64,000 nucleotides of DNA from Candidatus Bathyarchaeota archaeon (lineage in GTDB: Archaea > Thermoproteota > Bathyarchaeia > Bathyarchaeales > WUQV01). Shown one piece after another: positions 1-64,000 of the stretch. The notes under the pieces are model-generated. The model saw nothing but the letters and a program-made list of their open reading frames with translations. It had not been told where the DNA came from and made no database searches. Positions within the stretch are counted from its first letter, which is position 1. Each line of letters opens with the position of its first letter. Where the stretch lies: positions 91,612 to 155,611 of the forward strand of contig JAGGVF010000012.1 in the NCBI GenBank assembly GCA_021158125.1, written 5' to 3'. Made by a program: the position numbers and the translations under genes.

Positions 1-273
1 AGAATTCCGTTTGCTGCAATAGGTGACATGATAGTTGTTTCAGTTAGGAAAGGTACGCCTGACATGCGGAAAAAAGTTTTTCACGCAGTTGTTGTTAGGC
101 AAAGGATGCCGTACCTCCGCCCGGAGGGAATCTGGGTTCAGTTTGAAGATAACGCCGCTGTGATAATGACTCCTGAAGGCGAGATGAAAGGCTCCGAAAT
201 TAGAGGGCCAGTTGCAAGGGAGGCCGCAGAAAGATGGCCGAGGATAGCAAGTGCAGCAAGCATAATAGTTTAG
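1..273 (+). CDS. rpl14: 50S ribosomal protein uL14 (5' end cut by window edge)
   Basis: Frame 1 is open from nt 1. The translation ...[24 protein letters not shown]...[25 protein letters not shown] matches the uL14 C-terminal half. uL24 follows, as in archaeal spc-type operons. Confidence 0.9.
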
Positions 274-834
274 GTGATGAAAATGGCGAAAACTTTAACA
301 TCTAAACCTTCAAAACAGCGTAAAAGGCTATATACTGCACCGCTTCATGTAAGGTCTAAAATTCTTTCCGCACCTTTATCACCTGACTTAAGAGAAAAAT
401 ACGGTTTTAGGTCTCTTCCAATTCGCGTAGGCGATAAAGTTCAGATTTTAAGAGGCGACCATAAGGGTTTTGAAGGAAAAGTCTTGAAGGTCGACCGCAA
501 AAAATATCGGATTTCAGTAGAAGGAATTACCCGTGAAAAAGTTGACGGAACAACGATAAATGTTCCAATACACCCGTCAAAAGTTATGATTACGGAATTA
601 AATCTTGACGACAAGTGGCGAAGGAAAAAAATTGAAAGGAAAAGGAAAGCTAGAGAAGCCGCTGAAGAAAGAAAAGCGAAAAAGGAAGAAGTAATAGAAG
701 AAGCTGAAAAAGTTGAAGAAGAGGAAGTAAAGGCTGAAGAAGAAAAGAAGGAAAAGCGAAAGAAGAAAAGGAAAACTCGGAGGAAGACAGCAACAAAGAC
801 TTCTAAGAGAAAGAAAGCTGAGAAGGAGGAGTAA
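274..834 (+). CDS. rpl24: 50S ribosomal protein uL24 with long K/E-rich C-terminal tail
   Basis: KOW region [31 protein letters not shown] start cluster lies directly after the uL14 stop. Residues ~121-186 are a low-complexity K/E tail. Confidence 0.9.
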
Positions 835-836
835 TT

Positions 837-1595
837 TTGGGTAAGAAAGGAGGAAGTAGACACCTTAAACGGAAGCCGGCTCCGAAACATTGGCCAATTC
901 CAAGGAAAAAATTCGTGTGGGCTGTTAAACCTAAACCTGGCCCCCATCCAATTTCGAAATGTTTACCCCTCGTACTTATAATGCGGGACATCTTAGGCTT
1001 TGCAAAAACTAGAGCAGAAGCAAAAAAGATTATTTCTCAAGGCAAAGTTTTAGTTGACGGAAAAGTTCGGAAAGAGGAGCTTTACCCTGCCGGATTAATG
1101 GACGTAGTTGCAATTCCAGAAGTTGATAAAGTTTTTAGGATACTACCATTCCGAAAGGGTTTAACTCTTCACCCAATTGAAAAAGAGGAAAGCAAATTCA
1201 AGCTTTGCAGAATAGAGAATAAAACCGCAGTAAAAAATGGCCACATACAACTCAACCTCCATGACGGAAGCAACATACTCGTGAAGGTGGCTGACCCTAA
1301 AAATCCAGAAGAAGACACCTACAAAACGTTAAACACACTTAAAGTTAGTTTACCTGAAAGAGAAATCATCGAACAATTCGAACTCAAAGTTGGAGCCCCA
1401 GCGATAATAACTGGCGGAAAAAACATGGGAAGATACGGAAAAATAGTTGAGATAGAAGAAAGGCCGGGGAAGAAACGCAGAAACTTGCTTGTAACGCTTG
1501 AAGACCCCAAAGGGGAACGTTTCCAAACAATACTGGACTTCACATTTGTCGTTGGCGACAGCGAACCATGCATATCCATACCGGAGGTAAGTTGA
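837..1595 (+). CDS. rps4e: 30S ribosomal protein eS4
   Basis: N-terminus MGKKGGSRHLKRKPAPKHWPIPRKKFVWAVKPKPGPHP is the eS4 signature. TTG start sits just after GGAGGAG. Confidence 0.9.
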   Translation: MGKKGGSRHLKRKPAPKHWPIPRKKFVWAVKPKPGPHPISKCLPLVLIMRDILGFAKTRAEAKKIISQGKVLVDGKVRKEELYPAGLMDVVAIPEVDKVFRILPFRKGLTLHPIEKEESKFKLCRIENKTAVKNGHIQLNLHDGSNILVKVADPKNPEEDTYKTLNTLKVSLPEREIIEQFELKVGAPAIITGGKNMGRYGKIVEIEERPGKKRRNLLVTLEDPKGERFQTILDFTFVVGDSEPCISIPEVS

Positions 1596-2149
1596 TGATG
1601 ACATCGGCTCCAACAGAAGAAGAAATTCGAAAAAAATGGCAAGAAAATCCTATGCTTAAACCTAGAATAGAAAAGGTAACAGTAAACATTTGTGTTGGAA
1701 AATCTGGGGAACCATTAGAAAAAGCATCGAAGGTCCTCGAGGAGTTAACGGGCCAGAGGCCTTCTAGACGTAAGGCCAGGCAGACCATACGTGATTTCGG
1801 CATAAGGAAAGGTGAACCAATCGCCTGCGTTGTAACTTTGAGGAAGGATAGAGCAGTTGAATTTTTAAAGAAGGCTTTTCAGGCGATTGGTAACAAGCTT
1901 TCTAAAGGTTGTTTTGATAGGTTTGGAAATTTCTCTTTCGGAATTAGGGAACATATAGATATTCCTGGAACCAAGTATTCGCCTGAACTTGGAATTTACG
2001 GAATGGATGTTTGCGTCTCCCTTGAACGTCCTGGATATAGGGTTAAAAGGAGACGTAGGGCCAAATCGAAGATTGGTAGAAGGCACCTGCTAACTCCAGA
2101 AGAAGCCATGGTATTTATTAAGGACGAATTCGGCGTTGAAATAGTGTAG
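1595..2149 (+). CDS. rpl5: 50S ribosomal protein uL5
   Basis: ATGA overlap with the eS4 stop, and GGAGGT 6 nt upstream. Motifs PRIEKVTVNICVG, FGIRKGEPIACVVTLR, GMDVCVSLERPG. The track ORF start at 1568 lies inside eS4 and is less likely. Confidence 0.88.
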   Translation: MMTSAPTEEEIRKKWQENPMLKPRIEKVTVNICVGKSGEPLEKASKVLEELTGQRPSRRKARQTIRDFGIRKGEPIACVVTLRKDRAVEFLKKAFQAIGNKLSKGCFDRFGNFSFGIREHIDIPGTKYSPELGIYGMDVCVSLERPGYRVKRRRRAKSKIGRRHLLTPEEAMVFIKDEFGVEIV

Positions 2150-2158
2150 GTGATAAGT

Positions 2159-2323
2159 TTGGCTAAACAAAAGCCTAAAAAAGTTCGAAAGTATGGGAAG
2201 GGTAGTAGACCGTGTAGACGTTGCGGCTCTTACGGTCCAGTGATTAGACGTTATGGTTTATATTTGTGTAGGCAATGCTTTAGGGAAGTAGCCAAAAAAT
2301 TGGGATTTAAAAAATATGAGTAG
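2159..2323 (+). CDS. rps14: 30S ribosomal protein uS14 (zinc-ribbon type), 54 aa, absent from ORF track
   Basis: Hand translation gives (M)[53 protein letters not shown]. It has CxxC...CxxC and sits between uL5 and uS8. TTG 2159 has GGTGAT 5 nt upstream; an alternative GTG is at 2150. Confidence 0.88.
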
Positions 2324-2335
2324 AGGCTGAAAAAC

Positions 2336-2728
2336 TTGACTATGATGGACACCTTGGCCAATGGCCTCACAACCATAATGAATAACGAAATGCGAAGGAA
2401 GAAAGAATGCGTAATTACTCCAGCCTCTAAACTTTTAGGCAGAGTTTTAAGAATTATGCAGTTAAACGGTTATATAGGAGAATTCGAATTTATCGACGAC
2501 GGACGTTCCGGAAAGTTTAAAGTTCAGCTTTTAGGCAGAATAAACAAATGCGGGGCCATAAAGCCCAGATATCCTGTTAAAGCTGACGAATTTGAAAAAT
2601 GGGAGAAACAGTTCCTCCCAGCGAGGGATATAGGCTTACTTATAGTTTCAACTCCGCAGGGTGTAATGTCACATAAGGAAGCTAAACAAAAGAAGGTAGG
2701 GGGAAGATTACTAGCCTACGTCTACTAG
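2336..2728 (+). CDS. rps8: 30S ribosomal protein uS8
   Basis: [53 protein letters not shown]...GGRLLAYVY is typical archaeal uS8. Confidence 0.9.
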
Positions 2729-2740
2729 GAGAAAAATCAA

Positions 2741-3289
2741 ATGCAAGCGGTTGAAGTAGCGAAAACGGTTGAAGTCCCCGAAGGCGTTGAGGTTAGCATA
2801 GAGAATAAATGTGTAACAGTTAAAGGAGAGAAGGGTACCCTAACACGTGACTTTTCCTCAGCTCCAATTGAAATCGAACTAGAAGACGGAAAAGTAAAGG
2901 TTTACGCTAAATGGCCCCGTAAAAAAGAGGCCGCCCTTGTAGGCACGATTTCAGCGCATATACAGAACATGATAACAGGAGTCACAAAAGGGTTTACTTA
3001 CAAATTAAAAATAGTCTTTTCGCATTTTCCAATTTCAGTTAAGGTTCAAGGGGACAAAATTTTAATAGAAAACTTTACCGGTGAGAAAACTCCGCGAATA
3101 GCTAAAATTGTTGGAACCGCAAAGGTTACGGTTAAAGGCGACGATGTCATCGTTCAAGGGATAAACATAGAAGACGTCGGACAAACAGCCGCAAACATCG
3201 AGCAAGCAACAAAAATCAAGAAAAAAGACCCCAGAATCTTCTTAGACGGCATATACATTTACGAACGAAAAGAGGGAATGGAAGATTGA
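2741..3289 (+). CDS. rpl6: 50S ribosomal protein uL6
   Basis: VEVPEGVEVSIENKCVTVKGEKGTLTRDF...FTYKLKIVFSHFPISVKVQGDKILIENFTGEK. Operon position supports the call. Confidence 0.9.
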   Translation: MQAVEVAKTVEVPEGVEVSIENKCVTVKGEKGTLTRDFSSAPIEIELEDGKVKVYAKWPRKKEAALVGTISAHIQNMITGVTKGFTYKLKIVFSHFPISVKVQGDKILIENFTGEKTPRIAKIVGTAKVTVKGDDVIVQGINIEDVGQTAANIEQATKIKKKDPRIFLDGIYIYERKEGMED

Positions 3290-3891
3290 CACCTAAGAAG
3301 AAATCAGAAGAAAATTCAGCTGCAAACACTGAATTAGCCGCTAAAGAGAAGGCCTTAAAGCTACGTGAAGCCCTAAAACATAAACGACCAGATTTTGTCC
3401 GTCAGGAAAGTTGGCGATATAAGAGAATTAAGGAAAACTGGAGAAGACCCCGCGGATTAGACAGCAAAATGCGAAGAAAAATCAAGGGTTGGCCGAAATG
3501 CCCTGAAGTTGGATATAGAGGACCAAAAGCTGCAAGAGGGCTTCATCCATCCGGTTACGAGGAAATTCTCGTTTATAACCCAAACGATTTAGATAAAGTT
3601 GACCCAGAAAAGCAAGCTATTAGAATCGCCCACACAGTTGGAATTAAAAAGAGAATGGAAATAATAGCGAAAGCTACTAGCAAGAAAATTAGAATTTTGA
3701 ACCCGAAGGAAGCAGAACTAGAGCTGGAAGAAGAAAGAGAAAAGCTTGAAGCTGAAGAAGAAGAAGAACTGGAAGAAGAAAAGGCTAAAATTGAAGAAGC
3801 TGAAAAAGAAGAGGGCAAAAAAGAGAGAGAAAGGGCTAAGACTAGAAAAACCAAGAAAAGAAAGAAAGCAGAGAAAGGTGAAGAAAAGTGA
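3286..3891 (+). CDS. rpl32e: 50S ribosomal protein eL32 with K/E-rich C-terminal tail
   Basis: HKRPDFVRQESWRYKRIKENWRRPRGLDSKMR...GYRGPKAARGLHPSGYEE. Residues ~141-201 are an acidic/basic low-complexity tail. Confidence 0.88.
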   Translation: MTPKKKSEENSAANTELAAKEKALKLREALKHKRPDFVRQESWRYKRIKENWRRPRGLDSKMRRKIKGWPKCPEVGYRGPKAARGLHPSGYEEILVYNPNDLDKVDPEKQAIRIAHTVGIKKRMEIIAKATSKKIRILNPKEAELELEEEREKLEAEEEEELEEEKAKIEEAEKEEGKKERERAKTRKTKKRKKAEKGEEK

Positions 3892-4340
3892 GCTTAAAAA
3901 GTCAGCGGAGACTAGCGGCCAAAATACTGAAAGTTGGAGAAAACAGAGTATGGATAAATCCAGACCGCATAGATGACGTTCAAGCAGCAATAACACGTGA
4001 AGAAATAAAGAAACTTATCCATGAAGGTGCAATTAAGGCTCTCCCCAAGGAGGGAGTCAGCAGAGCCCGTGCCAGAATTATACATGCCAAGAAAAAGAAG
4101 GGATTGAGGAAGGGGCCGGGAAGCAGAAGTGGAGCCTCGGGGGCTATCATGAGTAAAAAAGAGGCTTGGATGAAGAAAATTAGAGCTTTAAGGAGGAGGC
4201 TTCGAGAGTTAAGAGAAAAGCGCATAATAACTGAAAGTGTTTACCGAAAACTTTACGTGATGGCTAAAAGTGGAAGATTTGAATCTAAAGCCGAACTTGA
4301 AAACTACATTAAAGCGCAGGGCTGGTGGAGAAAGCGTTGA
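3888..4340 (+). CDS. rpl19e: 50S ribosomal protein eL19
   Basis: [50 protein letters not shown]; 4-nt overlap with eL32. Confidence 0.9.
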
Positions 4341-5062
4341 CAGCTAAAGGTCCGAGATATCGTGTTCCATTTCGGAGAAGAAGAGAGGGAAAAACAGATT
4401 ATCGTGCGAGAAAGGCCTTAATCCTCTCGAAACTTCCCAGAATAGTTGCACGTGGCTCCTTAAATCACATGACAGTTCAAGTAGTAAAAGCAAAAATTGA
4501 AGGAGACGAAGTTTTAACTTCTGCCCACTCAAAGGAATTAACTAAAAAGTTTGGCTGGAAAGGCTCATGCGGAAATACTCCAGCCGCCTACTTAACGGGA
4601 TTTTTATGCGGACTAAAAGCTTTGGAAAAAGGAATTAAAAAGGCAATTTTAGACATAGGCCTAAGAACTCCTACTAAAGGCAGTAAAGTTTTTGCGGTTT
4701 TAAAGGGCCTACTAGACGCCGGAGTTGAAGTTCCCCACGGAGAGGAGAAACTACCAGATGAATCAAGAATAAGGGGGGAACATATAGCAAATTACGCTAA
4801 ACAACTTGCAACAGAAAATCCGGAAGAATACAGGAAAAGATTTTCTCAATATCTGGCCAGAAGATTAAAGCCTGAAAAACTTCCGGAACACTTTTTGAAG
4901 GTGAAGGAGAAAATCTTAAAGGCATTTAAAAAGCCTGAGAAAAAGGCTAAAGTTAAAAAGCCAGCGAAGAAACGTAAGGCAAAAGCAAAGGCAAAAACCA
5001 AAAAAGTTTCTAAAAAGCGTAGTGGAAGAAGAAAGGCTAAAGGAGAGGAGAAAGAAAAGTGA
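4325..5062 (+). CDS. rpl18: 50S ribosomal protein uL18 with K-rich C-terminal tail
   Basis: [25 protein letters not shown]...LNHMTVQVV. The last ~44 aa read [44 protein letters not shown]. Confidence 0.88.
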
Positions 5063-5712
5063 GCAGTTCACGTAGACGATTAAGCCGTATAAAAGAGTCA
5101 CTTGAAGAGTGGGTTCCTAAAACCAAGCTTGGAAGAATGGTTCGTGAAGGGAAGATAACTTCAATTGAAGAAATATTTATGGAAGGATACAGAATTCGGG
5201 AACCCGAAATAGTGGACATTTTAATTTCAGACCTAGAGGAGGAAGTTATAAACATAAGCCTAGTTCAGAAACAAACAGACGCCGGTGAACAATCAAGATT
5301 TAAGGCGATAGTGGCTGTTGGAAACCGAGACGGCTATATTGGCTTAGGCTCAGGAAAAGCCAGACAAGTGCGAACAGCCATTGAAAAAGCTGCTTTGGAC
5401 GCCAGACTTAACATAACTCCGGTTAGGAGAGGATGCGGAAGCTGGGAGTGCGGATGCGGAAAGCCCCACTCGTTACCATTCCAAGTTAGAGGAAAATGCG
5501 GAAGCGTCGAAATAGTGTTAATTCCAGGCCCAAGAGGCCTAGGACTAGTCGCAAGCGAAATAGCGAAAATAATTTTAGGCCTAGCCGGAGTGAAGGACTG
5601 CTGGACGAGAAGCTACGGATCAACAAGAACTGTTCCATCATTCGCTTACGCAGTTTTCGATGCCTTAAAGAAAACCTATGAACTTGTAACCCCAAGCGAC
5701 TGGGTGAGATAG
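5059..5712 (+). CDS. rps5: 30S ribosomal protein uS5
   Basis: [22 protein letters not shown]...[31 protein letters not shown]...[21 protein letters not shown]. Confidence 0.9.
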
Positions 5713-5714
5713 CA

Positions 5715-6194
5715 ATGGCGGAAAACCCAAAATGCCTACTTGTGGTTCGAATACGCGGCGTCATAGATGCGCCAGGAGACGTCAAAGACACATTAAAAAT
5801 GTTAAACTTGAAACGAAACAATCACGCTGTGATTATTAGAGATACGCCGTCCTACCGCGGCATGCTTCAAAAGGCCCAAAACTACATAACTTGGGGAGAA
5901 CCAACCGAAAACACCGTAGTTGAGCTTATAAAAAAGCGTGGGAGACTGCTCGGTGACAAGAAAATCACAGATGACTACGCTAAAAAGGTTGGATTTAAAT
6001 CTGTTGAAGACTTAGCCAAGGCTGTTTTTGAAGGAAAAGTTGACTATGGAAAGCTTCCTGAAATAAAGCCGTTTTTCAGGCTGCATCCTCCTTCTAAAGG
6101 GTTTAAGGGTAAGATTAAGAAAAGCTACAAGATGGGTGGAGAAACAGGTTATAGAGGAGAAGCAATTAACCAACTGATTGAAAGGATGATTTAA
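5715..6194 (+). CDS. rpl30: 50S ribosomal protein uL30
   Basis: LLVVRIRGVIDAPGDVKDTLKMLNLKRNNHAVII...YITWGEP; follows uS5. Confidence 0.88.
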   Translation: MAENPKCLLVVRIRGVIDAPGDVKDTLKMLNLKRNNHAVIIRDTPSYRGMLQKAQNYITWGEPTENTVVELIKKRGRLLGDKKITDDYAKKVGFKSVEDLAKAVFEGKVDYGKLPEIKPFFRLHPPSKGFKGKIKKSYKMGGETGYRGEAINQLIERMI

Positions 6195-6202
6195 CCAAAC
6201 AC

Positions 6203-6210
6203 TTTATAGA
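6203..6210 (+). promoter_or_regulatory. Candidate TATA box for the hsp20 insert
   Basis: TTTATAGA lies ~30 nt upstream of ATG 6238, in the 43-nt gap after uL30. This spacing fits a leaderless or short-leader archaeal promoter. Confidence 0.35.
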
Positions 6211-6237
6211 GAGTTAGGTTCATTTTGAATTAGGCTT

Positions 6238-6771
6238 ATGGGGGAGAAGGAACTGAAGGATAAAAAGAACAAGAAACGTTCTCCGTGGTTTGACATCTTT
6301 GACGAAATAAAGAAACTTGAAAAAATGATGGACGAACTCATGAAAAGCATAGAATCCTCAAACAGATATGCTAGAAGACATAAACCAGCCTACGGTTTTT
6401 CTAGAACATTTACGAGAAATAAAAAACCTGTAGTCAAAGGGTTTAGACGCTACACTAAAGAATATTTAAGCTCCGAAATTAGGGACCAATACGAACCATT
6501 AATAGACGTTTTTGACGAGAAAGACAAAATAAGAATTGTAGCGGAGGTTTTAGGCATTAAAAAAGAGGATGTAGACATTTATGCCACAGAAGAATCATTA
6601 ACAATTTCCGTTCACGATGAAAATATGAAGTTCTATAAGGAAATAGCCCTTCCCGCCAAAGTAGACCCAAAAACTGCAGTTGCAAGATACAAAAACGGCG
6701 TTTTAGAAATTTGCCTAAAAAAGACTAAGGGAAAAAGTCTTTTCGGCGGCCAGAAAATTTTCGTGAAATAA
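6238..6771 (+). CDS. Small heat-shock protein, Hsp20/alpha-crystallin family
   Basis: The alpha-crystallin domain is readable: EPLIDVFDEKDKIRIVAEVLGIKKEDVDIYATEESLTISV...FYKEIALPAKVDPKTAVARYKNGVLEICLKK. Confidence 0.85.
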   Translation: MGEKELKDKKNKKRSPWFDIFDEIKKLEKMMDELMKSIESSNRYARRHKPAYGFSRTFTRNKKPVVKGFRRYTKEYLSSEIRDQYEPLIDVFDEKDKIRIVAEVLGIKKEDVDIYATEESLTISVHDENMKFYKEIALPAKVDPKTAVARYKNGVLEICLKKTKGKSLFGGQKIFVK

Positions 6772-6836
6772 TGCGGAAAGAATTTATGTTTGATTGCAAA
6801 ATATGATTGAACGCAAAGCCTGTTGAGGACTCAGCT

Positions 6837-7289
6837 ATGCCGCATAAACTTAGAAAAACAAGGAAAAAACGTGGAAGCAGAACATGTGGCTATGGTAGGG
6901 TGGGCCAGCATAGAAAGTCAGGAACAAAAGGCGGAAGAAGAGCAGGCCGCCATAAACACTTATGGTCGTACGTATTAAGGTATGAACCAGACTACTTCGG
7001 AAAGAGAGGATTTACTTCTCCAAGATCGCTTCAAAGAGTTGAAAATCCAATTAATGTTGGACAGCTAGGAGAATTAATTGATAAGCTTTCCCTAGAAGGA
7101 AAACTGGAAAAGAAAAACGGCAAAATATTTGTTGACTTGGAAAAGTTTGGATATACAAAGCTTCTAGGGATGGGAAGAATAGACAAAGCGGTGGTTGTAA
7201 AAGTTCCGGCTTTCTCGGCTTCGGCGGCAGAAAAAATCAGAGCTGCCGGAGGCGAAATATTAGAGGGGAAAGGCAATAAAATTAATTAG
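6837..7289 (+). CDS. rpl15: 50S ribosomal protein uL15
   Basis: MPHKLRKTRKKRGSRTCGYGRVGQHRKSGTKGGRRAGRHKH. ATG 6837 is preferred over the track's alternative start at 6807. Confidence 0.88.
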   Translation: MPHKLRKTRKKRGSRTCGYGRVGQHRKSGTKGGRRAGRHKHLWSYVLRYEPDYFGKRGFTSPRSLQRVENPINVGQLGELIDKLSLEGKLEKKNGKIFVDLEKFGYTKLLGMGRIDKAVVVKVPAFSASAAEKIRAAGGEILEGKGNKIN

Positions 7290-7338
7290 GTTAAAGTAAA
7301 CCTTGCTAGGATAGATACAACCGTAAAAGGGAAAATCG

Positions 7339-8736
7339 ATGGCGGGCAGATTCCTTTCACTGTTTAAGCCAATATCGCATTATTTACCTGTAATCAGCCC
7401 TCCGAAACGTAAAGTAAGGTTTACTGAGAAAATATTCTGGACAGCAATAGTCCTCATCCTATACCTCATAATGTGTGAAATTCCACTCTATGGAGTCGCT
7501 GGAGGAGGATGGGAACTTACCTACATGCGAGTTATATTCGCATCGAGAAGAGGAACCCTAATGGAGCTGGGCATAGGCCCAATAGTCACTGCGGGCTTAA
7601 TCCTCCAACTTCTCGTAGGAGCAAACATGATAGAATGCGACATGACAGACCCGGAGGATAGAGCACTCTTCACCTCTGCAAGTAAAGCCTTCTCTATAAT
7701 ATTCACTGGAATTCAAGCCTCAGCCTACATAATCGGAGGAGTCTACGGCCGCCTCAACATGATAACATCAATAATAGTTTTCCTCCAACTCATTGCAGCA
7801 GGAGTTATCGTCATACTTCTCGACGAACTTGTCCAAAAAGGGTGGGGCATAGGAAGTGGAGTAAGCCTATTCATATTAGCCGGAGTCGCTCAGCAAATAT
7901 TCAATCAATGCTTCTTCCCAACTGGGGGAATATTCCCAGCAATAATTTCAGCTTTGGCCAGCGGTGACTCACTAGCTCCGCTTTTCGTTAGACAAGGCCC
8001 TTCAATCATTGGTTTTATAGCAACAATTGTGGTCTTTTTCATAATAATCTACTTAGAAGGAATACGTGTTGAAATTCCCATAGCTCATGCCATGTATAGA
8101 GGTTACAGAGGTCGATACCCCATTAAGCTACTCTACGTATCGAACCTACCTGTGATATTTGCGTCAGCGCTTTTCGCAAATGTTTACTTCTTCTCTCAAC
8201 TTCTTTGGAGCAACTTTGGAAATAGTCCAAATCCAACCGTCAAGTTTTTCGTTAGTCTTTTGGGAACGTATAGCACAGGAGAACAGGGACAATTAATCCC
8301 TTCAGGGGGCTTAGTTTACTATGTTACCTCCCCGAGGTGGCTTGGCGGCGTAGCAGCTGACCCGCTGAGAGCGTTTGGTTATACAGCGATACTTGTTATT
8401 TTCTGTGTTGTCTTCTCTGTAACTTGGCTTGAAGTTGGAGGGTTAGGCCCTTCAACAGTAGCGAAACAGCTTGTTGACTCTGGAATGCAGATTCCAGGTT
8501 ATAGGAGATCCGCCAGACCAATTGAATCTTTGTTGAAACGATATATTCCGCCAGTTGCAGTTTTAGGCGGCATAATTGTTGGCTTAATAGCTGCTTTTGC
8601 AGACTTCTTAGGTGTTTTTGGAAGCGGTATGGGAATACTCCTATCAGTAGGCATAATCTACCAGTATTATCAGGCAATAGTTCAAGAAAGAGCAGCGGAC
8701 ATGTATCCAGCCCTCAGAAGGTTCCTTGGAAAGTAG
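7339..8736 (+). CDS. secY: Preprotein translocase subunit SecY
   Basis: 465 aa with about 10 hydrophobic segments. Motifs SRRGTLMELGIGPIVTAGLILQLL and IPGYRRS. Canonical position after uL15. Confidence 0.92.
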   Translation: MAGRFLSLFKPISHYLPVISPPKRKVRFTEKIFWTAIVLILYLIMCEIPLYGVAGGGWELTYMRVIFASRRGTLMELGIGPIVTAGLILQLLVGANMIECDMTDPEDRALFTSASKAFSIIFTGIQASAYIIGGVYGRLNMITSIIVFLQLIAAGVIVILLDELVQKGWGIGSGVSLFILAGVAQQIFNQCFFPTGGIFPAIISALASGDSLAPLFVRQGPSIIGFIATIVVFFIIIYLEGIRVEIPIAHAMYRGYRGRYPIKLLYVSNLPVIFASALFANVYFFSQLLWSNFGNSPNPTVKFFVSLLGTYSTGEQGQLIPSGGLVYYVTSPRWLGGVAADPLRAFGYTAILVIFCVVFSVTWLEVGGLGPSTVAKQLVDSGMQIPGYRRSARPIESLLKRYIPPVAVLGGIIVGLIAAFADFLGVFGSGMGILLSVGIIYQYYQAIVQERAADMYPALRRFLGK

Positions 8737-8748
8737 GCTGGAGGAAAC

Positions 8749-9333
8749 ATGAAAAAATTAGTTGTAGTTACCGGAATTCCGGGAGCCGGAAAAACAACTG
8801 TGTGCAAGGAAGTGGAAAAAATAGCTGAAAAAAGAGGAAAAGAAGTTAAGACAGTAAACTTTGGCACAGTTATGGTTGAACTTGCAAAGAAAAGGGGTAA
8901 AGAACTGCACAGAGACGACATAAGAAAGCATTCAATAGATTTTCAGCAGAAACTCCAAACTGAGGCGGCAAAAAAGATAATGGAAAAAACGAAAAATGTG
9001 AAGGGATGCTTAATTGTTGACACCCACATGGTTGTAAGAACTCGAGAAGGATACTTCGCTGGATTACCCCACAGAGTTCTTCAAATTTTAAACCCAGAAA
9101 TCTTCATTCTAATAGAAGCTACTCCAGAAGAAATCTTAACAAGAAGATTTAAAGACGCCGACAGAAAAAGAGACAAAATTTTGGAAGAGGAAGTTCTCGA
9201 AGAACTTTCCTTCTCTAGATTCTTTGCAGCATCGTGCGCTTCCCTAACTGGAGCGCCAGTGAAAATAGTTAAAAACCCCGATGGAAAACAAGTTGAAGCA
9301 GCAAAAGAAATATTGAAGTTACTGGAGGAATAG
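8749..9333 (+). CDS. adkA: Adenylate kinase, archaeal type
   Basis: P-loop VVVTGIPGAGKTTV; length ~194 aa; position after secY. Confidence 0.85.
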   Translation: MKKLVVVTGIPGAGKTTVCKEVEKIAEKRGKEVKTVNFGTVMVELAKKRGKELHRDDIRKHSIDFQQKLQTEAAKKIMEKTKNVKGCLIVDTHMVVRTREGYFAGLPHRVLQILNPEIFILIEATPEEILTRRFKDADRKRDKILEEEVLEELSFSRFFAASCASLTGAPVKIVKNPDGKQVEAAKEILKLLEE

Positions 9334-9336
9334 CAT

Positions 9337-9813
9337 GTGATTCTAGAATGGCTGTTAAACGGAATGCCCGGAGGCACAATATTCGTATTGTTAATTGCAA
9401 TGATTATCTCGTTTATTAATGCGGGAATTTATCGGTTGCTCATCGGAAAATTGATTGGTTGGAAAGAATATAAAAGGCTACAGAAGGAACTCAAAAAACT
9501 TCAAACAGAGTTCCAACAAATTTTAAGAACAAAAGATCAAAAAGCCATCGAAAAATTCGAGAAAAAAAGGAAAAGAATGCTTCAAATTCAAACGAAGGTA
9601 ATGAAGCCCCAAACGTACATGTTTGGGCTGTCATTTATCTACATACTTGTCTGGTGGTTCTTCCTAATCCCAGTATATGGTATGGAAATCTTAGCCGTAA
9701 TACCCGGGATAACACAACTGTCTGTTGTTTGGTGGTATTTTCTATGTTCAGCCCTTTTCGGAACCCTATCTTACCGACTGTTTGGAATAACCACTGAAGA
9801 GGAGGAAGAATAA
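9337..9813 (+). CDS. DUF106/EMC3-TMCO1-like membrane protein (archaeal YidC/Oxa1-superfamily candidate)
   Basis: Three hydrophobic segments with a long charged coiled loop (KEYKRLQKELKKLQTEFQQ...). It occupies the conserved adk-DUF106-cmk position of archaeal operons. Confidence 0.6.
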   Translation: MILEWLLNGMPGGTIFVLLIAMIISFINAGIYRLLIGKLIGWKEYKRLQKELKKLQTEFQQILRTKDQKAIEKFEKKRKRMLQIQTKVMKPQTYMFGLSFIYILVWWFFLIPVYGMEILAVIPGITQLSVVWWYFLCSALFGTLSYRLFGITTEEEEE

Positions 9814-9816
9814 GTT

Positions 9817-10107
9817 ATGCCTAAGCCTTCACTTAGAACAAGAAGTAGAAAAAGGGTTCAGAAAAAGTTGCCAGGCGGAAGAATAACCGTACATTACAAG
9901 AAGGAAAAGTCTAATCCAGCGAAGTGTTCAAGATGCGGCCAAATACTGCATGGAATTCCACGATGCCATCCTTCAGAGCTTAGAAAATTAACAAGAAGCC
10001 AAAGGAGAATAGAAAGAATGTACGGCGGTCAACTCTGCGCAAACTGCCTAAAAGAACTGCTAAAAGAAACTGTTAGAAGCAGCTACCAATCTAAAGCAGC
10101 GGTATAA
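9817..10107 (+). CDS. rpl34e: 50S ribosomal protein eL34
   Basis: MPKPSLRTRSRKRVQKKLPGGRITVHYKKEK...CSRCGQILHGIP. Confidence 0.85.
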   Translation: MPKPSLRTRSRKRVQKKLPGGRITVHYKKEKSNPAKCSRCGQILHGIPRCHPSELRKLTRSQRRIERMYGGQLCANCLKELLKETVRSSYQSKAAV

Positions 10108-10110
10108 CGG

Positions 10111-10692
10111 ATGAAAAGGAAAATAGTCATCTGTGTAAGCGGACTGCCGGGATGTGGAAAAAGCACAGTTGCGAAGAAAATTGCTGAAAAGTACGGGTTA
10201 AAATACGTTTCCGGCGGAGACGCATTAAAAAAGTTGGCTGTTGAGGCTGGCTTTAAACCTTCAGGCGAAGACTGGTGGGAAACAGAAGAGGGAATGCGAT
10301 TTCTCAGTAAAAGGATGGAAGACCCAAAATTTGACAGAAAAGTTGACGAAAAACTCATCGAAATGGCAAAGGAGGGAAACATTGTTTTAGACAGCTGGAC
10401 AATGCCTTGGCTTTTGAAAGAAGGATTCAAAATATGGCTTGACGCCCCTCTAGAAGTTAGAGCAACCAGAACAGCCAAAAGAGATAACATAAGCCCCGAA
10501 AAAGCCATAAAACTCCTCAAAGAAAGAGAAGAAAAAACAAAGAGAATATACGAGAAACTTTATGGCTTCCGCTTAGGCGAAGATTTTTCACCTTTCAACA
10601 TAGTATTAAACACGGAAAAACTTGACGCTGAAGAAGTCTTTAAGACACTATGCCTAATATTAGACAGAATGCTTTTGAAGCATGACACATAA
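10111..10692 (+). CDS. cmk: Cytidylate kinase, archaeal type
   Basis: P-loop ICVSGLPGCGKSTVAKKIAEKYGLKYVSGG; operon position. Confidence 0.82.
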   Translation: MKRKIVICVSGLPGCGKSTVAKKIAEKYGLKYVSGGDALKKLAVEAGFKPSGEDWWETEEGMRFLSKRMEDPKFDRKVDEKLIEMAKEGNIVLDSWTMPWLLKEGFKIWLDAPLEVRATRTAKRDNISPEKAIKLLKEREEKTKRIYEKLYGFRLGEDFSPFNIVLNTEKLDAEEVFKTLCLILDRMLLKHDT

Positions 10693-10738
10693 ATACTAGT
10701 TCTTATCTTTTCTCTTAAGCTAACTGGGAGGATTAGAG

Positions 10739-11023
10739 TTGCCCGCTGTTGAAGTTGGAAGAATCTGCGTTAAAATTGCGGGAAGGGAAGCTGGAAGAAA
10801 ATGCATAGTAGTAGACGTAATTGACAAAAACTTCGCCTTAATAACTGGTCCAAAACAAATAACCGGCGTTAAAAGACGAAGAGTAAACATAAATCATATA
10901 GAGCCAACGCCGGAAAAAATCGAAATCAAACGGGGAGCATCAGACGAAGAAATAATCGAAGCCCTAAAAACCGCTGGAAAACTTGAAGAAATGACAAAAG
11001 TTATAAAACCGAAAATAGCATAA
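10739..11023 (+). CDS. rpl14e: 50S ribosomal protein eL14
   Basis: KOW-like [35 protein letters not shown]...[14 protein letters not shown]. Confidence 0.8.
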
Positions 11024-11084
11024 GCCTAACCCCAACTTTTAAGTAACCACATAATTCTCATTCCATTCTGAAAAGGGAAAAGTC

Positions 11085-12115
11085 ATGCAGAAAAATATTC
11101 CACCTTGGCAAGTAAAGAGAGAAATAGTAATAAAAAATGAGGAAAAAACGGACCCACGCTACGGATACAAACCTGAAGAAAGACCCATAAAGGAATACAT
11201 AAAATTCGGAATAGTAAACTTAGATAAGCCTCCAGGCCCGTCAAGCCACGAAGTAACAGCATGGGTAAGGAAAATCTTAGAGGTAAAGAAAGCCGGTCAC
11301 GGAGGGACCCTTGAAGCCTCACTTGAGGCTGGGGAAATCCCAAGGTGACTGGAGTTTTACCAATAGCCCTCGAAGAAGCAACAAAAATAATTCAAGCCCT
11401 ACAGTTAGCCGGAAAAGAATACGTATGTGTTATGAAACTTCACGGTGAAGTTTCAGAAGAAAAACTGAAAATGGTCTTTAAAGAATTTGAAGGAACAATT
11501 TATCAGCGGCCTCCGTTGAGGGCTTCCGTCAAACGTAGACTAAGAACTAGAAAGATCTATTATTTGGAACTGCTGGAGAAAGATGGAAGAAACGTCCTTT
11601 TTAAAGTTGGATGTGAAGGTGGAACATACATCCGCAAACTATGTTATGATATAGGTGAAGTTTTAGGCTGTGGGGCCCACATGCAAGAACTGAGACGAAC
11701 AAGAGCAGGCCCCCTAACCGAAGAAGAAAACTGCATAGACCTATACGACCTATCCTATTATCACAGCTTATGGAAAGAAAAGAAAGATGACGCATACATA
11801 AGAAAAATTATTCTGCCAATGGAAAAAGCCTTAGATCACATTCCAAAAATTTTCATAAGGGACTCGGCCGTAGAGGCGATATGTTATGGAGCAAACCTAG
11901 CTGCCCCGGGCGTAGTTTCCCTAGAAACTGGAATATTAAAGGACATGACTGTTGCCATTTTTACGTTAAAAGGCGAAGCAGTTGCATTGGCTAAGGCCTT
12001 AGCTTCAACAGAGGAAATTCTGAATATGACCCACGGTTTCGTAGCCAAGACAAAGAGAGTCCTAATGCCTAAGGGCGTATACCCCAAAATGTGGGGGAAA
12101 AGCTCAAGTGTTTAA
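11085..12115 (+). CDS. cbf5: H/ACA RNP pseudouridine synthase Cbf5, interrupted by a 23-nt BHB intron
   Basis: Track ORFs 11085-11348 and 11345-12115 are the two halves of Cbf5. The first ends ...KKAGHGGTL and then goes off into a stop; the second begins VTGVLPIALEEATK. Removing 11314-11336 restores GHGGTL-D-PKVTGVLP, the TruB/Cbf5 catalytic-Asp motif. A PUA-like C-terminus is present. Confidence 0.9.
11314..11336 (+). other. Bulge-helix-bulge (BHB) intron within cbf5 mRNA
   Basis: Outer helix 11304-07 GGGA pairs with 11338-41 UCCC. Central 4-bp helix 11308-11 CCCU pairs with 11331-34 GGGG. The 3-nt bulges are UGA (11312-14) and AAA (11335-37). Inner hairpin 11315-20 AGCCUC pairs with 11325-30 GAGGCU, with loop ACUU. 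The boundary is ambiguous by 1 nt because of flanking A residues. Confidence 0.8.
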
Positions 12116-12740
12116 AGAAAACGACGAAGCAATCAAAAGAAAAATTACGACTCATTACTTTTCTGAAAAACCCGAAACAAAACCAAAATACGGAATTATC
12201 CGAGTTTACCTTAGGGGGAGATATTTCGAATTTTTGACTTCTTCAGGGGTGTTCTCACCAAAACGTATAGATTTGGGAACTCGTCTGCTTATAGAATCAA
12301 TGGTACTACCCGAAGAAGGCTGCATTCTCGATTTAGGATGCGGCTACGGGCCTGTTGGAATAGTAGCGGCCACCTTAAAACCTAAACTCCAAGTTTACAT
12401 GGTTGACATAAACGAGAGAGCAATAAAACTCGCAAGAGAAAACGCCAAAAGAAACCTTACTGAAAACGTTAAGGTAATGCAAGGTTTCCTCTACGAACCA
12501 GTTAAGAAACTAAAATTTGACGCAATACTCTGCAATCCTCCAATAAGCGCAGGAATGAAAACAATTAAAAAAATAATCAACGAAGCCCCAGCGCATTTAA
12601 AGAAAAATGGAATGCTAGAAATAGTAGTTCGTTCAAAAATTGGAGGAAAAACAATAAAAGAGTTTATGGAAAAAACGTTCGGAAACGTTAAAGTCCATGC
12701 GAGACAAAGCGGATACCGAGTATTAATCTCAAAAACTTAA
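12108..12740 (+). CDS. Class I SAM-dependent methyltransferase (RsmC/MJ0882-like, NPPI motif)
   Basis: Motif I ILDLGCGYGPVG and motif IV ILCNPPISAG; 8-nt overlap with cbf5. Confidence 0.72.
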   Translation: MFKENDEAIKRKITTHYFSEKPETKPKYGIIRVYLRGRYFEFLTSSGVFSPKRIDLGTRLLIESMVLPEEGCILDLGCGYGPVGIVAATLKPKLQVYMVDINERAIKLARENAKRNLTENVKVMQGFLYEPVKKLKFDAILCNPPISAGMKTIKKIINEAPAHLKKNGMLEIVVRSKIGGKTIKEFMEKTFGNVKVHARQSGYRVLISKT

Positions 12741-12787
12741 AAACACCGTTAACATTCAGAAGTAAATGAAGCGCCGGGGTCTCCTAG

Positions 12788-12807
12788 AGCGCATAAACCG
12801 CGGGAAA
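12788..12807 (+). other. Non-canonical D-loop intron of tRNA-Ser (about position 15/16)
   Basis: Relaxed BHB. D-stem strand UCCU (12782-85) pairs with intronic GGGA (12802-05). Bulges are AGA (12786-88) and AAU (12806-08). The inner 3-bp hairpin is GCG/CGC. No convincing outer helix is present. Confidence 0.6.
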
Positions 12808-12830
12808 TCCGGTAGGGAGCGGGCCTGGAG

Positions 12831-12859
12831 AGTAAAAGTTAGCATAAAACAGCCTTGCA
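12831..12859 (+). other. Canonical-position (37/38) intron of tRNA-Ser
   Basis: A 29-nt insert AGUAAAAGUUAGCAUAAAACAGCCUUGCA lies between G37 and A38. The central helix CUGG/CUUG is imperfect (one U-U mismatch, one G-U pair). Confidence 0.6.
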
Positions 12860-13010
12860 AGCCCGTGGCCCATTCGGGCCGCGTGGGTTCAAATCCCACC
12901 CCCGGCGCCATTTAATCCTTATTGTTCGAGCAAAAATTGTGCCTTATTTCTATAGAGAACGGCTATTAATTCGCTCCGTATTTCATAGTCCACAATCATT
13001 TCGCTTTTAG

Positions 13011-13023
13011 GTTCAAACCCACG
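13011..13023. repeat. Left copy of 13-bp inverted repeat GTTCAAACCCACG (T-arm-like)
   Basis: Its exact reverse complement occurs at 14416-14428. The sequence resembles the GGTTCAAATCCCAC T-arm of the adjacent tRNA-Ser. Confidence 0.5.
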
Positions 13024-13237
13024 CCTTATATACCTCTTTCAAGATTAGAATCTTCAATGTATAAAGATGATAGGAAGCACAGAGTTTGTTTTGTTCTAGC
13101 TCTTCCTTTGATGCCTTAATCCTTTTTCTAATGTTAATTTGTTTTATCTTCAAAAATCGCATCCGCTATAAATGCTCAGGTAACGATAATTTTAAACTTT
13201 ATAATTTATACATAAATTATCTATTCTTAGGGACTGA

Positions 13238-14107
13238 ATGCAAATGAGTCCTAAGAGGGCCACGAGAGCTATTATTTTCTCACTAATGATTCTAAGCTTA
13301 ACATTGCCGCTTCGCCAGACCATTGTCTTCAGTCCAACAATTCATGATACACGTTTTGATACACTTATTTTCTTGACAAGTATCCCAAATTCATATCAAA
13401 ACGTAACTTATGAAGGAGATTTAATAGTCGAAAATAACCAAACTTTTACAATTCAAGATTCAGAGTTTAACATGATTGGTAAAATTATTGTGAAAGATAC
13501 CTCAACATTGATTATTAGGAACTCAAAGTTTATTGCAATTCCACCATGGGATGGTGACAGCATCGTCATGCTGGATAATTCTAACCTAATTATAACTAAC
13601 ACCACTGTAATTTTCAAACACCCAGGCGGCTTTGACGTGCACATTTCACTTCGACATAATGCCAAAGCAAACATAACTTATTCTACATTCAAAAATCATG
13701 GATATATACTGGCTTATAATAATGCAACAATTTATGTAAGCAATTCAACGATTACATTGGGCACAAAAAGCACAAAGTACAGTGGAGTATCAACATTTGA
13801 TTTTTCTACCGCTGAGATAGAAAATTCAACAGTTGATGGTGTATTCATCTGGGATAACTCAACAGTTTCCTTGAAAAATTCTATCGTAAAACTCCTTCGA
13901 ACAACCTGGGAACAAGAAGATAGAACAACAGTTAACTTAATGAATTCTGAAATCTATCAGATTGAAACCTACGGGGGTACAGTTATTCTTCGTGTTGATG
14001 ACTCAGAAGTAACAAGTGTTAATTTTTTGGGCAATTGTTCTGCTTTGTTTATGGACAGTTCGGTGGAAAAAATGTCTGCTAGAGGCATACAAGAGTCTTA
14101 CTATTAA
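13238..14107 (+). CDS. Secreted beta-helix-repeat surface protein, probably frameshifted near its 3' end
   Basis: N-terminal signal-like segment AIIFSLMILSLTLPL. Repeated ~20-aa units of the type N(S/T)x(V/I)...(I/V)xN/D, with many N-x-S/T sequons. No catalytic motif recognised. Confidence 0.6.
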   Translation: MQMSPKRATRAIIFSLMILSLTLPLRQTIVFSPTIHDTRFDTLIFLTSIPNSYQNVTYEGDLIVENNQTFTIQDSEFNMIGKIIVKDTSTLIIRNSKFIAIPPWDGDSIVMLDNSNLIITNTTVIFKHPGGFDVHISLRHNAKANITYSTFKNHGYILAYNNATIYVSNSTITLGTKSTKYSGVSTFDFSTAEIENSTVDGVFIWDNSTVSLKNSIVKLLRTTWEQEDRTTVNLMNSEIYQIETYGGTVILRVDDSEVTSVNFLGNCSALFMDSSVEKMSARGIQESYY

Positions 14108-14331
14108 AGACTTCTTATGGAGATATAGAAACATATGACAACGCTACAGTTTTAGTTGGCTGGCATATACCCTTGTTTGGACTTATAACAATACCATACA
14201 CATGGGTACCGATCTTTCAAGGACTCCTTTTTCTCATAATCACAGCAGTCATCATTGTTACCCTTGTCATTATAATAAAGGAATGGAAAAAGGGTATGCC
14301 ACAAGTAGAGAAGAAACCTACGATGCGCTGA
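14083..14331 (+). pseudogene. -1-frame continuation of the surface protein: last repeat plus C-terminal TM anchor
   Basis: This frame is open from 14083 and reads ...SYGDIETYDNATVLVGWHIPLFGLITIPYTWVPIFQGLLFLIITAVIIVTLVIIIKEWKKGMPQVEKKPTMR*. IETYDNATVLV echoes IETYGGTVILRV in the upstream ORF. There is no ATG/GTG/TTG start upstream of the TM-anchor segment (the first, TTG 14173, already lies at its edge). Confidence 0.45.
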
Positions 14332-14415
14332 CTTAATGTTTCAAGACAAACAGTTTATAGGAAAATGAAATTAATTCCTGCCAACTCCAAATTTGGTCCC
14401 ATAGAATTTAAAATC

Positions 14416-14428
14416 CGTGGGTTTGAAC
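14416..14428. repeat. Right copy (reverse complement) of 13-bp inverted repeat
   Basis: CGTGGGTTTGAAC is the reverse complement of 13011-13023. Confidence 0.5.
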
Positions 14429-14570
14429 GTGTATTTTGAAATAGCCCCCTTCGCACCATTGCCATAAATTGGAAACTTGAAAGCCCAGCGACTGCTTTTC
14501 TGCTCAGCATAATTGGACTAAAATGCACTTTTATTTATTCAACTTTTTGTGGCAGAAAAACCTCTGTTAG

Positions 14571-14888
14571 TCATGGCTGTGTAGAGAATATTTCCTCAAG
14601 CAAGTCCAATATTTCATTTTTATGTTCACGTATAACTTTCAGAAACTCGTTTCCTTTCTTTGAGAGTTTGTATATTCTTTTTTTGTCTCGCCATACACCT
14701 TCGATAAGTTGTTTTGTTTCCAGCGAATGAAGCGTGTTGTATACTGTTCCGGGGCTTATGAATATTCCAAATCGGTCATTTATCAGCCCTGTAATGTCGT
14801 AGCCGCTTAGATTGTTTTTTTCAAGTTGCGTTAAGATTAATATGTCTAGAAACGAACGTAGAATTCTTTCGTTGAATGCCTTTGGCAT
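14571..14888 (-). CDS. PadR-family winged-helix transcriptional regulator
   Basis: FLDILILTQLEKNNLSGYDITGLINDRFGIFISPGTVYNTLHSLETKQLIEGVW...KRIYKLSKKGNEFL is the PadR pattern. Confidence 0.8.
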   Translation of the reverse strand: MPKAFNERILRSFLDILILTQLEKNNLSGYDITGLINDRFGIFISPGTVYNTLHSLETKQLIEGVWRDKKRIYKLSKKGNEFLKVIREHKNEILDLLEEIFSTQP

Positions 14889-14949
14889 GGATTAGTGTTA
14901 ATTTTAAATATTTCTTAAGTTTCATGGAATTCTCAGATTCAGAACTAGA

Positions 14950-15561
14950 TTAGGCTGTTTTTCGGACAAGTCGCTTACATGAAACAAACGGATTCCCTTT
15001 AATGTAGAACCTCCAGGGTTTTTCGGTTCCGGCGCTGATGCCAATTCGACTAGTAGTAACTATTTCAAACTTCTCCTCGGATACTGGTTTGCAGATAAAT
15101 AATTTCTTACCTTTGGTTAGGTCCCAGCCGTTGAGTTCTTTTGTTATTTTCATGGCTTTAGTTAACTTTGCCGGGCCGTTGGTTAATTCCTTTATCTTTT
15201 CGGTTTGCCTATTCTTTTTCATTATTTTGATTCCTTCAAGTGGTTCTAAAGCCCTTATTAAAACTGCGCCTGGAATTCCTTCTTTTTCGGCTTTTACGTT
15301 TAGGCAGTAGTGCATTCCGTAGGTGAAATATATGTAGGCTAATCCTGGCTTGCTGAACATAACTTCGTTTCGCGGTGTTTTTCCTCTATAGGCGTGGCTT
15401 GCCGGGTCGTCGCTTCCTCTGTATGCTTCAACCTCAACTATTTTTCCTATAAGCCTGCCTTCTGGAAGCTCCCTCACAAGAAGCTTTCCTAATAACTCTT
15501 TTGCAACTTTAACGCTGTTTCTTGCGTAAAAATTTCGTTTAAGAACTTCCAAGTTGTTCAT
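14950..15561 (-). CDS. mpg: DNA-3-methyladenine (alkylpurine/hypoxanthine) glycosylase, AAG/Mpg family
   Basis: FYARNSVKVAKELLGKLLV...GKIVEVEAYRGSDDPASHAYRGKTPRNEVMF..PGLAYIYFTYGMHYCLNV...AVLIRALEP. Confidence 0.85.
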   Translation of the reverse strand: MNNLEVLKRNFYARNSVKVAKELLGKLLVRELPEGRLIGKIVEVEAYRGSDDPASHAYRGKTPRNEVMFSKPGLAYIYFTYGMHYCLNVKAEKEGIPGAVLIRALEPLEGIKIMKKNRQTEKIKELTNGPAKLTKAMKITKELNGWDLTKGKKLFICKPVSEEKFEIVTTSRIGISAGTEKPWRFYIKGNPFVSCKRLVRKTA

Positions 15562-15905
15562 CTTTCAGATTTTATATGTTTAATGAATACGTCTGGTTTA
15601 AATTGGTATATGTTCCTCGCCTTATATGCAAAGCCTTTGGCCACTAGAACTTTTAGGATTTTCTCTGGGAAAAGTCTATTTTTTAAAAGTATTTCTAAAG
15701 CATGCGTATAATTTCTGTTTAGTTCCCTCACTGCAAGTTGTTGCTGTTTTCTTGAAAGTTCGTAGTCTTTACATTCAACTAAGTATGCAAGTTTCATGTC
15801 CGGCTTAACTGCTAAAACATCACAGTGATTTTTCCTTGTGAAAACTATGTAACCTTGCTTTCTGAAAGCCTCGGCGACCATATCCTCAAGCATTGAACCG
15901 CTCAT
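15558..15905 (-). CDS. Hjc-like PD-(D/E)XK nuclease-fold protein
   Basis: GSMLEDMVAEAFRKQGYIVFTR...CDVLAV(x12)YLVECKDY gives an E...D...ExK layout like archaeal Holliday-junction resolvase Hjc. The stop overlaps the mpg ATG (ATGA). Confidence 0.45.
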   Translation of the reverse strand: MSGSMLEDMVAEAFRKQGYIVFTRKNHCDVLAVKPDMKLAYLVECKDYELSRKQQQLAVRELNRNYTHALEILLKNRLFPEKILKVLVAKGFAYKARNIYQFKPDVFIKHIKSER

Positions 15906-16042
15906 TGAACTTCACAACCTTGCAGTCAATTTGAACGTCTAATTCAGGATATTTAACCTTAATGAAACCTTAATAAGTTACGTAGCGGTGCTTTTTTAAA
16001 AACCATAAATCTCTAATTTTTGTTGATTTCATAATATCAATT

Positions 16043-16801
16043 ATGAACGAGAATGCGAAAAGTTTTGAAGAATGGGCGAAAGTTTATGATATGATTTATG
16101 GAAATTACAAAAAAGATTTGGATTTCTATAAAAGGGAGGCACGGAAAGCTAAGGGAAAGGTTCTCGAAATTGCTTGTGGAACGGGAAGAATCTATTTAGA
16201 ACTACTTAAAGACGGAATAGACGCTTACGGAATCGATATTTCTGAAAACATGCTGAAAGTTCTCAAAGAAAAGGCCAAGAAGCTGGGATTAAACCCTAAA
16301 GTTAAGAAAGCGGATATGAGAAATTTCAGACTTAACACAAAATTTTCTTTAATAATAATTCCATTCAGATCCTTCCTTCATAACTTAACATTCAATGATC
16401 AAATTAAAACTCTAGAGAACTGTAAGAAGCATCTTAAATCAGATGGAAGGTTGATTCTTAACTTCTTTTTCCCAAATCCTGAAGTTATCGTGAAAAATTA
16501 TGGTAGAGAAAAAGAGGATAAGGTATTAGAGTTTAACAATAGAAAATTTGTAGTGACTAGTAAGTCCTATTTCATAGATGAAGTCAACCAGATTGTAGAG
16601 TTTATTCAAACATTAAAAAATGAAAACAGAGAAGTTTTGTGGAGGGGCAAATTTCAGATTGCTTTAATCTATAAAAAAGAGTTTGAATTGTTATTACGCC
16701 TTGCCGGCTTCAAAAAATGGAAAGTTTACGGCGGATTCAATTATGAGCCTTTGAAATCTTACAGACAAGAAATGGTCTGGATAGTTGGAAATGACGTTTA
16801 G
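16043..16801 (+). CDS. Class I SAM-dependent methyltransferase
   Basis: Motif I VLEIACGTGRIYLELL and post-I DAYGIDISENML. Confidence 0.75.
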   Translation: MNENAKSFEEWAKVYDMIYGNYKKDLDFYKREARKAKGKVLEIACGTGRIYLELLKDGIDAYGIDISENMLKVLKEKAKKLGLNPKVKKADMRNFRLNTKFSLIIIPFRSFLHNLTFNDQIKTLENCKKHLKSDGRLILNFFFPNPEVIVKNYGREKEDKVLEFNNRKFVVTSKSYFIDEVNQIVEFIQTLKNENREVLWRGKFQIALIYKKEFELLLRLAGFKKWKVYGGFNYEPLKSYRQEMVWIVGNDV

Positions 16802-16860
16802 GTAATAGGAAAAGTTAAATAAAGTGCACGGTATTTTCGTAAGTTAGTCTCCAAAAGTGG

Positions 16861-17319
16861 ATGGCTGAAATGTCAAGAGAGTTCAGACATATAGTTCGAG
16901 TTACTGATACAGACATAGATGGAACCCTTAAGGTAGGGTATGCCCTAACAAAAATTAAAGGCGTAAGTATAAGCTTAGCGAATGCTATTCTAAAAAAGGC
17001 TGAAGTAAACCCCGAAATCAGGTTGGGCTTGCTCTCAGAAGAGCAAGTTAGAAAAATTGAGGAGATTTTAGAGAATCCAGCCAAGTACGGAATTCCAAAC
17101 TGGCTTCTAAATAGACGTAAAGATTTAGAAACTGGAAAAGATTTACATCTGCTTAGTTCCGACCTTGTTTTAAGAACTAAAATGGACATAGATTTAATGA
17201 AGAAGATTAAGTCTTGGAGGGGTTACCGTCACGCTCACGGCTTGAAGGTTAGAGGCCAAAGAACACGCACAACTGGAAGAACTGGCAAGACAGTTGGTGT
17301 TAGGAAGAAGAGGAGATAG
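16861..17319 (+). CDS. rps13: 30S ribosomal protein uS13
   Basis: FRHIVRVTDTDIDGTLKVGYALTKIKGVSISLANAIL...WRGYRHAHGLKVRGQRTRTTGR. Confidence 0.9.
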   Translation: MAEMSREFRHIVRVTDTDIDGTLKVGYALTKIKGVSISLANAILKKAEVNPEIRLGLLSEEQVRKIEEILENPAKYGIPNWLLNRRKDLETGKDLHLLSSDLVLRTKMDIDLMKKIKSWRGYRHAHGLKVRGQRTRTTGRTGKTVGVRKKRR

Positions 17320-17321
17320 CC

Positions 17322-17882
17322 ATGGGCGACCCGAAAAAACAACGTAAAAAATATGAAACTCCACGTTTCCCTTGGAGAACAGACGTTTTACAAGCCGAAC
17401 TTAAACTTCTGGGGCAGTATGGCTTAAGAAACAAGCATGAACTTTGGCGAGCAAAAACCATGCTCTCGAAATTTAGGGGAATAGCCCGCTCCCTTCTCGG
17501 AAAAAGCCCAGAAGAAAGAGAAAAACTTGAAAAACAACTTTTAACTAAGCTTAAGAGAATGGGAATACTTCATGAAACAGCAGTTTTAGACGACGTTTTA
17601 GACTTAACAGTTGAAGACATTTTGGAGCGACGATTACAAACAATAGTTTTCCGCAAAGGCTTAGCCAAATCAATTTATCAGGCTAGACAGTTCATAACCC
17701 ACGGTCATATTGTAATTGGCAACAAGAAAGTTCGGTCGCCAGGATATTTAGTTCTGAAGGAGGAAGAAGACCAGATAGCCTATTCTCCAACAAGCCCGCT
17801 TTCAGACTCAAACCATCCTTTAAGACAGGAGATTCAAGGAGTAACTGTTTCGGCAAAAACTTCACAAGGTGAAGGTGAATGA
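17322..17882 (+). CDS. rps4: 30S ribosomal protein uS4
   Basis: [18 protein letters not shown]...[18 protein letters not shown]...[39 protein letters not shown]. Confidence 0.9.
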
Positions 17883-18298
17883 GCGAGAAGAAGGGGGAAT
17901 CTGGAAGCAAAAAACTTGAAAAGTGGGGAGTAGCCCACATTTACAGCTCCTACAACAACACAATAGTTCACATAACCGATATTTCAGGAGCCGAAACAAT
18001 CGCCCGTACATCAGGAGGAATGTTTGTAAAAGCCGACAGACTCGAATCTTCACCTTACGCAGCTATGAGAGCAGCAGCCGCAGCAGCAGCCATAGCAAAG
18101 GACAGAGGAATAACAGCGTTACACATAAAAGTTAGAGCTCCAGGTGGTCCGGGGCCGAGAACCCCGGGACCAGGAGCCCAAGCAGCCATAAGAGCCTTAG
18201 CGAGAGCGGGATTCCGTATAGGAAGAATAGAGGAAGTAACGCCTATCCCCCACGACGGAACTAGAAGGCCTGGAGGAAGAAGGGGGAGAAGAGTTTAG
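17879..18298 (+). CDS. rps11: 30S ribosomal protein uS11
   Basis: [32 protein letters not shown]...[11 protein letters not shown]...[33 protein letters not shown]. Confidence 0.9.
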
Positions 18299-18328
18299 AG
18301 TTTACAAGTTGAGCCAGACACCTACGCC

Positions 18329-18350
18329 TTTCCTTTTAGTTTTTTCTTCC
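18329..18350 (+). terminator. Oligo-T tract, candidate archaeal terminator after uS11
   Basis: CTTTCCTTTTAGTTTTTTCTTC (T4 and T6 runs) lies 30-50 nt after the uS11 stop, followed by a small hairpin GGCGA-CUAUU-UCGCC. Confidence 0.35.
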
Positions 18351-18547
18351 TACATTCTTTCCGGCGACTATTTCGCCTAAACTAGCATATACTTTGGGTA
18401 TATCTATAAAGTAGCCTACTGATTTGTAATAGATGAGTTGTTCTTTATCGTCTGTGCAGAATTTAAGGTTACTCGCTGGAGTTTTCTCTTAACTTTACGT
18501 TCATGAGGGAAAAATTGAAATAAGGCTCTGGTCTCCTATTGAAAGGC

Positions 18548-18555
18548 ATATATAA
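18548..18555 (+). promoter_or_regulatory. Candidate TATA box for the rpoD transcription unit
   Basis: ATATATAA lies ~31-38 nt upstream of GTG 18586. Confidence 0.35.
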
Positions 18556-18585
18556 TGTGAATGATGTTTGGGAGTGTCTGCGTAG

Positions 18586-19422
18586 GTGGAGATTGAGATA
18601 CTGGAAAAGAACGACATTAGCATGAAAATGTTAGTTAAGGATGTAGATGTTGCCTTTATGAACACGTTAAGGAGAATAATTTTGGCTGAAGTTCCCTGTA
18701 TGGCCATAGACGAAGTTGTCATAATTGAGAACTCCTCAGTTCTACACGACGAGATATTAGCGCATAGATTAGGGTTAATACCGCTGAAAACAGATTTAGA
18801 CGCATACAACCTTCCCGAAGAATGCCCATGCAAAAGTGAATTCGGCTGCAACCTCTGCCGAGTTTCGCTAACTCTAGATGTGGAAGCTGGCGAGGAAGGA
18901 AGAGTAGTCTATTCAGGCGATTTAGTCTCCGAAAATCCAGACATTGCGCCGGTCAGCAATAAAATTCCCATAGTTAAATTAGCTCCTAACCAGAAGATTA
19001 GGCTTGAAGCCTATGCGAGGCTTGGTCGTGGAAAGGATCATGCAAAATGGCAGCCAGTTTCTGTCTGTGCATATAAATATATGCCTAAAATAACGGTTGA
19101 CAAAGAAAGATGCGACGGATGCGGAAAATGCGTTGAAATATGTCCAAAACAAGTTTTAGTAAAAGTTGGAGACAACGTTGAAGTTAGAAAGCTTCTGGAC
19201 TGCACACTCTGCGAGGATTGCCGAGACGTATGCCCTAAAGACCCACCAGCTGTAGAGGTTAGCTGGGAGAAAAATTCTTTCATATTTAACATAGAGTCAA
19301 ACGGCGTTCTTCCAATTGAAAGAATAGTAACTGAGGCTTTGAAAATTCTTGAGAAGAAGTGTAATGAATTTGAAGAGGAAATACTTAGCCTAGGCGAGGT
19401 TGAAGAGGTTGAAGAAGCTTAA
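18586..19422 (+). CDS. rpoD: RNA polymerase subunit D (Rpo3) with ferredoxin-like Fe-S domain
   Basis: FMNTLRRIILAEVPCMAIDEVVIIENSSVLHDEILAHRLGLIPL. Two CxxCxxCxxxCP motifs are present (CDGCGKCVEICP and CTLCEDCRDVCP). Confidence 0.9.
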   Translation: MEIEILEKNDISMKMLVKDVDVAFMNTLRRIILAEVPCMAIDEVVIIENSSVLHDEILAHRLGLIPLKTDLDAYNLPEECPCKSEFGCNLCRVSLTLDVEAGEEGRVVYSGDLVSENPDIAPVSNKIPIVKLAPNQKIRLEAYARLGRGKDHAKWQPVSVCAYKYMPKITVDKERCDGCGKCVEICPKQVLVKVGDNVEVRKLLDCTLCEDCRDVCPKDPPAVEVSWEKNSFIFNIESNGVLPIERIVTEALKILEKKCNEFEEEILSLGEVEEVEEA

Positions 19423-19771
19423 AATCACAAATCCGGAGCTTTTGAAGCTTATACGCTTCTTAAAGAAGAAAGCGGTGGAGAATAAAGCGGAAATCTGGAG
19501 AGATATAGCTGAAAGACTGGCTGTTTCCAGAAGGAGAAGAATAGCGGTTAATGTAAGTAAGATAAATCGTTACACCGAGAAAGGCGACGTTGTAGTTGTT
19601 CCCGGGAAAGTTTTAGGCGCCGGAAAACTTGAACATAAAGTTACAGTTGCAGCCTTTTCATTCTCTGAAGCAGCTAAAAACAAGATATTAAAGGCTAAGG
19701 GAAAATGTCTAACAATTCCAGATTTGGTAAAGAAGAACCCGAAAGGAAGTAACGTAAAAATTATTAGGTGA
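19400..19771 (+). CDS. rpl18e: 50S ribosomal protein eL18
   Basis: TNPELLKLIRFLKKKAVENKAEIWRDIAERLAVSRRRRIAVNVSKINRYT. The start is TTG 19400 or TTG 19409, overlapping the rpoD end. Confidence 0.82.
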   Translation: MKRLKKLKITNPELLKLIRFLKKKAVENKAEIWRDIAERLAVSRRRRIAVNVSKINRYTEKGDVVVVPGKVLGAGKLEHKVTVAAFSFSEAAKNKILKAKGKCLTIPDLVKKNPKGSNVKIIR

Positions 19772-20217
19772 AAAACATGGAATCAACTCAAACCACAATA
19801 ATTGACGCTTCAAACCTTATCTTAGGCAGAATGGCCAGCGTAGTCGCTAAAAGACTTCTTCAAGGGGAGAACATCATTATTGTGAATGCTGAAAAAGCAG
19901 TTGTATCTGGGAAAAAGAAGGCGGTTGTCAGGGAAAGAAAAGAATTCCTTGAAGTTGGACATCCTTGGAAGGGACCTTTCCATTATAGGCGTCCAGACAG
20001 GTTCATAAGAAGAACAGTAAGGGGAATGCTTCCATATCATCAGCCGAAGGGGAAACAAGCCTACAAGAGGCTCCGCGTTTACATAGGTGTCCCGGAAGAG
20101 TTAAAAGATAAGCCTATGGAAACCATTCCAGAAGCAAGTGCAAGTAAACTGAAATGTTCATATACAACGGTTGGAGAACTAGCAAAGGAAATAGGATGGA
20201 ACCCAAAAGGTGGTTAA
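19768..20217 (+). CDS. rpl13: 50S ribosomal protein uL13
   Basis: IIDASNLILGRMASVVAKRLLQGENIIIVNAEKAVVSG...RTVRGMLP...GKQAYKRLRVYIG. Confidence 0.9.
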   Translation: MKNMESTQTTIIDASNLILGRMASVVAKRLLQGENIIIVNAEKAVVSGKKKAVVRERKEFLEVGHPWKGPFHYRRPDRFIRRTVRGMLPYHQPKGKQAYKRLRVYIGVPEELKDKPMETIPEASASKLKCSYTTVGELAKEIGWNPKGG

Positions 20218-20619
20218 ATGCCGAAAATCATACTTACAAGCGGTAAAAGAAAAACCGCAATTGCAAGAGCCACAATAAAGCCTGGAAGGGGAAGAATAAG
20301 AATAAATAAGATTCCACTTGAAATTTGGGAGCCTAAAATAGCAAGAGATAAAATAATGGAACCTTTAATGCTTGCAGGAGACGCTTGGAAACAAGTTGAC
20401 ATAGATGTGAAGGTGCAAGGCGGAGGATTCATGGGTCAAGCGGAAGCCGTGAGGATGGCCATAGCGAGAGGCTTGCTCAAGTGGACAAAAAGCAGCCACT
20501 TACGAACCTTATTCCTAACGTATGACAGAACAATGCTTGCAGGAGACCCCAGAAAGAAAGAAATGAAAAAATTCGGAGGACCGGGTGCAAGGGCGAGAGA
20601 CCAGAAAAGCTACCGTTAA
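20218..20619 (+). CDS. rps9: 30S ribosomal protein uS9
   Basis: [24 protein letters not shown]...[26 protein letters not shown]...[14 protein letters not shown]. Confidence 0.9.
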
Positions 20620-20636
20620 AATTTGGAGGATAAAAA

Positions 20637-20864
20637 ATGATAATACCCATAAGATGCTTCACATGCGGCAAGTTAATAGCCGACAAATGGGAAGAATTCG
20701 CTGAAAGAGTTAAAGCCGGAGAAGACCCAGGGAAAGTTCTTGACAGTATGGGAATTAAAAGGTACTGCTGCCGCAGAATGCTCCTATCCCACATTGACAT
20801 TCTAGATGAAATTCTCAAATTTTACGAAGAAGCAAACAAGGCCGGATGGACTAAACCCTACTAA
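20637..20864 (+). CDS. rpoN: RNA polymerase subunit N (Rpo10)
   Basis: [21 protein letters not shown]...[17 protein letters not shown] is the zinc-binding RpoN signature. Confidence 0.88.
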
Positions 20865-20877
20865 AACGGTGAAAAGA

Positions 20878-22128
20878 ATGTCAACCACAATCGAGGATGT
20901 AATTGCAAGAAAAGTTTTCAACAGCAGAGGAGAAGAAACCATCGAAATCGACATAATAACCTCCATGGGATTCGGAAGGGCATCAGCCCCCTCCGGAGCA
21001 AGCAGAGGAAAAGCAGAAGTTACTCCATATCCAAAAGGCGGAATCGACGAAGCCATAAAGAAAGTTGAACAAACTATAGCACCGGAGCTGATAGGTTTAA
21101 ACGCCGACAGTCAAGAAGAAATCGACGGCCTCCTCCACTCTTTAGATGGAACAAACAACTTCAGCAACATAGGCGGAAACACGGCCTTCGCAGTGTCGCT
21201 TGCAGTCGCAGATGCAGCGGCAAACACCTACGGCTTGCCACTATTTCAATATCTCGGCGGATATTATGCAAAGGAACTTCCCTATCCCCTCGGAAATGTC
21301 TTAAGCGGGGGGAAACATACACGTGGAAAAGGCCCAGAGATACAGGAATTCTTAATACTGCCAGTTGGAGCCTCATCATTTTTTGAGGCTCAGAAAGCAA
21401 ATACCCTAGTTCATAAGAAGGTTGAGAAGGCTCTTGAAAAGAAAGATAAATCCTTTACTGGCGGTAAAAGCGATGAAGGGGCTTGGACTTGCTCTCTTTC
21501 AAACGAAGAAGCCTTAGAAGTTGTTGCTAAGGCTTGTGAAGAAGTTTCAAACGAAATTGGTTTTGAATGTAAATTAGGCTTAGACGTAGCCGCTTCAACC
21601 TTCTGGAACCAAAAAAAGAAACGTTACATGTATAGAAATGGAAAAAGAAGCCTAGATTCAGGAGAACAGTTAGAATATGTTCTAAATCTCATTAGAACTT
21701 ACGATCTCATTTATGTTGAAGACCCGTTTCACGAAAATGATTTTAAAAGCTTTGCTGAACTAACTAAGAAAGTTAAAAACTGCCTCATATGCGGCGACGA
21801 CTTGTTCGTTACAAACCTTAAAAGACTTAAAAAGGGAATTAAGTTAGGTTCAGCTAACGCCATAATAATTAAAGTTAATCAGATTGGAACTTTAACTGAT
21901 GCTTGGGAAACCGTCAGAATGGCAAAGGAAACGGGCTACGTACCCGTAGTTTCACATAGGTCTGGGGACACCGTTGACAATCATATAGCCCATTTAGCCG
22001 TTGGGCTTTCATGTCCAATAATTAAAACTGGAGTAGTTGAAGGAGCTAGAATAGCCAAGCTAAATGAACTTGTAAGAATTGAGGAAATGCTTGGGGAAAG
22101 AGCCTTAATGGCTCAACTCAAAGTTTAG
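20878..22128 (+). CDS. eno: Enolase (phosphopyruvate hydratase)
   Basis: ATG 20878 gives MSTTIEDVIARKVFNSRGEETIEIDI...APSGASRGKAE...IKVNQIGTLTDA...SHRSGDT. The track start at 20806 overlaps rpoN and is unlikely. Confidence 0.88.
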   Translation: MSTTIEDVIARKVFNSRGEETIEIDIITSMGFGRASAPSGASRGKAEVTPYPKGGIDEAIKKVEQTIAPELIGLNADSQEEIDGLLHSLDGTNNFSNIGGNTAFAVSLAVADAAANTYGLPLFQYLGGYYAKELPYPLGNVLSGGKHTRGKGPEIQEFLILPVGASSFFEAQKANTLVHKKVEKALEKKDKSFTGGKSDEGAWTCSLSNEEALEVVAKACEEVSNEIGFECKLGLDVAASTFWNQKKKRYMYRNGKRSLDSGEQLEYVLNLIRTYDLIYVEDPFHENDFKSFAELTKKVKNCLICGDDLFVTNLKRLKKGIKLGSANAIIIKVNQIGTLTDAWETVRMAKETGYVPVVSHRSGDTVDNHIAHLAVGLSCPIIKTGVVEGARIAKLNELVRIEEMLGERALMAQLKV

Positions 22129-22221
22129 GAGGGGAAAAACTCGGAAAAAGAAAAAGATAAAGATGAAAGTTCAGCTGAGAAGGCTTCTACAGAAGAGGAG
22201 CTCCTCCTTCCACGGGATACG

Positions 22222-22797
22222 TTGCTTTCAGCTGGAATACATATAGGGACAAGAATTAAAACTAAAAACATGGAACCGTTCATCTACAGAGTTAGACCCG
22301 ACGGCCTATACGTTTTAGACATAAAGAAAACTGATGAGCGAATAAGAGTGGCCGCCAAATTCCTTTCTAGATTCGAACCTTCAAAAATCGCCGTTGTAGC
22401 CTCTAGGCTTTATGGAAGACAGCCAGTAAGGAAGTTCTGCGAACTGACCGGAGCCATCCCGATAGTTGGAAGGTTTATTCCAGGCTCGCTTTCAAATCCG
22501 CTTTATCCAAACAGAATTGAACCAGAAGTCATAGTTGTTACGGATCCAAGGGCAGACTCTCAGGCTGTAACTGAAGCAGCTAAGGTAGGTGTACCAGTTG
22601 TTGCCCTTTGTAGCACGGACAACAACTTCGAAGGAATAGACCTAATAATTCCCACGAACAATAAGGGTAGAAAAGCACTTGCGACAATTTATTGGCTTTT
22701 AGCCCGTCAAGTTTTGAGGGAAAGAGGGGAACTCGCCCCAGACCAAGATTTAAATGTTCCAATAGAAGATTTTCAAACTAAACTTGAAGAAATGTAG
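22222..22797 (+). CDS. rps2: 30S ribosomal protein uS2 (coordinates from first canonical start; true N-terminus probably upstream)
   Basis: [41 protein letters not shown]. The conserved uS2 N-terminal motif EELLLPRDT lies upstream of TTG 22222 in the same frame, with no ATG/GTG/TTG before it (see findings). Confidence 0.85.
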
Positions 22798-22805
22798 GCG
22801 ATTAT

Positions 22806-23654
22806 ATGAAGATTAGGAGGCCGTCTCAAGCTGGAATGTTCTATGCTGGAACCGCAGAGTCGTTAAAAAAGCAAATTGAAGAATGCTTCCTCCACAAGTT
22901 GGGTCCAGGAAAAATTCCCAAAGTCGCCAAAAGTGGGCCTCGAAAAGTTGTGGGGCTTATATGCCCGCATGCTGGCTACGTTTATTCCGGCCCAGTAGCC
23001 GCCCATTCCTATTATCGCCTTGCCAGAGATGGAATACCAGAAGTTTTCGTTATTTTAGGTCCAAATCACATGGGTTACGGAAGCGCAATTGCATTGATGA
23101 ATGAGGGAATTTGGAGAACCCCCCTCGGAGACATCGAGATAGACTATCAGACGGCAAGTAAGATTTTGAGAGCCTCCGAAGTTATAGACATAGACGATAC
23201 AGCTCACAGATTTGAACATTCAATTGAAGTTCAACTTCCATTCCTCCAATATTTGTACGGGTCCGAATTCAAGTTTGTTCCAATAGCATTTCTAATGCAA
23301 GATTTGGAATCAAGCCGAGAAGTTGGAAGGGCGCTGGCAAAAGCCCTAGAAGGAAAAAACGCTGTGATAATTGCTTCTACAGATATGACTCATTACGAAC
23401 CACATGAACAAGCAGTACGTAAGGATAAACTTGCATTAACTGCAGTAGAAAAATTAAACGAAGAAGAATTTTACTCCATAATTGAATCCTACAACATTTC
23501 AGCCTGCGGATACGGCCCAGTAGCCGCCTTAATAACTGCAGCCAAACTTTTAGGAGTTAAAAAGGCTGAAATCCTATGTTACAAAACAAGCGGGGATGTA
23601 ACCGGAGATTACTCAAGCGTTGTTGGCTATGCCTCAGCTTGCTTCACGAAATAG
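22806..23654 (+). CDS. MEMO1-family protein (AmmeMemoRadiSam system protein B-like)
   Basis: RRPSQAGMFYAG...ICPHAGYVYSGPVAAHSY...ILGPNHMG...EHSIEVQLPFLQY. Confidence 0.8.
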   Translation: MKIRRPSQAGMFYAGTAESLKKQIEECFLHKLGPGKIPKVAKSGPRKVVGLICPHAGYVYSGPVAAHSYYRLARDGIPEVFVILGPNHMGYGSAIALMNEGIWRTPLGDIEIDYQTASKILRASEVIDIDDTAHRFEHSIEVQLPFLQYLYGSEFKFVPIAFLMQDLESSREVGRALAKALEGKNAVIIASTDMTHYEPHEQAVRKDKLALTAVEKLNEEEFYSIIESYNISACGYGPVAALITAAKLLGVKKAEILCYKTSGDVTGDYSSVVGYASACFTK

Positions 23655-23663
23655 GTGTAAAAT

Positions 23664-24647
23664 TTGGAGGTAACTGCCTCTGCACCTGCAAAAGTCATAC
23701 TTTTCGGAGAACACTTCGTCGTTTACGGAAAACCAGCAATAGTGATGGCAATAGATAAGAGGGCATACGTAAAGGCAAAACCAAGAGAAGATGAAAGAAT
23801 TCACATACGTTCAGTGAACCTGGAAGTCTCAGGATTCTTTGAAAATGAAAAATTTATACCGGAATCCGGAGGATTCAAAGCTAAAGAAAAACTTGAACCA
23901 ATAAGGATAATAGCTGAAAAAATCTTTGAAAAATCAGAGAAAAGGTTCGGAGTGGACATAGAAGTAGATTCTAAGATTCCAGTTGCAGCTGGATTGGGTT
24001 CCTCAGCTGCAGTAGCAGCGGCAACAGCCATGGCTTTAAGCAGACTAGCAAACTTCAAAATTTCAACAGATGAAGTATTCGAAATAGCCTACGAAGCGGA
24101 AAGATTAATCCATGGAACCCCTTCGGGAATAGATCCAGCCATCTCAACTTACGGCGGCATAATCCTGTTCAAAAAAAGTGAAGGATTCCATAAGTTAAAG
24201 GTTGACTACAGTCTTCCACTCGTCGTTGGAGACACTGGATTAGAACGTTCCACCGGCGACCTTGTGGCAAAGGTTCGTAAAAATAGGGAAAAGTATCCAT
24301 CGATAATTGAGCCTATAATTGAGGTTGGTGGGAGAATAGTTGAAAGGGCTATAGAGGCTCTTAAAAAAGCCGAGTTGGAAGTCTTAGGTGAATTAATGAA
24401 TATTAACCATTCGCTTCTTTCGGCAGTCGGAGTTTCCCATGAATGTTTGGATAGACTTGTTAACGCCGCTAGGATGGCTGGAGCCTTAGGCGCAAAACTT
24501 ACTGGCGCTGGTGGTGGAGGATGCATAATCGCCTTAGCTCAAAAGGAAATGTTGGAGCATGTAGCATTAGCCATTGAACAAGCTGGAGGCATACCCTTCA
24601 TAGCTGAGAAAACCCCTGAAGGAGTGAGAATTGAAAAGGAAAGCTAA
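23664..24647 (+). CDS. mvk: Mevalonate kinase
   Basis: APAKVILFGEHFVVYG; GHMP motif PVAAGLGSSAAVAAA; KLTGAGGGGC. Confidence 0.88.
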   Translation: MEVTASAPAKVILFGEHFVVYGKPAIVMAIDKRAYVKAKPREDERIHIRSVNLEVSGFFENEKFIPESGGFKAKEKLEPIRIIAEKIFEKSEKRFGVDIEVDSKIPVAAGLGSSAAVAAATAMALSRLANFKISTDEVFEIAYEAERLIHGTPSGIDPAISTYGGIILFKKSEGFHKLKVDYSLPLVVGDTGLERSTGDLVAKVRKNREKYPSIIEPIIEVGGRIVERAIEALKKAELEVLGELMNINHSLLSAVGVSHECLDRLVNAARMAGALGAKLTGAGGGGCIIALAQKEMLEHVALAIEQAGGIPFIAEKTPEGVRIEKES

Positions 24648-25431
24648 ACCTACAATTCTAAAGTTAGGCGGCTCAGTGATCACAAAGAAGGAGAAGCCAT
24701 TAACCCCAAATAAACCAGCCATAAAACGCCTTGCAAAGGAGATTTCAAAAGCAAAAGTTGAAAAACTAGTCATAATTCACGGCGGAGGAAGCTATGGACA
24801 TCCACTGGCAAAAGAGTATGAATTAAATCAAGGCTTCAAAAACACCATTCAACTTATCGGCTTTTCAAAAACACGTTGGGCAATGTCTACGCTTAACGCA
24901 TTAATTGTTGAGGCTTTGGTAAATTGCAATGTTCCGGCCGTTGCTGTTTGCCCCTCATCATTTATCATTACGAAGCATGGTCGAATTGAAAAGGTAGACT
25001 GGAAGGTTGTTGCGAAGCTTCTCGAAATGGGCTTTGTTCCAGTTCTTTACGGCGACGCAGTTCTTGATTCAAGTATTGGATTCACAATTTTAAGTGGAGA
25101 CCAGCTGGTTTCCGAATTAGCAATAAAATTTGATGCAAAACGCATAATAATAGGCGTGGATGTTGACGGCTTATACACTTCAGACCCGAAAACCAACGCT
25201 TCGGCAAAGCTGATAAAGGAGATAAACCTTGAAAAGCTCAACAAATACCAAAGCATGATCGAAAGCTCGAAGACCGTTGACGTCACCGGTGGAATGCTTG
25301 GCAAAATATCGGAATTGAAAAGAGCCATACAACATGGAATCACAGTTCTAATCGTGAACGCACTTAAACCCAATAAAATTTACAAGGCTCTTCGAAATGA
25401 AAGAGTTGTCGGAACCCTCATAAAAAGGTGA
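24631..25431 (+). CDS. Isopentenyl phosphate kinase (amino-acid-kinase fold)
   Basis: ILKLGGSVITKKEKP...VIIHGGGSYGH...ILSGDQ...GVDVDGLYTSDP. Sits between mvk and IDI-2. Confidence 0.82.
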   Translation: MKRKAKPTILKLGGSVITKKEKPLTPNKPAIKRLAKEISKAKVEKLVIIHGGGSYGHPLAKEYELNQGFKNTIQLIGFSKTRWAMSTLNALIVEALVNCNVPAVAVCPSSFIITKHGRIEKVDWKVVAKLLEMGFVPVLYGDAVLDSSIGFTILSGDQLVSELAIKFDAKRIIIGVDVDGLYTSDPKTNASAKLIKEINLEKLNKYQSMIESSKTVDVTGGMLGKISELKRAIQHGITVLIVNALKPNKIYKALRNERVVGTLIKR

Positions 25432-26543
25432 AATTGTTGAAAGATTTAACAAGGAAAAGAAAAGCAGACCACATAAACATATGCCTCGAAGAAAACGTGC
25501 AAGCAAGAAACATCACAACATGTTTTGAAGACATACATTTTATTCACAGAGCACTGCCAGAAATAAATAGGGAAGAAATAAGCTTAGAAACAGAAGTTTT
25601 CGGCCACAAGTTTTTAGCCCCAATAATCGTCGGTGCAATGACCGGCGGCACAGCGAAGGCCCTTAAAATAAACTCTTCAATAGCGAAAGCCGTAGAGGAA
25701 CTTGGCCTAGGAATGGGAGTTGGAAGCCAAAGAGCCGCAATAGAAAACGCGAAACTTGAAAAAACATTTTCAATAGCGAGAAAAAACGCTCCAACAGCCT
25801 TCTTAATAGCCAACATAGGCGGTCCGCAACTTGTTCAGGGCTATGGCCCAAAAGAGGTTAAGAAAGCTGTAGAAATGATAGAGGCAGATGCACTGGCAAT
25901 TCATTTAAATCCGCTGCAGGAAGCTATACAGCCAGAAGGAGAAACAAAATTTAAGGGATTGCTCAAAAAAATAGAACAAATTGTAGAAGTTCTAGATGTG
26001 CCAGTTATCGTAAAGGAGACTGGAGCTGGAATAGCCGCTGAAGATGCGAAAAAACTTGAGAGAATAGGCGTAGACGGAATAGATGTTGCTGGAGCCGGTG
26101 GAACAAGCTGGGCTGCAGTAGAATATTACCGAGCTAAGAAAACTGGAAATAAAGCATTACAAGTCCTCGGCGAAGTTTTTTGGGACTGGGGCATCCCAAC
26201 TGCAATAAGCCTTGTTGAAACAGTTCAATCGGTTAAGATACCGGTTATCGCTTCGGGAGGAATTAGAAACGGATTGCAAGCGGCAAAAGCTTTGGCTTTA
26301 GGTGCAAGCCTAACAAGCATTTCATCTCCGATCTTAAAGTATGCGGTTGAAGGCCCCGAGCAAGTTAAGAAAGCTTTAGAGCGAATTATTGAGGAAATTC
26401 GTAACGTAATGTTTCTTCTGGGAGCAGACTCCGTAGAAAAGTTAAGAAAGGTTCCGTTAGTTATAACTGGCAAAGCCTATGAGTGGTTAAAGATAAGAGG
26501 ATTTAACCCTGAATCCTACATTAGAAGGTCGTTTCACAAGTAG
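25428..26543 (+). CDS. fni: Isopentenyl-diphosphate delta-isomerase, type 2 (FMN-dependent)
   Basis: RKADHINICLEE...PIIVGAMTGG...GVGSQRAA...VKETGAGI...IDVAGAGGTSWAAVE...ASGGIRNGL. Confidence 0.88.
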   Translation: MKLLKDLTRKRKADHINICLEENVQARNITTCFEDIHFIHRALPEINREEISLETEVFGHKFLAPIIVGAMTGGTAKALKINSSIAKAVEELGLGMGVGSQRAAIENAKLEKTFSIARKNAPTAFLIANIGGPQLVQGYGPKEVKKAVEMIEADALAIHLNPLQEAIQPEGETKFKGLLKKIEQIVEVLDVPVIVKETGAGIAAEDAKKLERIGVDGIDVAGAGGTSWAAVEYYRAKKTGNKALQVLGEVFWDWGIPTAISLVETVQSVKIPVIASGGIRNGLQAAKALALGASLTSISSPILKYAVEGPEQVKKALERIIEEIRNVMFLLGADSVEKLRKVPLVITGKAYEWLKIRGFNPESYIRRSFHK

Positions 26544-26557
26544 GAGAGTGAAAATAT

Positions 26558-27628
26558 TTGAACATTGAAGAATTTCTCGGTAGGATAAAGCCAATAATTG
26601 ATAAGACTATTGAAAAGTATATTCCGAGAAAATTTGACGAAAAATCCGTCTTTTTCAAAGTTTGCCCCCCACGTTACACTTACAACCTTGAAGCCTTAAA
26701 TAAGGCTGTTGCAGAGCCAATATGGGAATTTCTGGACAGAGGGGGAAAACGTTGGCGGCCAGCGCTTTTCCTCCTAATAATTGAAGCTTTAGGGAAAAAT
26801 CCTGAAGAATTTCTAGATTTTGCCATCATCCCAGAAGTAATTCATAATGGTACAATAATGATTGATGACGTTGAAGACTCCTCAGAAATGCGCAGGGGAA
26901 AACCGTGCACGTACAGGATTTATGGAATTGACATAGCCATAAACGCTGGAAACGCCATGTACTACCTTCCACTAGTTACACTAATCAAAAATAGAGACAA
27001 ACTATCAAAAGAAAAGCTGAGCAAACTATACGAAATCTACGTTCAGGAAATGATAAATCTAAGCTTTGGCCAAGCAATGGACATAGCTTGGCATAAGGGT
27101 CTAGCAAACGCTGACGAAATAGACGTTGAAGATTACATGCAGATGTGCGCCTACAAGACTGGAACCTTAGCTCGTATGGCCGCAAAGATGGCTGCAGTGC
27201 TAGCTGACGCAAACGAGGAACTAGTTGAAAAACTTGGAAGATTCGCAGAGGCAATTGGAGTTGCATTTCAAATGCAAGACGACATCCTAGACCTAACAAG
27301 CGAAGAATTCGCCCAAAAAAAGGGAGGAAGAGGCCAAGACATCACAGAAGGGAAAAGAACTTTAATGGTAATTTACACCCTTAAAAGGGCATCTGAAAAC
27401 GACAGGAAAAGGCTTATTGAAATCTTAAACATGCACACTACAGACCAAAAACTTCGAGACGAAGCAATAGCGATAATGGAAAAATATAACGCAATAGAAT
27501 ACGCAAAAAACTATGCCAAAAAACTGGTTAACGAAAGCTGGAACAACATAGAGGCTCTTTTACCCCCTTCAAGTGCAAAGGAGAAGCTAAAAGCCTTTGC
27601 AAACTACTTAATTGAAAGAAAAATTTAG
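26558..27628 (+). CDS. Polyprenyl (geranylgeranyl) diphosphate synthase
   Basis: First DDxxD in IMIDDVEDSSEMRRGKP; second in FQMQDDILDL. Confidence 0.82.
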   Translation: MNIEEFLGRIKPIIDKTIEKYIPRKFDEKSVFFKVCPPRYTYNLEALNKAVAEPIWEFLDRGGKRWRPALFLLIIEALGKNPEEFLDFAIIPEVIHNGTIMIDDVEDSSEMRRGKPCTYRIYGIDIAINAGNAMYYLPLVTLIKNRDKLSKEKLSKLYEIYVQEMINLSFGQAMDIAWHKGLANADEIDVEDYMQMCAYKTGTLARMAAKMAAVLADANEELVEKLGRFAEAIGVAFQMQDDILDLTSEEFAQKKGGRGQDITEGKRTLMVIYTLKRASENDRKRLIEILNMHTTDQKLRDEAIAIMEKYNAIEYAKNYAKKLVNESWNNIEALLPPSSAKEKLKAFANYLIERKI

Positions 27629-27639
27629 GTGTCTAATAA

Positions 27640-29394
27640 TTGAACGCCAGCAAGAACAAAAAAGCGGAAATACGAGAGGCTATACGAAGAATAGCCTTAA
27701 TAAACGCAGTAAGCCACGATGGAAAGGCCAGAGTAGGACCTGTTATTGGAAAACTTCTCGCAGAAAATCCCGAGCTGAAAGCTAGGGTTAAGGAAATTAC
27801 AGATCTAGTTAAAGAAGTGGTTGAAGAAGTTAATAGAATTCCGTTTAATGAGCAGAAACGCATAGTTGAAGAGAATTGGCCTGAAGTCTTAGAGAAGAAA
27901 CCTCCAGAAGAGGAGAAGGGGCTTCCGCCGCTTCCAAATGTTGAAAAGTATAGGCGAGTTGTAACTCGTTTTTCACCTAATCCGGACTGCGTACTGCATT
28001 TAGGTTCTGCCCGAGCCATAATACTTTGCCACGAATACGCAAAAATGTATAATGGACTTTTCTACCTACGTTTCGAAGATACAGACCCTAAAGGAAAGAA
28101 ACCTCGCCTAGAATTCTACGATGCAATTCGAGAAGACCTGCTTTGGCTTGGATGCAAATGGGATAAAGAGTTCATCCAAAGCGACCGTCTAGAAATCTAT
28201 TATGAACATGCTGAGCGGCTTCTGAAGGAAGGAAAGGCTTACGTCTGCAAATGCAAAAAGGAGGAGTTCAGAAAGAGAATTTTAGCTAAACAGCCGTGTC
28301 CATGCCGAGATTTACCGCCTGAAGAACAGCTTGAACGTTGGCAAGACATGCATAATGGCACATATGCAGAAGGAGAAGCAGTTGTCCGCATAAAAACTGA
28401 TTTAAATCATCCAAATCCAGCTGTTAGAGACTGGCCAGCGTTAAGAATAATCGACGCTGAGAAATATCCCCATCCAAGGGTTGGAAGCAAATACAGAGTC
28501 TGGCCGCTTTACAATTTCGCATGCGGAATAGATGACCACCTACTTGGAATAACCCACATAATCCGCGGTAAGGAACACCTAACTAACATGATTAGACAAA
28601 GGTTCATGTATAGACACTTCGGATGGGAATATCCAGAAGCAATACATTATGGAAGGTTAAAAATTACCGGAGCATACCTAAGCAAGTCAAAAATTGTTGA
28701 AGGAATCCGTCAAGGCGTATTCAGCGGATGGGATGACCCCCGCCTTGCAACTCTTGCCGCTTTAAGACGAAGAGGCATAACTCCAGAAGCAATAAGGAAA
28801 CTAATAGTAGATGTAGGGCCGAAAACAGCAGACGTTACGCTTAGCTGGGAAAACCTCTACGCATACAACCGGAAAATCGTTGACCCAAAAGCCAACCGCT
28901 ACTTCTTTGTGCATAAACCAATAGAATTAACCGTGAAAGGGGTTTCAAAACCCTATAAGGCCAAACTTCACTTACATCCAGACCATCCTGAAAGAGGATT
29001 CAGAACCTTAGAAGTTAAACCGCAGAATAAAAAAGCATTGTTCTGGATTTCAAGCGACGACCTAAAACTTCTCGAAAATGGGAAAATCGTCAGGCTAATG
29101 GAACTATTTAACGTAAAAATAGAAAATGTGGCCGTTTATGCCGTCGACGCCATTTTTCACAGTGAATCATACGAAGAGGCTAGGAAAATGAAGGCTCCGC
29201 TTATTCATTGGCTTCCAATAAACTATGGAGTTCCATGCAAAGTTGTAATGCCCGATGCAACAGTTGCCGAAGGAATAGCCGAAAAAACATGTGCCAAACT
29301 AAAGCCTGGGACCACGGTTCAGTTTGAACGTTTCGGATTCGTCAGAATAGACAGCTCAAACGAAAAACTTGTTGCCTACTACACCCACAAGTAG
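27640..29394 (+). CDS. gltX: Glutamate--tRNA ligase (archaeal GluRS)
   Basis: RFSPNPDCVLHLGSARAIIL (HIGH-type), GITHIIRGKEH, LSKSK (KMSKS-type). 584 aa. Confidence 0.88.
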   Translation: MNASKNKKAEIREAIRRIALINAVSHDGKARVGPVIGKLLAENPELKARVKEITDLVKEVVEEVNRIPFNEQKRIVEENWPEVLEKKPPEEEKGLPPLPNVEKYRRVVTRFSPNPDCVLHLGSARAIILCHEYAKMYNGLFYLRFEDTDPKGKKPRLEFYDAIREDLLWLGCKWDKEFIQSDRLEIYYEHAERLLKEGKAYVCKCKKEEFRKRILAKQPCPCRDLPPEEQLERWQDMHNGTYAEGEAVVRIKTDLNHPNPAVRDWPALRIIDAEKYPHPRVGSKYRVWPLYNFACGIDDHLLGITHIIRGKEHLTNMIRQRFMYRHFGWEYPEAIHYGRLKITGAYLSKSKIVEGIRQGVFSGWDDPRLATLAALRRRGITPEAIRKLIVDVGPKTADVTLSWENLYAYNRKIVDPKANRYFFVHKPIELTVKGVSKPYKAKLHLHPDHPERGFRTLEVKPQNKKALFWISSDDLKLLENGKIVRLMELFNVKIENVAVYAVDAIFHSESYEEARKMKAPLIHWLPINYGVPCKVVMPDATVAEGIAEKTCAKLKPGTTVQFERFGFVRIDSSNEKLVAYYTHK

Positions 29395-29406
29395 AGGAGA
29401 ATTGAA

Positions 29407-29700
29407 ATGCGTAAACAAAACAAAGTTGTGGTATGGCCAATTTACTTCGACTCGACAAAAACCAGAGGAGAAGGAAGGAAACTTCCGAAGAAATACACTG
29501 TGCCAAATCCGAAAATAGACGAAATATGCGAAGCAGTAAAAAAGCTAGGCTTAAAATTTGAAGTTGAGGTCGATGCAGCTCATCCTAAGAGACCATGGCG
29601 AAAAACAGGCGTTATTTATATCCCAAAGAGTGATTCTAAGCTTAAGATTTTGAAGAGAATAGGAGAAAAACTTGTCAAAATGAGGAAATCTGAAAAATAA
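29407..29700 (+). CDS. srp19: Signal recognition particle protein SRP19
   Basis: VVWPIYFDSTKTRGEGRKLPKKYTVPNPKIDEI. Confidence 0.85.
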   Translation: MRKQNKVVVWPIYFDSTKTRGEGRKLPKKYTVPNPKIDEICEAVKKLGLKFEVEVDAAHPKRPWRKTGVIYIPKSDSKLKILKRIGEKLVKMRKSEK

Positions 29701-29710
29701 CAAACCTACT

Positions 29711-30103
29711 TTAGGCTTTTTCTTTTATTAAAACTGCGTTTATTATTCCGTTTTGTCCTGGTCTCGACGTGACTTTTGCTAGTCCCATGGGAGTTTCAAT
29801 TATTGTTCCTTTTGTGATTACTCCTCTTCTGTCATAGTCTACGTTGGCCGGATTCTTTACTACACGTATTATCTCAACTTTTTTGGTCTGCCCAGTTGAA
29901 GGGTCAGATACGCATGCGTAGCTGTCGCTTAACACCCTAATTTTAATGTTTCCGCCTCTTCTTCGTTCAATTTTTCTTTTTGTTTCTCCAAGCATGGTTT
30001 CAGTTGGGAAGGAGCCCATCTCGAATGCCCTTTTCATTCTGTAGGGTTTCTTTCTTCCTCCGGACGGTTTTCTCTTATGGAGGTCTCCATGCCACACAGC
30101 CAA
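29711..30103 (-). CDS. rps8e: 30S ribosomal protein eS8
   Basis: MAVWHGDLHKRKPSGGRKKPYRMKRAFEMG...RRRGGNIKIRVL. Confidence 0.88.
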   Translation of the reverse strand: MAVWHGDLHKRKPSGGRKKPYRMKRAFEMGSFPTETMLGETKRKIERRRGGNIKIRVLSDSYACVSDPSTGQTKKVEIIRVVKNPANVDYDRRGVITKGTIIETPMGLAKVTSRPGQNGIINAVLIKEKA

Positions 30104-30162
30104 TCTTATTCAAGCCTCGCTTTAAATCTTCCAAGACTCTAAAGAACATCGGCTTATTAAGC

Positions 30163-30762
30163 TTATCCTTTCCTCTCGTTTTTCTCCATTCCAAAGCTTT
30201 CAAAGAGGCTTTTCAACTGTTTCTTCATTGTTTTTATGTCATGGCTTAAGCCGAAATAATCTGCGAAATAAGGAGTTGTCTTCAAAACTATGTTTCTTCC
30301 AACTCTTTCCCGAGTTATTAAGCCAGCGTCCACAAGCTGCTTTATATGATGGTAAGCGTGGCTTCCCCTAACTTCTATAACCTGTTTCTGTAAAACTGGC
30401 TGCCGATAAGCTATGTAAGATAGTGTTTTCAAGGGGCCAGTTGGCAGCAAAGGCCGTGTGGATATTCTGCGAACCATGGGGGTGTATTCGGCCTTCAATT
30501 GCATTACGAATCTTCCGTCTTCAAGTTCAAGGATTTCCAGCGCAGTGTTCCTCCCTTTGTACTCTTCGATAAGGGTTCTTGCCAATTTCTGAACTTTACG
30601 CTTTGAACGGGTCTTCAGAACGGAACCTAAGGTCTTCAAGTCTAAAGGTCGGCCGGCAACGTACAGTGCAGCCTCTAGCAAGGCTAAATCACGCTTGAAT
30701 TTTTCTTCAGCCAGCTTTTCCTTAGACGTTTGCTCCATCAGCTTCGGCAGCCACCTCTCCAA
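30163..30762 (-). CDS. scpB: Segregation and condensation protein B
   Basis: LLEAALYVAGRPLDLKTLGSVL plus tandem winged-helix layout. Downstream of scpA/smc; the start may be the internal Met at 30738. Confidence 0.75.
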   Translation of the reverse strand: MERWLPKLMEQTSKEKLAEEKFKRDLALLEAALYVAGRPLDLKTLGSVLKTRSKRKVQKLARTLIEEYKGRNTALEILELEDGRFVMQLKAEYTPMVRRISTRPLLPTGPLKTLSYIAYRQPVLQKQVIEVRGSHAYHHIKQLVDAGLITRERVGRNIVLKTTPYFADYFGLSHDIKTMKKQLKSLFESFGMEKNERKG

Positions 30763-31420
30763 CTACCGTGATGTAGATTTCTCCAAAGTCAGTTTCCTGC
30801 CACAAATTCACCCTTCCCTTCTGAGCTAAGAAAAGCAGCAAAATGAAAGTTCTTATAATTTCAAGTCTACTTGAACCTGAAACCAGTTCGGAGAACGTCA
30901 ATATTTGTTTACGCTTCGAGTAGCCTAAAAGTTTCATGTATAGTTTTTCCATTTGCTTCTCAATTTCCATAAGGTATTTGTCAATTTCAGGCAAGACTTC
31001 AGACGGAGAAGGCAGTATCGGCTCAACTTTCGGCTTAAGTGGGAGTAAACGCTCTCCTTTAAGAACTTCATCTAAAACTTTTAACAAATGCTCTATTGTA
31101 GTAGAAGTTAACTCATACCTAAGCGGAAGGAAAAGCGGTGGAGGAATAAAATCTTTAATGATTTTCGGCGGTTGAGCTGGTGGTTCCTCAAGCTTTAGCA
31201 AAAGCTTTGATTTCATCAAGTATATGAAAGCTGAAGAGTCTAAGGCTACTCCAGAAGCCCTGAAGTCTATTTCGCCCCGTTTCTCCATTTCCTCAAGAAA
31301 GCTTGTAAGCAAAAAAGCAATGTTAATTCTCCAAGGCGTAACCTTTTCAAGTTTGCTGAAATCGAAAAGTATGTTCCAAGGAGGCCTAAGATAAAACGGT
31401 TTTTGAACAGTTGAATCCAT
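30722..31420 (-). CDS. scpA: Segregation and condensation protein A (kleisin)
   Basis: 232 aa. Sits between smc and scpB, with a 1-nt overlap with smc. C-terminal winged-helix-like FILLLFLAQKGRVNLWQ. Confidence 0.65.
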   Translation of the reverse strand: MDSTVQKPFYLRPPWNILFDFSKLEKVTPWRINIAFLLTSFLEEMEKRGEIDFRASGVALDSSAFIYLMKSKLLLKLEEPPAQPPKIIKDFIPPPLFLPLRYELTSTTIEHLLKVLDEVLKGERLLPLKPKVEPILPSPSEVLPEIDKYLMEIEKQMEKLYMKLLGYSKRKQILTFSELVSGSSRLEIIRTFILLLFLAQKGRVNLWQETDFGEIYITVVGEVAAEADGANV

Positions 31421-34400
31421 TAGTTGACCTCCTTAAAACTTGCAGATATAACGTTTGAAACTCCGTTTCGGCTGTAAACTCCGTAGACTTTCTGCGCTTT
31501 GTTAACCATTTCGGGCTTTAGAGTTATCACTATAAACTGGGCCTTTTCAGACTCCTCCACGAAAAGTTCACTTAGCCTTTCAACATGGAAAGCGTCTAGG
31601 TGGGCGTCAACTTCGTCGAATATATAGAATGAGGCGGGGGAAAACTCCTGTAACGCAAATGTAAACGCAACAGCGGCTACACTGCGTTCTCCACCGCTTG
31701 CACCGCTCGCCAGAATCCAAGGCTTCCCTGGAAACTGTACGAGCATGTCTACTCCGCCGGCAAATGGGTCTTCGGGGTTTTCAAGCTTTAAAGTGGCTTT
31801 TCCTCCTCCAGTAAGCTTTTCGAAGTATCTTTCAAGGTTTTTGTTTATTTTTTCGAAAGCGTTCATGAATACTTCACGTTTTTTCCTTTCAATTTCGTCC
31901 ATAAACTGTACAATCGCCTGTTTTTCTCTTTCAAGCTCGTTCATTCTAAGTGAAAGTTCTTTATAGCGTGAAATTTGTTCGGCGTAATGGGATAGGGCGA
32001 GCTGGTTTACTCCGCCTAAACGTTCAAGTTCCAACTTCATCATGTTAAGCGTAGTTTCAACTTCTTGTAATTGCTCAGCTGAAATTCTCAATGGTTGAGC
32101 GTAACCTAACTCGGCTAGCCTTAGTTTGTGCTGCTCAAACTGAAGCATTGCTGTTTGGAGATTAAGTTGCAGTTGATTGTATATCCTATTCATCTGCTCG
32201 TATTCATCATCGATTTTCCGTAATTTCTTGTCAATATCATCTATCTGGGAAGTAAACTTCTTTGCTTCCTGCCTTGCTGTCAGAACTGTTTTAGCCAATT
32301 CTTCCCTTGCCTTTTCAAGCTCTAAAAGTTCAGCTTTTAGACTTTCCCTCTGTTCTAAGGCTTCGTTAACATCTTTTTCAACTAAAGCAAGTTGTTTCTC
32401 AACTTTTTGAAGCTGAACCTTAGCGTTCATGTAGCCAACTCTTAGGATATTCTGATACTTCGACTGTAAAGTTGAAATTTCAGTTTCAATTTCGCCTAGC
32501 TTTTGTCTAAGCGTAATGATTTCTTCCGCAAGCTTTTCCCTTTTAACTTCCATTTCTTGAATTTCAGCTGGGTCTGTCTTCCGCCTCAGTTCGGCGAGTT
32601 CTCTTCTAAGTCTTCTTATCTCCTTCTGTATCGAGTTTCTCTGAGCTTTTATCATCCCAACTTCTGTTCGGTCTTTTTCAAGTCTAGTTTCAATTTTTCT
32701 GATGTTGCTGTTTAGCCGTCTAATGTTCCATTTTGTCCGCTTGAGACTTCTTTTAACTCTCGCAATTTCCCCTTCAAGCATGTCGATTGATTCGGTCAAC
32801 CTCGCTATTTCAACTCTTGTCTTGTCAATTTCATCCTCGAAAAGTTTGAGGTCTCCTTCCCTTCTCATTAAATGTTCTTTTAAGGCTCTTACGGCTTCAT
32901 CCAAGCTTTTTATGGCTGATTCGCTTGGTATTATGACTGAGAAGTCTATTGGAGCCCGGTAGTATCCGCCTTCTAGGGCTCCTCCAGTTTCGTAGAGGTC
33001 TCCGTTTAGGGTTACAGCCCTTAATCCTTCACGGGAAATTTCAAAAGCTATTTTGTCATCAGATGCGATGACTGTGTCTCCGAAAACATAGTGTACAGCT
33101 GGCATATGCTTTTTAGAACATTTAATAAAATCTAAGATTGTTCCAGTTATTCCCCTTCTTTTTTTAGGGGCTAAAGGCTTAACGTTTTCAACTTCTTTTA
33201 TTGGAATTATCTTTATTCTTCCAAGTTTTAAACGTCTTAGAGTTTCTGCACATGTAAAAGCGGAATCCAAGTCCTCTACTACCAGGGCGTCTAACCATCC
33301 TGCAGCAGCCACTTCAACAGCCCTTTCATATCCTTTCTCAATTTTTATTAGGTTCCTTAATCTTCCATGAACACCGGGAATTACGCCTAGGCTGCCGAGT
33401 TCCTCAATGTTTTTCAATGCCTTTTCTTCTTGAGTTATGGTTTCCGCAAGTTCCCGCTGAGTTACAAATTCAACTACTGCCTCCTTGGCCGATTCTGCTA
33501 TTTTCCCAGCCTCAGCTATTTCTCGTTCTATAGTTTCTTTCTGAGCTATTCTGCGTTCAAGTGTTTCTTGAAGGCTTCTAAACCTTTTTTTCTGTTCTTT
33601 CTGTATTTCCTCTAAATCTTTAAGTGATTTTTGAAGTTCACCGAGGGTTGAGGAGAATCTCTCCTTTCTCTTGATTAAGTCTTCTAGGCGTCTGGCTAAA
33701 GTTCTTATCCTCGTAGTTTTCTGGATTTGTAAGCTTTTTAGGTCCGCAGTTTTCTGGTATAGTTCATCAAGTTTCTTCTCAATTTCTCTTAGTTTTTTGC
33801 TATTTTCGCCCAAGTTTTCCCATAGTTCTGCTGTTTCTTTTGCTAAAGCGTCATGTTCAGCTTGTTTTTTCTCTATCTGCTCTAAAAGTTTTATTTTTCG
33901 CCGTTTCAGCCTTCTTATTGTAAGTCTATTTTCCGTTATTTCCTTTCTCATGTTCTCCAATTGTACAAGGTGATTTTCTCTAACCTTTTTTAACCCTTCT
34001 AAACTTGCACTTCCCGCCCCAATCTTTGTGTTCAGCTCCGTTATTTTTGACCTTAGTTCTCCTATCTTTATTTGCACGCGGACTACTCTTGAGCCACCTT
34101 CTTCAACCATTTCTGAGCTTAATTTTCTCCACTCTTTTTCGGCCAGCTGCCGTTCTTGCCTAAGTTTCTCCCTTATTTCCTTTAACTTGTCAACTTTCGT
34201 TTTCACTTCTTCTGTTTGCTTTTTCAGCTGAGAAATCCTTTCTTGAAGTTGAAAAACTTCATGCGATAGTTTCATGGCCTCAAACTTTTTAATTTCCTTC
34301 TGAATGAAGTTGAATCTTAGAAGCTCGTTTCTTTCCCTTTCTAGGCTGTCTATTCTTTTTTGAACTTCATCTATTCTTCCCATGGCTGTTCTTATTGCAA

Positions 34401-34965
34401 TTTCAGCTTCCTTCAGTTTTTCTTCGGCTTCCGCCTTTTCGGCGTCATATTGGGCTATTCCAATTAGGTCTTCAATTATTTTTCTCCTTTCATGTGAAGA
34501 AATGTCTGCTAGGCGGGTTATGGTTCCCTGCAGTATAACGTTGTGTCCGCCGAAGCTTATCCCAGCCATCGAAAGGACGTCAAGTATCCTTGCTCTTGGA
34601 ACCTTCCTCCCGTTTAGTCTATAGATGCATTGGCCGTTTCTGAAAACCTCCCTCGAAATGGTTACGGTTTCTGTTTCGATTGGTATTCTCCCGTCTTTGT
34701 TGTCGAATTGAATTACCACCTTTGCCGATCTTGCCTTTTCCAATTTTGCCTCTGGAGAACCGTGAAAAATCAAGCTTGTTAGGTTTTCAGCTCGCATTCT
34801 TCTTGCGCTTAATTCTCCAAGGACAAAAAGTATTGCGTCAAGAATATTTGTTTTCCCGCTTCCGTTCGGCCCGCTTATGACCGTAAATCCTCTATCAAAT
34901 GTTATTGTTACTGGTTTCGCAAATGATTTGAATCCTCTAAGTTCTATTTTCCGAATGTAAGGCAT
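31420..34965 (-). CDS. smc: Chromosome partition protein SMC
   Basis: 1181 aa. Walker A GPNGSGKTNILDAILFVLG, long coiled coils, a hinge, the signature region SGGERSVAAVAF and Walker B FYIFDEVDAHLD. Confidence 0.92.
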   Translation of the reverse strand: MPYIRKIELRGFKSFAKPVTITFDRGFTVISGPNGSGKTNILDAILFVLGELSARRMRAENLTSLIFHGSPEAKLEKARSAKVVIQFDNKDGRIPIETETVTISREVFRNGQCIYRLNGRKVPRARILDVLSMAGISFGGHNVILQGTITRLADISSHERRKIIEDLIGIAQYDAEKAEAEEKLKEAEIAIRTAMGRIDEVQKRIDSLERERNELLRFNFIQKEIKKFEAMKLSHEVFQLQERISQLKKQTEEVKTKVDKLKEIREKLRQERQLAEKEWRKLSSEMVEEGGSRVVRVQIKIGELRSKITELNTKIGAGSASLEGLKKVRENHLVQLENMRKEITENRLTIRRLKRRKIKLLEQIEKKQAEHDALAKETAELWENLGENSKKLREIEKKLDELYQKTADLKSLQIQKTTRIRTLARRLEDLIKRKERFSSTLGELQKSLKDLEEIQKEQKKRFRSLQETLERRIAQKETIEREIAEAGKIAESAKEAVVEFVTQRELAETITQEEKALKNIEELGSLGVIPGVHGRLRNLIKIEKGYERAVEVAAAGWLDALVVEDLDSAFTCAETLRRLKLGRIKIIPIKEVENVKPLAPKKRRGITGTILDFIKCSKKHMPAVHYVFGDTVIASDDKIAFEISREGLRAVTLNGDLYETGGALEGGYYRAPIDFSVIIPSESAIKSLDEAVRALKEHLMRREGDLKLFEDEIDKTRVEIARLTESIDMLEGEIARVKRSLKRTKWNIRRLNSNIRKIETRLEKDRTEVGMIKAQRNSIQKEIRRLRRELAELRRKTDPAEIQEMEVKREKLAEEIITLRQKLGEIETEISTLQSKYQNILRVGYMNAKVQLQKVEKQLALVEKDVNEALEQRESLKAELLELEKAREELAKTVLTARQEAKKFTSQIDDIDKKLRKIDDEYEQMNRIYNQLQLNLQTAMLQFEQHKLRLAELGYAQPLRISAEQLQEVETTLNMMKLELERLGGVNQLALSHYAEQISRYKELSLRMNELEREKQAIVQFMDEIERKKREVFMNAFEKINKNLERYFEKLTGGGKATLKLENPEDPFAGGVDMLVQFPGKPWILASGASGGERSVAAVAFTFALQEFSPASFYIFDEVDAHLDAFHVERLSELFVEESEKAQFIVITLKPEMVNKAQKVYGVYSRNGVSNVISASFKEVN

Positions 34966-35111
34966 ACCTACAGCCGCCTAAGCTTTAACGCGGCAAGACA
35001 TCAACTATTTCAGTTTTTGTCTATAAAATTGTTCTATAAAGAAGTTGCATATAAAATAATTAGCCTTTTTCGTTGCAATTTTCTCTCGTAAACTTTCTTA
35101 TGGCACGTCAG

Positions 35112-35639
35112 CTAGCCACGTTTTTCCCGCAGTTCTTCAGCCATTCTCTTTACAAAAGTTTTTATCTTTTCCTTTTCTCCGTAAACGAGCATATAGCCGT
35201 CTTCTTGAAGTTCGCATGAAAGTTTAAGTTCTTTAGCTATTTTTTCAACGGTTTCCTTGGAAGTTTCATTTGACAGTTCTATTCTTAGCCAGGATTGACC
35301 TCGCGGTATTCCCGGCACAAACTTTGAGGCTTTAGCTTCCGTTTCCATTTCCTCTTCGTAAGCTTTTTTCCGAACAGTCTCTATTTTTCTCATCCATTTC
35401 TCTGCGAGTTCTGGCCCTAGCTTTTCTTGAACCTCCAAAATTAAAGATGATTCAGCCATGTCCAGATAACTCTCAATCTTCGGTATGCATTCCGTGCATG
35501 ACGGGTCTGCTTTTAAGATTTCTATCATAGTTTTCGCTGAACGCAAATCTTTCATTATGTTCTGAGGAACAGTTACTCCTTTCTTCTTGAGTTCTGTTGC
35601 TAAATCAGATAGGATTCTCCAAACTATTTCATAGTTCAT
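35112..35639 (-). CDS. Conserved archaeal hypothetical protein (DUF2096-like from memory)
   Basis: Clean 175-aa ORF with helical charged sequence and CTEC. No catalytic motif recognised. Confidence 0.5.
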   Translation of the reverse strand: MNYEIVWRILSDLATELKKKGVTVPQNIMKDLRSAKTMIEILKADPSCTECIPKIESYLDMAESSLILEVQEKLGPELAEKWMRKIETVRKKAYEEEMETEAKASKFVPGIPRGQSWLRIELSNETSKETVEKIAKELKLSCELQEDGYMLVYGEKEKIKTFVKRMAEELREKRG

Positions 35640-35802
35640 TTTTGCTCGAAATGTTGTATATAAAAGAACTACTTAAATCTGAAGCTTGTATCAGTATGGA
35701 AAATAGTCTCTTAAACATTGAAGACGAAAGGGAAACGTTATAAACGAAAAGGTTTTTAGTTGTGTTGGCTAATCAAGTCTGCAGAACATAAACAATTTCG
35801 AG

Positions 35803-36537
35803 GTGAATATATTGTCAATATTTGCTGCACCAGGCGCATATGACCGTGCAATTACGGTATTCTCTCCAGACGGTAGATTATTTCAGGTTGAATATGCCCT
35901 AGAAACTGTGAATAGAGGGGCAACCATCATTGGAATTACGTGCTCCGAAGGAGTAGTTTTGGGAGCAGAAGAAAAGCTTGAATCAAGTTTGCAGGATCCA
36001 AATTTCACTTGGAAAATATTTGAAGTTGACGAGCATATTGGCGCCGCAGTTGTCGGTTTAGGCTCAGATGCGCGTGTACTTATTGATCAAGCGAGAATTT
36101 ATGCACAGAGTAACCGTCTGCTTTACGATGAACCGATAGACATTGAAATAATTGCCAAGAGAATAGGTGACATAAAACAGCTTTACACCCAACATGCCGG
36201 AGTAAGACCATTCGGAGTTTCAATATTGTTCGGGGGAGTTGACAAAACAGGCTGCAAACTGTTCATGACTGACCCAAGCGGCTCATACAGAAGTTTCAAG
36301 GCGGTAGCCCTCGGGATAGGCAGAGAAACCGCAGAGAAAATTCTAAAGGAAGAATATAGAGAAGACCTAACGCTGGAAGAGGCGATAAAATTAGCTGTTA
36401 AATGTCTAGTTAAAGCTTTAGAAGCCAGAGGGGAAAAGCCGAGACTAAGAATAGGCGTTGTTCCCGCGGAAACGAAAAAGGTTAGAATGTTGCCCTTGGA
36501 AGAAATTGAAGGTTACATTAAAAGTCTGGGAGGATAG
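35803..36537 (+). CDS. psmA: Proteasome subunit alpha
   Basis: YDRAITVFSPDGRLFQVEYALE...GATIIGI. Confidence 0.9.
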   Translation: MNILSIFAAPGAYDRAITVFSPDGRLFQVEYALETVNRGATIIGITCSEGVVLGAEEKLESSLQDPNFTWKIFEVDEHIGAAVVGLGSDARVLIDQARIYAQSNRLLYDEPIDIEIIAKRIGDIKQLYTQHAGVRPFGVSILFGGVDKTGCKLFMTDPSGSYRSFKAVALGIGRETAEKILKEEYREDLTLEEAIKLAVKCLVKALEARGEKPRLRIGVVPAETKKVRMLPLEEIEGYIKSLGG

Positions 36538-37227
36538 ATGAGCCAGAAGTACACCGTCGCCCGCATAACCCGCGAAGGCGAACATTTCGAAATTCTCGTT
36601 AAACCTGACCAAGCCTTTGAATTTAGGCTTGGAAAGAGACAAGCGGTATCAGAGGTGTTAGTAACTGACACCATCTTTACAGACGCAAACAAGGGATTAA
36701 GAGCATCAGAGGAAAAACTGCGGAAAGCCTTCGGAACCACAGATCCGCTGAAAATAGCTGAAATAATTCTTAGAAAGGGAACACTGCAATTAACAACGGA
36801 GCAAAGAAGAAAGCTAATAGAAGAGAAAAAGAAGCAGATAATAGCTTTTATCTCAAGAAACTGCGTCGACCCAAGAACCAACCTTCCGCATCCCCCGCTG
36901 AGAATTGAACAAGCCATGGAGCAAATCCACTTTTCAATAGACCCATTCAGAGATGCAGAAGAACAAGCCAAGGAAGTCATAAAACTTCTACGGTCAGTTC
37001 TGCCGCTGAAAACAGAGCAAGTTTCAGTTTCAGTGCATATCCCGCCGCAGTACACTGGAAAAGCTTACGGAACAGTTAAGAGCTTTGGAACCATAAGACA
37101 TGAAGAGTGGAGAGCCGACGGCTCTTTTCACGCAATTGTTGAAATGCCCGCTGGGCTTTACGGGCCGTTTCTTGAAAAGTTGGGGGAGATAACTAAAGGT
37201 AACGCAGAAGCGAAGATTATTGAATGA
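36538..37227 (+). CDS. sdo1: Ribosome maturation protein SBDS/Sdo1
   Basis: VARITREGEHFEILVKPDQAFEFRLGK. Position after psmA matches the archaeal exosome superoperon. Confidence 0.85.
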   Translation: MSQKYTVARITREGEHFEILVKPDQAFEFRLGKRQAVSEVLVTDTIFTDANKGLRASEEKLRKAFGTTDPLKIAEIILRKGTLQLTTEQRRKLIEEKKKQIIAFISRNCVDPRTNLPHPPLRIEQAMEQIHFSIDPFRDAEEQAKEVIKLLRSVLPLKTEQVSVSVHIPPQYTGKAYGTVKSFGTIRHEEWRADGSFHAIVEMPAGLYGPFLEKLGEITKGNAEAKIIE

Positions 37228-37233
37228 AAAGTT

Positions 37234-37962
37234 TTGGAGATGAAAATATTGCCAATATTTTTCGAAAAAAGGGAAATTGTTGTTCCGGGAGATTTGTTAG
37301 CCGAAGGCGATTATATAGCTGGAGAAAACACGTTTAGGGAAGGAAAATACATATACGCGACCCGAGTTGGCCTTATAGAATATACCAACAAAAAAGTGAA
37401 TGTTGTAGCCTTAAAGGCCTTCTATGTCCCAAGAATAGGAGACTTAGTAATAGGAAAAATAGTGGAAGTTGGAATTTCAGGGTGGGTTGTTGACATAAAC
37501 TCGCCTTACATGGCATTGCTTCGAGCCTCAGACGTAATCGAAAGAGGATTCAACCCTAGAAAAGACGACTTAACAGCCATCTACGACGTTGGAGACATGA
37601 TAATAGCAAAAATAATAGCATATGACAGAACTCAAAACCCACTCTTAACAGTGAATGAAACTGGACTTGGAAAAATAACTAGAGGCCAAATAATCAAAAT
37701 AACTCCAACGAAAATCCCGAGAGTCATCGGAAGAAAAGGATCAATGATAAACGTTATCAAAAAAGAAAGCGGCTGCAACATAATTTTAGGCCAAAACGGA
37801 CTCATACTTATAAGGGGCCGTTCACCAGAAAACGAAAGACTAGCCGTTATGGCCATACGTAAAATTGAGGAAGAATCACATACAAGCGGTTTAACAGACC
37901 GCGTAGCCGAAATGCTTAGAAAAGAAAAGGAAAGTGGAAAATATGAGTCAAAAAGTTCCTGA
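37234..37962 (+). CDS. rrp4: Exosome cap subunit Rrp4 (S1 + KH)
   Basis: S1-like [24 protein letters not shown]; KH-like [29 protein letters not shown]. Confidence 0.85.
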
Positions 37963-38683
37963 AAAATTAATAGACGAGAAAGGATTAAGGTTAGATGGAA
38001 GAAAACCTGACGAGTTAAGGCCTGTAAAAATAGAAGTTGGAGTTTTAAGCAATGCAGATGGCTCAGCCTACATTGAACAGGGAAAAACCAAGATTTTAGC
38101 GGCTGTTTATGGTCCAAAGGAGGTTCATCCTAGACATTTGGCGTTGCCAGACAGAGCAGTTTTAAGATGCAGATACCACATGGCGCCATTTTCTGTGGAA
38201 CAAAGAAAGTCTCCGGCTCCATCAAGGAGAGAGATGGAGCTTTCAAAGGTAATTAGGGAAGCCCTTGAACCCTCAATATTTGTCGAGTATTATCCGCGAA
38301 CGGCGATAGACATCTTCATTGAAGTTTTGCAGGCTGATGGAGGAACAAGATGCGCCGGAATAACTGTTGCTTCGCTCGCATTAGCTGATGCTGGAATCCC
38401 AATGCGGGATCTAGTTTGTGCCTGTGCAGCTGGGAAAGTAGATGGAACCATAGTGCTTGACCTAACAGATATTGAAGATAAGAAAGGTGAAGCAGACCTT
38501 CCAACAGCCATGATGCCCAACAGTAAATCAATCACACTTTTGCAAATGGACGGAATGCTAACCCCAGAAGAATTTGAAAAAGCCTTGAATTTGGCTGTTG
38601 AAGGCTGCAAAAAAATCTACAGTTTGCAGAAGGAAGCCTTAAAGGCAAAGTATGTAGCTATTAAGGAGGCTGTCGAAGAATGA
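37934..38683 (+). CDS. rrp41: Exosome catalytic ring subunit Rrp41 (RNase PH-like)
   Basis: [43 protein letters not shown]...QADGGTR. Confidence 0.88.
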
Positions 38684-39480
38684 GTTCACACTCAATAGTT
38701 GCAAGGGTAAAACAGAAAAGAATAGCTCAACTGCTCTCGAAAGGCAAAAGAATAGATGGAAGAGGACTAACAGACTACCGCGAAATAAAAATTGAAACGG
38801 GACTAATTGAAAGAGCTGAAGGATCAGCAAGAGTTAGGCTGGGAAAAACTGAGGTTCTCGTCGGAACGAAAATTGAAGTTGGAGAACCCTTTCCCGACGT
38901 GCCCAACGAAGGAGTCTTAACAGTAAATGCTGAACTTGTGCCCCTTGCGTCTCCAACATTTGAACCTGGCCCGCCAAACGAAAACGCAATCGAACTTGCA
39001 AGAGTAGTTGATAGGGGGATAAGGGAGTCAAAGGCCATAGGCCTCGAAGACCTATGCATAATTCCCGGGAAAAAGGTCTTCATAGTCTTCGTTGACATAT
39101 ACGTGCTTAATCATGACGGAAACTTGATAGACGCATCGGCCCTAGCCGCCCTAGCTGCGTTAACCAACACCAAAATGTTCAATTACGAAGTGAAAAACGG
39201 CGAAATTGAAATTAAACCTGGCTATAAGCGTCTTCCGATTAAAAATTACCCAATAGCAGTTACCTTTGCAAAGATAAATGATAAATTAATTGTTGACCCG
39301 TGGCTTGAAGAAGAAAACGTTATGGACGCCAGGTTGACCATAACCTTCGAAAAGGAAGGAAAAATCTGCGCCTTACAGAAAGGTGGAAGCGGCCACTTCA
39401 CGCCGAAACAAATTTTAGAAGCCGTTAAAATAGCCTCTGAAAAATCCGAAGAACTCAGAAAACTCGTGGTGAAAAAATAA
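38680..39480 (+). CDS. rrp42: Exosome ring subunit Rrp42 (RNase PH-like)
   Basis: [39 protein letters not shown]. Confidence 0.88.
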
Positions 39481-39797
39481 TGGGACGAAGAACCAAAAAG
39501 ATTGGGCCTCTCAGGGGATTCGGAGCCAGATACGGAGCTACAGTTAGAAAGCGGTATAGAAATATAGTTGAAGAAATGAGAAAGCCGCACAGATGCCCTC
39601 AATGCGGGTTTAACGCTGTAAAAAGGAAAAGTGTCGGAGTTTGGGTCTGCAGAAAATGTGGATTCACATTTGCGGGTGGAGCCTACACGCCATTCACAAA
39701 AATTGGCGCAGTTGCAAAAAGAGCTGCTACTTCTGCAATGACGTCTATTGAGGGAATGAGGCCGGCTCTAGCTGAGGAAACCGAGGAGGAAAAGTGA
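39480..39797 (+). CDS. rpl37ae: 50S ribosomal protein eL43 (L37Ae)
   Basis: GARYGATVRKRY...HRCPQCGFNAVKRKSVGVWVCRKCGFTFAGGAY. Confidence 0.88.
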   Translation: MGRRTKKIGPLRGFGARYGATVRKRYRNIVEEMRKPHRCPQCGFNAVKRKSVGVWVCRKCGFTFAGGAYTPFTKIGAVAKRAATSAMTSIEGMRPALAEETEEEK

Positions 39798-40366
39798 TTT
39801 TAATAACAACTTCTAGGAGGCCGACAAGGAGAATTAGAACTTTCTGCAACGACCTAGCACGTTGCATACCAAATTCCATAAGGGTTAACAGGGGTAAACT
39901 AAGCCGCGAGGGAGTAGCAGAAAAAGCCATGGAAATTAATGCAGACCGAATAATAATAGTGAACCGCTGGAAAGGAGGCCCTGGGAAAATCGAATTTTTC
40001 AAACTTAATGAAGGCTTAGTTGGTGTTCCTCCGCTGCTCTATATTAGGGGGATAAAACTTCAGAGGGAGATGGGCTTCCCGAAGACTAGACCCTTCCGTT
40101 CCTTAGCAATTACAGCAGTTTACACTTCTAATGAAGAGGAGATACCTAGACTCGCAGGGGCACTTTCAGAATTTCTTGAAGCCCCAATTGCTACATTGGA
40201 AGAGTTGTTAAAGCAAAGTTACCATGTTTTTATGCATATTTCTAGGGATGTTTCAGAAAGAATTAGAATAACTTTTTTCAAGCTTCCTGAAAACCGTGAG
40301 ATAGGGCCGAGAATAACGGTTTCTCATGTCATTTGGAGTTTGGAGAAACCCGCTTATGAAAGCTGA
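39794..40366 (+). CDS. Brix-domain (Imp4-like) ribosome biogenesis protein
   Basis: MILITTSRRPTRRIRTFCNDLARCIPNS...ADRIIIVNRWKGGPGKIEF. Superoperon position supports the call. Confidence 0.7.
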   Translation: MILITTSRRPTRRIRTFCNDLARCIPNSIRVNRGKLSREGVAEKAMEINADRIIIVNRWKGGPGKIEFFKLNEGLVGVPPLLYIRGIKLQREMGFPKTRPFRSLAITAVYTSNEEEIPRLAGALSEFLEAPIATLEELLKQSYHVFMHISRDVSERIRITFFKLPENREIGPRITVSHVIWSLEKPAYES

Positions 40367-40607
40367 AGCAACAGTAAGTATCGAATTTAAATCGGAAAAA
40401 ATGCTGGAAACAGTTTTTAAGGCTATAAAACCTGAAACTTTAACTCCTCCTACCAGACGTTCAAGGGCGTTTGCGAAAATTAACGGAAAAACTTTAATTT
40501 TAAAATTTGAAGCTACCGACACAACAGCCTTGAGGGCGGCTTTAAACTCTTACTTAAGATGGATAAGGCTTACAGTTGAAATTTTGGAAATTCTTGAAAA
40601 CGCTTAA
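40356..40607 (+). CDS. pcc1: KEOPS complex subunit Pcc1
   Basis: ATVSIEFKSEKMLETVFKAIKPE...LILKFEATDTTALRAALNSYLRWIRL. ATG 40356 is preferred over the track start at 40326. Confidence 0.72.
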   Translation: MKAEATVSIEFKSEKMLETVFKAIKPETLTPPTRRSRAFAKINGKTLILKFEATDTTALRAALNSYLRWIRLTVEILEILENA

Positions 40608-40650
40608 TTAATTCTTCTAAGTAATTTGGAGCGAGTCGGAGAGTTAAAAT

Positions 40651-41010
40651 ATGAGTGGAGAAAGCGCCAGACTTCCACCTCAAGTTCAAGAGCGCCTACT
40701 TAGACTTCAACAGCTTCAGCAAACACTTCAAAATGTCCTTGTTCAAAAGCAACAGTTGGAGCTGGAACTCACAGAGGTTGAACAAGCCTTAAGTGAACTT
40801 GAAAAACTTCCAGACGACGCTGTTATTTACAAGTCCATTGGAACCTTGCTTGTTAAGGCTGAAAAAGCTAAAGTTACGAAGGATTTGAATGAACGTAAAG
40901 AGCTTCTAAACATGAGAATCAACGTGCTTGGAAAACAGGAAGAACGCCTAAGAGGACAAGTTAAGGACCTACAAGAGAAAATTCAGCAAGACTTAAGGCC
41001 AATTTCATAA
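40651..41010 (+). CDS. pfdB: Prefoldin subunit beta
   Basis: LPPQVQERLLRLQQLQQTLQNVLVQKQQLELELTEVEQALSELEKL...IYKSIGTLLVK; a coiled-coil hairpin. Confidence 0.85.
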   Translation: MSGESARLPPQVQERLLRLQQLQQTLQNVLVQKQQLELELTEVEQALSELEKLPDDAVIYKSIGTLLVKAEKAKVTKDLNERKELLNMRINVLGKQEERLRGQVKDLQEKIQQDLRPIS

Positions 41011-41042
41011 AGGCATTTCACTTCGACTTTTAGGTGTAAAGA

Positions 41043-41348
41043 TTGAATGAAAAAAGCGACATACCAGAGCTTACTGCAGAACAAGTTGAAAAACTATGCG
41101 AAGTGGCAGAGGAAGCCGCAAGGAGGCATATTCTATCAAAGGTTCCGATGAGAAGAATCTCAGACTTCGACATAACAGTTGAAGTTGAAGGCTTAAAACC
41201 GCTAAACGTAACTGTTGACGTAAACCTAGAACTCTCTCCTTTAATGCGAAATTACGATGCTGAAAAGCTCGTGGAGGAAGCCGTGCAGAAGGCTTTCAAT
41301 GCAGTGGACAACTATCTGAGGGAGTTATCTTGCAAATCAAAAGAATAA
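41043..41348 (+). CDS. Conserved archaeal small protein (DUF3194-like from memory)
   Basis: 101-aa ORF after pfdB, as in other archaeal superoperons. No catalytic motif. Confidence 0.5.
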   Translation: MNEKSDIPELTAEQVEKLCEVAEEAARRHILSKVPMRRISDFDITVEVEGLKPLNVTVDVNLELSPLMRNYDAEKLVEEAVQKAFNAVDNYLRELSCKSKE

Positions 41349-42325
41349 TTGAGCTTATTGACGAACTAAATGTAAAGCTAGTCGTTTTATTATGTCATCA
41401 CAACGCTGACCCAGATGCAGTTTGTTCTGCATACGCTCTTTCAAGTCTTCTAAAACGTTTAAGACCGGAAATTCAAGTTGAAATCGCTGCAGCTCAAGGT
41501 CCAAGCAGGCTTTCTAAACACCTGTTAAATTTTATTCCAGCCACTTTGACGGAAGAACCGCGAATTGAGGAAGCAGACTTGCTGATAATACTTGACACAA
41601 ACACTGTTCAGCAGCTAGATGACTGGGCTGAACGAGTTAAAAATGCAAAAGCTCCAATAATAGTAATTGACCATCATGCTAGTCACCCTGAAACCGAAAA
41701 GCTCGCTACACTTATGGTGGCAGATGAAAACGCATCTTCAACATGTGAAATAATTTATAGATTTTTCAAAGAAGCCGAAACTAAGCCGGAAAAAAATGAA
41801 GCTTTGGCCATTTTCCTTGGAATAGCATTTGACACTAGACATTTCGTTTTAGCAAGCTCTTCTGCTCTAAAGACTGCGGCCGACTTGGTTGACGCTGGAG
41901 TAAATGTCCAAGAAGCCTTATCAATGCTCTCGCTGCCAATGGATCCTTCTGAGAGAATTGCCCGTCTGAAGGCTTCTCAAAGAGCTAAAATCAGAAAAAT
42001 TGACGATTGGATAATCGCTCTGTCTCACGTAAGCGCTTTTCAAGCATCAGCTGCAAGGGCGCTTATATCTCTCGGTGCAGACGTTGCAGTTGTAGCTGGC
42101 CAGATAAACGATTCAGTTAGGGTTAGTCTAAGATGCACCAAGGAATTTCATGAGAAAACCGGAATTCACTTAGGAAGAGACATAGCTAAGCCTTTAGGCG
42201 AATACCTCCATGGGATGGGAGGCGGCCATTCGGTTTCAGCCGGAGTGAATGGAAGCGGAGACGTTGAAGCCGCGTTAAAACGCTGTTTTAGGTTAATTAG
42301 GGAAAAGTTAAAAACAGTAACGTAA
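41330..42325 (+). CDS. DHH/DHHA1-family phosphoesterase (NrnA/RecJ-like)
   Basis: HHNADPDAVCSA (motif I-II), ILDTN, VIDHHASH (the DHH motif), GGGHSVSAG (DHHA1). Confidence 0.78.
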   Translation: MQIKRIIELIDELNVKLVVLLCHHNADPDAVCSAYALSSLLKRLRPEIQVEIAAAQGPSRLSKHLLNFIPATLTEEPRIEEADLLIILDTNTVQQLDDWAERVKNAKAPIIVIDHHASHPETEKLATLMVADENASSTCEIIYRFFKEAETKPEKNEALAIFLGIAFDTRHFVLASSSALKTAADLVDAGVNVQEALSMLSLPMDPSERIARLKASQRAKIRKIDDWIIALSHVSAFQASAARALISLGADVAVVAGQINDSVRVSLRCTKEFHEKTGIHLGRDIAKPLGEYLHGMGGGHSVSAGVNGSGDVEAALKRCFRLIREKLKTVT

Positions 42326-42388
42326 ATTCTACGGTTCGTTAATGAAGTGAAAGTTTAAAATTTAACAAAAATAAGTAGTTACTCTTAT

Positions 42389-43279
42389 TTGAGAGAAAAG
42401 TTCGATGTAAAGTGGCGGAACGCTGTGGCAGTCATCGAAGCAAAAAACCTCACTTTCACATACGCTGGAAGAGAATCTCCCTCAATTAGGGACATAACAC
42501 TTTCAATAGATAGAGGCGAATTCGTAATATTAACAGGCCCAAGCGGCTGCGGGAAAACAACACTTTGCAGATGCTTTAATGGGTTAATTCCCCACTTTTA
42601 CAATGGAAAGTTGGAAGGCGAAGTAATAGTTGCCGGACTGCGAGTGGATGAGCATCCAACTCATGAACTGGCACGTCACGTTGGTTTGGTTTTCCAAAAT
42701 CCGGAAAATCAACTTTTCGCTTTGTCAGTCGAAAAAGACGTAGCGTTCGGACTGGAAAATCTGGGCTTACCAAGAGAGGAAATACGTAAAACAGTGGATT
42801 GGGCTATGAAAACAACCGGAATCTATGAGCTTAGAGAAAGAGCGCCATACGAACTTTCCGGCGGTCAACAACAAAGAGTGGCTATTGCCGCTGTTTTAGC
42901 CATGCGGCCTGAAGTTATGGTCTTAGATGAACCAACATCATTCTTAGACCCCGTGGGTGCAAAGCAAATTTTCGACGTAATTTACAACTTAAACCGAAAG
43001 CTCGGCATTACCGTTGTACTAGTTGAGCACAGGCTTGACTTAGCCGCCAATTATGCAACAAGAGTAATTGTAATGAATGAAGGAAAAATAGTTTTAGACG
43101 GCTCGCCAAAGAAGATTTTGAGCTCTGAGGAAGCCAGACTCATAGGAATAGGCATTCCTAAGGCTACTATGCTCTATCAAATTTTGAAAAATGACGGTTT
43201 ACCACTACGTGGAAACGAGACTCCGGTAACCCCTGAAGAAACAGCGAAGCTCATTGAGGAGGCTCTAAGGGATGATTGA
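42389..43279 (+). CDS. ecfA1: ECF transporter ATPase component (EcfA-type ABC ATPase)
   Basis: Walker A GPSGCGKTT, signature LSGGQQQRVAIA, Walker B VMVLDEPTSFLD. Confidence 0.85.
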   Translation: MREKFDVKWRNAVAVIEAKNLTFTYAGRESPSIRDITLSIDRGEFVILTGPSGCGKTTLCRCFNGLIPHFYNGKLEGEVIVAGLRVDEHPTHELARHVGLVFQNPENQLFALSVEKDVAFGLENLGLPREEIRKTVDWAMKTTGIYELRERAPYELSGGQQQRVAIAAVLAMRPEVMVLDEPTSFLDPVGAKQIFDVIYNLNRKLGITVVLVEHRLDLAANYATRVIVMNEGKIVLDGSPKKILSSEEARLIGIGIPKATMLYQILKNDGLPLRGNETPVTPEETAKLIEEALRDD

Positions 43280-44099
43280 GGTAAAAAACGTTTATTTCAC
43301 CTATCCAAATGGAGTTGAAGCCCTAAAAGGGGTTTCATTAAAAATAGACAGGGGCGATTTTGTAGCAATCATGGGGCAAAACGGAGCTGGAAAAACAACT
43401 CTTGTGAAGCATTTTAACGGTTTGCTGAAGCCAACTAAAGGCGACGTTTTTGTGGACGGAATAAATACCCGAGACGAAAGTGTTGCAACCCTAGCTCGAA
43501 AAGTTGGATACGTCTTCCAAAATCCTGACCATCAACTCTTCTGCGAAACAGTAGAGCAAGAAATAGCTTTCGCCTTGAAGAATTTCGGTTTTAAAGAAGA
43601 ACTTATAGAGAAAAGGGTTAAGTGGGCACTTAACCTTTTAGGGTTAACACAGTATAGGGAAAGCTCCCCATTCATGCTGAGCGGCGGCGAAAGAAAACGT
43701 GTCGCACTCGCCTCAGTTCTGGCTTGGGACCCAGAAGTCGTAGTTTTAGATGAACCTACCATTGGACAGGATTATATGCAAAAGGAAAGGCTTAGACAGT
43801 TCATTATGCAGCTTAGGTCTCAAGGCAAAACAGTTGTTATAGTCACCCACGACGTTGAATTCGTGGCTGATTGCAATCCAAGAATAGTTTTAATGGCCAA
43901 CGGAAAAATATTAGCAGACGGCCCAGCAGAAGAAATACTTACAAATTCAAATCTACTAGCTAAAGCTTCGGTAATTTCTCCTCAAATAACCCAAATATTT
44001 TTAAAACTTAAGCATTTTGGGCTTCCAACGAAAATAATTGACGTTTACAAGGCAAGAGAAATAATTGTTGAACATTATAAATCGAAGGTGAAAAAATGA
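43272..44099 (+). CDS. ecfA2: ECF transporter ATPase component 2
   Basis: Walker A GQNGAGKTT, signature LSGGERKRVALA, Walker B VVVLDEPTIGQD. Confidence 0.85.
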   Translation: MIEVKNVYFTYPNGVEALKGVSLKIDRGDFVAIMGQNGAGKTTLVKHFNGLLKPTKGDVFVDGINTRDESVATLARKVGYVFQNPDHQLFCETVEQEIAFALKNFGFKEELIEKRVKWALNLLGLTQYRESSPFMLSGGERKRVALASVLAWDPEVVVLDEPTIGQDYMQKERLRQFIMQLRSQGKTVVIVTHDVEFVADCNPRIVLMANGKILADGPAEEILTNSNLLAKASVISPQITQIFLKLKHFGLPTKIIDVYKAREIIVEHYKSKVKK

Positions 44100-44881
44100 G
44101 TTTCTTTGAGGGTTTAAAATTTAGAAAGATTTCATCTCCTATTCACAATTTGGATCCCAGGGTTAAATTTGCATTTGTTCTCGTGATTTTTGTTCTAGCA
44201 ATAGTCTTCTGGGAACTTCCGGCTTTACTTGTGCTTTTCATTTTACAAATTCCGTTTGTAATTTTGGCACGTGTTGGCAGACGGTGGATTCGTTCAATGA
44301 AAGGTGCAGCCTTCCTCGCGGCTTTAATATTCATAACGAATTTCGGTTTCCAATTCTTTTATGGTGCCGAGTCTCTTTCTTCTTTAATAGAGCGGTCGGT
44401 TGCAATGACTTTTCGCTTTATAGTTTTGGTGAGTTCCTTCTCTGTTTTCTTCCTAACAACTTCCCCCGACATGCTTGGCTTGGCTTTGGAGCAAAGCCGC
44501 ATACCCTACGAGTTTTGTTTTGCATTCACAACTGCAGTACGTTTCGTTCCAGTCTTAGCGGATGAAGCCCAAACAATAATGGACGCCCAAAAAGCAAGAG
44601 GATTAGAACTAGAAAAGGGGAACTTTCTAAAACGCATAAAAAATTACATTCCCATTCTGGTTCCCCTAATTGTAAATGCAATTCGAAGAAGCATAGAACT
44701 TGCCGAAGCAATGGAGTCTAGAGCGTGGGGGGCAACCAAAAAAAGAACAAACTTGTACATTTTAAAACTTAAAAGAAACGACTATGCCTTAGCGTTGATA
44801 ACAACCATGATCCTCGCAATTGCAATTTACGTAAGAATCTACGTTCCAATACCCTCAATCACGAGTTTTCTAACAATCTAA
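44096..44881 (+). CDS. ecfT: ECF transporter transmembrane (T) component, CbiQ family
   Basis: Multi-TM protein following the two EcfA genes. Contains the ARG-type coupling helix motif QKARGLELE. No S component is adjacent. Confidence 0.8.
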   Translation: MSFFEGLKFRKISSPIHNLDPRVKFAFVLVIFVLAIVFWELPALLVLFILQIPFVILARVGRRWIRSMKGAAFLAALIFITNFGFQFFYGAESLSSLIERSVAMTFRFIVLVSSFSVFFLTTSPDMLGLALEQSRIPYEFCFAFTTAVRFVPVLADEAQTIMDAQKARGLELEKGNFLKRIKNYIPILVPLIVNAIRRSIELAEAMESRAWGATKKRTNLYILKLKRNDYALALITTMILAIAIYVRIYVPIPSITSFLTI

Positions 44882-44918
44882 ATTTGAAAATTTTTAGTCT
44901 AGAAACAGCTATAAAATC

Positions 44919-45644
44919 ATGGAAGTGCGAAGTTTGCAACCTAAAACTCTTAGAATAATTGTTGATGAACGTGAAAAGCCTTCAAGTGTACCGGAAGCCC
45001 TAAAGAAGTTGGGCGCACAAGTTGAATTTAAAATGCTTGAAGTTGGAGATTACATTGTTTCGCCCCTATGTGCAGTTGAACGTAAAAGCAGCCGAGATTT
45101 CTTGAAATCACTTTATTCAGGAAGACTTTTCGATCAAGCTTCTAGAATAAGTGACTGCTATGAAAAATCAGTTTTAATTGTTGAAGGAGACTTTCCAAAC
45201 TTTTTGTACGAGATGAAAAATCCGAAGGTTTTTTGGGGAGCTTTAACGGCTTTAGCTTTCAAATTTAACCTAAACGTTTTCTTCACAGCCGAGCCTTGGC
45301 AAACTGCAGAGTTAATCTATACTATTGCAAAGCATGAAAGCGTCAAAAAGCTTGCTGGACCCTACGTTAAAAAGAGATTTAAAGCAGAAGATGTGGAGCA
45401 AAATCAGCTTTTAATCGTTTCCTCCTTGCCCGGAGTAGGACCAAAACTTGGAGAAAGACTTCTTAAACGTTTTGGAACCATTAGAAGAATTTTTAACGCC
45501 TCAATTGCTGAACTCGCCTCGGTTGAGGGAGTTGGAAGGGCGAAAGCTGAACGAATAGCAAGAATTTTAGACTCCTACTATAAGCCATTAGCAACTAAAC
45601 CCCAGCAACTTCCACTTGACGAAAGCAAACTGCAGACAACCTAA
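44919..45644 (+). CDS. xpf: ERCC4-type nuclease, short XPF (nuclease + HhH2, no helicase domain)
   Basis: IIVDEREK...VGDYIVSPLCAVERKSSRDF (GDxnERK). C-terminal LPGVGPKLGERLLKRFG and VEGVGRAKAERI hairpins. Confidence 0.85.
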   Translation: MEVRSLQPKTLRIIVDEREKPSSVPEALKKLGAQVEFKMLEVGDYIVSPLCAVERKSSRDFLKSLYSGRLFDQASRISDCYEKSVLIVEGDFPNFLYEMKNPKVFWGALTALAFKFNLNVFFTAEPWQTAELIYTIAKHESVKKLAGPYVKKRFKAEDVEQNQLLIVSSLPGVGPKLGERLLKRFGTIRRIFNASIAELASVEGVGRAKAERIARILDSYYKPLATKPQQLPLDESKLQTT

Positions 45645-45723
45645 AAGTCGACGTGTATGCACGCTCTTCCGTAAGATTTTTAACTTTTAAATTAGAGTAT
45701 GGCTTCTCGCGGAGAGAATAAAT

Positions 45724-46323
45724 TTGAAATGGTTAAGGGCCGCAGCCCAAGAAATAATTGAAGGAGCTAAGAGGGCGTTAAGCGAACTTGATTACGAGCA
45801 AGTAGAAAAAATGATTCAAATGATTCTTGAAGCCAGAAATAAGAAAATATTCGTTGTGGGGATGGGAAGAAGCGGCTTTGTTGGAAGAGCCTTCGCTCTT
45901 AGGCTCATGAATTTAGGATTTAACGTTTACTTCATAGGAGAAACTATTACCCCGGCGGCGGAAAAAGGCGATTTGTTAATAGCTATTTCTGGAACGGGAG
46001 CAACAAAAATAGTTTTGACCGCAAGTGCTGCGGCTAAGGAAATAGGCGCCAAAGTCATAGCTGTAACGAGCTTTCCAGAATCCCCCTTAGGAAAGATAGC
46101 TGACCACGTAGTTGTCGTTGGAGGAAGAACAAAGGCTGGGTGGCCGAAGGAAGCTGACTATTTTGCCAGACAACTTGTCGGAGAAAGAGAACCTTTAACG
46201 CCTCTGGGAAGCATATTTGAGAACAACTGTATGATATTCCTTGACAGTCTAGTAGTCGAACTCATGGCTAGGCTGGGAAAGACTGAGGAAGAATTAAGAG
46301 CTCGTCACGCAACAATAGAATAG
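45724..46323 (+). CDS. hxlB: 6-phospho-3-hexuloisomerase (SIS domain)
   Basis: KIFVVGMGRSGFVGRAFALRLMNLGFNVYFIGETITPA...LLIAISGTGAT. Confidence 0.78.
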   Translation: MKWLRAAAQEIIEGAKRALSELDYEQVEKMIQMILEARNKKIFVVGMGRSGFVGRAFALRLMNLGFNVYFIGETITPAAEKGDLLIAISGTGATKIVLTASAAAKEIGAKVIAVTSFPESPLGKIADHVVVVGGRTKAGWPKEADYFARQLVGEREPLTPLGSIFENNCMIFLDSLVVELMARLGKTEEELRARHATIE

Positions 46324-46362
46324 CAGTCATAAACTGTAAATTATTGAAAGGGGCTGGTTAAA

Positions 46363-46440
46363 ATTCGCAAAAAATGGAAAAAGAAAAGGATGCGAAGACA
46401 AAAAAAGAAACGTCAGAAAAGAAGAGCAAGATACAAATAG
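46363..46440 (+). CDS. rpl41e: 50S ribosomal protein eL41 (25 aa), absent from ORF track, apparent non-AUG start
   Basis: Hand translation gives (I/M)RKKWKKKRMRRQKKKRQKRRARYK*. It aligns residue-for-residue with eukaryotic eL41 as I recall it ([25 protein letters not shown]). The frame is open only from 46348. In-frame start candidates are ATT 46363 (AGGGG 9 nt upstream) or CTG 46354. Confidence 0.7.
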   Translation: MRKKWKKKRMRRQKKKRQKRRARYK

Positions 46441-46554
46441 AAAATAAGTTTCCAAATTACAAACCCAGTTAGGCATATCAAGTAAACTTGCTTTTCTAAA
46501 TTCTGCGTTACACCTATATTTCAGAAATCACCAACCAAAAAGGAAGGAATTTAA

Positions 46555-47712
46555 ATGGAAAAACACGGTCAATTATTAGAATCTGGAAAATACTTCATGC
46601 AGGGAAATGAAGCTCTTGCCGAAGGCGCACTGTTTGCAGGCTGCAGATTCTTCGCTGGTTACCCGATAACTCCGGCAAGCGAAGTTCTGGAGTACTTAGC
46701 CAAGAAAATGCCTAAAAATGGTGGAATTTGCATACAGATGGAAGATGAAATGGCTTCCCTTGCAGCGGCTATAGGCGCAAGCTGGGCTGGAGCAAAAGCC
46801 ATGACCGCCACCTCCGGACCAGGCTTTAGCCTAATGCAAGAGTTGATAGGCTACGCTTTCATGACTGAAACTCCAGTTGTAGTGGCGGATATACAGCGTC
46901 AAGGCCCAAGCACCGGACAGGCCACTAAAGGAGCGCAGGGAGACGTTATGCAGGCTAGATGGGGGACCCACGGCGACTACGTATCAATAGTCTTGTCGCC
47001 AAACTCTCCTCAGGAAATGTTTGAATTGGTAATTGAAGCCTTCAACTTAGCTGAGAAGTATCGCACACCAGTCATATTGCTTGCAGATGAAGCAGTTGCA
47101 CACATGAGGGAAATAGTGGAAATCCCTCCCCTTGAAGAAATTAGGCTTAGTGAACGTAAAAAACCAAGGTCTGTGAATGAAGCGTTTTTTGGAGGAGAAG
47201 ATGTCCCTCCGATGCCTCCGCTTGGAGAGGGTTATTACGTGGCCGTCACCGGGTCAACCCATAATGAGTATGGAATCCGCTTTACCGCAGACCCTCAAGT
47301 GCATAGGAAGCTCGTTGAAAGACTTGTTGGAAAAATAGTTAAAAACACGGATAAAATCGCCAAGTTTGAAGCAGTAAACATTGAAGATTGCGACGTGGGC
47401 ATAGTAGCTTACGGATGCACTTCGAGATCTGTATACGAAGCAATTGAAATGGCGAAGGAAAAGGGAATAAAAATTGGTTTTGTCCGTTTAAAGACCATTT
47501 GGCCTTTTCCGGAAAAACCAGTGAAGAAACTTGCTGAAAAAGCTGAATTTATAATTGTTCCGGAGATGAACCTAAAGCAGCTTTACTACGAAGTTCAAAG
47601 AGTAGCCGGCTGCGAGGCTGAGGTTGTCTCATTAAATAAGATTGGTGGAGGAGAGATGATAACCCCGGAGGAGATACTAGCTAAAATAAGGAGGATAATG
47701 CAGCATGAATGA
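46555..47712 (+). CDS. 2-oxoacid:ferredoxin oxidoreductase, alpha subunit
   Basis: GNEALAEGALFAGCRFFAGYPITPASEV...TSGPGFSLMQE. Substrate (2-oxoglutarate, pyruvate or other) cannot be decided from sequence alone. Confidence 0.82.
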   Translation: MEKHGQLLESGKYFMQGNEALAEGALFAGCRFFAGYPITPASEVLEYLAKKMPKNGGICIQMEDEMASLAAAIGASWAGAKAMTATSGPGFSLMQELIGYAFMTETPVVVADIQRQGPSTGQATKGAQGDVMQARWGTHGDYVSIVLSPNSPQEMFELVIEAFNLAEKYRTPVILLADEAVAHMREIVEIPPLEEIRLSERKKPRSVNEAFFGGEDVPPMPPLGEGYYVAVTGSTHNEYGIRFTADPQVHRKLVERLVGKIVKNTDKIAKFEAVNIEDCDVGIVAYGCTSRSVYEAIEMAKEKGIKIGFVRLKTIWPFPEKPVKKLAEKAEFIIVPEMNLKQLYYEVQRVAGCEAEVVSLNKIGGGEMITPEEILAKIRRIMQHE

Positions 47713-48529
47713 AGGCTTTTCTCGGAAACTGTTTATGCGCGACTTGAAACTTCCATTTTGCCCAGGATGCGGAAACTACATGATAATAGACGCTTTTCTA
47801 AGGGCTGTCTACGAACTTGGCTATAGAAACTTGAAAAATTTCGTTTTCTGCAGTGGAATTGGCTGCGCCGCATGGATTCCTTCACCCTACTTCCTAGCCG
47901 ACTCGATACACACTCCGCATGGAAGGAGCATACCAGTTGCAATGGGCGTAAAGCTTGTCAGGCCGGAATTGAAGGTTGTAGTCTTCGGAGGAGACGGTGA
48001 CCTAGCTGGAATTGGCTTAAGCCACCTAATCCATGCAGCTAGGAGAAACATTGACATATCCGTGTTTATGGTTAACAATCAAGTTTACGGAATGACTGGA
48101 GGCCAAGTTGCACCTACAACTCTGCAGGGAATAAAAACGACTTCAACGCCGTATGGAAGTTTCGAAAGACCATTAGACGTCTCCAAAATCGTCGCAGAAG
48201 CTGGTGCATGTTACGTAGCCAGATGGACAACTGTCCACAGAAACGAACTCAAAGAAGCCATGAAAAAGGCGATTTTAACCGAGGGCTTCTCATTCGTTGA
48301 AATTCTAAGTCAGTGCCCCACAATGTTCGGGAGGCATGCCGGCTTTAAAAACTTGGCGGAAATAATGAAATGGTTTAAGGAAAAATCTGTTTCAATCGAG
48401 GAAAGTAGAAAAATGAGCGGGCGAGAATTATCTGACAGGATAGTTGTAGGCGAATTTGTTCATAGGAAGTTTATTCCATTAACTAAAATTTTTTCAACTC
48501 TTAAAAAGCAAGTATCAGAGGTGGTTTAA
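47705..48529 (+). CDS. 2-oxoacid:ferredoxin oxidoreductase, beta (TPP-binding) subunit
   Basis: FCPGCGNYMI...VVFGGDGDLAGIGLSHLIHAARRNIDISVFMVNNQVYGMTGGQ. Confidence 0.82.
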   Translation: MNEGFSRKLFMRDLKLPFCPGCGNYMIIDAFLRAVYELGYRNLKNFVFCSGIGCAAWIPSPYFLADSIHTPHGRSIPVAMGVKLVRPELKVVVFGGDGDLAGIGLSHLIHAARRNIDISVFMVNNQVYGMTGGQVAPTTLQGIKTTSTPYGSFERPLDVSKIVAEAGACYVARWTTVHRNELKEAMKKAILTEGFSFVEILSQCPTMFGRHAGFKNLAEIMKWFKEKSVSIEESRKMSGRELSDRIVVGEFVHRKFIPLTKIFSTLKKQVSEVV

Positions 48530-48530
48530 A

Positions 48531-49067
48531 TTGAAAATTGAAATCAGAATAGCTGGCTTAGGCGGTCAAGGAGTAGTCTTAGCTGGAAAAATACTTGGCA
48601 AAGCAGCAGTTTTCGACGGCCTATTCGCCGTTCAAACTCAAAGTTATGGAGCTGAAGCCAGAGGAAGCGCCGCAAAAAGCGAAGTAATAATATCAGACAA
48701 GCCAATATGGTTTCCATTCGTCAGAAAATGCGACTTTCTAATCGCTCTTAGCCAACAAGCCCTAGACAAGTATTTAAAAGATTTAAAAAAGGACGGAAAA
48801 TTGGTTGTTGATTCTACTTATGTAAGGGAAGTTCCAGAAAAATTTGGAAAAAAGCCTTACAGCCTTCCTTTCTGCAAAAATGCCAAAGAAAAATTTGGAA
48901 ATGAAATTTTTGCAAATGTTATTGCTTTAGGCTTTTTAGCGAAAGCGTTTCGTTTGGTTAGCGAAGAATCCTTAAGAAAAGCCATAGTCGGTAGCGTTCC
49001 ATCTAAGTATGAAAAAGAAAACATTGAAGCTTTTAAATTGGGCGTCAAACTCGCAGAGGAAATTTAA
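48531..49067 (+). CDS. 2-oxoacid:ferredoxin oxidoreductase, gamma subunit
   Basis: IRIAGLGGQGVVLAGKILGKAA...QSYGAEARGSAAKSEVIIS. Confidence 0.8.
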   Translation: MKIEIRIAGLGGQGVVLAGKILGKAAVFDGLFAVQTQSYGAEARGSAAKSEVIISDKPIWFPFVRKCDFLIALSQQALDKYLKDLKKDGKLVVDSTYVREVPEKFGKKPYSLPFCKNAKEKFGNEIFANVIALGFLAKAFRLVSEESLRKAIVGSVPSKYEKENIEAFKLGVKLAEEI

Positions 49068-49070
49068 AAG

Positions 49071-49937
49071 CTAATCAGTTTCTGATCTTCTCCAAATCAA
49101 TGTTTTAATTCGTGCTGCTGGAAGGAACCCTATTTTTTCGTAAAGTTTCATTGCAGCTTTGTTTTTTACATGAACTCTTAGATACGCTTGTTTAATATTG
49201 TTTTCAAGAAGCTTATTTAATGCAAATTTTATTGCTTGTTCACCGTAGCCTTTCCTTCTGTGAGCAGGGGCTATGCCAACGTTGCTTATTCTTCCCGTTT
49301 TAGAGTTAAAGTTTATTATGCCAATGGTTTGTTCTCCTTTGTTGATGAAGTAGAACTCTTCAATGTTGCAGTATGCGTCTAAGAATTCTTTCGGTAGTTC
49401 TGATGCAAACTTTAGGGTTTGGCTGAGCATGACGTCGGGAGAGTCGCTTAAGAACTCTTTTGCGAGACGTAGGAAAACTTGGATTTTCTCTCTGTTAACT
49501 TTGCTAAATTGAATTTTGTCTGAAACTTCAAAAGGCTGAATCATTTTATATTCCATTTCGTAACAGTCGTCTATTTCCTCGAATCCTAATGACTCAAATT
49601 CCGCTATTGCCTCCTCCTTTTCATGCGGAAAAGCTGCTAGTGCGTATTGGGCTGCTGTTCTTTTCACAAAGTCTAGGGCTTCAGAAGTAAATTCTCGAAT
49701 TTTTTCCCACGAAACTTGAGGGTTGGCTACAAGTATGAAAGACATTAATGTGCCAGCGGGGGCTAGTAGCTGTATTGGTTCCCTTCCGAAAACAACCATT
49801 CCTATAGGCTTTCTTTCTTCGGCGAATACCCAGAAGGGAAGTCCCATGGCCCTTGCAGGCTCTGCGTAGTTGGCGACTTTTGCAATTACATCCTCTGCGT
49901 TTGGGTCATCATGCGAGTATACTTCCGTTACTTCCAC
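49071..49937 (-). CDS. GNAT-family N-acetyltransferase (two-domain)
   Basis: The C-terminal half carries the acetyl-CoA motif VGIAPAHRRKGYGEQAIKFAL...LRVHVKNKAAMKLYEKIGF. The N-terminal half is a degenerate GNAT-like domain. Confidence 0.75.
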   Translation of the reverse strand: MEVTEVYSHDDPNAEDVIAKVANYAEPARAMGLPFWVFAEERKPIGMVVFGREPIQLLAPAGTLMSFILVANPQVSWEKIREFTSEALDFVKRTAAQYALAAFPHEKEEAIAEFESLGFEEIDDCYEMEYKMIQPFEVSDKIQFSKVNREKIQVFLRLAKEFLSDSPDVMLSQTLKFASELPKEFLDAYCNIEEFYFINKGEQTIGIINFNSKTGRISNVGIAPAHRRKGYGEQAIKFALNKLLENNIKQAYLRVHVKNKAAMKLYEKIGFLPAARIKTLIWRRSETD

Positions 49938-49985
49938 CTTCTAATAATGTGGAATGTAGTTTGAAACGGTGGGATAAAAGCGTTT

Positions 49986-50957
49986 GTGTTAAAGTGGCCA
50001 TTTGAGATAAGCAAAAATCTAAGAGTACTTTATTATTTCAAGTGGTTCACCGCTTTGGCGAAACTTCCACTGTTTAACATTGCTAAACGAGGATTTTGCA
50101 CTTGTCTCCCTAAATATAATTTGAACACCTATTTGGGCAGATGCGGCCACGGATGCATTTACTGTTACGCCGTTAAATTTCCAAGTTTTACTGGGCCCAC
50201 TCTTCCCAGAACTAGACTTGTTGAGCAAATAGCTGAAATGACCAAGAATACACGGCTAAAACTTCCCGTAATGCTAAGCGACTGCACAGACCCCTACCAA
50301 CTGCTTGAAAGAAAATACAAAATTACACGCAAATGCATCGAAGTTTTAACTAAGCACAAGTTTCCATTGCTAATTGTAACAAAGTCAGACTTAGTCCTAA
50401 GAGATATAGACTTATTCCATTTAACACCAACAGTCGTCTCAATAACTGTGACAACTTTAGATGAGAAAACAGCAAAGTTTTGGGAACCAAACGCACCCCC
50501 GCCAAAACTCCGAATAGCTGCACTTCAAAAACTTGCAGAAGAAGGAATAACCACAACCGCAAGAGTAGACCCAATAATCCCCAGTATAAACGATAACACG
50601 GAGGATTTCGAGAAACTTGTGAAAGTTTTAGCTGAAGTTGGAGTTAAGCAGATTACAACATCAACCTTTAAGCCCGTAAGGGGATTCTTTAAAACTCTTA
50701 GAAGACTCAACTATGGGCTTTATAAGCGTCTGTATAGTCTCTACTCTGACGGAAAATGGATTCTGGGTTATAAATATCTAAGCGATGAAAAGCGAAGGAG
50801 GATTATGGAGCGTTTAAGATCCATAGTCCTAAATTATGGGTTGGAGTTTTCATCCTGTCGTGAGGGCTTCCCGGAGTTAAATACCACTTTATGTGATGGA
50901 ACTGCTTTTTGTCGTGATATGCTTGATAGGTTTATTGATTATTCGAGTTCCGAATAA
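49986..50957 (+). CDS. Radical SAM protein (SplB/COG1533-like)
   Basis: CxxxCxxC cluster in GRCGHGCIYCYAV. TIM-barrel-like beta/alpha periodicity. The true start may be downstream of 49986. Confidence 0.7.
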   Translation: MLKWPFEISKNLRVLYYFKWFTALAKLPLFNIAKRGFCTCLPKYNLNTYLGRCGHGCIYCYAVKFPSFTGPTLPRTRLVEQIAEMTKNTRLKLPVMLSDCTDPYQLLERKYKITRKCIEVLTKHKFPLLIVTKSDLVLRDIDLFHLTPTVVSITVTTLDEKTAKFWEPNAPPPKLRIAALQKLAEEGITTTARVDPIIPSINDNTEDFEKLVKVLAEVGVKQITTSTFKPVRGFFKTLRRLNYGLYKRLYSLYSDGKWILGYKYLSDEKRRRIMERLRSIVLNYGLEFSSCREGFPELNTTLCDGTAFCRDMLDRFIDYSSSE

Positions 50958-51026
50958 ATGTTTATTAAATATTACGATAAAAGACAATATATCAGATATC
51001 GAAATATTCCCAAAGAGGAAATATAA

Positions 51027-51434
51027 ATGTCAAGAATAGGAATAATAACAAACAATGCATTCCAATTAGCGAAAACCGCAGAAATAAGAAATTCAAAAGT
51101 AATAATGCTAGAAAAAGCAGAAATGCTAACAAAACTCTACAAACAACTCACACAAAATTTCCTTGATATAATAATTCTCAAAAAACTAAGAAAAAGAAAA
51201 ATGAGACTCTGCGAACTGTCAAAGTCGCTTAAAAGAGAATTTTACATATCAATCGATACAAAAAAGTTACATAAAACAGTTAAATCCATGAAGGACAAGA
51301 AACTTCTAGAAATCTGCGAAATTAACGGCAGAAAGTTTTATTGCCTAACCAATGAAGGGGAGAGAACAGTTGAGACTATTCGAAGACTAGAAGACCAAAT
51401 TCACGAAATAGTTTTAAACGCTGTTCCAAGCTAG
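51027..51434 (+). CDS. Winged-helix (PadR-like) transcriptional regulator
   Basis: FLDIIILKKLRKRKMRLCELSKSLKREF...KLHKTVKSMKDKKLLEI...KFYCLTNEGERTVE. Confidence 0.5.
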   Translation: MSRIGIITNNAFQLAKTAEIRNSKVIMLEKAEMLTKLYKQLTQNFLDIIILKKLRKRKMRLCELSKSLKREFYISIDTKKLHKTVKSMKDKKLLEICEINGRKFYCLTNEGERTVETIRRLEDQIHEIVLNAVPS

Positions 51435-51994
51435 CTTCGAGGAACTCGCTTAGACAAAAACGCAACATAATCATGTAATTCACACCTATCCCACAGTTTT
51501 TCCAGAAAGAAAAGTCTGCTGAGAAGCTTTTCAAAATCTTTAAAGCCAAATTTCTTCTTTAAACCAGTAACAACAATAACAGCGTCTTTCTTGGCTACTC
51601 TACCTATCTCTTTTAAAGTTTCAATCGGAGAAGGCACATTCTGAAGCAAAGTTATAGCGAAAACCACGTCAAAAATTCCATCGTGAAAAGGGAGATAATC
51701 AGCATCAGCCTGAACAAGAAAAACATTTTCCCTACCCCCAATCTTCCCCTTCGCCCTCATCAAAATCCCCTTTGACACGTCAACTCCAACAAGAATGTTT
51801 CCTAAAACATAATCAAACAGAAGGCCAGTCCCGCATCCAACATCAAGAATTAAACTTTCAGATTTTAAATTCAAATTTTCTAAGGAAAATTCAATTTTCA
51901 ACCTTTGCTCCTGACCATACTGCAAATCATAAATATGCGCAATAGTATCATAATGGTTCATCACGCTACGTTTTTTCTTCCAATAATCCTCCAA
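51431..51994 (-). CDS. Class I SAM-dependent methyltransferase (Methyltransf_11-like)
   Basis: Motif I ILDVGCGTGLL and post-II VQADADYLPFHDGIFDVV. Confidence 0.75.
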   Translation of the reverse strand: MEDYWKKKRSVMNHYDTIAHIYDLQYGQEQRLKIEFSLENLNLKSESLILDVGCGTGLLFDYVLGNILVGVDVSKGILMRAKGKIGGRENVFLVQADADYLPFHDGIFDVVFAITLLQNVPSPIETLKEIGRVAKKDAVIVVTGLKKKFGFKDFEKLLSRLFFLEKLWDRCELHDYVAFLSKRVPRS

Positions 51995-52077
51995 TAATTC
52001 CCCCGAGATAATTAACTAACCAATAAAATTTATTTGCTACAAATCTTCTGAAATAGTTTGGCGCTCTGGCGCTGGCA

Positions 52078-52155
52078 GCCCTGGTAGTATAGCCCGGTCT
52101 AGTATAGGCGGCTGTCGCCCGCCCGACCCGGGTTCAAATCCCGGCCAGGGCGCCA
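52078..52155 (+). tRNA. tRNA-Asp (anticodon GUC), intron-less, encoded CCA
   Basis: Hand fold. Acceptor GCCCUGG/CCAGGGC. D stem GUAU/GUAU (2 G-U pairs). Anticodon arm GGCGG-CUGUCGC-CCGCC. T arm CCGGG-UUCAAAU-CCCGG. Ends G-CCA. Confidence 0.88.
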
Positions 52156-52291
52156 CCCTACAAGTTTAAATCCTTCTTTTTTGGGGTTCTTATGGAAATA
52201 TTCTATACAACAGCCTTGAGAAATTCGAGTTTGGATAGAGAATTTTTCTGTAAAAATTTTTCACAAATTTTAAGCTCTCACACAAATTCAA

Positions 52292-52299
52292 TTTATAAA
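52292..52299 (+). promoter_or_regulatory. Candidate TATA box upstream of the TasA-like locus
   Basis: TTTATAAA lies ~32 nt upstream of ATG 52331, followed by the purine run GGAGAAGGGAGGGAGAAGG (SD-like). Confidence 0.3.
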
Positions 52300-52330
52300 T
52301 TCTGCAGGAGAAGGGAGGGAGAAGGAAAAT

Positions 52331-52942
52331 ATGGACAAAAAAATATTGGTTAGTATTATGGTAATCGGCTTAGTTGCAGCATTGGCAGGAGCAGGATTAT
52401 ACGCCTATTTCAGCGACACAGAAACAAGCACGGGAAACAAATTCAAGGCTGGAACATTAAACTTGAGAGTTGGAGGTAATGACCCAACAACTTGGCATGT
52501 AACGATATCCAATATCAAACCAGGAGACAATGGCACTATAGAAGTTCCATTTACAGTTGAGGGCACTATGAAAGGCTACGTTGATGTTAAAATAACAAAC
52601 ATACAGAATTCTGGAGGATCAACACCTGAACCGGAACCTACACCAGATAATGGTGAGCTAGGTAGTGAACTGCTAGTCACTGCGATACAGATGAACTCTT
52701 GGAAGATGAAGTGGAGTACCCCTAAGAGCTTTAACGACTTGAATGATATATGGTGGTGGAAGAATGGTCTCCTGGGAGCGTTTCCAGTAGACGGTTTGAC
52801 ATATACTCCGCCATACACAGATTCCATTAAAATATTCTGGGAATTACCTGAAACTGTTGGTAACGATGTTCAAGGCGACATACTGACATTTGACATCGAG
52901 TTTACACTGACTCAAGGAACATCGGGCATAGAAGTCCGTTAG
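52331..52942 (+). CDS. TasA/camelysin-like secreted fibre protein, paralogue 1 (SipW-type signal peptide)
   Basis: MDKKILVSIMVIGLVAALAGAGLYA|YFSDTETSTGNKFKAGTLNL is the N-terminal signature of the TasA/CalY (peptidase M73) class. C-terminal GNDVQGDILTFDIEFTLTQ. Confidence 0.75.
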   Translation: MDKKILVSIMVIGLVAALAGAGLYAYFSDTETSTGNKFKAGTLNLRVGGNDPTTWHVTISNIKPGDNGTIEVPFTVEGTMKGYVDVKITNIQNSGGSTPEPEPTPDNGELGSELLVTAIQMNSWKMKWSTPKSFNDLNDIWWWKNGLLGAFPVDGLTYTPPYTDSIKIFWELPETVGNDVQGDILTFDIEFTLTQGTSGIEVR

Positions 52943-52976
52943 ACTCCAAAAACCATCAATCTAGCAGTGACTTTCA

Positions 52977-53651
52977 ATGAAGAAAACTGATGCATTGATC
53001 CTGAGCATTGCGGTGATACTCTTAGCTAGTCTACTCGCTGGAACTGGTTTATACGCCTATTTCAGCGACACAGAGACTTCGAGTGGGAACATATTTAATG
53101 CTGGAACTTTGGATTTGAAGCTTAGTCATAGCAGTACTGGTCCGTGGACTGATGGAGTCACAGCTACATGGACTTTATCGGACATGAAGCCTGGAGACGA
53201 AACATCACTTGCTTGTGTTTTCTTCAAGAATTTTGGTTTAGTGCCTTCAAGCACTATGACTATAACTTGCGAGTATAGCGTGGAAGAAAAAACTAATCCT
53301 GTGGAGTCGGACACTGACCCATATACTAATAAACACCCGGACGAGATGGCAAAATACATGGTCATCACTTGGATGAAGTATAGAAACGACGAAGTTGATA
53401 TCAACTGCTTAACAGGAGAGAATAATGGTTATCCTTCCAATGAAGAGTGGAAGATAAGCGACATGGATGGAGATGGAAGGATAACCTTATACGATTTGAA
53501 AATGGATACATTGGTTAATCTCCCATCACCAGACACGCAAACAAATGGAATAACACAGCTTGACATGAAAATCATGTTTGACACAAGCGCTGGCAACGAC
53601 TTTCAAGGGGACATCTTTAACTTGACAATAATCTTCACCCTAAAGCAATAG
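52977..53651 (+). CDS. TasA/camelysin-like secreted fibre protein, paralogue 2, with EF-hand/dockerin-like loop
   Basis: ...LLAGTGLYA|YFSDTETSSGNIFNAGTLDL; C-terminal GNDFQGDIFNLTIIFTLKQ; internal DMDGDGRITLYDL. Confidence 0.75.
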   Translation: MKKTDALILSIAVILLASLLAGTGLYAYFSDTETSSGNIFNAGTLDLKLSHSSTGPWTDGVTATWTLSDMKPGDETSLACVFFKNFGLVPSSTMTITCEYSVEEKTNPVESDTDPYTNKHPDEMAKYMVITWMKYRNDEVDINCLTGENNGYPSNEEWKISDMDGDGRITLYDLKMDTLVNLPSPDTQTNGITQLDMKIMFDTSAGNDFQGDIFNLTIIFTLKQ

Positions 53652-53719
53652 AACAAGCCAGCATAAAACCCAATATATAAACCCTCTTATCTTCCCTTTT
53701 TATAAGTTAATAAGCAGAA

Positions 53720-54229
53720 GTGATTCATTTGAGGAAAACAGTTAAAGAGGCAGTATCCATCATTACAATTATCGCCTTACTATCTCCAATCTTAATTTGC
53801 TTGATTACCCCACTCTTTGTCGGCGGCTTCTTCAGCGTCATTATGTCAGGCAGCATGGAGCCGACAATCCCGGTCGGCAGCGTAGTAATAGTTAAGAAGG
53901 TTAACCCAGAAGACGTAAAGGTCGGCGACATCATAGCCTTCAAAACGGGTGAATCAAGAACCGTACACAGAGTAGTTGAGAAGATTGTTGAAGACGGCTC
54001 CTTCTATTTTAAGACCAAAGGAGATGCCAACGAGAAACCTGACCCTTGGATTGTTAAGCCTGAAGACATCTGCGGAGCCCTAATGTTGACGATACCTTAC
54101 TACGGCTATTTAATATGGTTTGCCAGAACGCCCATAGGCATTGTGACTTTTATTCTCGTTCCAGCAATAATCCTTATAGTAAACGAGATCAGAAACATTC
54201 TTAAGTATAGAAAGGGCGTGAAAGGTTGA
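53720..54229 (+). CDS. Signal peptidase I, archaeal/ER (SipW) type
   Basis: N-terminal TM segment; SGSMEPT (catalytic Ser box); VHRV (His box); KGDANEKPD (box D); C-terminal TM segment. Confidence 0.85.
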   Translation: MIHLRKTVKEAVSIITIIALLSPILICLITPLFVGGFFSVIMSGSMEPTIPVGSVVIVKKVNPEDVKVGDIIAFKTGESRTVHRVVEKIVEDGSFYFKTKGDANEKPDPWIVKPEDICGALMLTIPYYGYLIWFARTPIGIVTFILVPAIILIVNEIRNILKYRKGVKG

Positions 54230-55641
54230 AAAGAAAATTTTTAGTTCTGCTTTTAACTATTGGATTTATAGGAACGGTTTTCGGAACCTTCCTTCACGCC
54301 TACTTCTCCGATGTAGAGAGAAGCCAAGAAAACATCTTCCAGGCTGGAAAGTGGCCAGCCCTAAACGCAACTAAGGGATTTAAAGTTCCAAAGCCAAACG
54401 AAAACGGAAAATATTGGCTTAACCTTACTGTTGAAAACAATACTGGCATAATTCTTGCGGCAGTTCCGCCAATCTTCATGCCCCAAATTAACATAACAAA
54501 TACATGTAAGTTCAACATCAGCAAAGTTGAAATCCTCGATTATCTCCCAAAGGACTGGGCATGGAAAAACATAACCCTTCTATTCCTATACACTGACGGA
54601 AAAGTGTGCCCCATAGTTCCTCCACACTACGAAGTCAATTATAACCCTAAAACAAGGCTGCTAAACGTCACCATAGCCAACATAACGTCAGCCATAGGAA
54701 AACCAATGGAGCAGGATGAAAAAATAGAGCTAGCATTCCTAATGTGGTACAACCTAACAGGAAAACGCCTACCAGAAGAATATCGAATTCAACCTCCAAC
54801 CTATGTGAACGCTGCAAAAGCAACAGCCTGGAGTACAGAAGGTACAAAATCAAACGTGGCTGAGACTTCAACCGAAATAAAGACTCAGATAAAACTGGTT
54901 GACAGAATACACGACGCGATCGAATTCTTGAAGGGCATGTACAATTCGACAGTTGGGCTGTGTGCTGAAGCGCCCAGAGTTGCACCCAACACTTACTGGC
55001 TTGTAAGCGATAATCTCTGGGCTTCCAAAGCCTTGGAGAAATATTATTCGGAACTCTCAAACACTATAAAATTAAAGCTCATAGAATTGGCTGAGGCCTA
55101 TAACCTTCCAGTAAACAGCCAAGGCTTGCCAATAAGCTACAAACATGAAGCTGTCATTGGTAATGTCATACCCTTACCATTTAATAAAACCGTACCCTAC
55201 ACGTTGCACAGCAACAATTACACTTTAAAAACTGAAATAGCGAACGGAACGGCGGTAATAAAAGACTGGCAAGAATACGCTGACCTACTCCTTTTCGCGG
55301 CACTTTCAAAACACTGGGAAGGAAAAGACAATGAAGCCATAGCCCTATTCAACATGGCTAAAGTAATGTGGGACGGCACAGGAATAAACGATTATGCAAC
55401 AAAGGCTAATGGGAAATACGCAACATACAAGCTTGCACTACTGCTCTACGCATCAAAGGTTCTAAAGCAGAAGCTACCCTTCGAGGAAGAGTTGATAGCC
55501 ATTATATTTAGAATGCAAGACCAAGAAACAGGCGGGATAATAACAGACTATTATCCAAACGGAGAACCAGTAGAATATGCAGATGCAAATACGGAAACGA
55601 CATCAATAACCATAATAGCCCTAACATACGAAGCTGAATAA
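54226..55641 (+). CDS. Large secreted protein with the same SipW-type signal/TasA-like N-terminus plus a C-terminal helical-repeat domain
   Basis: MKRKFLVLLLTIGFIGTVFGTFLHA|YFSDVERSQENIFQAGKW. The N-terminal half has at least 9 N-x-S/T sequons. The C-terminal ~260 aa is rich in W/Y-containing helices (YWLVSDNLWASKALEKYY, LLLFAALSKHWEG, YKLALLLYASKVL). TTGA overlap with the peptidase gene. Confidence 0.6.
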   Translation: MKRKFLVLLLTIGFIGTVFGTFLHAYFSDVERSQENIFQAGKWPALNATKGFKVPKPNENGKYWLNLTVENNTGIILAAVPPIFMPQINITNTCKFNISKVEILDYLPKDWAWKNITLLFLYTDGKVCPIVPPHYEVNYNPKTRLLNVTIANITSAIGKPMEQDEKIELAFLMWYNLTGKRLPEEYRIQPPTYVNAAKATAWSTEGTKSNVAETSTEIKTQIKLVDRIHDAIEFLKGMYNSTVGLCAEAPRVAPNTYWLVSDNLWASKALEKYYSELSNTIKLKLIELAEAYNLPVNSQGLPISYKHEAVIGNVIPLPFNKTVPYTLHSNNYTLKTEIANGTAVIKDWQEYADLLLFAALSKHWEGKDNEAIALFNMAKVMWDGTGINDYATKANGKYATYKLALLLYASKVLKQKLPFEEELIAIIFRMQDQETGGIITDYYPNGEPVEYADANTETTSITIIALTYEAE

Positions 55642-55695
55642 GCTATGAGCCTCTTCACGATAGATACCTAATGCCCTGCCAGGGCGCCACTCACT

Positions 55696-56790
55696 TTAAT
55701 GGTTTTCTTTTAGGACTACTGGTTTTTTGCCGAGGTATTCTGCTGCTGTTAGAACTTTTTTATCCTTTTCTTTTGCTTTTTCGTAGACTTGACGAACTCT
55801 TTCTCTGTATTTTGGTTCTCTTAGTAGGTGGTGGTCATAAATTATTAGTTTAAGCCTTCTTGTTTCTTCTATTATTTTTACGGTGTTTTTTACTGTTCTT
55901 CTTAGGTTGATTAGGTTTAGCATGTAAGGTATTAGGTATGTGCTTGGGCCGTCTAGGATTAGGACGTTTGGGTCTTCTTTTATTATCCATTCTGCGTAGT
56001 CTTCGATTGTTGGCCCTTGCAGGTCTGACGTGTGGATTATTTTCTCGTCTTTATACGTGATCGCTGTTGCAATGACCCACCCAACCCTTGCGAATTCTAT
56101 TCCGTGGAAAAGCGGCTTAGTGAACTTGACAATTGTCTTTCCGAACTTGAATTCTCTTCCGTCCGCGAATTTAATTTGGCATTTTCTAAACTTTAGCTCT
56201 GGAATATGTTTGTAGGAATTCCATTTTTCAACTCTTGCTTGGAACCATTTCTTACCCTTTTCTAAAAGTTCCTTTTTTCTTGCGTTGTAGTCGCCGTAGT
56301 CTATGCTCATTGCAAGCGGTATTTCCTTAAGTGGATCTGGGTAATTCTTTCTTTCCTTTTCTTCTAGCAGGTTTTCGAGTTCTGTTTTGCCAAAAGCTGT
56401 ACATATGTTGTTGTAGAAGTTTTCTGCTCTTTTCCTTTGGGAATCGTTAATGTATTCGTTTGGGTTTTTTGCTAAAACGAGTTTTTCTTTGTATATGGCT
56501 TTGTCGAAGTCTGTGAAGTGGTCGTAGTGATAATGGGAGATAACTATGACTTCGGCTTTTTCCGACGCTTTCTTAACAGCCTTCTCAGCTTTTCTCAGCC
56601 AGTAAAGCTTCTTTGCCAAAGGCGCAGGAAAACTCGGCTGCATTACTGCTGCTCCAGGATCAATTAAAATTGAAACATCCGGAGTTTCCACTAAAGTGCA
56701 TGTTGACTTTGCGCCTAAAGAGTCGAACCAGACGAAGCTGAAACGTATATGTTTCATGATTTCCCGCTTGCCTTGCTTAAAGACTTCCAA
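55696..56790 (-). CDS. MBL-fold metallo-hydrolase
   Basis: VIVISHYHYDHF (HxHxDH), preceded by ILIDPGAA. The start is Met 56790 or Met 56757. Confidence 0.72.
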   Translation of the reverse strand: MEVFKQGKREIMKHIRFSFVWFDSLGAKSTCTLVETPDVSILIDPGAAVMQPSFPAPLAKKLYWLRKAEKAVKKASEKAEVIVISHYHYDHFTDFDKAIYKEKLVLAKNPNEYINDSQRKRAENFYNNICTAFGKTELENLLEEKERKNYPDPLKEIPLAMSIDYGDYNARKKELLEKGKKWFQARVEKWNSYKHIPELKFRKCQIKFADGREFKFGKTIVKFTKPLFHGIEFARVGWVIATAITYKDEKIIHTSDLQGPTIEDYAEWIIKEDPNVLILDGPSTYLIPYMLNLINLRRTVKNTVKIIEETRRLKLIIYDHHLLREPKYRERVRQVYEKAKEKDKKVLTAAEYLGKKPVVLKENH

Positions 56791-58147
56791 CCCTTTTCAG
56801 CCTATACCTTTCATAAATTAAGTCGACGTCTTTTCCGTCAACTATGAATTCTACCTTAAGCTTTCCACTGCCTTGAAGGGTATAAAACGTTTTTACACTT
56901 CCTTCCAAGTTTTCTGGGAAAAGAGGAATTACCTCCTCCATGTATTTGTCCTTAATTACTATGCATAAGAAAGAGCCTTTCTTTACTACTTGGGCGTCCA
57001 TTGTCCCCTTGTAGGTTTCATAGCGTCCAGTTAATGCTTCAAGCTGTTTTTCCATTTTTATGAATGGAAGTTCTTCAGGGTTTCTTCCAAGCATTAGTGC
57101 TAGTCCGTACATTCCCAACTGTGAAAGTGGGTAGCCGCTTCCGTTGGCTAGGAGGGCTATTCCAATTTTTCTTTCTGGAACATAGCCCATATAGGCCGTG
57201 GCTGTTAGAACCGAGCCGCCGTGCCCTACAAGCCTATAGCCTAAAAAGTTGGGAACAGTCATTAAGCCGTATCCGTAGGCTTCTCCGCCGAATACCTGAA
57301 TGGGCAGTTTTATCCTTGGCTTTTCCATTTCTTCTATAAGTTCTGAAGGTAATATTCTGTTTCCGTTGTATTCGCCGCGGTTAAGGTACATGGTTATGTA
57401 GCGGGCTAAGTCCATGACGTTGCTTATTAAGCCCCCGTCAGCTGTTAAAGAGTATACGTATCCAGACTCTTTTTGTTCCCCTTCCTTAGTTATGATGTAG
57501 GGAACAGCCGCATCCTTGTCTGCTTCAAGTTTTTCCCTTCCAAAAAATGTTCGGTTCATGCCTAAAGGCTCTAGAATATGTTTTCTTACATATTCTCTGT
57601 AATCCATTCCTGAAATCTTCTCTATAATATAGCCTAAAAGCAGATATCCCTCATTTAGGTAGAACCATCTTTCGCCGGGTTTTGTCACAGCCCATTTTTC
57701 AGCTTCTCTCATGAATGTAAAGAGTTCGTCATAGGTTGCCATTGGAATCCATTTTCCTCCGGCTCCAGTTGCATATCGAATAATAGCTTCTGCATAGGCT
57801 AGGGCGGGTATACCAGAAGAATGAGTTAGCAGATGCCAAACTCGAACTGGTTCACCCATACTTTTCAAGTCTAAAGGAGCATACTTGCCAACAGGGTCTT
57901 CTAAATTCAGTTTACCTTCATTAACTAGCTGCATTATTGAAAGTGCGGTGAAAGACTTTGTTACCGAACCTATTGCATATAACGTGTTCGCAGTAGCCCT
58001 AAATCCATAAGCCTTATTTCTAAGGCCGAATCCTTTGCTATAAACCACTTTTCCATCTTCAACCACTGCAACGCTAATTGCTGGCAAGTGAGTTTTAGAC
58101 ATACACTCAAAAAGGAAATCTTCAAACTTGCGGAATGCCTCCAACAA
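56777..58147 (-). CDS. Serine hydrolase, beta-lactamase/transpeptidase-like (class C/PBP4* family)
   Basis: SxxK motif in YAIGSVTKSFTALSIMQL. YLNEGY (Y-x-N-like) and HGGS near the C-terminal part of the catalytic domain. Confidence 0.78.
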   Translation of the reverse strand: MLEAFRKFEDFLFECMSKTHLPAISVAVVEDGKVVYSKGFGLRNKAYGFRATANTLYAIGSVTKSFTALSIMQLVNEGKLNLEDPVGKYAPLDLKSMGEPVRVWHLLTHSSGIPALAYAEAIIRYATGAGGKWIPMATYDELFTFMREAEKWAVTKPGERWFYLNEGYLLLGYIIEKISGMDYREYVRKHILEPLGMNRTFFGREKLEADKDAAVPYIITKEGEQKESGYVYSLTADGGLISNVMDLARYITMYLNRGEYNGNRILPSELIEEMEKPRIKLPIQVFGGEAYGYGLMTVPNFLGYRLVGHGGSVLTATAYMGYVPERKIGIALLANGSGYPLSQLGMYGLALMLGRNPEELPFIKMEKQLEALTGRYETYKGTMDAQVVKKGSFLCIVIKDKYMEEVIPLFPENLEGSVKTFYTLQGSGKLKVEFIVDGKDVDLIYERYRLKRVGSL

Positions 58148-58249
58148 ACAACCTCCACACCCTTATAGAAGTTGAAACACTGATAAACTTTAACACGTAA
58201 AATCCGGGAAAATTTTATACAGTTCATAATTGAACTAACGACGGGGTGC

Positions 58250-59410
58250 ATGAGGTTTATGGCCATCAAAAAGGGCCTTTTAGCAATTGCCATAAGTCTT
58301 CTGACTGTTTCGATTTTTACGAGTATCCACGAAGTTGCAGCAAATGAAGATGACATGATGGTGGGGGCATATTATTACGTTTGGTGGGGAATCCCATTTA
58401 ATGATCATTGGAACGAAAGCATCAAATATACGCCTTTCCTTGGCAAATACAATTCAAGCGACCCCTTAACTGCCGAACGCCACATCATATGGGCGAAACA
58501 GCATGGAATCGACTTCTTCGCTATTTCATGGATGGGTAAGGGGAGATGGTTAAACTGGGATTTCGACGACATTGACTATAATCTTAAAGTTTTCCTTTCA
58601 GCAAAACATCTAGAAAATTTTAATTTCTGCATATTTTACGAAACAGTAATTGTTTTAAACACTTCTTTAAATGAAGGAAAGAATTTTACTGAAATTTTCA
58701 TTAATGACATGACATATGCTGCGGAAAATTATTTTCATCATCCCAGTTACTTGAAGATTGACGAAAAACCCGTAGTCTTTATTTATAACATTCCATACCT
58801 CTACAACAAATTGGGAACCGAAAAAGCCCAGAGTCTTCTTGGCTGGTTAAAAAGCGAATTTGACATTTACCTAGTAGGAGATGTAGGTGAAGGGCCTTCT
58901 CCAGAAAGTTTAAGCTCGGACTGGCTGTATGCCTTAGACGCAGTAACGAATTATTTCTTTTCTAATCCTTCGAGAGGATGGCATCAAATATTAGAAGATG
59001 CCAAGAATTATTATCCGCTTTGGCATTCAAGTATGAACTCCAGCGGAATAAGATTTATCCCAAATGTTTATCCAGGATTTAACAATACAGGACTAAAAAA
59101 CGTTTCTCATCCTGTTGTTTTGCCAGCTAACGCGTCAGCATTTAGAGAAATGCTGAACATAGCAATGAACAACACAGACAAAGAACTGAAAATGCTCATG
59201 ATAACATCTTGGAACGAATGGCTTGATGGAACAGCAATAGAGCCTTCCCTAGAATTTGGAGAAACATTCCTTCACATAATTTTGGAAATAGTACCGGAAC
59301 TTCTTTCAATTACCATTTTACTCTTTGTTATATCCATAACGATTGCCATAGCATATTATAAAGTAAACATCAAGAAAATCCTCCGAAGTGGCGGGCCCGG
59401 CGGGATTTGA
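58250..59410 (+). CDS. Membrane-anchored GH99-like glycoside hydrolase family protein
   Basis: N-terminal signal/anchor; GAYYYVWWG...GKYNSSDPLTAERHIIWAKQHGIDFFAISWMG...ITSWNEWLDGTAIEP; C-terminal TM segment LLSITILLFVISITIAIAYY. The last 22 nt overlap tRNA-Lys on the opposite strand. Confidence 0.6.
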   Translation: MRFMAIKKGLLAIAISLLTVSIFTSIHEVAANEDDMMVGAYYYVWWGIPFNDHWNESIKYTPFLGKYNSSDPLTAERHIIWAKQHGIDFFAISWMGKGRWLNWDFDDIDYNLKVFLSAKHLENFNFCIFYETVIVLNTSLNEGKNFTEIFINDMTYAAENYFHHPSYLKIDEKPVVFIYNIPYLYNKLGTEKAQSLLGWLKSEFDIYLVGDVGEGPSPESLSSDWLYALDAVTNYFFSNPSRGWHQILEDAKNYYPLWHSSMNSSGIRFIPNVYPGFNNTGLKNVSHPVVLPANASAFREMLNIAMNNTDKELKMLMITSWNEWLDGTAIEPSLEFGETFLHIILEIVPELLSITILLFVISITIAIAYYKVNIKKILRSGGPGGI

Positions 59411-59467
59411 ACCCGCGACCCCCGGGTTAAAAGCCCGGTGCTCTAATCCTTGCTGAGCTACGGGCCC
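59389..59467 (-). tRNA. tRNA-Lys (anticodon UUU), intron-less, encoded CCA
   Basis: The reverse complement folds as GGGCCCG-UA-GCUC-AGCAAGGAUUA-GAGC-A-CCGGG-CUUUUAA-CCCGG-GGGUC-GCGGG-UUCAAAU-CCCGC-CGGGCCC-G-CCA. Confidence 0.9.
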
Positions 59468-59667
59468 AGAGAGATAGAGCTACGGATACTTTGCAGCCTA
59501 TTGAATCTAAAATAGTTAACATATTAATAAATCTTAGATTTCTTTTAACTAAAAGCAAGTTTTACATGTAACTTCAATTTTATTTGGAGCAGCAATGCAT
59601 GGTTGGCTTTAACTCTTGCTGCTCATCTATTCGTAGCACAAACTGGTAGTTTAAGGAAAAGTTATAA

Positions 59668-59925
59668 ATGAAAATTGCAATAACAGTGGGCGTGAGGAGG
59701 ACTGTTAGTAAATTTTGCGGTTCTCCCTTCTCCCCGATGGCCAGTCCTCCTCACATAATTTTATTATTCAGAATGAGAAGTTATTTGGTTTATGGAATAA
59801 TCTTCTATTTTGGTTCAGTAGCGGCAAGCTTGTTTGCATATTTTGAATCTGTTTTCAAAAATCAGATTCAGAGTTCGAACATTTTATTAACTTGCAGTTT
59901 TCACCTAGCTAAAGCAGAGGAGTAG
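59668..59925 (+). CDS. Hypothetical small hydrophobic protein (weak call)
   Basis: 85-aa ORF ending 3 nt before the next gene's GGAGGAG/ATG. No recognisable motif. Confidence 0.25.
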   Translation: MKIAITVGVRRTVSKFCGSPFSPMASPPHIILLFRMRSYLVYGIIFYFGSVAASLFAYFESVFKNQIQSSNILLTCSFHLAKAEE

Positions 59926-59928
59926 AAA

Positions 59929-60315
59929 ATGGAAACTGCAACTGAAAATGATGTTGTAACTGAAGAAGAAGTAATTACTGAAAATAGGGAGGAGGAAGAA
60001 GAACGGGAGCAAGAGGAGCAGCGAACAGAATTGTTTATGGATTTTAGCAATCTAACCAGAAAAAGAAAGAAGCGTAGTTTTCATGTGAGATTTGTTAACG
60101 GGCTTGCTGTCGGTTTCGGCATAGGTTGCATAGCCACATTTATAATTTTATGGGCAGCCGTTTTCTTCACTCCGAAACTCCCACAGACAATCACCTACGA
60201 GGGCCTACTATCAGTATTCATTTATCCGCTACTCTACCTACTAACAATAGGATTAATTTCCTTAACAGCTGGACTAGTAAAAGAAAGATTCCAACCTTCA
60301 CCTGAAAACCAATGA
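59929..60315 (+). CDS. Hypothetical membrane protein with acidic N-terminus
   Basis: N-terminal E-rich ~35 aa, a basic patch RKRKKR, then three hydrophobic segments (GLAVGFGIGCIATFIILWAAVFF, GLLSVFIYPLLYLL, TIGLISLTAGLV). Confidence 0.5.
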   Translation: METATENDVVTEEEVITENREEEEEREQEEQRTELFMDFSNLTRKRKKRSFHVRFVNGLAVGFGIGCIATFIILWAAVFFTPKLPQTITYEGLLSVFIYPLLYLLTIGLISLTAGLVKERFQPSPENQ

Positions 60316-60364
60316 TTATAGCAAAAGTTAGCAAAAATAAAAAAGGAAGCACCCTACCTATTTA

Positions 60365-60994
60365 ATGTGGACTAGAATGGATGTAAAGCAAATTTTAAAA
60401 TCTCTCATTGAAAAAATACCAGGTCCAACTCCGGCATTCACAACCATCCACTTCATAAAAGCGTTAGAATTAATTTCTAAAGGGCCAATCGGAAGGGGAA
60501 AACTTGCAAAGGAACTTAAAGTTGGAGAAGGAACTATACGGACCATAATTAAACGCTTAAAAGCGTCAAATCTCATAACGACTTCTCAGTCCGGCTGTTC
60601 CCTAACGACTTTCGGAGAGACTTTCTGGAAAGAGCTAAAGGAGAAAATACCGAAAAAGGCGTTCCTTGAAAGAAACGAATTTTCCCTAGCTGATTATACA
60701 ATTGCAGTTTTAGTTAGAGGATGCAGAGACAAAGTTAAGACAGGCCTCAAACAACGTGACGCAGCGATAATGGTGGGAGCTGAAGGGGCAACAACTCTGA
60801 TAGTTGAGAATGGGAAAATAGTAGCTCCAACAGTAAGTCAGAATATAGCTAAAGACTATCCCATAGCATATAAGCAAATATGGAAGCTCCTAAAACCGAA
60901 AAAGAACGACGTAATAATTGTTGGAACAGCCAAAACTAAGGAAAAAGCTGAGTACGGCGCCTTAGCTGCAGCTCTCACATTAATAGAAGATTAA
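60365..60994 (+). CDS. wHTH-containing conserved archaeal protein (DUF4443-like from memory)
   Basis: GPIGRGKLAKELKVGEGTIRTIIKRLKASNLI is an HTH-like segment. The remainder is uncharacterised. Confidence 0.45.
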   Translation: MWTRMDVKQILKSLIEKIPGPTPAFTTIHFIKALELISKGPIGRGKLAKELKVGEGTIRTIIKRLKASNLITTSQSGCSLTTFGETFWKELKEKIPKKAFLERNEFSLADYTIAVLVRGCRDKVKTGLKQRDAAIMVGAEGATTLIVENGKIVAPTVSQNIAKDYPIAYKQIWKLLKPKKNDVIIVGTAKTKEKAEYGALAAALTLIED

Positions 60995-61752
60995 TATGTG
61001 TATTTTTCCCCTCCGGCTAAAACTCTTTCAAGCGCGGCATTAAGATTTAACAAGCCCTCATTTGTCCTAGCTGAAACTGGAATTAGCAGAAAACGCATTC
61101 CAAGACTATAAATCGCCTTCATTATTTCTCTGCTTAAAATTCGTTTCATTCCGCTAAGTTTCTCTTCAACGGCCTCTTCAAGCTTTTTGGGACTAGCAGA
61201 CCAGTCAACAATTCTATTCACATCTTCAGACCTAAGCAAGTCACATTTTGAAAGTACATGTATCTGCGGTATTAAGAAGCGGTTGTAAACTGCTGCAGAA
61301 AGAAACATGTTGGAAACATAGTTTAGTGGATTCATGCAAAAGACGCAGTCGAAAAGGTAGATTATGGCTTTAGGCTCCTTAGTTATTTCATTTACAATGT
61401 AGGGACCGCTGGCTCTGAAGGCGAAAAGCTCCATTTGCCCGGGAGTATCAACGAGGACTATGTCTGGATTTAAGGCCTCTATTTCAGCTGCAACTTTTTC
61501 TATTTCCTCCGCAATGAGGTCAGCAGCCATTATCAGAGCAGCATTTGGACCAAGTTTGTATTCATCCATAAGGGAAACAACATCTATGAAATCGCGGACG
61601 TCAACGTCGGGTGAGTAAGGCAGTTCTAAAACTCCGGGGTCTAAGTTGACAGTTGCAACGTTCTGCTTTTGCATTTTAAGCCATTCTGAAAAAGCAGCTG
61701 TAAGCAAAGATTTCCCCGAACCTGCAGTTCCAATTATAAACGCCATGAACAT
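60991..61752 (-). CDS. GPN-loop GTPase
   Basis: P-loop IIGTAGSGKSLL; NLDPG; the GPN motif in KLGPNAALI; VDTPGQMELF. Confidence 0.85.
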   Translation of the reverse strand: MFMAFIIGTAGSGKSLLTAAFSEWLKMQKQNVATVNLDPGVLELPYSPDVDVRDFIDVVSLMDEYKLGPNAALIMAADLIAEEIEKVAAEIEALNPDIVLVDTPGQMELFAFRASGPYIVNEITKEPKAIIYLFDCVFCMNPLNYVSNMFLSAAVYNRFLIPQIHVLSKCDLLRSEDVNRIVDWSASPKKLEEAVEEKLSGMKRILSREIMKAIYSLGMRFLLIPVSARTNEGLLNLNAALERVLAGGEKYTY

Positions 61753-61911
61753 AAGGTTGGTTTCCCTCAGATTTTACTGATAATTAAGTTAACTGCCTAT
61801 TTTTGTTTGCGGTTGCTTGGCACCCGGATTTTCAATCATCAAGTCAGCGTCTAGCCTGAGCCTCATCGCAACCCAAAAAATGCTGGTAAAATGGCTCTAA
61901 AAAGTTTACGT

Positions 61912-62739
61912 TTACTCTGCCAGTTTTATTGGCCTAATCTTTCCACCTTTCTTCTTTATCATGTCAGAGATCTGAATGATTGCCCTTCCAACCCTTTTCT
62001 TGGCGGTTTCAACATCTTCAGAAGTTGTTGAAAAGTGAAGTTCAATCCTTGAAGTTTTCTCTTCGCCTTTCGGATGAGACTTTATATACACATATGGATT
62101 GTCATGCATAACCTTGTCGATGAGAGGAGCAATCTCAGATTCAACTATGCCCAAAACTTCCATGCCAGCTTCATAAAAGATTACTTTTCCAGCTTCTTTA
62201 CGTAGAACTGGAACAACAGATTCATCAAAGATTGCCTTCATCTCGGAAGGGACCCCGGGCAGAGCTATAACTGTTACATTTTCATAATTTATCAGTACGC
62301 CTGGGGCTGTTCCAACCGGATTTGGCAGCGGTTTCGCTCCGACTGGAAGAGTTGCCATTTTTACTCTGTGGGGTGTAAGTTCAGCCTTTTCCATTCTTCC
62401 TTCCTTAACGTATTGGGCATATTTTTCCTCAATCATCTTTAAGGCTTCATCGTTAACTTCTAGTTTTAAGTTTAGGGCTTTTGCTATTCCTTCCAATGTT
62501 TTGTCGTCGAAGGTTGGGCCTAATCCTCCAGTGGTGATTATAAAACGTGGATTTCTTGACAACGCCTCATTTATGGCTGATGATATCTCTTCTAAATCGT
62601 CTGCCACAGTTGTTATTCGGTTAACTTTTAATCCAAGCGAGGTTACGCGTTTAGCTAGCCAATGAGCATTTGTGTTTAGGGTTTTCCCTATCAGAATTTC
62701 GTTTCCAATGCAGATTAATTCAACTTTTACCATGGGCAT
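61912..62739 (-). CDS. CinA-like MoCF-binding domain protein
   Basis: VELICIGNEILIGKTLNTNAHWLAKRV...FIITTGGLGPTFDDKT. Confidence 0.72.
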   Translation of the reverse strand: MPMVKVELICIGNEILIGKTLNTNAHWLAKRVTSLGLKVNRITTVADDLEEISSAINEALSRNPRFIITTGGLGPTFDDKTLEGIAKALNLKLEVNDEALKMIEEKYAQYVKEGRMEKAELTPHRVKMATLPVGAKPLPNPVGTAPGVLINYENVTVIALPGVPSEMKAIFDESVVPVLRKEAGKVIFYEAGMEVLGIVESEIAPLIDKVMHDNPYVYIKSHPKGEEKTSRIELHFSTTSEDVETAKKRVGRAIIQISDMIKKKGGKIRPIKLAE

Positions 62740-62840
62740 ACTCCCTCAGACTATTGATAAACTTATGCTTTAATAATTTCGTGGTTAAAACGTTTCGAGA
62801 ATAATCTAACTTTGGAATCATGTATGAAGGCTTATTGCTT

Positions 62841-63047
62841 TTATTTTTTCTTACTAAGCCACCACTTTAGGTATTCACGCTTAAGCTTCTTTTTCTTTTC
62901 TTCTTCAGATTCAAAGTTTGGCCTAAGCTTTTCCCTAAGTTCAATAAGCTCTTGATGGGTTAGTGTAAGCCCGCAGCTTTTACAGACGTATCGCTTGGTG
63001 GCTGAAACGTATATTAGTTCGCCGCCGCATTCAGGACAATATCTCAT
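62841..63047 (-). CDS. Small zinc-ribbon protein (UPF0148-like)
   Basis: MRYCPECGGELIYV...YVCKSCG followed by a K/E-rich helix. Confidence 0.5.
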   Translation of the reverse strand: MRYCPECGGELIYVSATKRYVCKSCGLTLTHQELIELREKLRPNFESEEEKKKKLKREYLKWWLSKKK

Positions 63048-63112
63048 TTACCCTTCTTTTCCTCCGTTCAACAAGTGCATATGGTGAGAAAAATAGGTTT
63101 TGGTTGTTCTGG

Positions 63113-63955
63113 TTAAGTGATGAAGTTGGTTAGGCCTGCCTCCTTTGCTATTCTTATAGCCTTTTCCATTTCATTTCTCGTTAATCTTCTTCTAAGTTCT
63201 GGAATTTCATGTGCCCTCCATTCTGGACGGTACTGAAACATAACGTTTGTTCTAGTTGAGGCCCCCAAATTTTTGCTTATCCAATTTAAGATTGGCTTTA
63301 GGCAACATTCCAGATGTTCTGGCAAAACTAGAACCCGTATTATTAGTTCTCCATAGTTCTTGGCGTATAAGTGATTTCTTGTGCAAACTTCCCAGTATTT
63401 TGGTGCGTCGGATATTTTTTCTGCGCATTTGTTTGATCCATATTTAAAGTCAAGAAGGTATACGTCGACAAATCCAGCAAGTAGTTTGGCTATTTCTTCG
63501 CTATAGTAGCTGTTTGAATTCCAAACAACCGGTACGTTGAGGTTTACATGTTTAAACGTTTTAAGCCATTGCTCAAGCCATGGAGTTGGCTCTCCGCCTA
63601 CGAGATTAATGTTTCTACAGCCGCTTCTACGTAAACGCTCAACTTCCCTTGCTAAATCTTCCGGCTTGTAAGTCTCACCTTTCTCATACCATTGGGATAT
63701 CGTCCAGTTTTGGCAGTGTAAACAGCGCATTGTACAGCCTAAAGTGAAAATTGTGCCAGAAGGGACGAGTTCCGGCTCCTCGCCCAAATGCTCAAACATT
63801 GATGAAACAGTTATTGACGGCCCGCAGCGACAGTATCCTAGCTTTCCTGCTTTTCTGTTTACCCCGCAGCGACGTGTACAAAAGTGACAATTTTCCATAA
63901 TTCTCTTTGCAATTTCAATTTTCAAGTCTAAGTAGGATTTTTCCGGAGTCTCCAT
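63113..63955 (-). CDS. Radical SAM protein, PflX-like (pyruvate formate-lyase activase homologue)
   Basis: N-terminal Cys cluster CHFCTRRCGVNR...GYCRC; radical-SAM CxxxCxxC in GCTMRCLHCQNW. Confidence 0.75.
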   Translation of the reverse strand: METPEKSYLDLKIEIAKRIMENCHFCTRRCGVNRKAGKLGYCRCGPSITVSSMFEHLGEEPELVPSGTIFTLGCTMRCLHCQNWTISQWYEKGETYKPEDLAREVERLRRSGCRNINLVGGEPTPWLEQWLKTFKHVNLNVPVVWNSNSYYSEEIAKLLAGFVDVYLLDFKYGSNKCAEKISDAPKYWEVCTRNHLYAKNYGELIIRVLVLPEHLECCLKPILNWISKNLGASTRTNVMFQYRPEWRAHEIPELRRRLTRNEMEKAIRIAKEAGLTNFIT

Positions 63956-64000
63956 TTCCCTTAAATCTTTCTGTTTGGAATCTACTTGTTTTTCCAGTTC

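Follow-up and report, generated by a model that had tools for sequence, protein, structure and literature searches.

The closest described system is the BHB-type intron of crenarchaeal cbf5 (Aeropyrum, Sulfolobus; Watanabe et al., 2002; Yoshinari et al., 2006; Yokobori et al., 2009), which interrupts the same gene as the element considered here. Its insertion site and splicing mechanism are experimentally established (PMC2738675; PMC10485636), so that the initial annotation of this locus, which took BHB introns in cbf5 to be established for Crenarchaeota, is borne out on this point (PMC2738675). The crenarchaeal introns are 16-44 bp long (23 bp in S. shibatae; Yokobori et al., 2009) and lie between the first and second bases of the catalytic aspartate codon (Yokobori et al., 2009, PMC2738675). 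Their junctions are of BHB type and are cut between the second and third bulge nucleotides; most of the motifs are "unconventional/relaxed", a feature linked to an (alpha-beta)2 endonuclease (PMC2738675). Gain of the intron has been placed in an ancestor shared by Desulfurococcales and Sulfolobales; Thermoproteales, two Thaumarchaeota, and Korarchaeum are reported to lack it (Yokobori et al., 2009). Reviews of 2020 and 2023 still treat it as a crenarchaeal feature of "a relatively small group" (PMC7714728; PMC10485636), and in the literature consulted, whose coverage is incomplete, no report of a cbf5 intron in Bathyarchaeia or elsewhere outside Crenarchaeota was found.

In the window (the whole stretch of 64,000 nucleotides of DNA that was analysed, from a Bathyarchaeia genome), cbf5 occupies positions 11085-12115 of the + strand. 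The surrounding genes are, in order, EMC3-like, L34e, cytidylate-kinase-like, KOW (L14e-like), cbf5, and MTS-methyltransferase; L34e-cmk-L14e(KOW)-cbf5 is a conserved archaeal neighbourhood, and no second cbf5 copy was found within the window. Read as ORFs, the gene is broken after GHGGTL: the frame-0 ORF (11085-11348) ends in KKAGHGGTLEASLEAGEIPR, continuing past KKAGHGGTL with EASLEAGEIPR to a stop codon at 11346-11348, and a second ORF in the +2 frame (11345-12115) begins (V)TGVLPIALEE. Excision of 11314-11336 (AAGCCTCACTTGAGGCTGGGGAA) rebuilds CTT-GAT-CCC-AAG, and the product then reads GHGGTLDPKVTGVLP; excision of 11315-11337 gives the same product, with A at both 11314 and 11337. Spliced in silico, cbf5 is a single ORF of 335 aa with DKCLD, TruB_N, TruB_C_2, and PUA domains. 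The repaired Cbf5 matches the Pyrococcus structures 2aus and 2hvy (P. abyssi, P. furiosus) with E values of 4e-131 and 8e-130, and its junction aligns to Pyrococcus Cbf5 without gaps (KAGHGGTLDPKVTGVLP versus KAGHGGTLDPKVSGVLP).

The interrupted codon is that of the Asp in the GTLD motif, the catalytic residue of the TruB/Cbf5 family. Exon 1 (11085-11313, + strand) comprises 76 codons and the G of this codon, covering DKCLD and the start of TruB_N as far as GHGGTL; the predicted BHB intron of 23 nt (11314-11336, + strand; AAGCCUCACUUGAGGCUGGGGAA) restores GAU and the reading frame when removed; and exon 2 (11337-12115, + strand) supplies the AU of the Asp codon, followed by PKVTGVLP and the remainder of the protein, PUA domain and stop codon included. 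The initial annotation had claimed that the frame breaks after GHGGTL, that removal of 23 nt repairs Cbf5, and that without recognition of the intron the gene looks like two ORFs. The 335-aa ORF, its domains, and the gapless alignment confirm this observation in the window, and two ORFs are indeed what gene callers see.

For the RNA at the junction (11295-11350), the minimum free energy (MFE) structure and the centroid computed by RNAfold both coincide exactly with the hBHBh' motif that had been drawn by hand, including its outer, central, and inner helices and the bulges UGA and AAA. The fold energy is -28.5 kcal/mol (z = -4.01), and none of 200 shuffled sequences folds equally well. In the MFE structure, all of it on the + strand, the outer helix h has as its 5' strand GGGA (11304-11307; Gly GGG and the A of Thr ACC), paired with UCCC (11338-11341; the U of Asp GAU and Pro CCC). 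The central helix H of 4 bp pairs the exon strand CCCU (11308-11311) with the intron strand GGGG (11331-11334), a pairing that is also seen in homologues. The 3-nt bulges are UGA (11312-11314), with predicted cleavage at 11313/11314, and AAA (11335-11337), with predicted cleavage at 11336/11337; the intron closes into the inner hairpin h' (11315-11330), in which AGCCUC (11315-11320) and GAGGCU (11325-11330) form a stem of 6 bp around the loop ACUU. A distal exon-exon helix, GGUCAC/GUGACU (11295-11300 and 11345-11350), lies across a 3x3 internal loop and is a feature of the MFE structure only. Canonical tRNA introns pair their 3' end with the 5' exon, and the order of elements on the 5' strand here (outer helix, central helix, bulge, inner helix) is that canonical arrangement. 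Strict hBHBh' motifs have flanking helices of at least 2 bp, and in the window h has 4 bp and h' has 6 bp.

The BHB motif by itself was rejected as proof of an intron: strict hBHBh' motifs number 27 on the + strand and 32 on the - strand of the window and are as frequent in shuffled sequence (18-35 on shuffled + strands). Because the strict motif is common by chance, what counts is that motif, exact position, and exact length coincide; for a motif to fall at a single given position with a given length, the chance is about 4e-6, and only one of the 59 strict motifs in the window, that of cbf5, repairs a broken ORF. Rfam and ARAGORN searches of the window returned two ordinary tRNAs only and no family covering the cbf5 element.

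Insertions at the same site were sought in relatives by two scans. The first used the spliced protein as query against one genome per GTDB species, and its best 80 loci all belong to Bathyarchaeia/Bathyarchaeota MAGs at 61-68% identity; an insertion at the identical nucleotide is present in 23 of these 80. The second used exon 2 alone as query against metagenome contigs, and 76 of the 80 nearest loci carry the insertion. Besides the window there are thus 99 loci with same-site insertions, which range from 16 to 42 nt and fall into all three length classes modulo 3 (in the second scan, 16, 17, 18, 19, 20, 21, 22, 23, 24, 26, 28-34, 39, and 42 nt). The multiple-of-3 lengths seen in 23 of 23 cases in the first scan were discarded as a ranking artefact, suspected because full-length tblastn ranking penalises frame-shifting inserts; with exon 2 alone as query, the lengths were spread over the whole range of 16-42 nt. 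An in-frame stop codon occurs in 76 of the 82 unique introns, including all 42 that preserve the frame, and the other introns shift the frame, with a stop within 22 codons. Unspliced versions therefore cannot encode full-length Cbf5.

The two closest relatives are L081 (98% aa identity), whose 23-nt intron is identical to that of the window, and L082 (96%), whose intron differs by one loop base. Nucleotide differences from the window fall mostly at third codon positions, both in exon 1 (6 of 8 for L081, 7 of 11 for L082) and in exon 2 (19 of 25 and 27 of 36, respectively), so that both exons are under purifying selection.

For counts by register, the 82 unique junctions were anchored on their splice sites. 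The central helix is paired at all four positions in 81 of them, the 5' bulge is NGA with the cut after G in 79, the 3' bulge is AAA in 80, and a strict hBHBh' motif is formed in 74. The second central pair is U-A in 38 junctions and C-G in 43, a compensatory change tied to the synonymous codons ACU and ACC; the third occurs as C-G, U-A, and the intermediate U-G. Over the central helix as a whole, the compensatory U-A/C-G switches are tied to synonymous Thr/Leu codons. Since the sequences are related, the independent compensatory events in the central helix are few, perhaps two to four. The inner helix varies freely in sequence and keeps its pairing across relatives, with double-sided compensatory changes in each of the three base-most pairs. 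In an alignment of 60 sequences, 97.4% of cells are paired in the proposed structure versus 21-55% with slid partners (95% in the outer helix and 99.6% in the central helix), and 39 double-sided changes were counted versus 12.1 +/- 2.6 in column shuffles, none of 500 shuffles reaching 39. RNAalifold recovered the central and inner helices independently from the 60 sequences and placed the outer helix in a register other than GGGA/UCCC; the outer helix has no double-sided changes and rests on the single-sequence fold and the pairing counts.

The junctions also bear on the position of the cuts. The initial annotation had treated removal of 11314-11336 and of 11315-11337 as equivalent, which holds for the product. 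In three relatives (L020, L143, and L126), however, the first intron base is G or T, and Asp is regenerated only if the cut follows bulge nucleotide 2, so that 11314-11336 is favoured over 11315-11337; cleavage after the second bulge nucleotide, as had been proposed, fits these three cases in silico.

The exon strands of the helices are at the same time codons, and codon usage at these positions separates intron-bearing from intron-less genes. Gly is GGG in 76 of 87 genes with the intron versus 11 of 59 without it, Asp is GAT in 81 of 87 versus 16 of 59, and Pro is CCC in 80 of 87 versus 15 of 59. Intron-bearing genes use only ACY for Thr and almost only CUN for Leu, whereas intron-less relatives use all synonymous codons. 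The helix-forming exon codons are synonymously constrained only in intron-bearing genes.

In public collections the cbf5 intron of Bathyarchaeia is almost always mis-annotated as a truncated gene. Among the 120 best matches to exon 2 in a collection of 5.8 billion protein clusters, 117 are 227-260 aa long and begin at or near the exon-2 boundary, fragments that lack the catalytic Asp; the 90% cluster of the closest match comprises 21 sequences drawn from JGI, ENA, Logan, and NCBI, and all 15 that are listed are 256 aa long. An exact look-up of ten proteins spliced in silico found none of them in a collection of 15 billion proteins. Metabolic and marker-gene analyses of Bathyarchaeia thus treat the essential cbf5 as truncated.

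These truncated entries, together with the two ORFs seen by gene callers, are what would be expected if a 23-bp insertion had inactivated cbf5 or were an assembly or sequencing error. Conservation and covariation effectively refute this reading, which we regard as very improbable: relatives that were assembled independently share the same 23-nt insert (21 sequences from four sources make up the 90% cluster of the exon-2 ORF), about 100 loci retain an insert at exactly this nucleotide and show compensatory changes, and substitutions are concentrated at third codon positions in both exons of a core archaeal gene that has no second copy in the window. A second rival is translational recoding with no RNA splicing, in which the ribosome would shift frame at the hairpin or bypass it, as happens in T4 gene 60. 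A stable hairpin does follow the frame break, and GAA at 11313-11315 and at 11334-11336 forms a superficial take-off and landing pair, but landing on the second GAA reads AUC CCA AGG UGA, which is the wrong frame, meets a stop immediately, and loses the Asp. The inserts of relatives, moreover, span 16-42 nt, vary in sequence, contain in-frame stops in 76 of 82 cases, and share no common take-off or landing codons; GAY is regenerated in every case, including L020, L143, and L126, only by excision at the BHB sites. Such recoding is accordingly held to be highly unlikely.

Split genes exist in some archaea, and the second ORF opens with a GTG (11345) that could in principle initiate one of two polypeptides (87 aa and 256 aa) that assemble into an active enzyme. 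Neither fragment has the catalytic Asp, however, since the break falls behind base 1 of its codon; across relatives, the first ORFs end in variable C-terminal junk closed by intron-borne stops, and the conserved feature is the RNA structure, not a translation start. An enzyme assembled from two chains is regarded as extremely improbable. The interpretation of the initial annotation, a putative BHB intron, is supported over pseudogene or error, recoding, and a split gene by the conservation, pairing, and codon patterns of the sequences.

The 23-nt BHB intron in cbf5 is thus very probably excised by EndA, with the exons joined by an RtcB-type ligase. In the proposed pathway, cbf5 would be transcribed as a pre-mRNA with the intron (11314-11336) between bases 1 and 2 of the Asp codon, and the exon-intron junctions would fold into the canonical hBHBh' motif. 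In each 3-nt bulge the cut by EndA would follow the second nucleotide (11313 and 11336, respectively), and the resulting ends would be a 2',3'-cyclic phosphate and a 5'-OH. The exons would then be joined by an RtcB-type ligase, which would probably also circularise the intron. The mature mRNA, ...GGG ACC CUU GAU CCC AAG..., would encode an intact H/ACA pseudouridine synthase of 335 aa, and a read across the spliced junction is predicted to contain GGGACCCTTGATCCCAAGGTG. Unspliced RNA would give only an 87-aa fragment without the catalytic Asp, so that active Cbf5 would depend on the tRNA/rRNA splicing machinery. Cleavage by EndA and ligation by RtcB are what we infer for the present lineage; both steps have been demonstrated for crenarchaeal cbf5 (PMC2738675; PMC10485636). 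Position has probably helped the intron to persist, in that only its exact deletion leaves a functional catalytic motif.

Neither EndA nor RtcB was found among the window ORFs scanned, which lie outside 274-9333. At 12773-12912, 660 bp downstream of cbf5, there is a probable intron-containing tRNA-Ser(GGA) that neither ARAGORN nor Rfam had detected. The probable intron of this tRNA suggests that the organism relies on the splicing machinery.

The distribution of the intron beyond close relatives of the window was followed by tracing N-terminally truncated Cbf5 ORFs among 50%-identity cluster representatives back to DNA. Tardisphaera belongs to the class Tardisphaeria, formerly Marsarchaeota; the genome of this cultured archaeon (CP117708.1) has a 17-nt intron in the same frame, GGGA CCCU UG/A ... 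GGGG AA/A UCCC (slashes mark the cuts). In MAG GCA_015522635.1 the intron is 30 nt long and its outer helix is weaker. Versions of 12 nt and 13 nt occur in GCA_027371175.1 and a Logan assembly, which represent two unplaced lineages; these versions have no inner helix, and every published cbf5 intron is longer. One further truncated ORF (L166) was rejected as an intron case, being a mis-called start in an intron-less gene. What is new is the range: introns are predicted in many Bathyarchaeia, Tardisphaera, and two unplaced lineages.

For Bathyarchaeia, a neighbour-joining tree was built from exon 2. This single-gene distance tree, which is indicative only, places most intron-bearing genes in one block and a few among intron-less genes, pointing to at least one loss. 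The suggestion that the intron would be a useful phylogenetic marker stands in part: it is a marker within Bathyarchaeia, and its distribution in the exon 2 tree is patchy, with gains or losses.

Occurrence of the intron at the same nucleotide in Bathyarchaeia, Tardisphaeria, and two unplaced lineages implies either a much earlier origin followed by many losses or recurrent gain at a specific site. We tentatively entertain the first of these, in which the cbf5 BHB intron would be no crenarchaeal innovation, might date to an early Thermoproteota (TACK) ancestor, and could be the most ancient protein-coding intron known in Archaea as well as the one most broadly retained. If so, the intron would have been kept for a long time at a catalytic codon where only exact loss is tolerated, and/or it would tie the synthesis of Cbf5 to how active the tRNA/rRNA splicing machinery is. 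Alternatively, the GGGA...UCCC exon context, provided by the Gly-Thr...Asp-Pro codons, could be a proto-splice site into which BHB hairpins were inserted repeatedly and independently. The shared site is compatible with common descent of the Bathyarchaeia and crenarchaeal introns and also allows for convergence, because the conserved parts of the intron are dictated by pairing to conserved codons.

The interest of the cbf5 intron lies in its unexpectedly broad distribution, in the exceptionally clean covariation of codons and RNA structure, and in its systematic mis-annotation. The availability of Tardisphaera in culture makes splicing outside Crenarchaeota directly testable.

By gene, site, size, and motif, the element of the window is a member of the known class of cbf5 introns, and its mechanism is not new. 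Its site, G/AU, is the published crenarchaeal site, a match that rests on the text of the paper and not on aligned DNA (PMC2738675); the comparison of intron positions proposed in the initial annotation thus finds the same site by published statement. At 23 nt the intron is inside the published crenarchaeal range of 16-44 bp, so that its earlier description as very short does not hold, the length being ordinary for the class. The host differs, Bathyarchaeia-like in the window versus Desulfurococcales/Sulfolobales in the published distribution, a difference that reflects the limit of earlier sampling and is not mechanistic. The motif differs too: it is strict hBHBh' in 74 of 82 junctions here, in contrast to the mostly relaxed motifs of crenarchaeal cbf5, and these strict motifs weaken the published idea that relaxed specificity of an (alpha-beta)2 endonuclease is a precondition for introns in mRNA.

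Archaeal pre-tRNA and pre-rRNA BHB introns, cut by EndA, have the same two 3-nt bulges, 4-bp helix, h and h' helices, and symmetric cleavage; tRNA introns are 11-175 nt long (PMC2738675), a range with which the cbf5 intron overlaps. In contrast to these, the cbf5 intron is located in a protein-coding mRNA, and the exon strands of its helices are the Gly-Thr-Leu and Asp-Pro codons, so that RNA structure and protein sequence together constrain the synonymous sites. The intron of Haloferax volcanii HVO_1309 (Schwarz et al., 2020, PMC7714728) is likewise an EndA substrate inside an mRNA. That intron, however, is found in the 5' UTR of a euryarchaeal transcript and interrupts no codon, whereas the cbf5 intron splits the catalytic codon of an essential enzyme. 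Ire1-dependent splicing of HAC1/XBP1 in eukaryotes is alike in its use of a protein endonuclease and a tRNA-type ligase (RtcB in metazoa), in its short intron, and in a change of frame that determines the protein produced; the likeness is one of analogy only, since HAC1/XBP1 splicing has another endonuclease and another recognition motif and is regulated by stress.

Unspliced cbf5 mRNA is predicted to be unable to yield a full-length protein. Among the 82 unique intron-bearing junctions collected from the window and from 160 further loci (L001-L160), every one of the 42 frame-preserving introns contains an in-frame stop, and in 57 of the 82 junctions a stop lies two codons past the Leu codon (GAG GCU UAA type). 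A full-length, catalytically dead Cbf5 is therefore never encoded by the unspliced message. The stops in frame-preserving introns may reflect selection against such a dominant-negative product, or else shared ancestry.

The intron lengths themselves depend on how loci were collected. All 23 introns from the species-representative loci (L001-L080) are multiples of three, but this set was ranked by full-length tblastn, which picks solely frame-preserving introns. With an exon-2-only query of metagenomes (L081-L160) the bias disappears, introns ranging from 16 to 42 nt in every length class; a multiple-of-three rule is thus ruled out as an artefact of the ranking.

In the window, the outer helix of the motif (11304-11307 paired with 11338-11341) is built wholly from codons of the conserved protein motif, namely Gly GGG plus A(CC) on one side and (GA)U plus Pro CCC on the other. 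Around the Asp codon, the stretch encoding G-T-L-D-P is thus inherently able to pair with itself, and could be a predisposed site for gain of a bulge-helix-bulge intron.

By gene content the window (1-64000) is a core archaeal information-processing region. From ~9.3 kb onward it encodes ribosomal proteins L34e, S13/S4/S11, L18e, L13, S9, S2, S8e, and L37ae, together with RpoD, enolase, mevalonate-pathway genes, GluRS, SRP19, SMC/ScpB, proteasome alpha, SBDS, exosome Rrp4/41/42, Pcc1, and prefoldin beta. Neither the splicing endonuclease EndA nor the ligase RtcB is among the scanned ORFs, which lie beyond position 9333. In a tRNA-like gene at 12773-12912 (+) the acceptor and T arms are intact and the variable arm is long; ARAGORN and Rfam make no call on the unedited sequence, and ARAGORN calls tRNA-Ser(GGA) once ~29 nt in the anticodon loop (approx. 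12831-12859) and ~15 nt in the D region are deleted.

Six Cbf5 cluster representatives (P0123, P0141, P0144, P0182, P0225, and P0254) are 600-837 aa long; the Cbf5 match is split into two stretches in four (P0123, P0141, P0144, and P0254), and the far end of all six matches the Cbf5 C-terminal part. These matches suggest that the Cbf5 of some lineages contains a large insert, which may be an intein.

For Tardisphaera, a cultured Thermoproteota genus of the class Tardisphaeria (formerly Marsarchaeota), the only Cbf5 entry in RefSeq/GenBank is a 249-aa fragment. Its split cbf5 (1280-2250 of locus L161; CP117708.1 range 479740-483489) carries a 17-nt intron at 1476-1492 that is built on the same consensus frame; being cultured, Tardisphaera offers a ready experimental system for the cbf5 intron.

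The shortest inserts occupy the same Asp-codon site as in the window: 12 nt, AAGCTTGAAGAA, in L164:1371-1560 (GCA_027371175.1) and 13 nt, ATTTATCGGGGAA, in L167:74-263 (Logan SRR29366205). Both have a 4-bp central helix and no inner helix. In the L164 lineage, a free-standing LAGLIDADG_3 ORF of 228 aa (L164:2269-2955) lies immediately downstream of the intron-bearing cbf5. At 12 and 13 nt, the two inserts fall below the shortest published cbf5 intron (16 bp), and their size is reminiscent of the 12-bp inserts mentioned for archaeal virus genes (Yokobori et al., PMC2738675).

Follow-up and report, generated by a model that had tools for sequence, protein, structure and literature searches.

Here we describe a cassette of four consecutive genes (g1 to g4) in an uncultured member of the Bathyarchaeia. 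It appears to be the archaeal equivalent of the operon for biofilm fibres in Bacillus, and we think it likely to encode an extracellular, Sec-exported TasA-family fibre that assembles by donor-strand complementation, and also a processing enzyme of its own. Such a counterpart was largely expected. GTDB places the Thermoproteota lineage B26-1 in the Bathyarchaeia. PF12389 homologues have already been listed in B26-1 (Wang et al. 2022, PMC9245690), and a 2026 preprint reports loci of the TasA superfamily in archaea that include a signal peptidase I, minor subunits and tip proteins of diverse structure (10.64898/2026.01.04.697558). The novelty attached to a three-substrate version in the original prediction was thus overstated, as related loci also hold three or four substrates.

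Results

Organization and recurrence of the cassette

All four open reading frames are present, in the order g1, g2, g3, g4, on the (+) strand of the window, the whole 64-kb stretch of DNA that was analysed (Table 1). Together with the N-terminal motif, the peptidase boxes, the overlap between g3 and g4 and the 26-nt block treated below, they lie exactly where the original prediction had placed them. The start of g4 overlaps the stop of g3 by 4 nt, an arrangement that suggests co-translation. By pattern inspection, the TATA-like element upstream of g1, with purine-rich runs of Shine-Dalgarno type after it (52306-52317), is the putative promoter of g1-g2, and a second element may serve a separate, near-leaderless g3-g4 transcript.

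Table 1. Coordinates of the genes and predicted features of the cassette
Feature	Position	Strand	Description
TATA-like element TTTATAAA	52292-52299	+	39 nt 5' of g1 start codon; pattern inspection
g1	52331-52942	+	203 aa; TasA-family (PF12389/TIGR04088)
g1 predicted signal peptide (residues 1-25)	52331-52405	+	hydrophobic segment residues 1-28; TIGR04088 match residues 12-43
26-nt block, copy 1	52397-52422	+	in g1; exact match
g1 predicted donor strand YFSDTETSTGNKFKAG	52406-52453	+	match to TasA donor strand
g2	52977-53651	+	224 aa; TasA-family paralogue
26-nt block, copy 2	53049-53074	+	in g2; exact match
EF-hand/dockerin-like loop DMDGDGRITLYD	53460-53495	+	g2 residues 162-173; inside jelly-roll insertion
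TATA-like element	53699-53705	+	~21 nt 5' of g3 GTG; T5 run before; pattern inspection
g3	53720-54229	+	169 aa, GTG start; archaeal/ER-type signal peptidase I (S26B)
g4	54226-55641	+	471 aa, TTG start; TapA/AbpB-like accessory protein (most likely)
g4 predicted signal peptide (residues 1-25) and donor-strand segment YFSDVERSQENIFQAG (residues 26-41)	54226-54348	+	hhalign
g4 β-sandwich, ~residues 45-226	54358-54903	+	Ig/DUF11/CARDB-like; AF2, Foldseek and phmmer
g4 C-terminal α-helical domain, residues 227-471	54904-55638	+	AF2 pLDDT above 90

The cassette was found again on metagenome contigs, at least five of them independent, where it has three or four substrates; a comparative survey, one of the checks attached to the prediction, found it kept as a unit in these related contigs. 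The order TasA-like, TasA-like, peptidase and overlapping g4-type gene occurs in L004-L006, L007, L021 and L023, and is partial in L024 and L025. In every locus that has one, the gene in the g4 position overlaps the peptidase stop; it always has the N-terminal motif, followed by a variable remainder (a 164-aa CARDB-like protein, a β-domain only in 226 aa, or a protein of 465-488 aa).

Two TasA-family subunits

The curated cut-offs are 22.5 for Pfam PF12389 (TasA/camelysin) and 19 for NCBIfam TIGR04088 (SipW-cognate signal). Against these profiles g1 scored 49.4 and 34 bits, and g2 45.5 bits (over residues 11-224) and 30.1 bits, far above chance; g1 and g2 are, as had been proposed, TasA/camelysin-family members with SipW-cognate signals. 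The two proteins are 30% identical and have N- and C-terminal strands in common, the latter with the expected pattern GND(V/F)QGDI..(F/L).I.FTL.Q. The AF2 model of g1 is of moderate quality (pLDDT 77; TM 0.41 to TasA). In Foldseek it came closest, among PDB structures, to 8aur (TasA fibre; E 2e-5) and 5of1 (TasA monomer; E 6e-4), and it also matched AbpA 7ueg at a probability of 0.99, in line with the fold anticipated for it. Searched against all PDB sequences, the g1 family profile recovered TasA (2e-7) and AbpX (E 5.5e-4).

Between loci, the first 45 residues of g1 are 78-84% identical and the remainder 23-27%, and the L024 g1 allele is 90.6% identical, against no more than 75-79% for g2 and g3 of that locus. 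Judged from these comparisons, the body of g1 is hypervariable and is swapped between otherwise similar loci. The g2 gene is kept between loci (79% identity in L007), with orthologues in L004, L007, L021, L023 and L024. Probably g1 is the major, surface-exposed fibre subunit and g2 a minor or second subunit, the choice of major subunit between them being conjecture, based on the order of the genes and on how variable each one is. The EF-hand/dockerin-like loop of g2 matches Pfam Dockerin_1 below its cut-off (E 0.01; 16.5 bits against 22.9) and is conserved in g2 orthologues as DVDGDGRITLYD, DANHDGKISLYE, DVDEDGKITFFD and DGNGDGKISLYE; it may bind calcium. Asp and Glu make up 13-16% of mature g1 and g2, an acidic composition likewise reported for calcium-responsive AbpX homologues (10.64898/2026.01.04.697558).

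A shared signal peptide and predicted donor strand

At the N-terminus of each of g1, g2 and g4 a basic n-region precedes a single hydrophobic segment. In g1 and g2 the segment leads into LYAYFSDTETS.GN.F.AGTL, of which LHAYFSDVERSQENIFQAGKW is the g4 counterpart. A loose regular expression for the motif, run on the six-frame translation of the whole window, gave three matches, only in g1, g2 and g4, so the motif is not a chance pattern, and within the window the TasA/camelysin-type N-terminal signature claimed for the three substrates is confined to these ORFs. No twin-arginine motif was found in the cassette signals, which are instead of Sec/SipW type.

Alignment to TasA predicts SipW-type cleavage of g1 at A25/Y26. 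Mature TasA begins at residue 28 with AFND (PMC10151520), and its donor strand is formed by residues 28-38, with F29, I32 and F39 (PMC9674648). The mature N-termini in the cassette follow this pattern (AFND...F in TasA, YFSD...F here), and the predicted donor strand of g1 places an aromatic residue second and an acidic residue fourth in the mature chain, a rule described for AbpX homologues (10.64898/2026.01.04.697558). By homology, g1 and g2 would assemble through donor-strand complementation.

We consider it very improbable that g1 and g2 form no fibres and act instead as secreted envelope proteins, either monomeric or loosely associated, or as proteases of the camelysin type. The Pfam name 'Peptidase_M73' does refer to a reported metalloprotease, but a motif search found HExxH absent from all four cassette proteins, and the nearest solved structure to the g1 model is the TasA fibre. 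The g1 monomer model self-complements with moderate confidence; however, the AlphaFold monomer of AbpA also folds its own strand back, yet AbpA forms filaments (PMC9245690). Archaeal PF12389 members are without experimental characterisation (10.64898/2026.01.04.697558), but the parts of the g1/g2 (PF12389) family that vary least are its donor-strand residues and its C-terminal strand, and in the TasA-like proteins (camelysins) of Bacillaceae the most conserved residues lie in the protomer interface (Roske et al., PMC10151520).

A signal peptidase encoded beside its likely substrates

The g3 protein scored 114.8 bits with TIGR02228 (cut-off 51.85), in support of the predicted peptidase, and exceeded the cut-offs of PF00717 and PF10502. 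Its boxes SGSMEP (residue 43), HRV (83) and GDAN (101) and its hydrophobic segments at residues 7-46 and 129-162 identify it, from sequence, as an archaeal/ER-type Ser-His-Asp signal peptidase I (Ser45/His83/Asp102) with N- and C-terminal membrane segments.

Synteny suggests that this enzyme is dedicated to the cassette substrates. Three g3 relatives (53-74% identity) each lie directly 3' of at least two PF12389 genes, and the peptidases of loci reached via g4 or g1 (72-78% identity to g3) also follow PF12389 genes. We allow a small chance that g3 is a general housekeeping signal peptidase located here by accident, given that TIGR02228 spans archaeal signal peptidases generally and that g3 reached 102.4 bits against the Bacillus SipW equivalog NF046067, under its cut-off of 190. 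However, among the g3 relatives whose context was looked up, all stand immediately downstream of PF12389 genes, and the co-translation suggested by the g3/g4 overlap also argues for a dedicated enzyme, as do, weakly and indirectly, about 11 further peptidase matches on contigs of the same length as one with a TasA-like match.

The accessory protein g4

The original prediction counted g4 as a third cognate substrate. Its signal and donor-strand segment are in keeping with this: hhalign aligned g4 orthologues with the TasA family over residues 1-78 only (probability 97.9%, E 4e-13), a stretch that takes in the signal, the predicted donor strand and the first strands after it. Membership of the TasA family does not hold: g4 scored 15.1 bits with TIGR04088, under the cut-off, a profile search gave no PF12389 match, and past the N-terminus the profile similarity to TasA bodies was not significant (probability 1.4%). 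On this evidence, an accessory protein of TapA/AbpB type describes g4 better than a third subunit of the fibre fused to an enzyme.

The AF2 model of the g4 β-domain is β-rich and of low confidence (pLDDT 50-65), and would fit either an Ig fold that is closed, and so could act only as initiator, or a jelly roll that has diverged but can still accept a strand. Foldseek matched it to integrin calf, macroglobulin-domain proteins, cohesins and AgI/II C-domains, and phmmer to standalone homologues of 220-235 aa with weak DUF11/NEW3 matches. The protein has 13 N-glycosylation sequons, nine of them in the β-sandwich domain, which we count in support of its exposure. Profile and sequence searches assigned the α-helical domain to no Pfam family and gave no relative among PDB sequences. 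Its invariant polar residues include E248, D262, N263, D383, K402, Q431, Y442, N455 and E457, and many of its more than 200 homologues are fused to PF14307/PF16317 (WbsX/GH99), GH71, dockerin or CARDB. Surface proteins of GH99/WbsX-like type, some membrane-anchored, carry the domain as a fusion in other Bathyarchaeia, and it also occurs in Heimdallarchaeota, Planctomycetota and Armatimonadota MAGs.

Bacillus TapA has an N-terminus like the TasA donor strand and a complete Ig domain, acts as fibre initiator and is encoded by a gene overlapping sipW (PMC10151520, PMC9674648), and AbpB of Pyrobaculum is a downstream multi-domain β-rich TapA-like protein, proposed as filament starter or adhesin (PMC9245690). 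By its layout and the overlap of its start with the peptidase stop, g4 is most likely a functional analogue of these proteins. It might instead stand outside the fibre, as a secreted protein in its own right that acts on or binds glycans and simply borrows a SipW-type signal, with YFSD.E.S..N.F.AG serving as peptidase recognition determinant, and we give this a modest but real chance of being right. TIGR04088 treats the g4 motif region as part of the signal-peptide class, but the conserved segment of g4 runs ~16-20 residues past the predicted cleavage site, into the TasA donor-strand residues (PMC9674648). Without its N-terminus g4 loses its PF12389 similarity, and its C-terminal domain is found mostly in proteins without a TasA link, including the membrane-anchored GH99/WbsX fusions; on the other side, the gene in the g4 position keeps the motif whatever domain comes after, and TapA is a precedent for such a layout (PMC10151520). 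The N-terminal motif is kept in 12 of 13 full-length g4 orthologues (69-82% identity). An orthologue also persists outside the cassette (L001, adjoining HerA/NurA; one such was found), yet there the motif has decayed to HVYLSNVKRKGGNSSQAEETP.

Proposed assembly of the fibre

In the mechanism that we propose, g1, g2 and g4 would be synthesized with SipW-type signal peptides and cut after the conserved Ala by the membrane peptidase g3. As happens in TasA fibres, each g1 or g2 subunit would then lodge its N-terminal strand in the jelly roll of the subunit that follows it, so that the subunits line up head to tail. In this polymer g1 would be the abundant surface-exposed subunit, its body exchanged between strains, and g2 a conserved second subunit with a calcium-binding loop. 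Like Bacillus TapA or Pyrobaculum AbpB, g4 would donate the first strand, start the fibre and stay at one of its ends, a role suggested because the same donor strand is followed by a different β-sandwich. Since the g4 α-domain is shared with membrane-anchored GH99/WbsX-like surface proteins, it may tie the fibre end to glycans, either of the cell's own envelope (anchor) or of a substrate (adhesin).

Comparison with known systems

The likeness to tapA-sipW-tasA and AbpA on which the prediction was built agrees with fold, HMM and synteny. As in the B. subtilis operon, PF12389 subunits carry TIGR04088 SipW-cognate signals, the operon encodes an ER/archaeal-type peptidase with two membrane segments, and the accessory protein is like the subunit in its signal and donor-strand segment alone and then continues into a β-sandwich, its gene overlapping that of the peptidase start to stop. 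The cassettes differ in order (subunit-subunit-peptidase-accessory, against accessory-peptidase-subunit in B. subtilis), in having two or three subunit paralogues, in a g4 that lacks sequence homology to TapA and has an extra 245-aa α-helical domain, in a peptidase under the SipW equivalog cut-off (102 vs 190 bits), and in their host, an archaeon without peptidoglycan. In Bacillus cereus, sipW-tasA-calY places two TasA/camelysin paralogues beside sipW, as in the cassette, but this system is bacterial and is not known to have a TapA-like accessory gene.

Among archaeal systems, AbpA/AbpB of Pyrobaculum calidifontis forms a TasA-superfamily fibre built by donor-strand complementation (PMC9245690), and likewise combines a subunit with a downstream TapA-like protein. 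AbpA can be recognised only by comparing profiles or structures, whereas g1 and g2 match PF12389 directly; a dedicated signal peptidase, as g3 probably is, is absent from the ABP operon; and AbpB consists of three β-domains without the α-domain present in g4. The AbpX-type loci of Thermoproteota contain major and minor subunits, signal peptidase I and structurally varied tip proteins, and their acidic subunits, with an aromatic-2/acidic-4 donor strand, assemble in a calcium-responsive manner (10.64898/2026.01.04.697558). The cassette resembles them in its acidic subunits, predicted donor strand, signal peptidase I and accessory protein. However, g1 and g2 are nearer to TasA proper, the AbpX-linked peptidase is described with ten membrane helices against two hydrophobic segments in g3, and the DUF5305 accessory family reported there was unmatched among the neighbouring genes scanned by profile. 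The tafi (Tat-dependent haloarchaeal fimbriae/bundling pili) are likewise filaments of archaea that form by strand donation, and they too combine several types of subunit with a predicted tip/adhesin (PMC11821415, PMC12337348), but they are exported via Tat, in contrast to the Sec/SipW-type signals of the cassette.

An identical block in g1 and g2

The 26-nt block shared exactly by g1 and g2 covers the predicted cleavage site and the first part of the putative donor strand, and is the sole common word of at least 11 nt between the two genes. Its core, TTCAGCGACACAGA, is found in g1 and g2 of all three loci compared, and just 3-4 additional synonymous sites are specific to the window, the L004 and L007 paralogues differing there. 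The identity itself, noted in the original prediction, is exact; a special explanation at the DNA level appears unneeded, as the block is mostly accounted for by identical residues and by codon choice common across loci, and its evidential weight is modest.

Gene organization and the TasA-type subunits

The locus comprises two TasA-family subunit genes (g1 and g2), a signal peptidase gene (g3) and a TapA/AbpB-like accessory gene (g4). All four open reading frames (ORFs), and the 4-nt overlap of the g3 stop with the TTG start of g4, are found where the original prediction of a TasA/camelysin-like fibre locus, with a SipW-type peptidase and three substrates, had placed them. The products of g1, g2 and g4 each start with basic residues and one hydrophobic segment, followed by the predicted common motif (LYAYFSDTETS.GN.F.AGTL in g1 and g2, LHAYFSDVERSQENIFQAGKW in g4), and a permissive regular expression for this motif, run on the six-frame translation of the 64-kb window, matches at these three genes only. 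Overall identity between g1 and g2 is 30%, the common parts being the N-terminus and, again as anticipated, a last strand of the form GND(V/F)QGDI...FTL.Q.

Features of the cassette, its surroundings in the window and related loci
Feature	Sequence	Coordinates	Strand	Remarks
g1	window	52331-52942	+	203 aa
g2	window	52977-53651	+	224 aa
g3	window	53720-54229	+	169 aa, GTG start
g4	window	54226-55641	+	471 aa, TTG start
g1 variable body	window	52466-52942
g1 allele	L024	503-1114
g1 allele	L007	4098-4775
g1 allele	L004	3999-4592
26-nt repeat, g1 copy	window	52397-52422
26-nt repeat, g2 copy	window	53049-53074
EF-hand/dockerin-like calcium loop	window	53460-53495	+	g2 residues 162-173
g4 α-domain	window	54904-55638	+	residues 227-471
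Long g2 orthologue	L004	4626-5816
Long g2 orthologue	L023	4747-5940
Lone g4 orthologue	L001	7877-9271		same contig as L008
Weak winged-helix match	window	51027-51434		upstream of cassette
tRNA-Asp(GTC)	window	52078-52155	+	176 nt upstream of g1
Metallo-β-lactamase-fold gene	window	55696-56790	-	directly downstream of cassette; end overlaps that of next gene
Pab87-type serine β-lactamase-fold/peptidase gene	window	56777-58147	-	PF00144, PF13969; octamerisation domain
GH99/WbsX-like ORF	window	58250-59410	+	386 aa; PF14307, PF16317; N-terminal signal, C-terminal membrane anchor
tRNA-Lys(TTT)	window	59389-59467	-	overlaps 3' end of GH99-like ORF
DDE transposase	L004	2337-3338		just upstream of cassette
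Phage-type genes	L021	9809-12510		3-4 kb from cassette
HTH_45 gene	L007	1660-1995	-
HTH_45 gene	L021	2992-3258
HTH_45 gene	L023	12042-12323	-

Both subunits pass the gathering threshold of the TasA/camelysin family (Pfam Peptidase_M73, PF12389; 49.4 bits for g1 and 45.5 for g2, threshold 22.5) and the cut-off of the NCBIfam SipW-cognate signal class (TIGR04088; 34.0 and 30.1 bits, cut-off 19), which confirms their proposed family and signal type. Relatives of g1 number in the hundreds in metagenomes, usually under the labels 'TasA family protein' or 'SipW-dependent-type signal peptide-containing protein'. The name 'camelysin protease' is uninformative here because the HExxH motif is absent from all four proteins, and a protease reading of the cassette was rejected.

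An AlphaFold2 model of g1, built from an alignment of 93 sequences (pLDDT 77), has as its top Foldseek matches in the PDB two forms of TasA, the fibre (8aur, E 2e-5, TM 0.41) and the monomer (5of1, E 6e-4, TM 0.32), both TM scores being low; the Pyrobaculum AbpA filament (7ueg) is also matched, at a probability of 0.99. The family profile, compared with all PDB sequences, matches only TasA (2e-7) and AbpX, a TasA-superfamily protein of Thermoproteota (5.5e-4). The predicted resemblance to TasA and AbpA is thereby recovered, and the model supports a TasA-type jelly-roll fold for g1 with moderate confidence.

In TasA, the donor strand consists of residues 28-38 at the start of the mature protein, with F29, I32 and F39, and completes the next subunit (PMC9674648); a pattern in which position 2 is aromatic and position 4 acidic has been reported as critical in AbpX homologues (10.64898/2026.01.04.697558). 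This pattern, taken with a second aromatic residue about 10 residues further, is present in YFSDTETSTGNKF of g1, YFSDTETSSGNIF of g2 and YFSDVERSQENIF of g4, compared with AFNDIKSKDATF of TasA. By alignment on F-x-D...F, the predicted cleavage site follows A25 in g1 and g4 and A27 in g2. In their mature form g1 and g2 are acidic (Asp plus Glu 13-16%).

Within its TasA-type jelly roll, g2 has a calcium-type loop, DMDGDGRITLYD, that is kept in all g2 orthologues. It scores 16.5 bits against Dockerin type I (PF00404), under the 22.9 threshold, and shows only one clear loop, dockerins having a duplicated calcium-binding segment, so that it is probably best called an EF-hand/dockerin-like calcium loop and not a dockerin; such a loop fits calcium-responsive assembly. 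Two g2 orthologues of 396-397 aa (in L004 and L023, two of the related metagenome loci) have an insertion of about 170 residues directly after the donor-strand region, the remainder matching g2 of the window.

The 26-nt identity between g1 and g2 noted in the original prediction is exact, and is the only word of at least 11 nt that the two genes have in common. Both g1 and g2 have its core, TTC AGC GAC ACA GA, in each of the three loci compared, and the window-specific extension amounts to 3-4 synonymous sites, at which the paralogues differ in the related loci L004 and L007. Identical residues and common codon choice are a sufficient explanation. A short gene-conversion tract is possible, but neither gene conversion nor an RNA-level signal is needed, since the core codons are common across loci.

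TATA-like elements, found by pattern inspection only, precede g1 by 39 nt and g3 by 21 nt, and may point to one strong unit, g1-g2, and one weaker, g3-g4. TapA and SipW are of low abundance, which such a putative split would parallel.

The signal peptidase

The predicted boxes of an ER/archaeal signal peptidase I are present in g3 (SGSMEP at residue 43, HRV at 83 and GDAN at 101), flanked by hydrophobic segments at residues 7-46 and 129-162. The protein scores 114.8 bits against the archaeal-type model TIGR02228 (cut-off 51.85) and only 35.3 bits against the bacterial Ser/Lys-type model TIGR02227, under its cut-off of 47; by these boxes and scores it is an archaeal/ER-type (S26B) Ser/His/Asp signal peptidase I. 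Its score against the Bacillus SipW equivalog model NF046067 (102.4 bits) is likewise under the 190-bit cut-off; g3 resembles SipW in its type and context without being an equivalog of the Bacillus protein. In all contexts inspected, the peptidase gene adjoins those of its putative substrates.

A TapA-like accessory protein

A Pfam search assigned g4 to no family, PF12389 included, and it is therefore not a member of the TasA/camelysin family; its TIGR04088 score (15.1 bits) is below the cut-off of 19. An hhalign comparison of the g4 orthologue alignment with the TasA family gave a probability of 97.9% over residues 1-78 only, which cover the signal, donor strand and first strand region, and with this N-terminal part trimmed the similarity was gone (1.4%). 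In g4, proposed as a third cognate substrate, the likeness to TasA is thus confined to this N-terminal region and does not extend to a TasA-family body. Among 13 full-length g4 orthologues (69-82% identity), LHAYFSD(V/L)ERS.GN.FQAG.WP is nearly unchanged in all but one.

The β-domain (residues 45-226) is β-rich in a low-confidence AlphaFold2 model (pLDDT 50-65) whose Foldseek neighbours are Ig-like or β-sandwich domains: integrin calf, macroglobulin-domain proteins, cohesins and AgI/II C-domains. Exhaustive phmmer searches recovered standalone homologues of 220-235 aa with weak DUF11/NEW3/CARDB-type matches. The alternative that this domain is a divergent TasA jelly roll is not supported by the hhalign comparison of trimmed families but may yet hold, the β-domain model itself being poor. 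Of the 13 N-glycosylation sequons in g4, 9 fall within the β-domain, against one sequon apiece in g1 and g2.

The α-domain is helical and confidently modelled (pLDDT >90), and its profile found no relative among all PDB sequences and no family in Pfam. This widespread module has more than 200 homologues, many within Bathyarchaeota proteins of about 800 aa where the fusion partners are WbsX/GH99-like, GH71, dockerin or CARDB domains, and metagenome-assembled genomes (MAGs) of Heimdallarchaeota, Planctomycetota and Armatimonadota encode it as well. The invariant residues are mostly polar (E248, D262, N263, D383, K402, Q431, Y442, N455 and E457). True dockerin domains are present in several of these homologues. 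In P0105, a Bathyarchaeota protein of 812 aa, a homologue of the α-domain (50% identity) is fused to a homologue of the GH99/WbsX-like ORF (27-31%), both halves thus being encoded 2.6 kb apart in the window; the adjacency of g4 and the GH99-like gene is not conserved in the related loci.

In TapA, an N-terminal segment like the TasA donor strand precedes a complete Ig fold; TapA is considered to supply the first strand and to be present only where a fibre begins, and the stop of tapA and the start of sipW overlap (PMC10151520). Compared with TapA as described there and in PMC9674648, g4 has a TapA-like layout: a SipW-type signal, a subunit-like donor strand, a non-TasA β-sandwich (from the low-confidence β-domain model) and an overlap with the peptidase gene. 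It is not filed in the TapA family because no TapA match was among its Pfam and NCBIfam hits, and either library may have no TapA model.

Conservation and variation in related loci

Related loci were reached via homologues of g4, g3 or g1. Two PF12389 genes, a peptidase and an overlapping g4 orthologue occur in L004-L006 (via g4, 75% identity) and in the same order in L007 (via g4, 82%). The window gene order recurs in L021 (via g3, 71%), with a third TasA-like paralogue bringing the substrates to four, and in L024 (via g1, 90.6%), with g2 as two ORFs and g4 cut by the contig end. The gene overlapping the peptidase encodes a 164-aa protein with the motif LYAYFCDVETSSGNVFSAGTW and a CARDB-like domain in L023 (via g3, 74%), and a 226-aa version of g4 with the β-domain only in L025 (via the g4 β-domain, 64%). 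L022 (via g3, 53%) has two PF12389 genes and the peptidase without a fourth gene. The cassette is conserved as a unit, as had been predicted: subunits and peptidase form the core. The gene after the peptidase, where present, always encodes a signal, a donor strand and a β-sandwich, the α-domain being an optional addition.

A natural control is provided by L001 (via g4, 69%), where a lone g4 orthologue sits beside HerA/NurA with a degraded motif, HVYLSNVKRKGGNSSQAEETP: the motif decays once g4 no longer adjoins the cassette. Proteins P0013 and P0014 belong here, P0014 being a variant with a β-domain deletion. The degraded motif and the deletion are consistent with relaxed selection after uncoupling from the cassette.

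The relatives that could be identified are all MAGs of Bathyarchaeia/Bathyarchaeota. A scan of genome contigs with the single g4 protein gave no match; with the g4 alignment it gave 13 loci, mostly C-domain-only relatives, and did not find the cassette in GTDB species representatives.

The allele of g1 is out of step with the other genes of the cassette. Compared with the window, L024 is 90.6% identical in g1 and 75-79% in g2 and g3, whereas L007 is 77-82% identical in g2, g3 and g4 and only about 39-47% in g1, of which the first 45 residues remain 78-84% identical between loci. To judge from these identities, the pattern resembles that of an exposed major subunit swapped by recombination or under diversifying selection. 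Comparable allele variation is known in pilins and flagellins, and swapped g1 alleles suggest a fibre under selection from viruses or neighbouring cells.

Proposed assembly and relation to earlier work

The analysis shows the families to which the genes belong, the likeness in fold, the synteny and the arrangement of domains; where the substrates are cleaved, that they polymerise and what each protein does are inferred. The products of g1, g2 and g4 would be exported through Sec and cleaved by g3; g1 and g2 would then polymerise by strand donation, and g4 would start the fibre and attach one end via its β- and α-domains. A further reading, which we consider improbable, is that the fibre is not a simple matrix fibre but a modular, strain-variable extracellular scaffold, cellulosome-like or glycan-anchored, in a polymer-degrading lineage. 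The starter g4 would link the fibre end to an α-domain active on carbohydrates or able to bind glycans, g2 would contribute its dockerin-like calcium loop, and strains would exchange g1 much as pilin or flagellin alleles are exchanged. In other Bathyarchaeia the α-domain is fused to GH99/WbsX-like enzymes anchored in the membrane, and the window encodes both parts of such a fusion.

Bathyarchaeia are abundant, uncultured archaea of sediments and hot springs, and hardly anything is known of their cell surfaces or of how they live in biofilms. A survey of PF12389 across GTDB found TasA homologues to be fairly widespread in archaea and, within Thermoproteota, in Caldarchaeales and a lineage, B26-1, called unclassified there (Wang et al. 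2022, PMC9245690). Archaeal loci of the TasA superfamily that encode a signal peptidase I together with minor subunits and structurally varied tip proteins are described in a 2026 preprint, which refers to the archaeal homologues of TasA proper as uncharacterised (10.64898/2026.01.04.697558). A full-text literature search for Bathyarchaeota and TasA together found nothing relevant. In GTDB, B26-1 belongs to Bathyarchaeia. The general idea had been published before, and the gain is incremental, not conceptual; what appears to be new is the TapA-like protein with its α-domain, the association of that domain with GH99/WbsX-like surface proteins, the g2 calcium loop and the swapping of g1 alleles. 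Being compact, conserved and suited to heterologous expression, the cassette is a candidate for showing the TasA/TapA/SipW assembly logic in archaea, and g4, with its modular extra domain, could reveal how cells that lack a wall anchor or target such fibres.

Genomic neighbourhood

The window is ordinary chromosome, with genes for SecY, SMC, enolase, GluRS and POR and a composition that is not atypical, and a mobile-element origin of the cassette was rejected on these grounds despite the flanking tRNA genes; the rejection stands despite phage or transposase genes near two related loci. The two tRNA genes bracket a 7-kb stretch with the cassette and the metallo-β-lactamase-fold, Pab87-type and GH99-like genes, free of compositional anomaly. 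No evident link to the cassette was found for the metallo-β-lactamase-fold and Pab87-type genes.

Aspartic-protease, large-terminase and portal genes near the L021 cassette suggest a provirus or virus-like region, and a DDE transposase gene precedes the cassette of L004; there may be a tendency for the cassette to lie near mobile DNA in some genomes.

The ORF with a weak winged-helix match upstream of the cassette was considered as a conserved regulator and rejected, being unrelated by BLASTP to the small HTH_45 winged-helix genes near the cassettes of L007, L021 and L023, which match one another with E values of 1e-11 to 2e-6.
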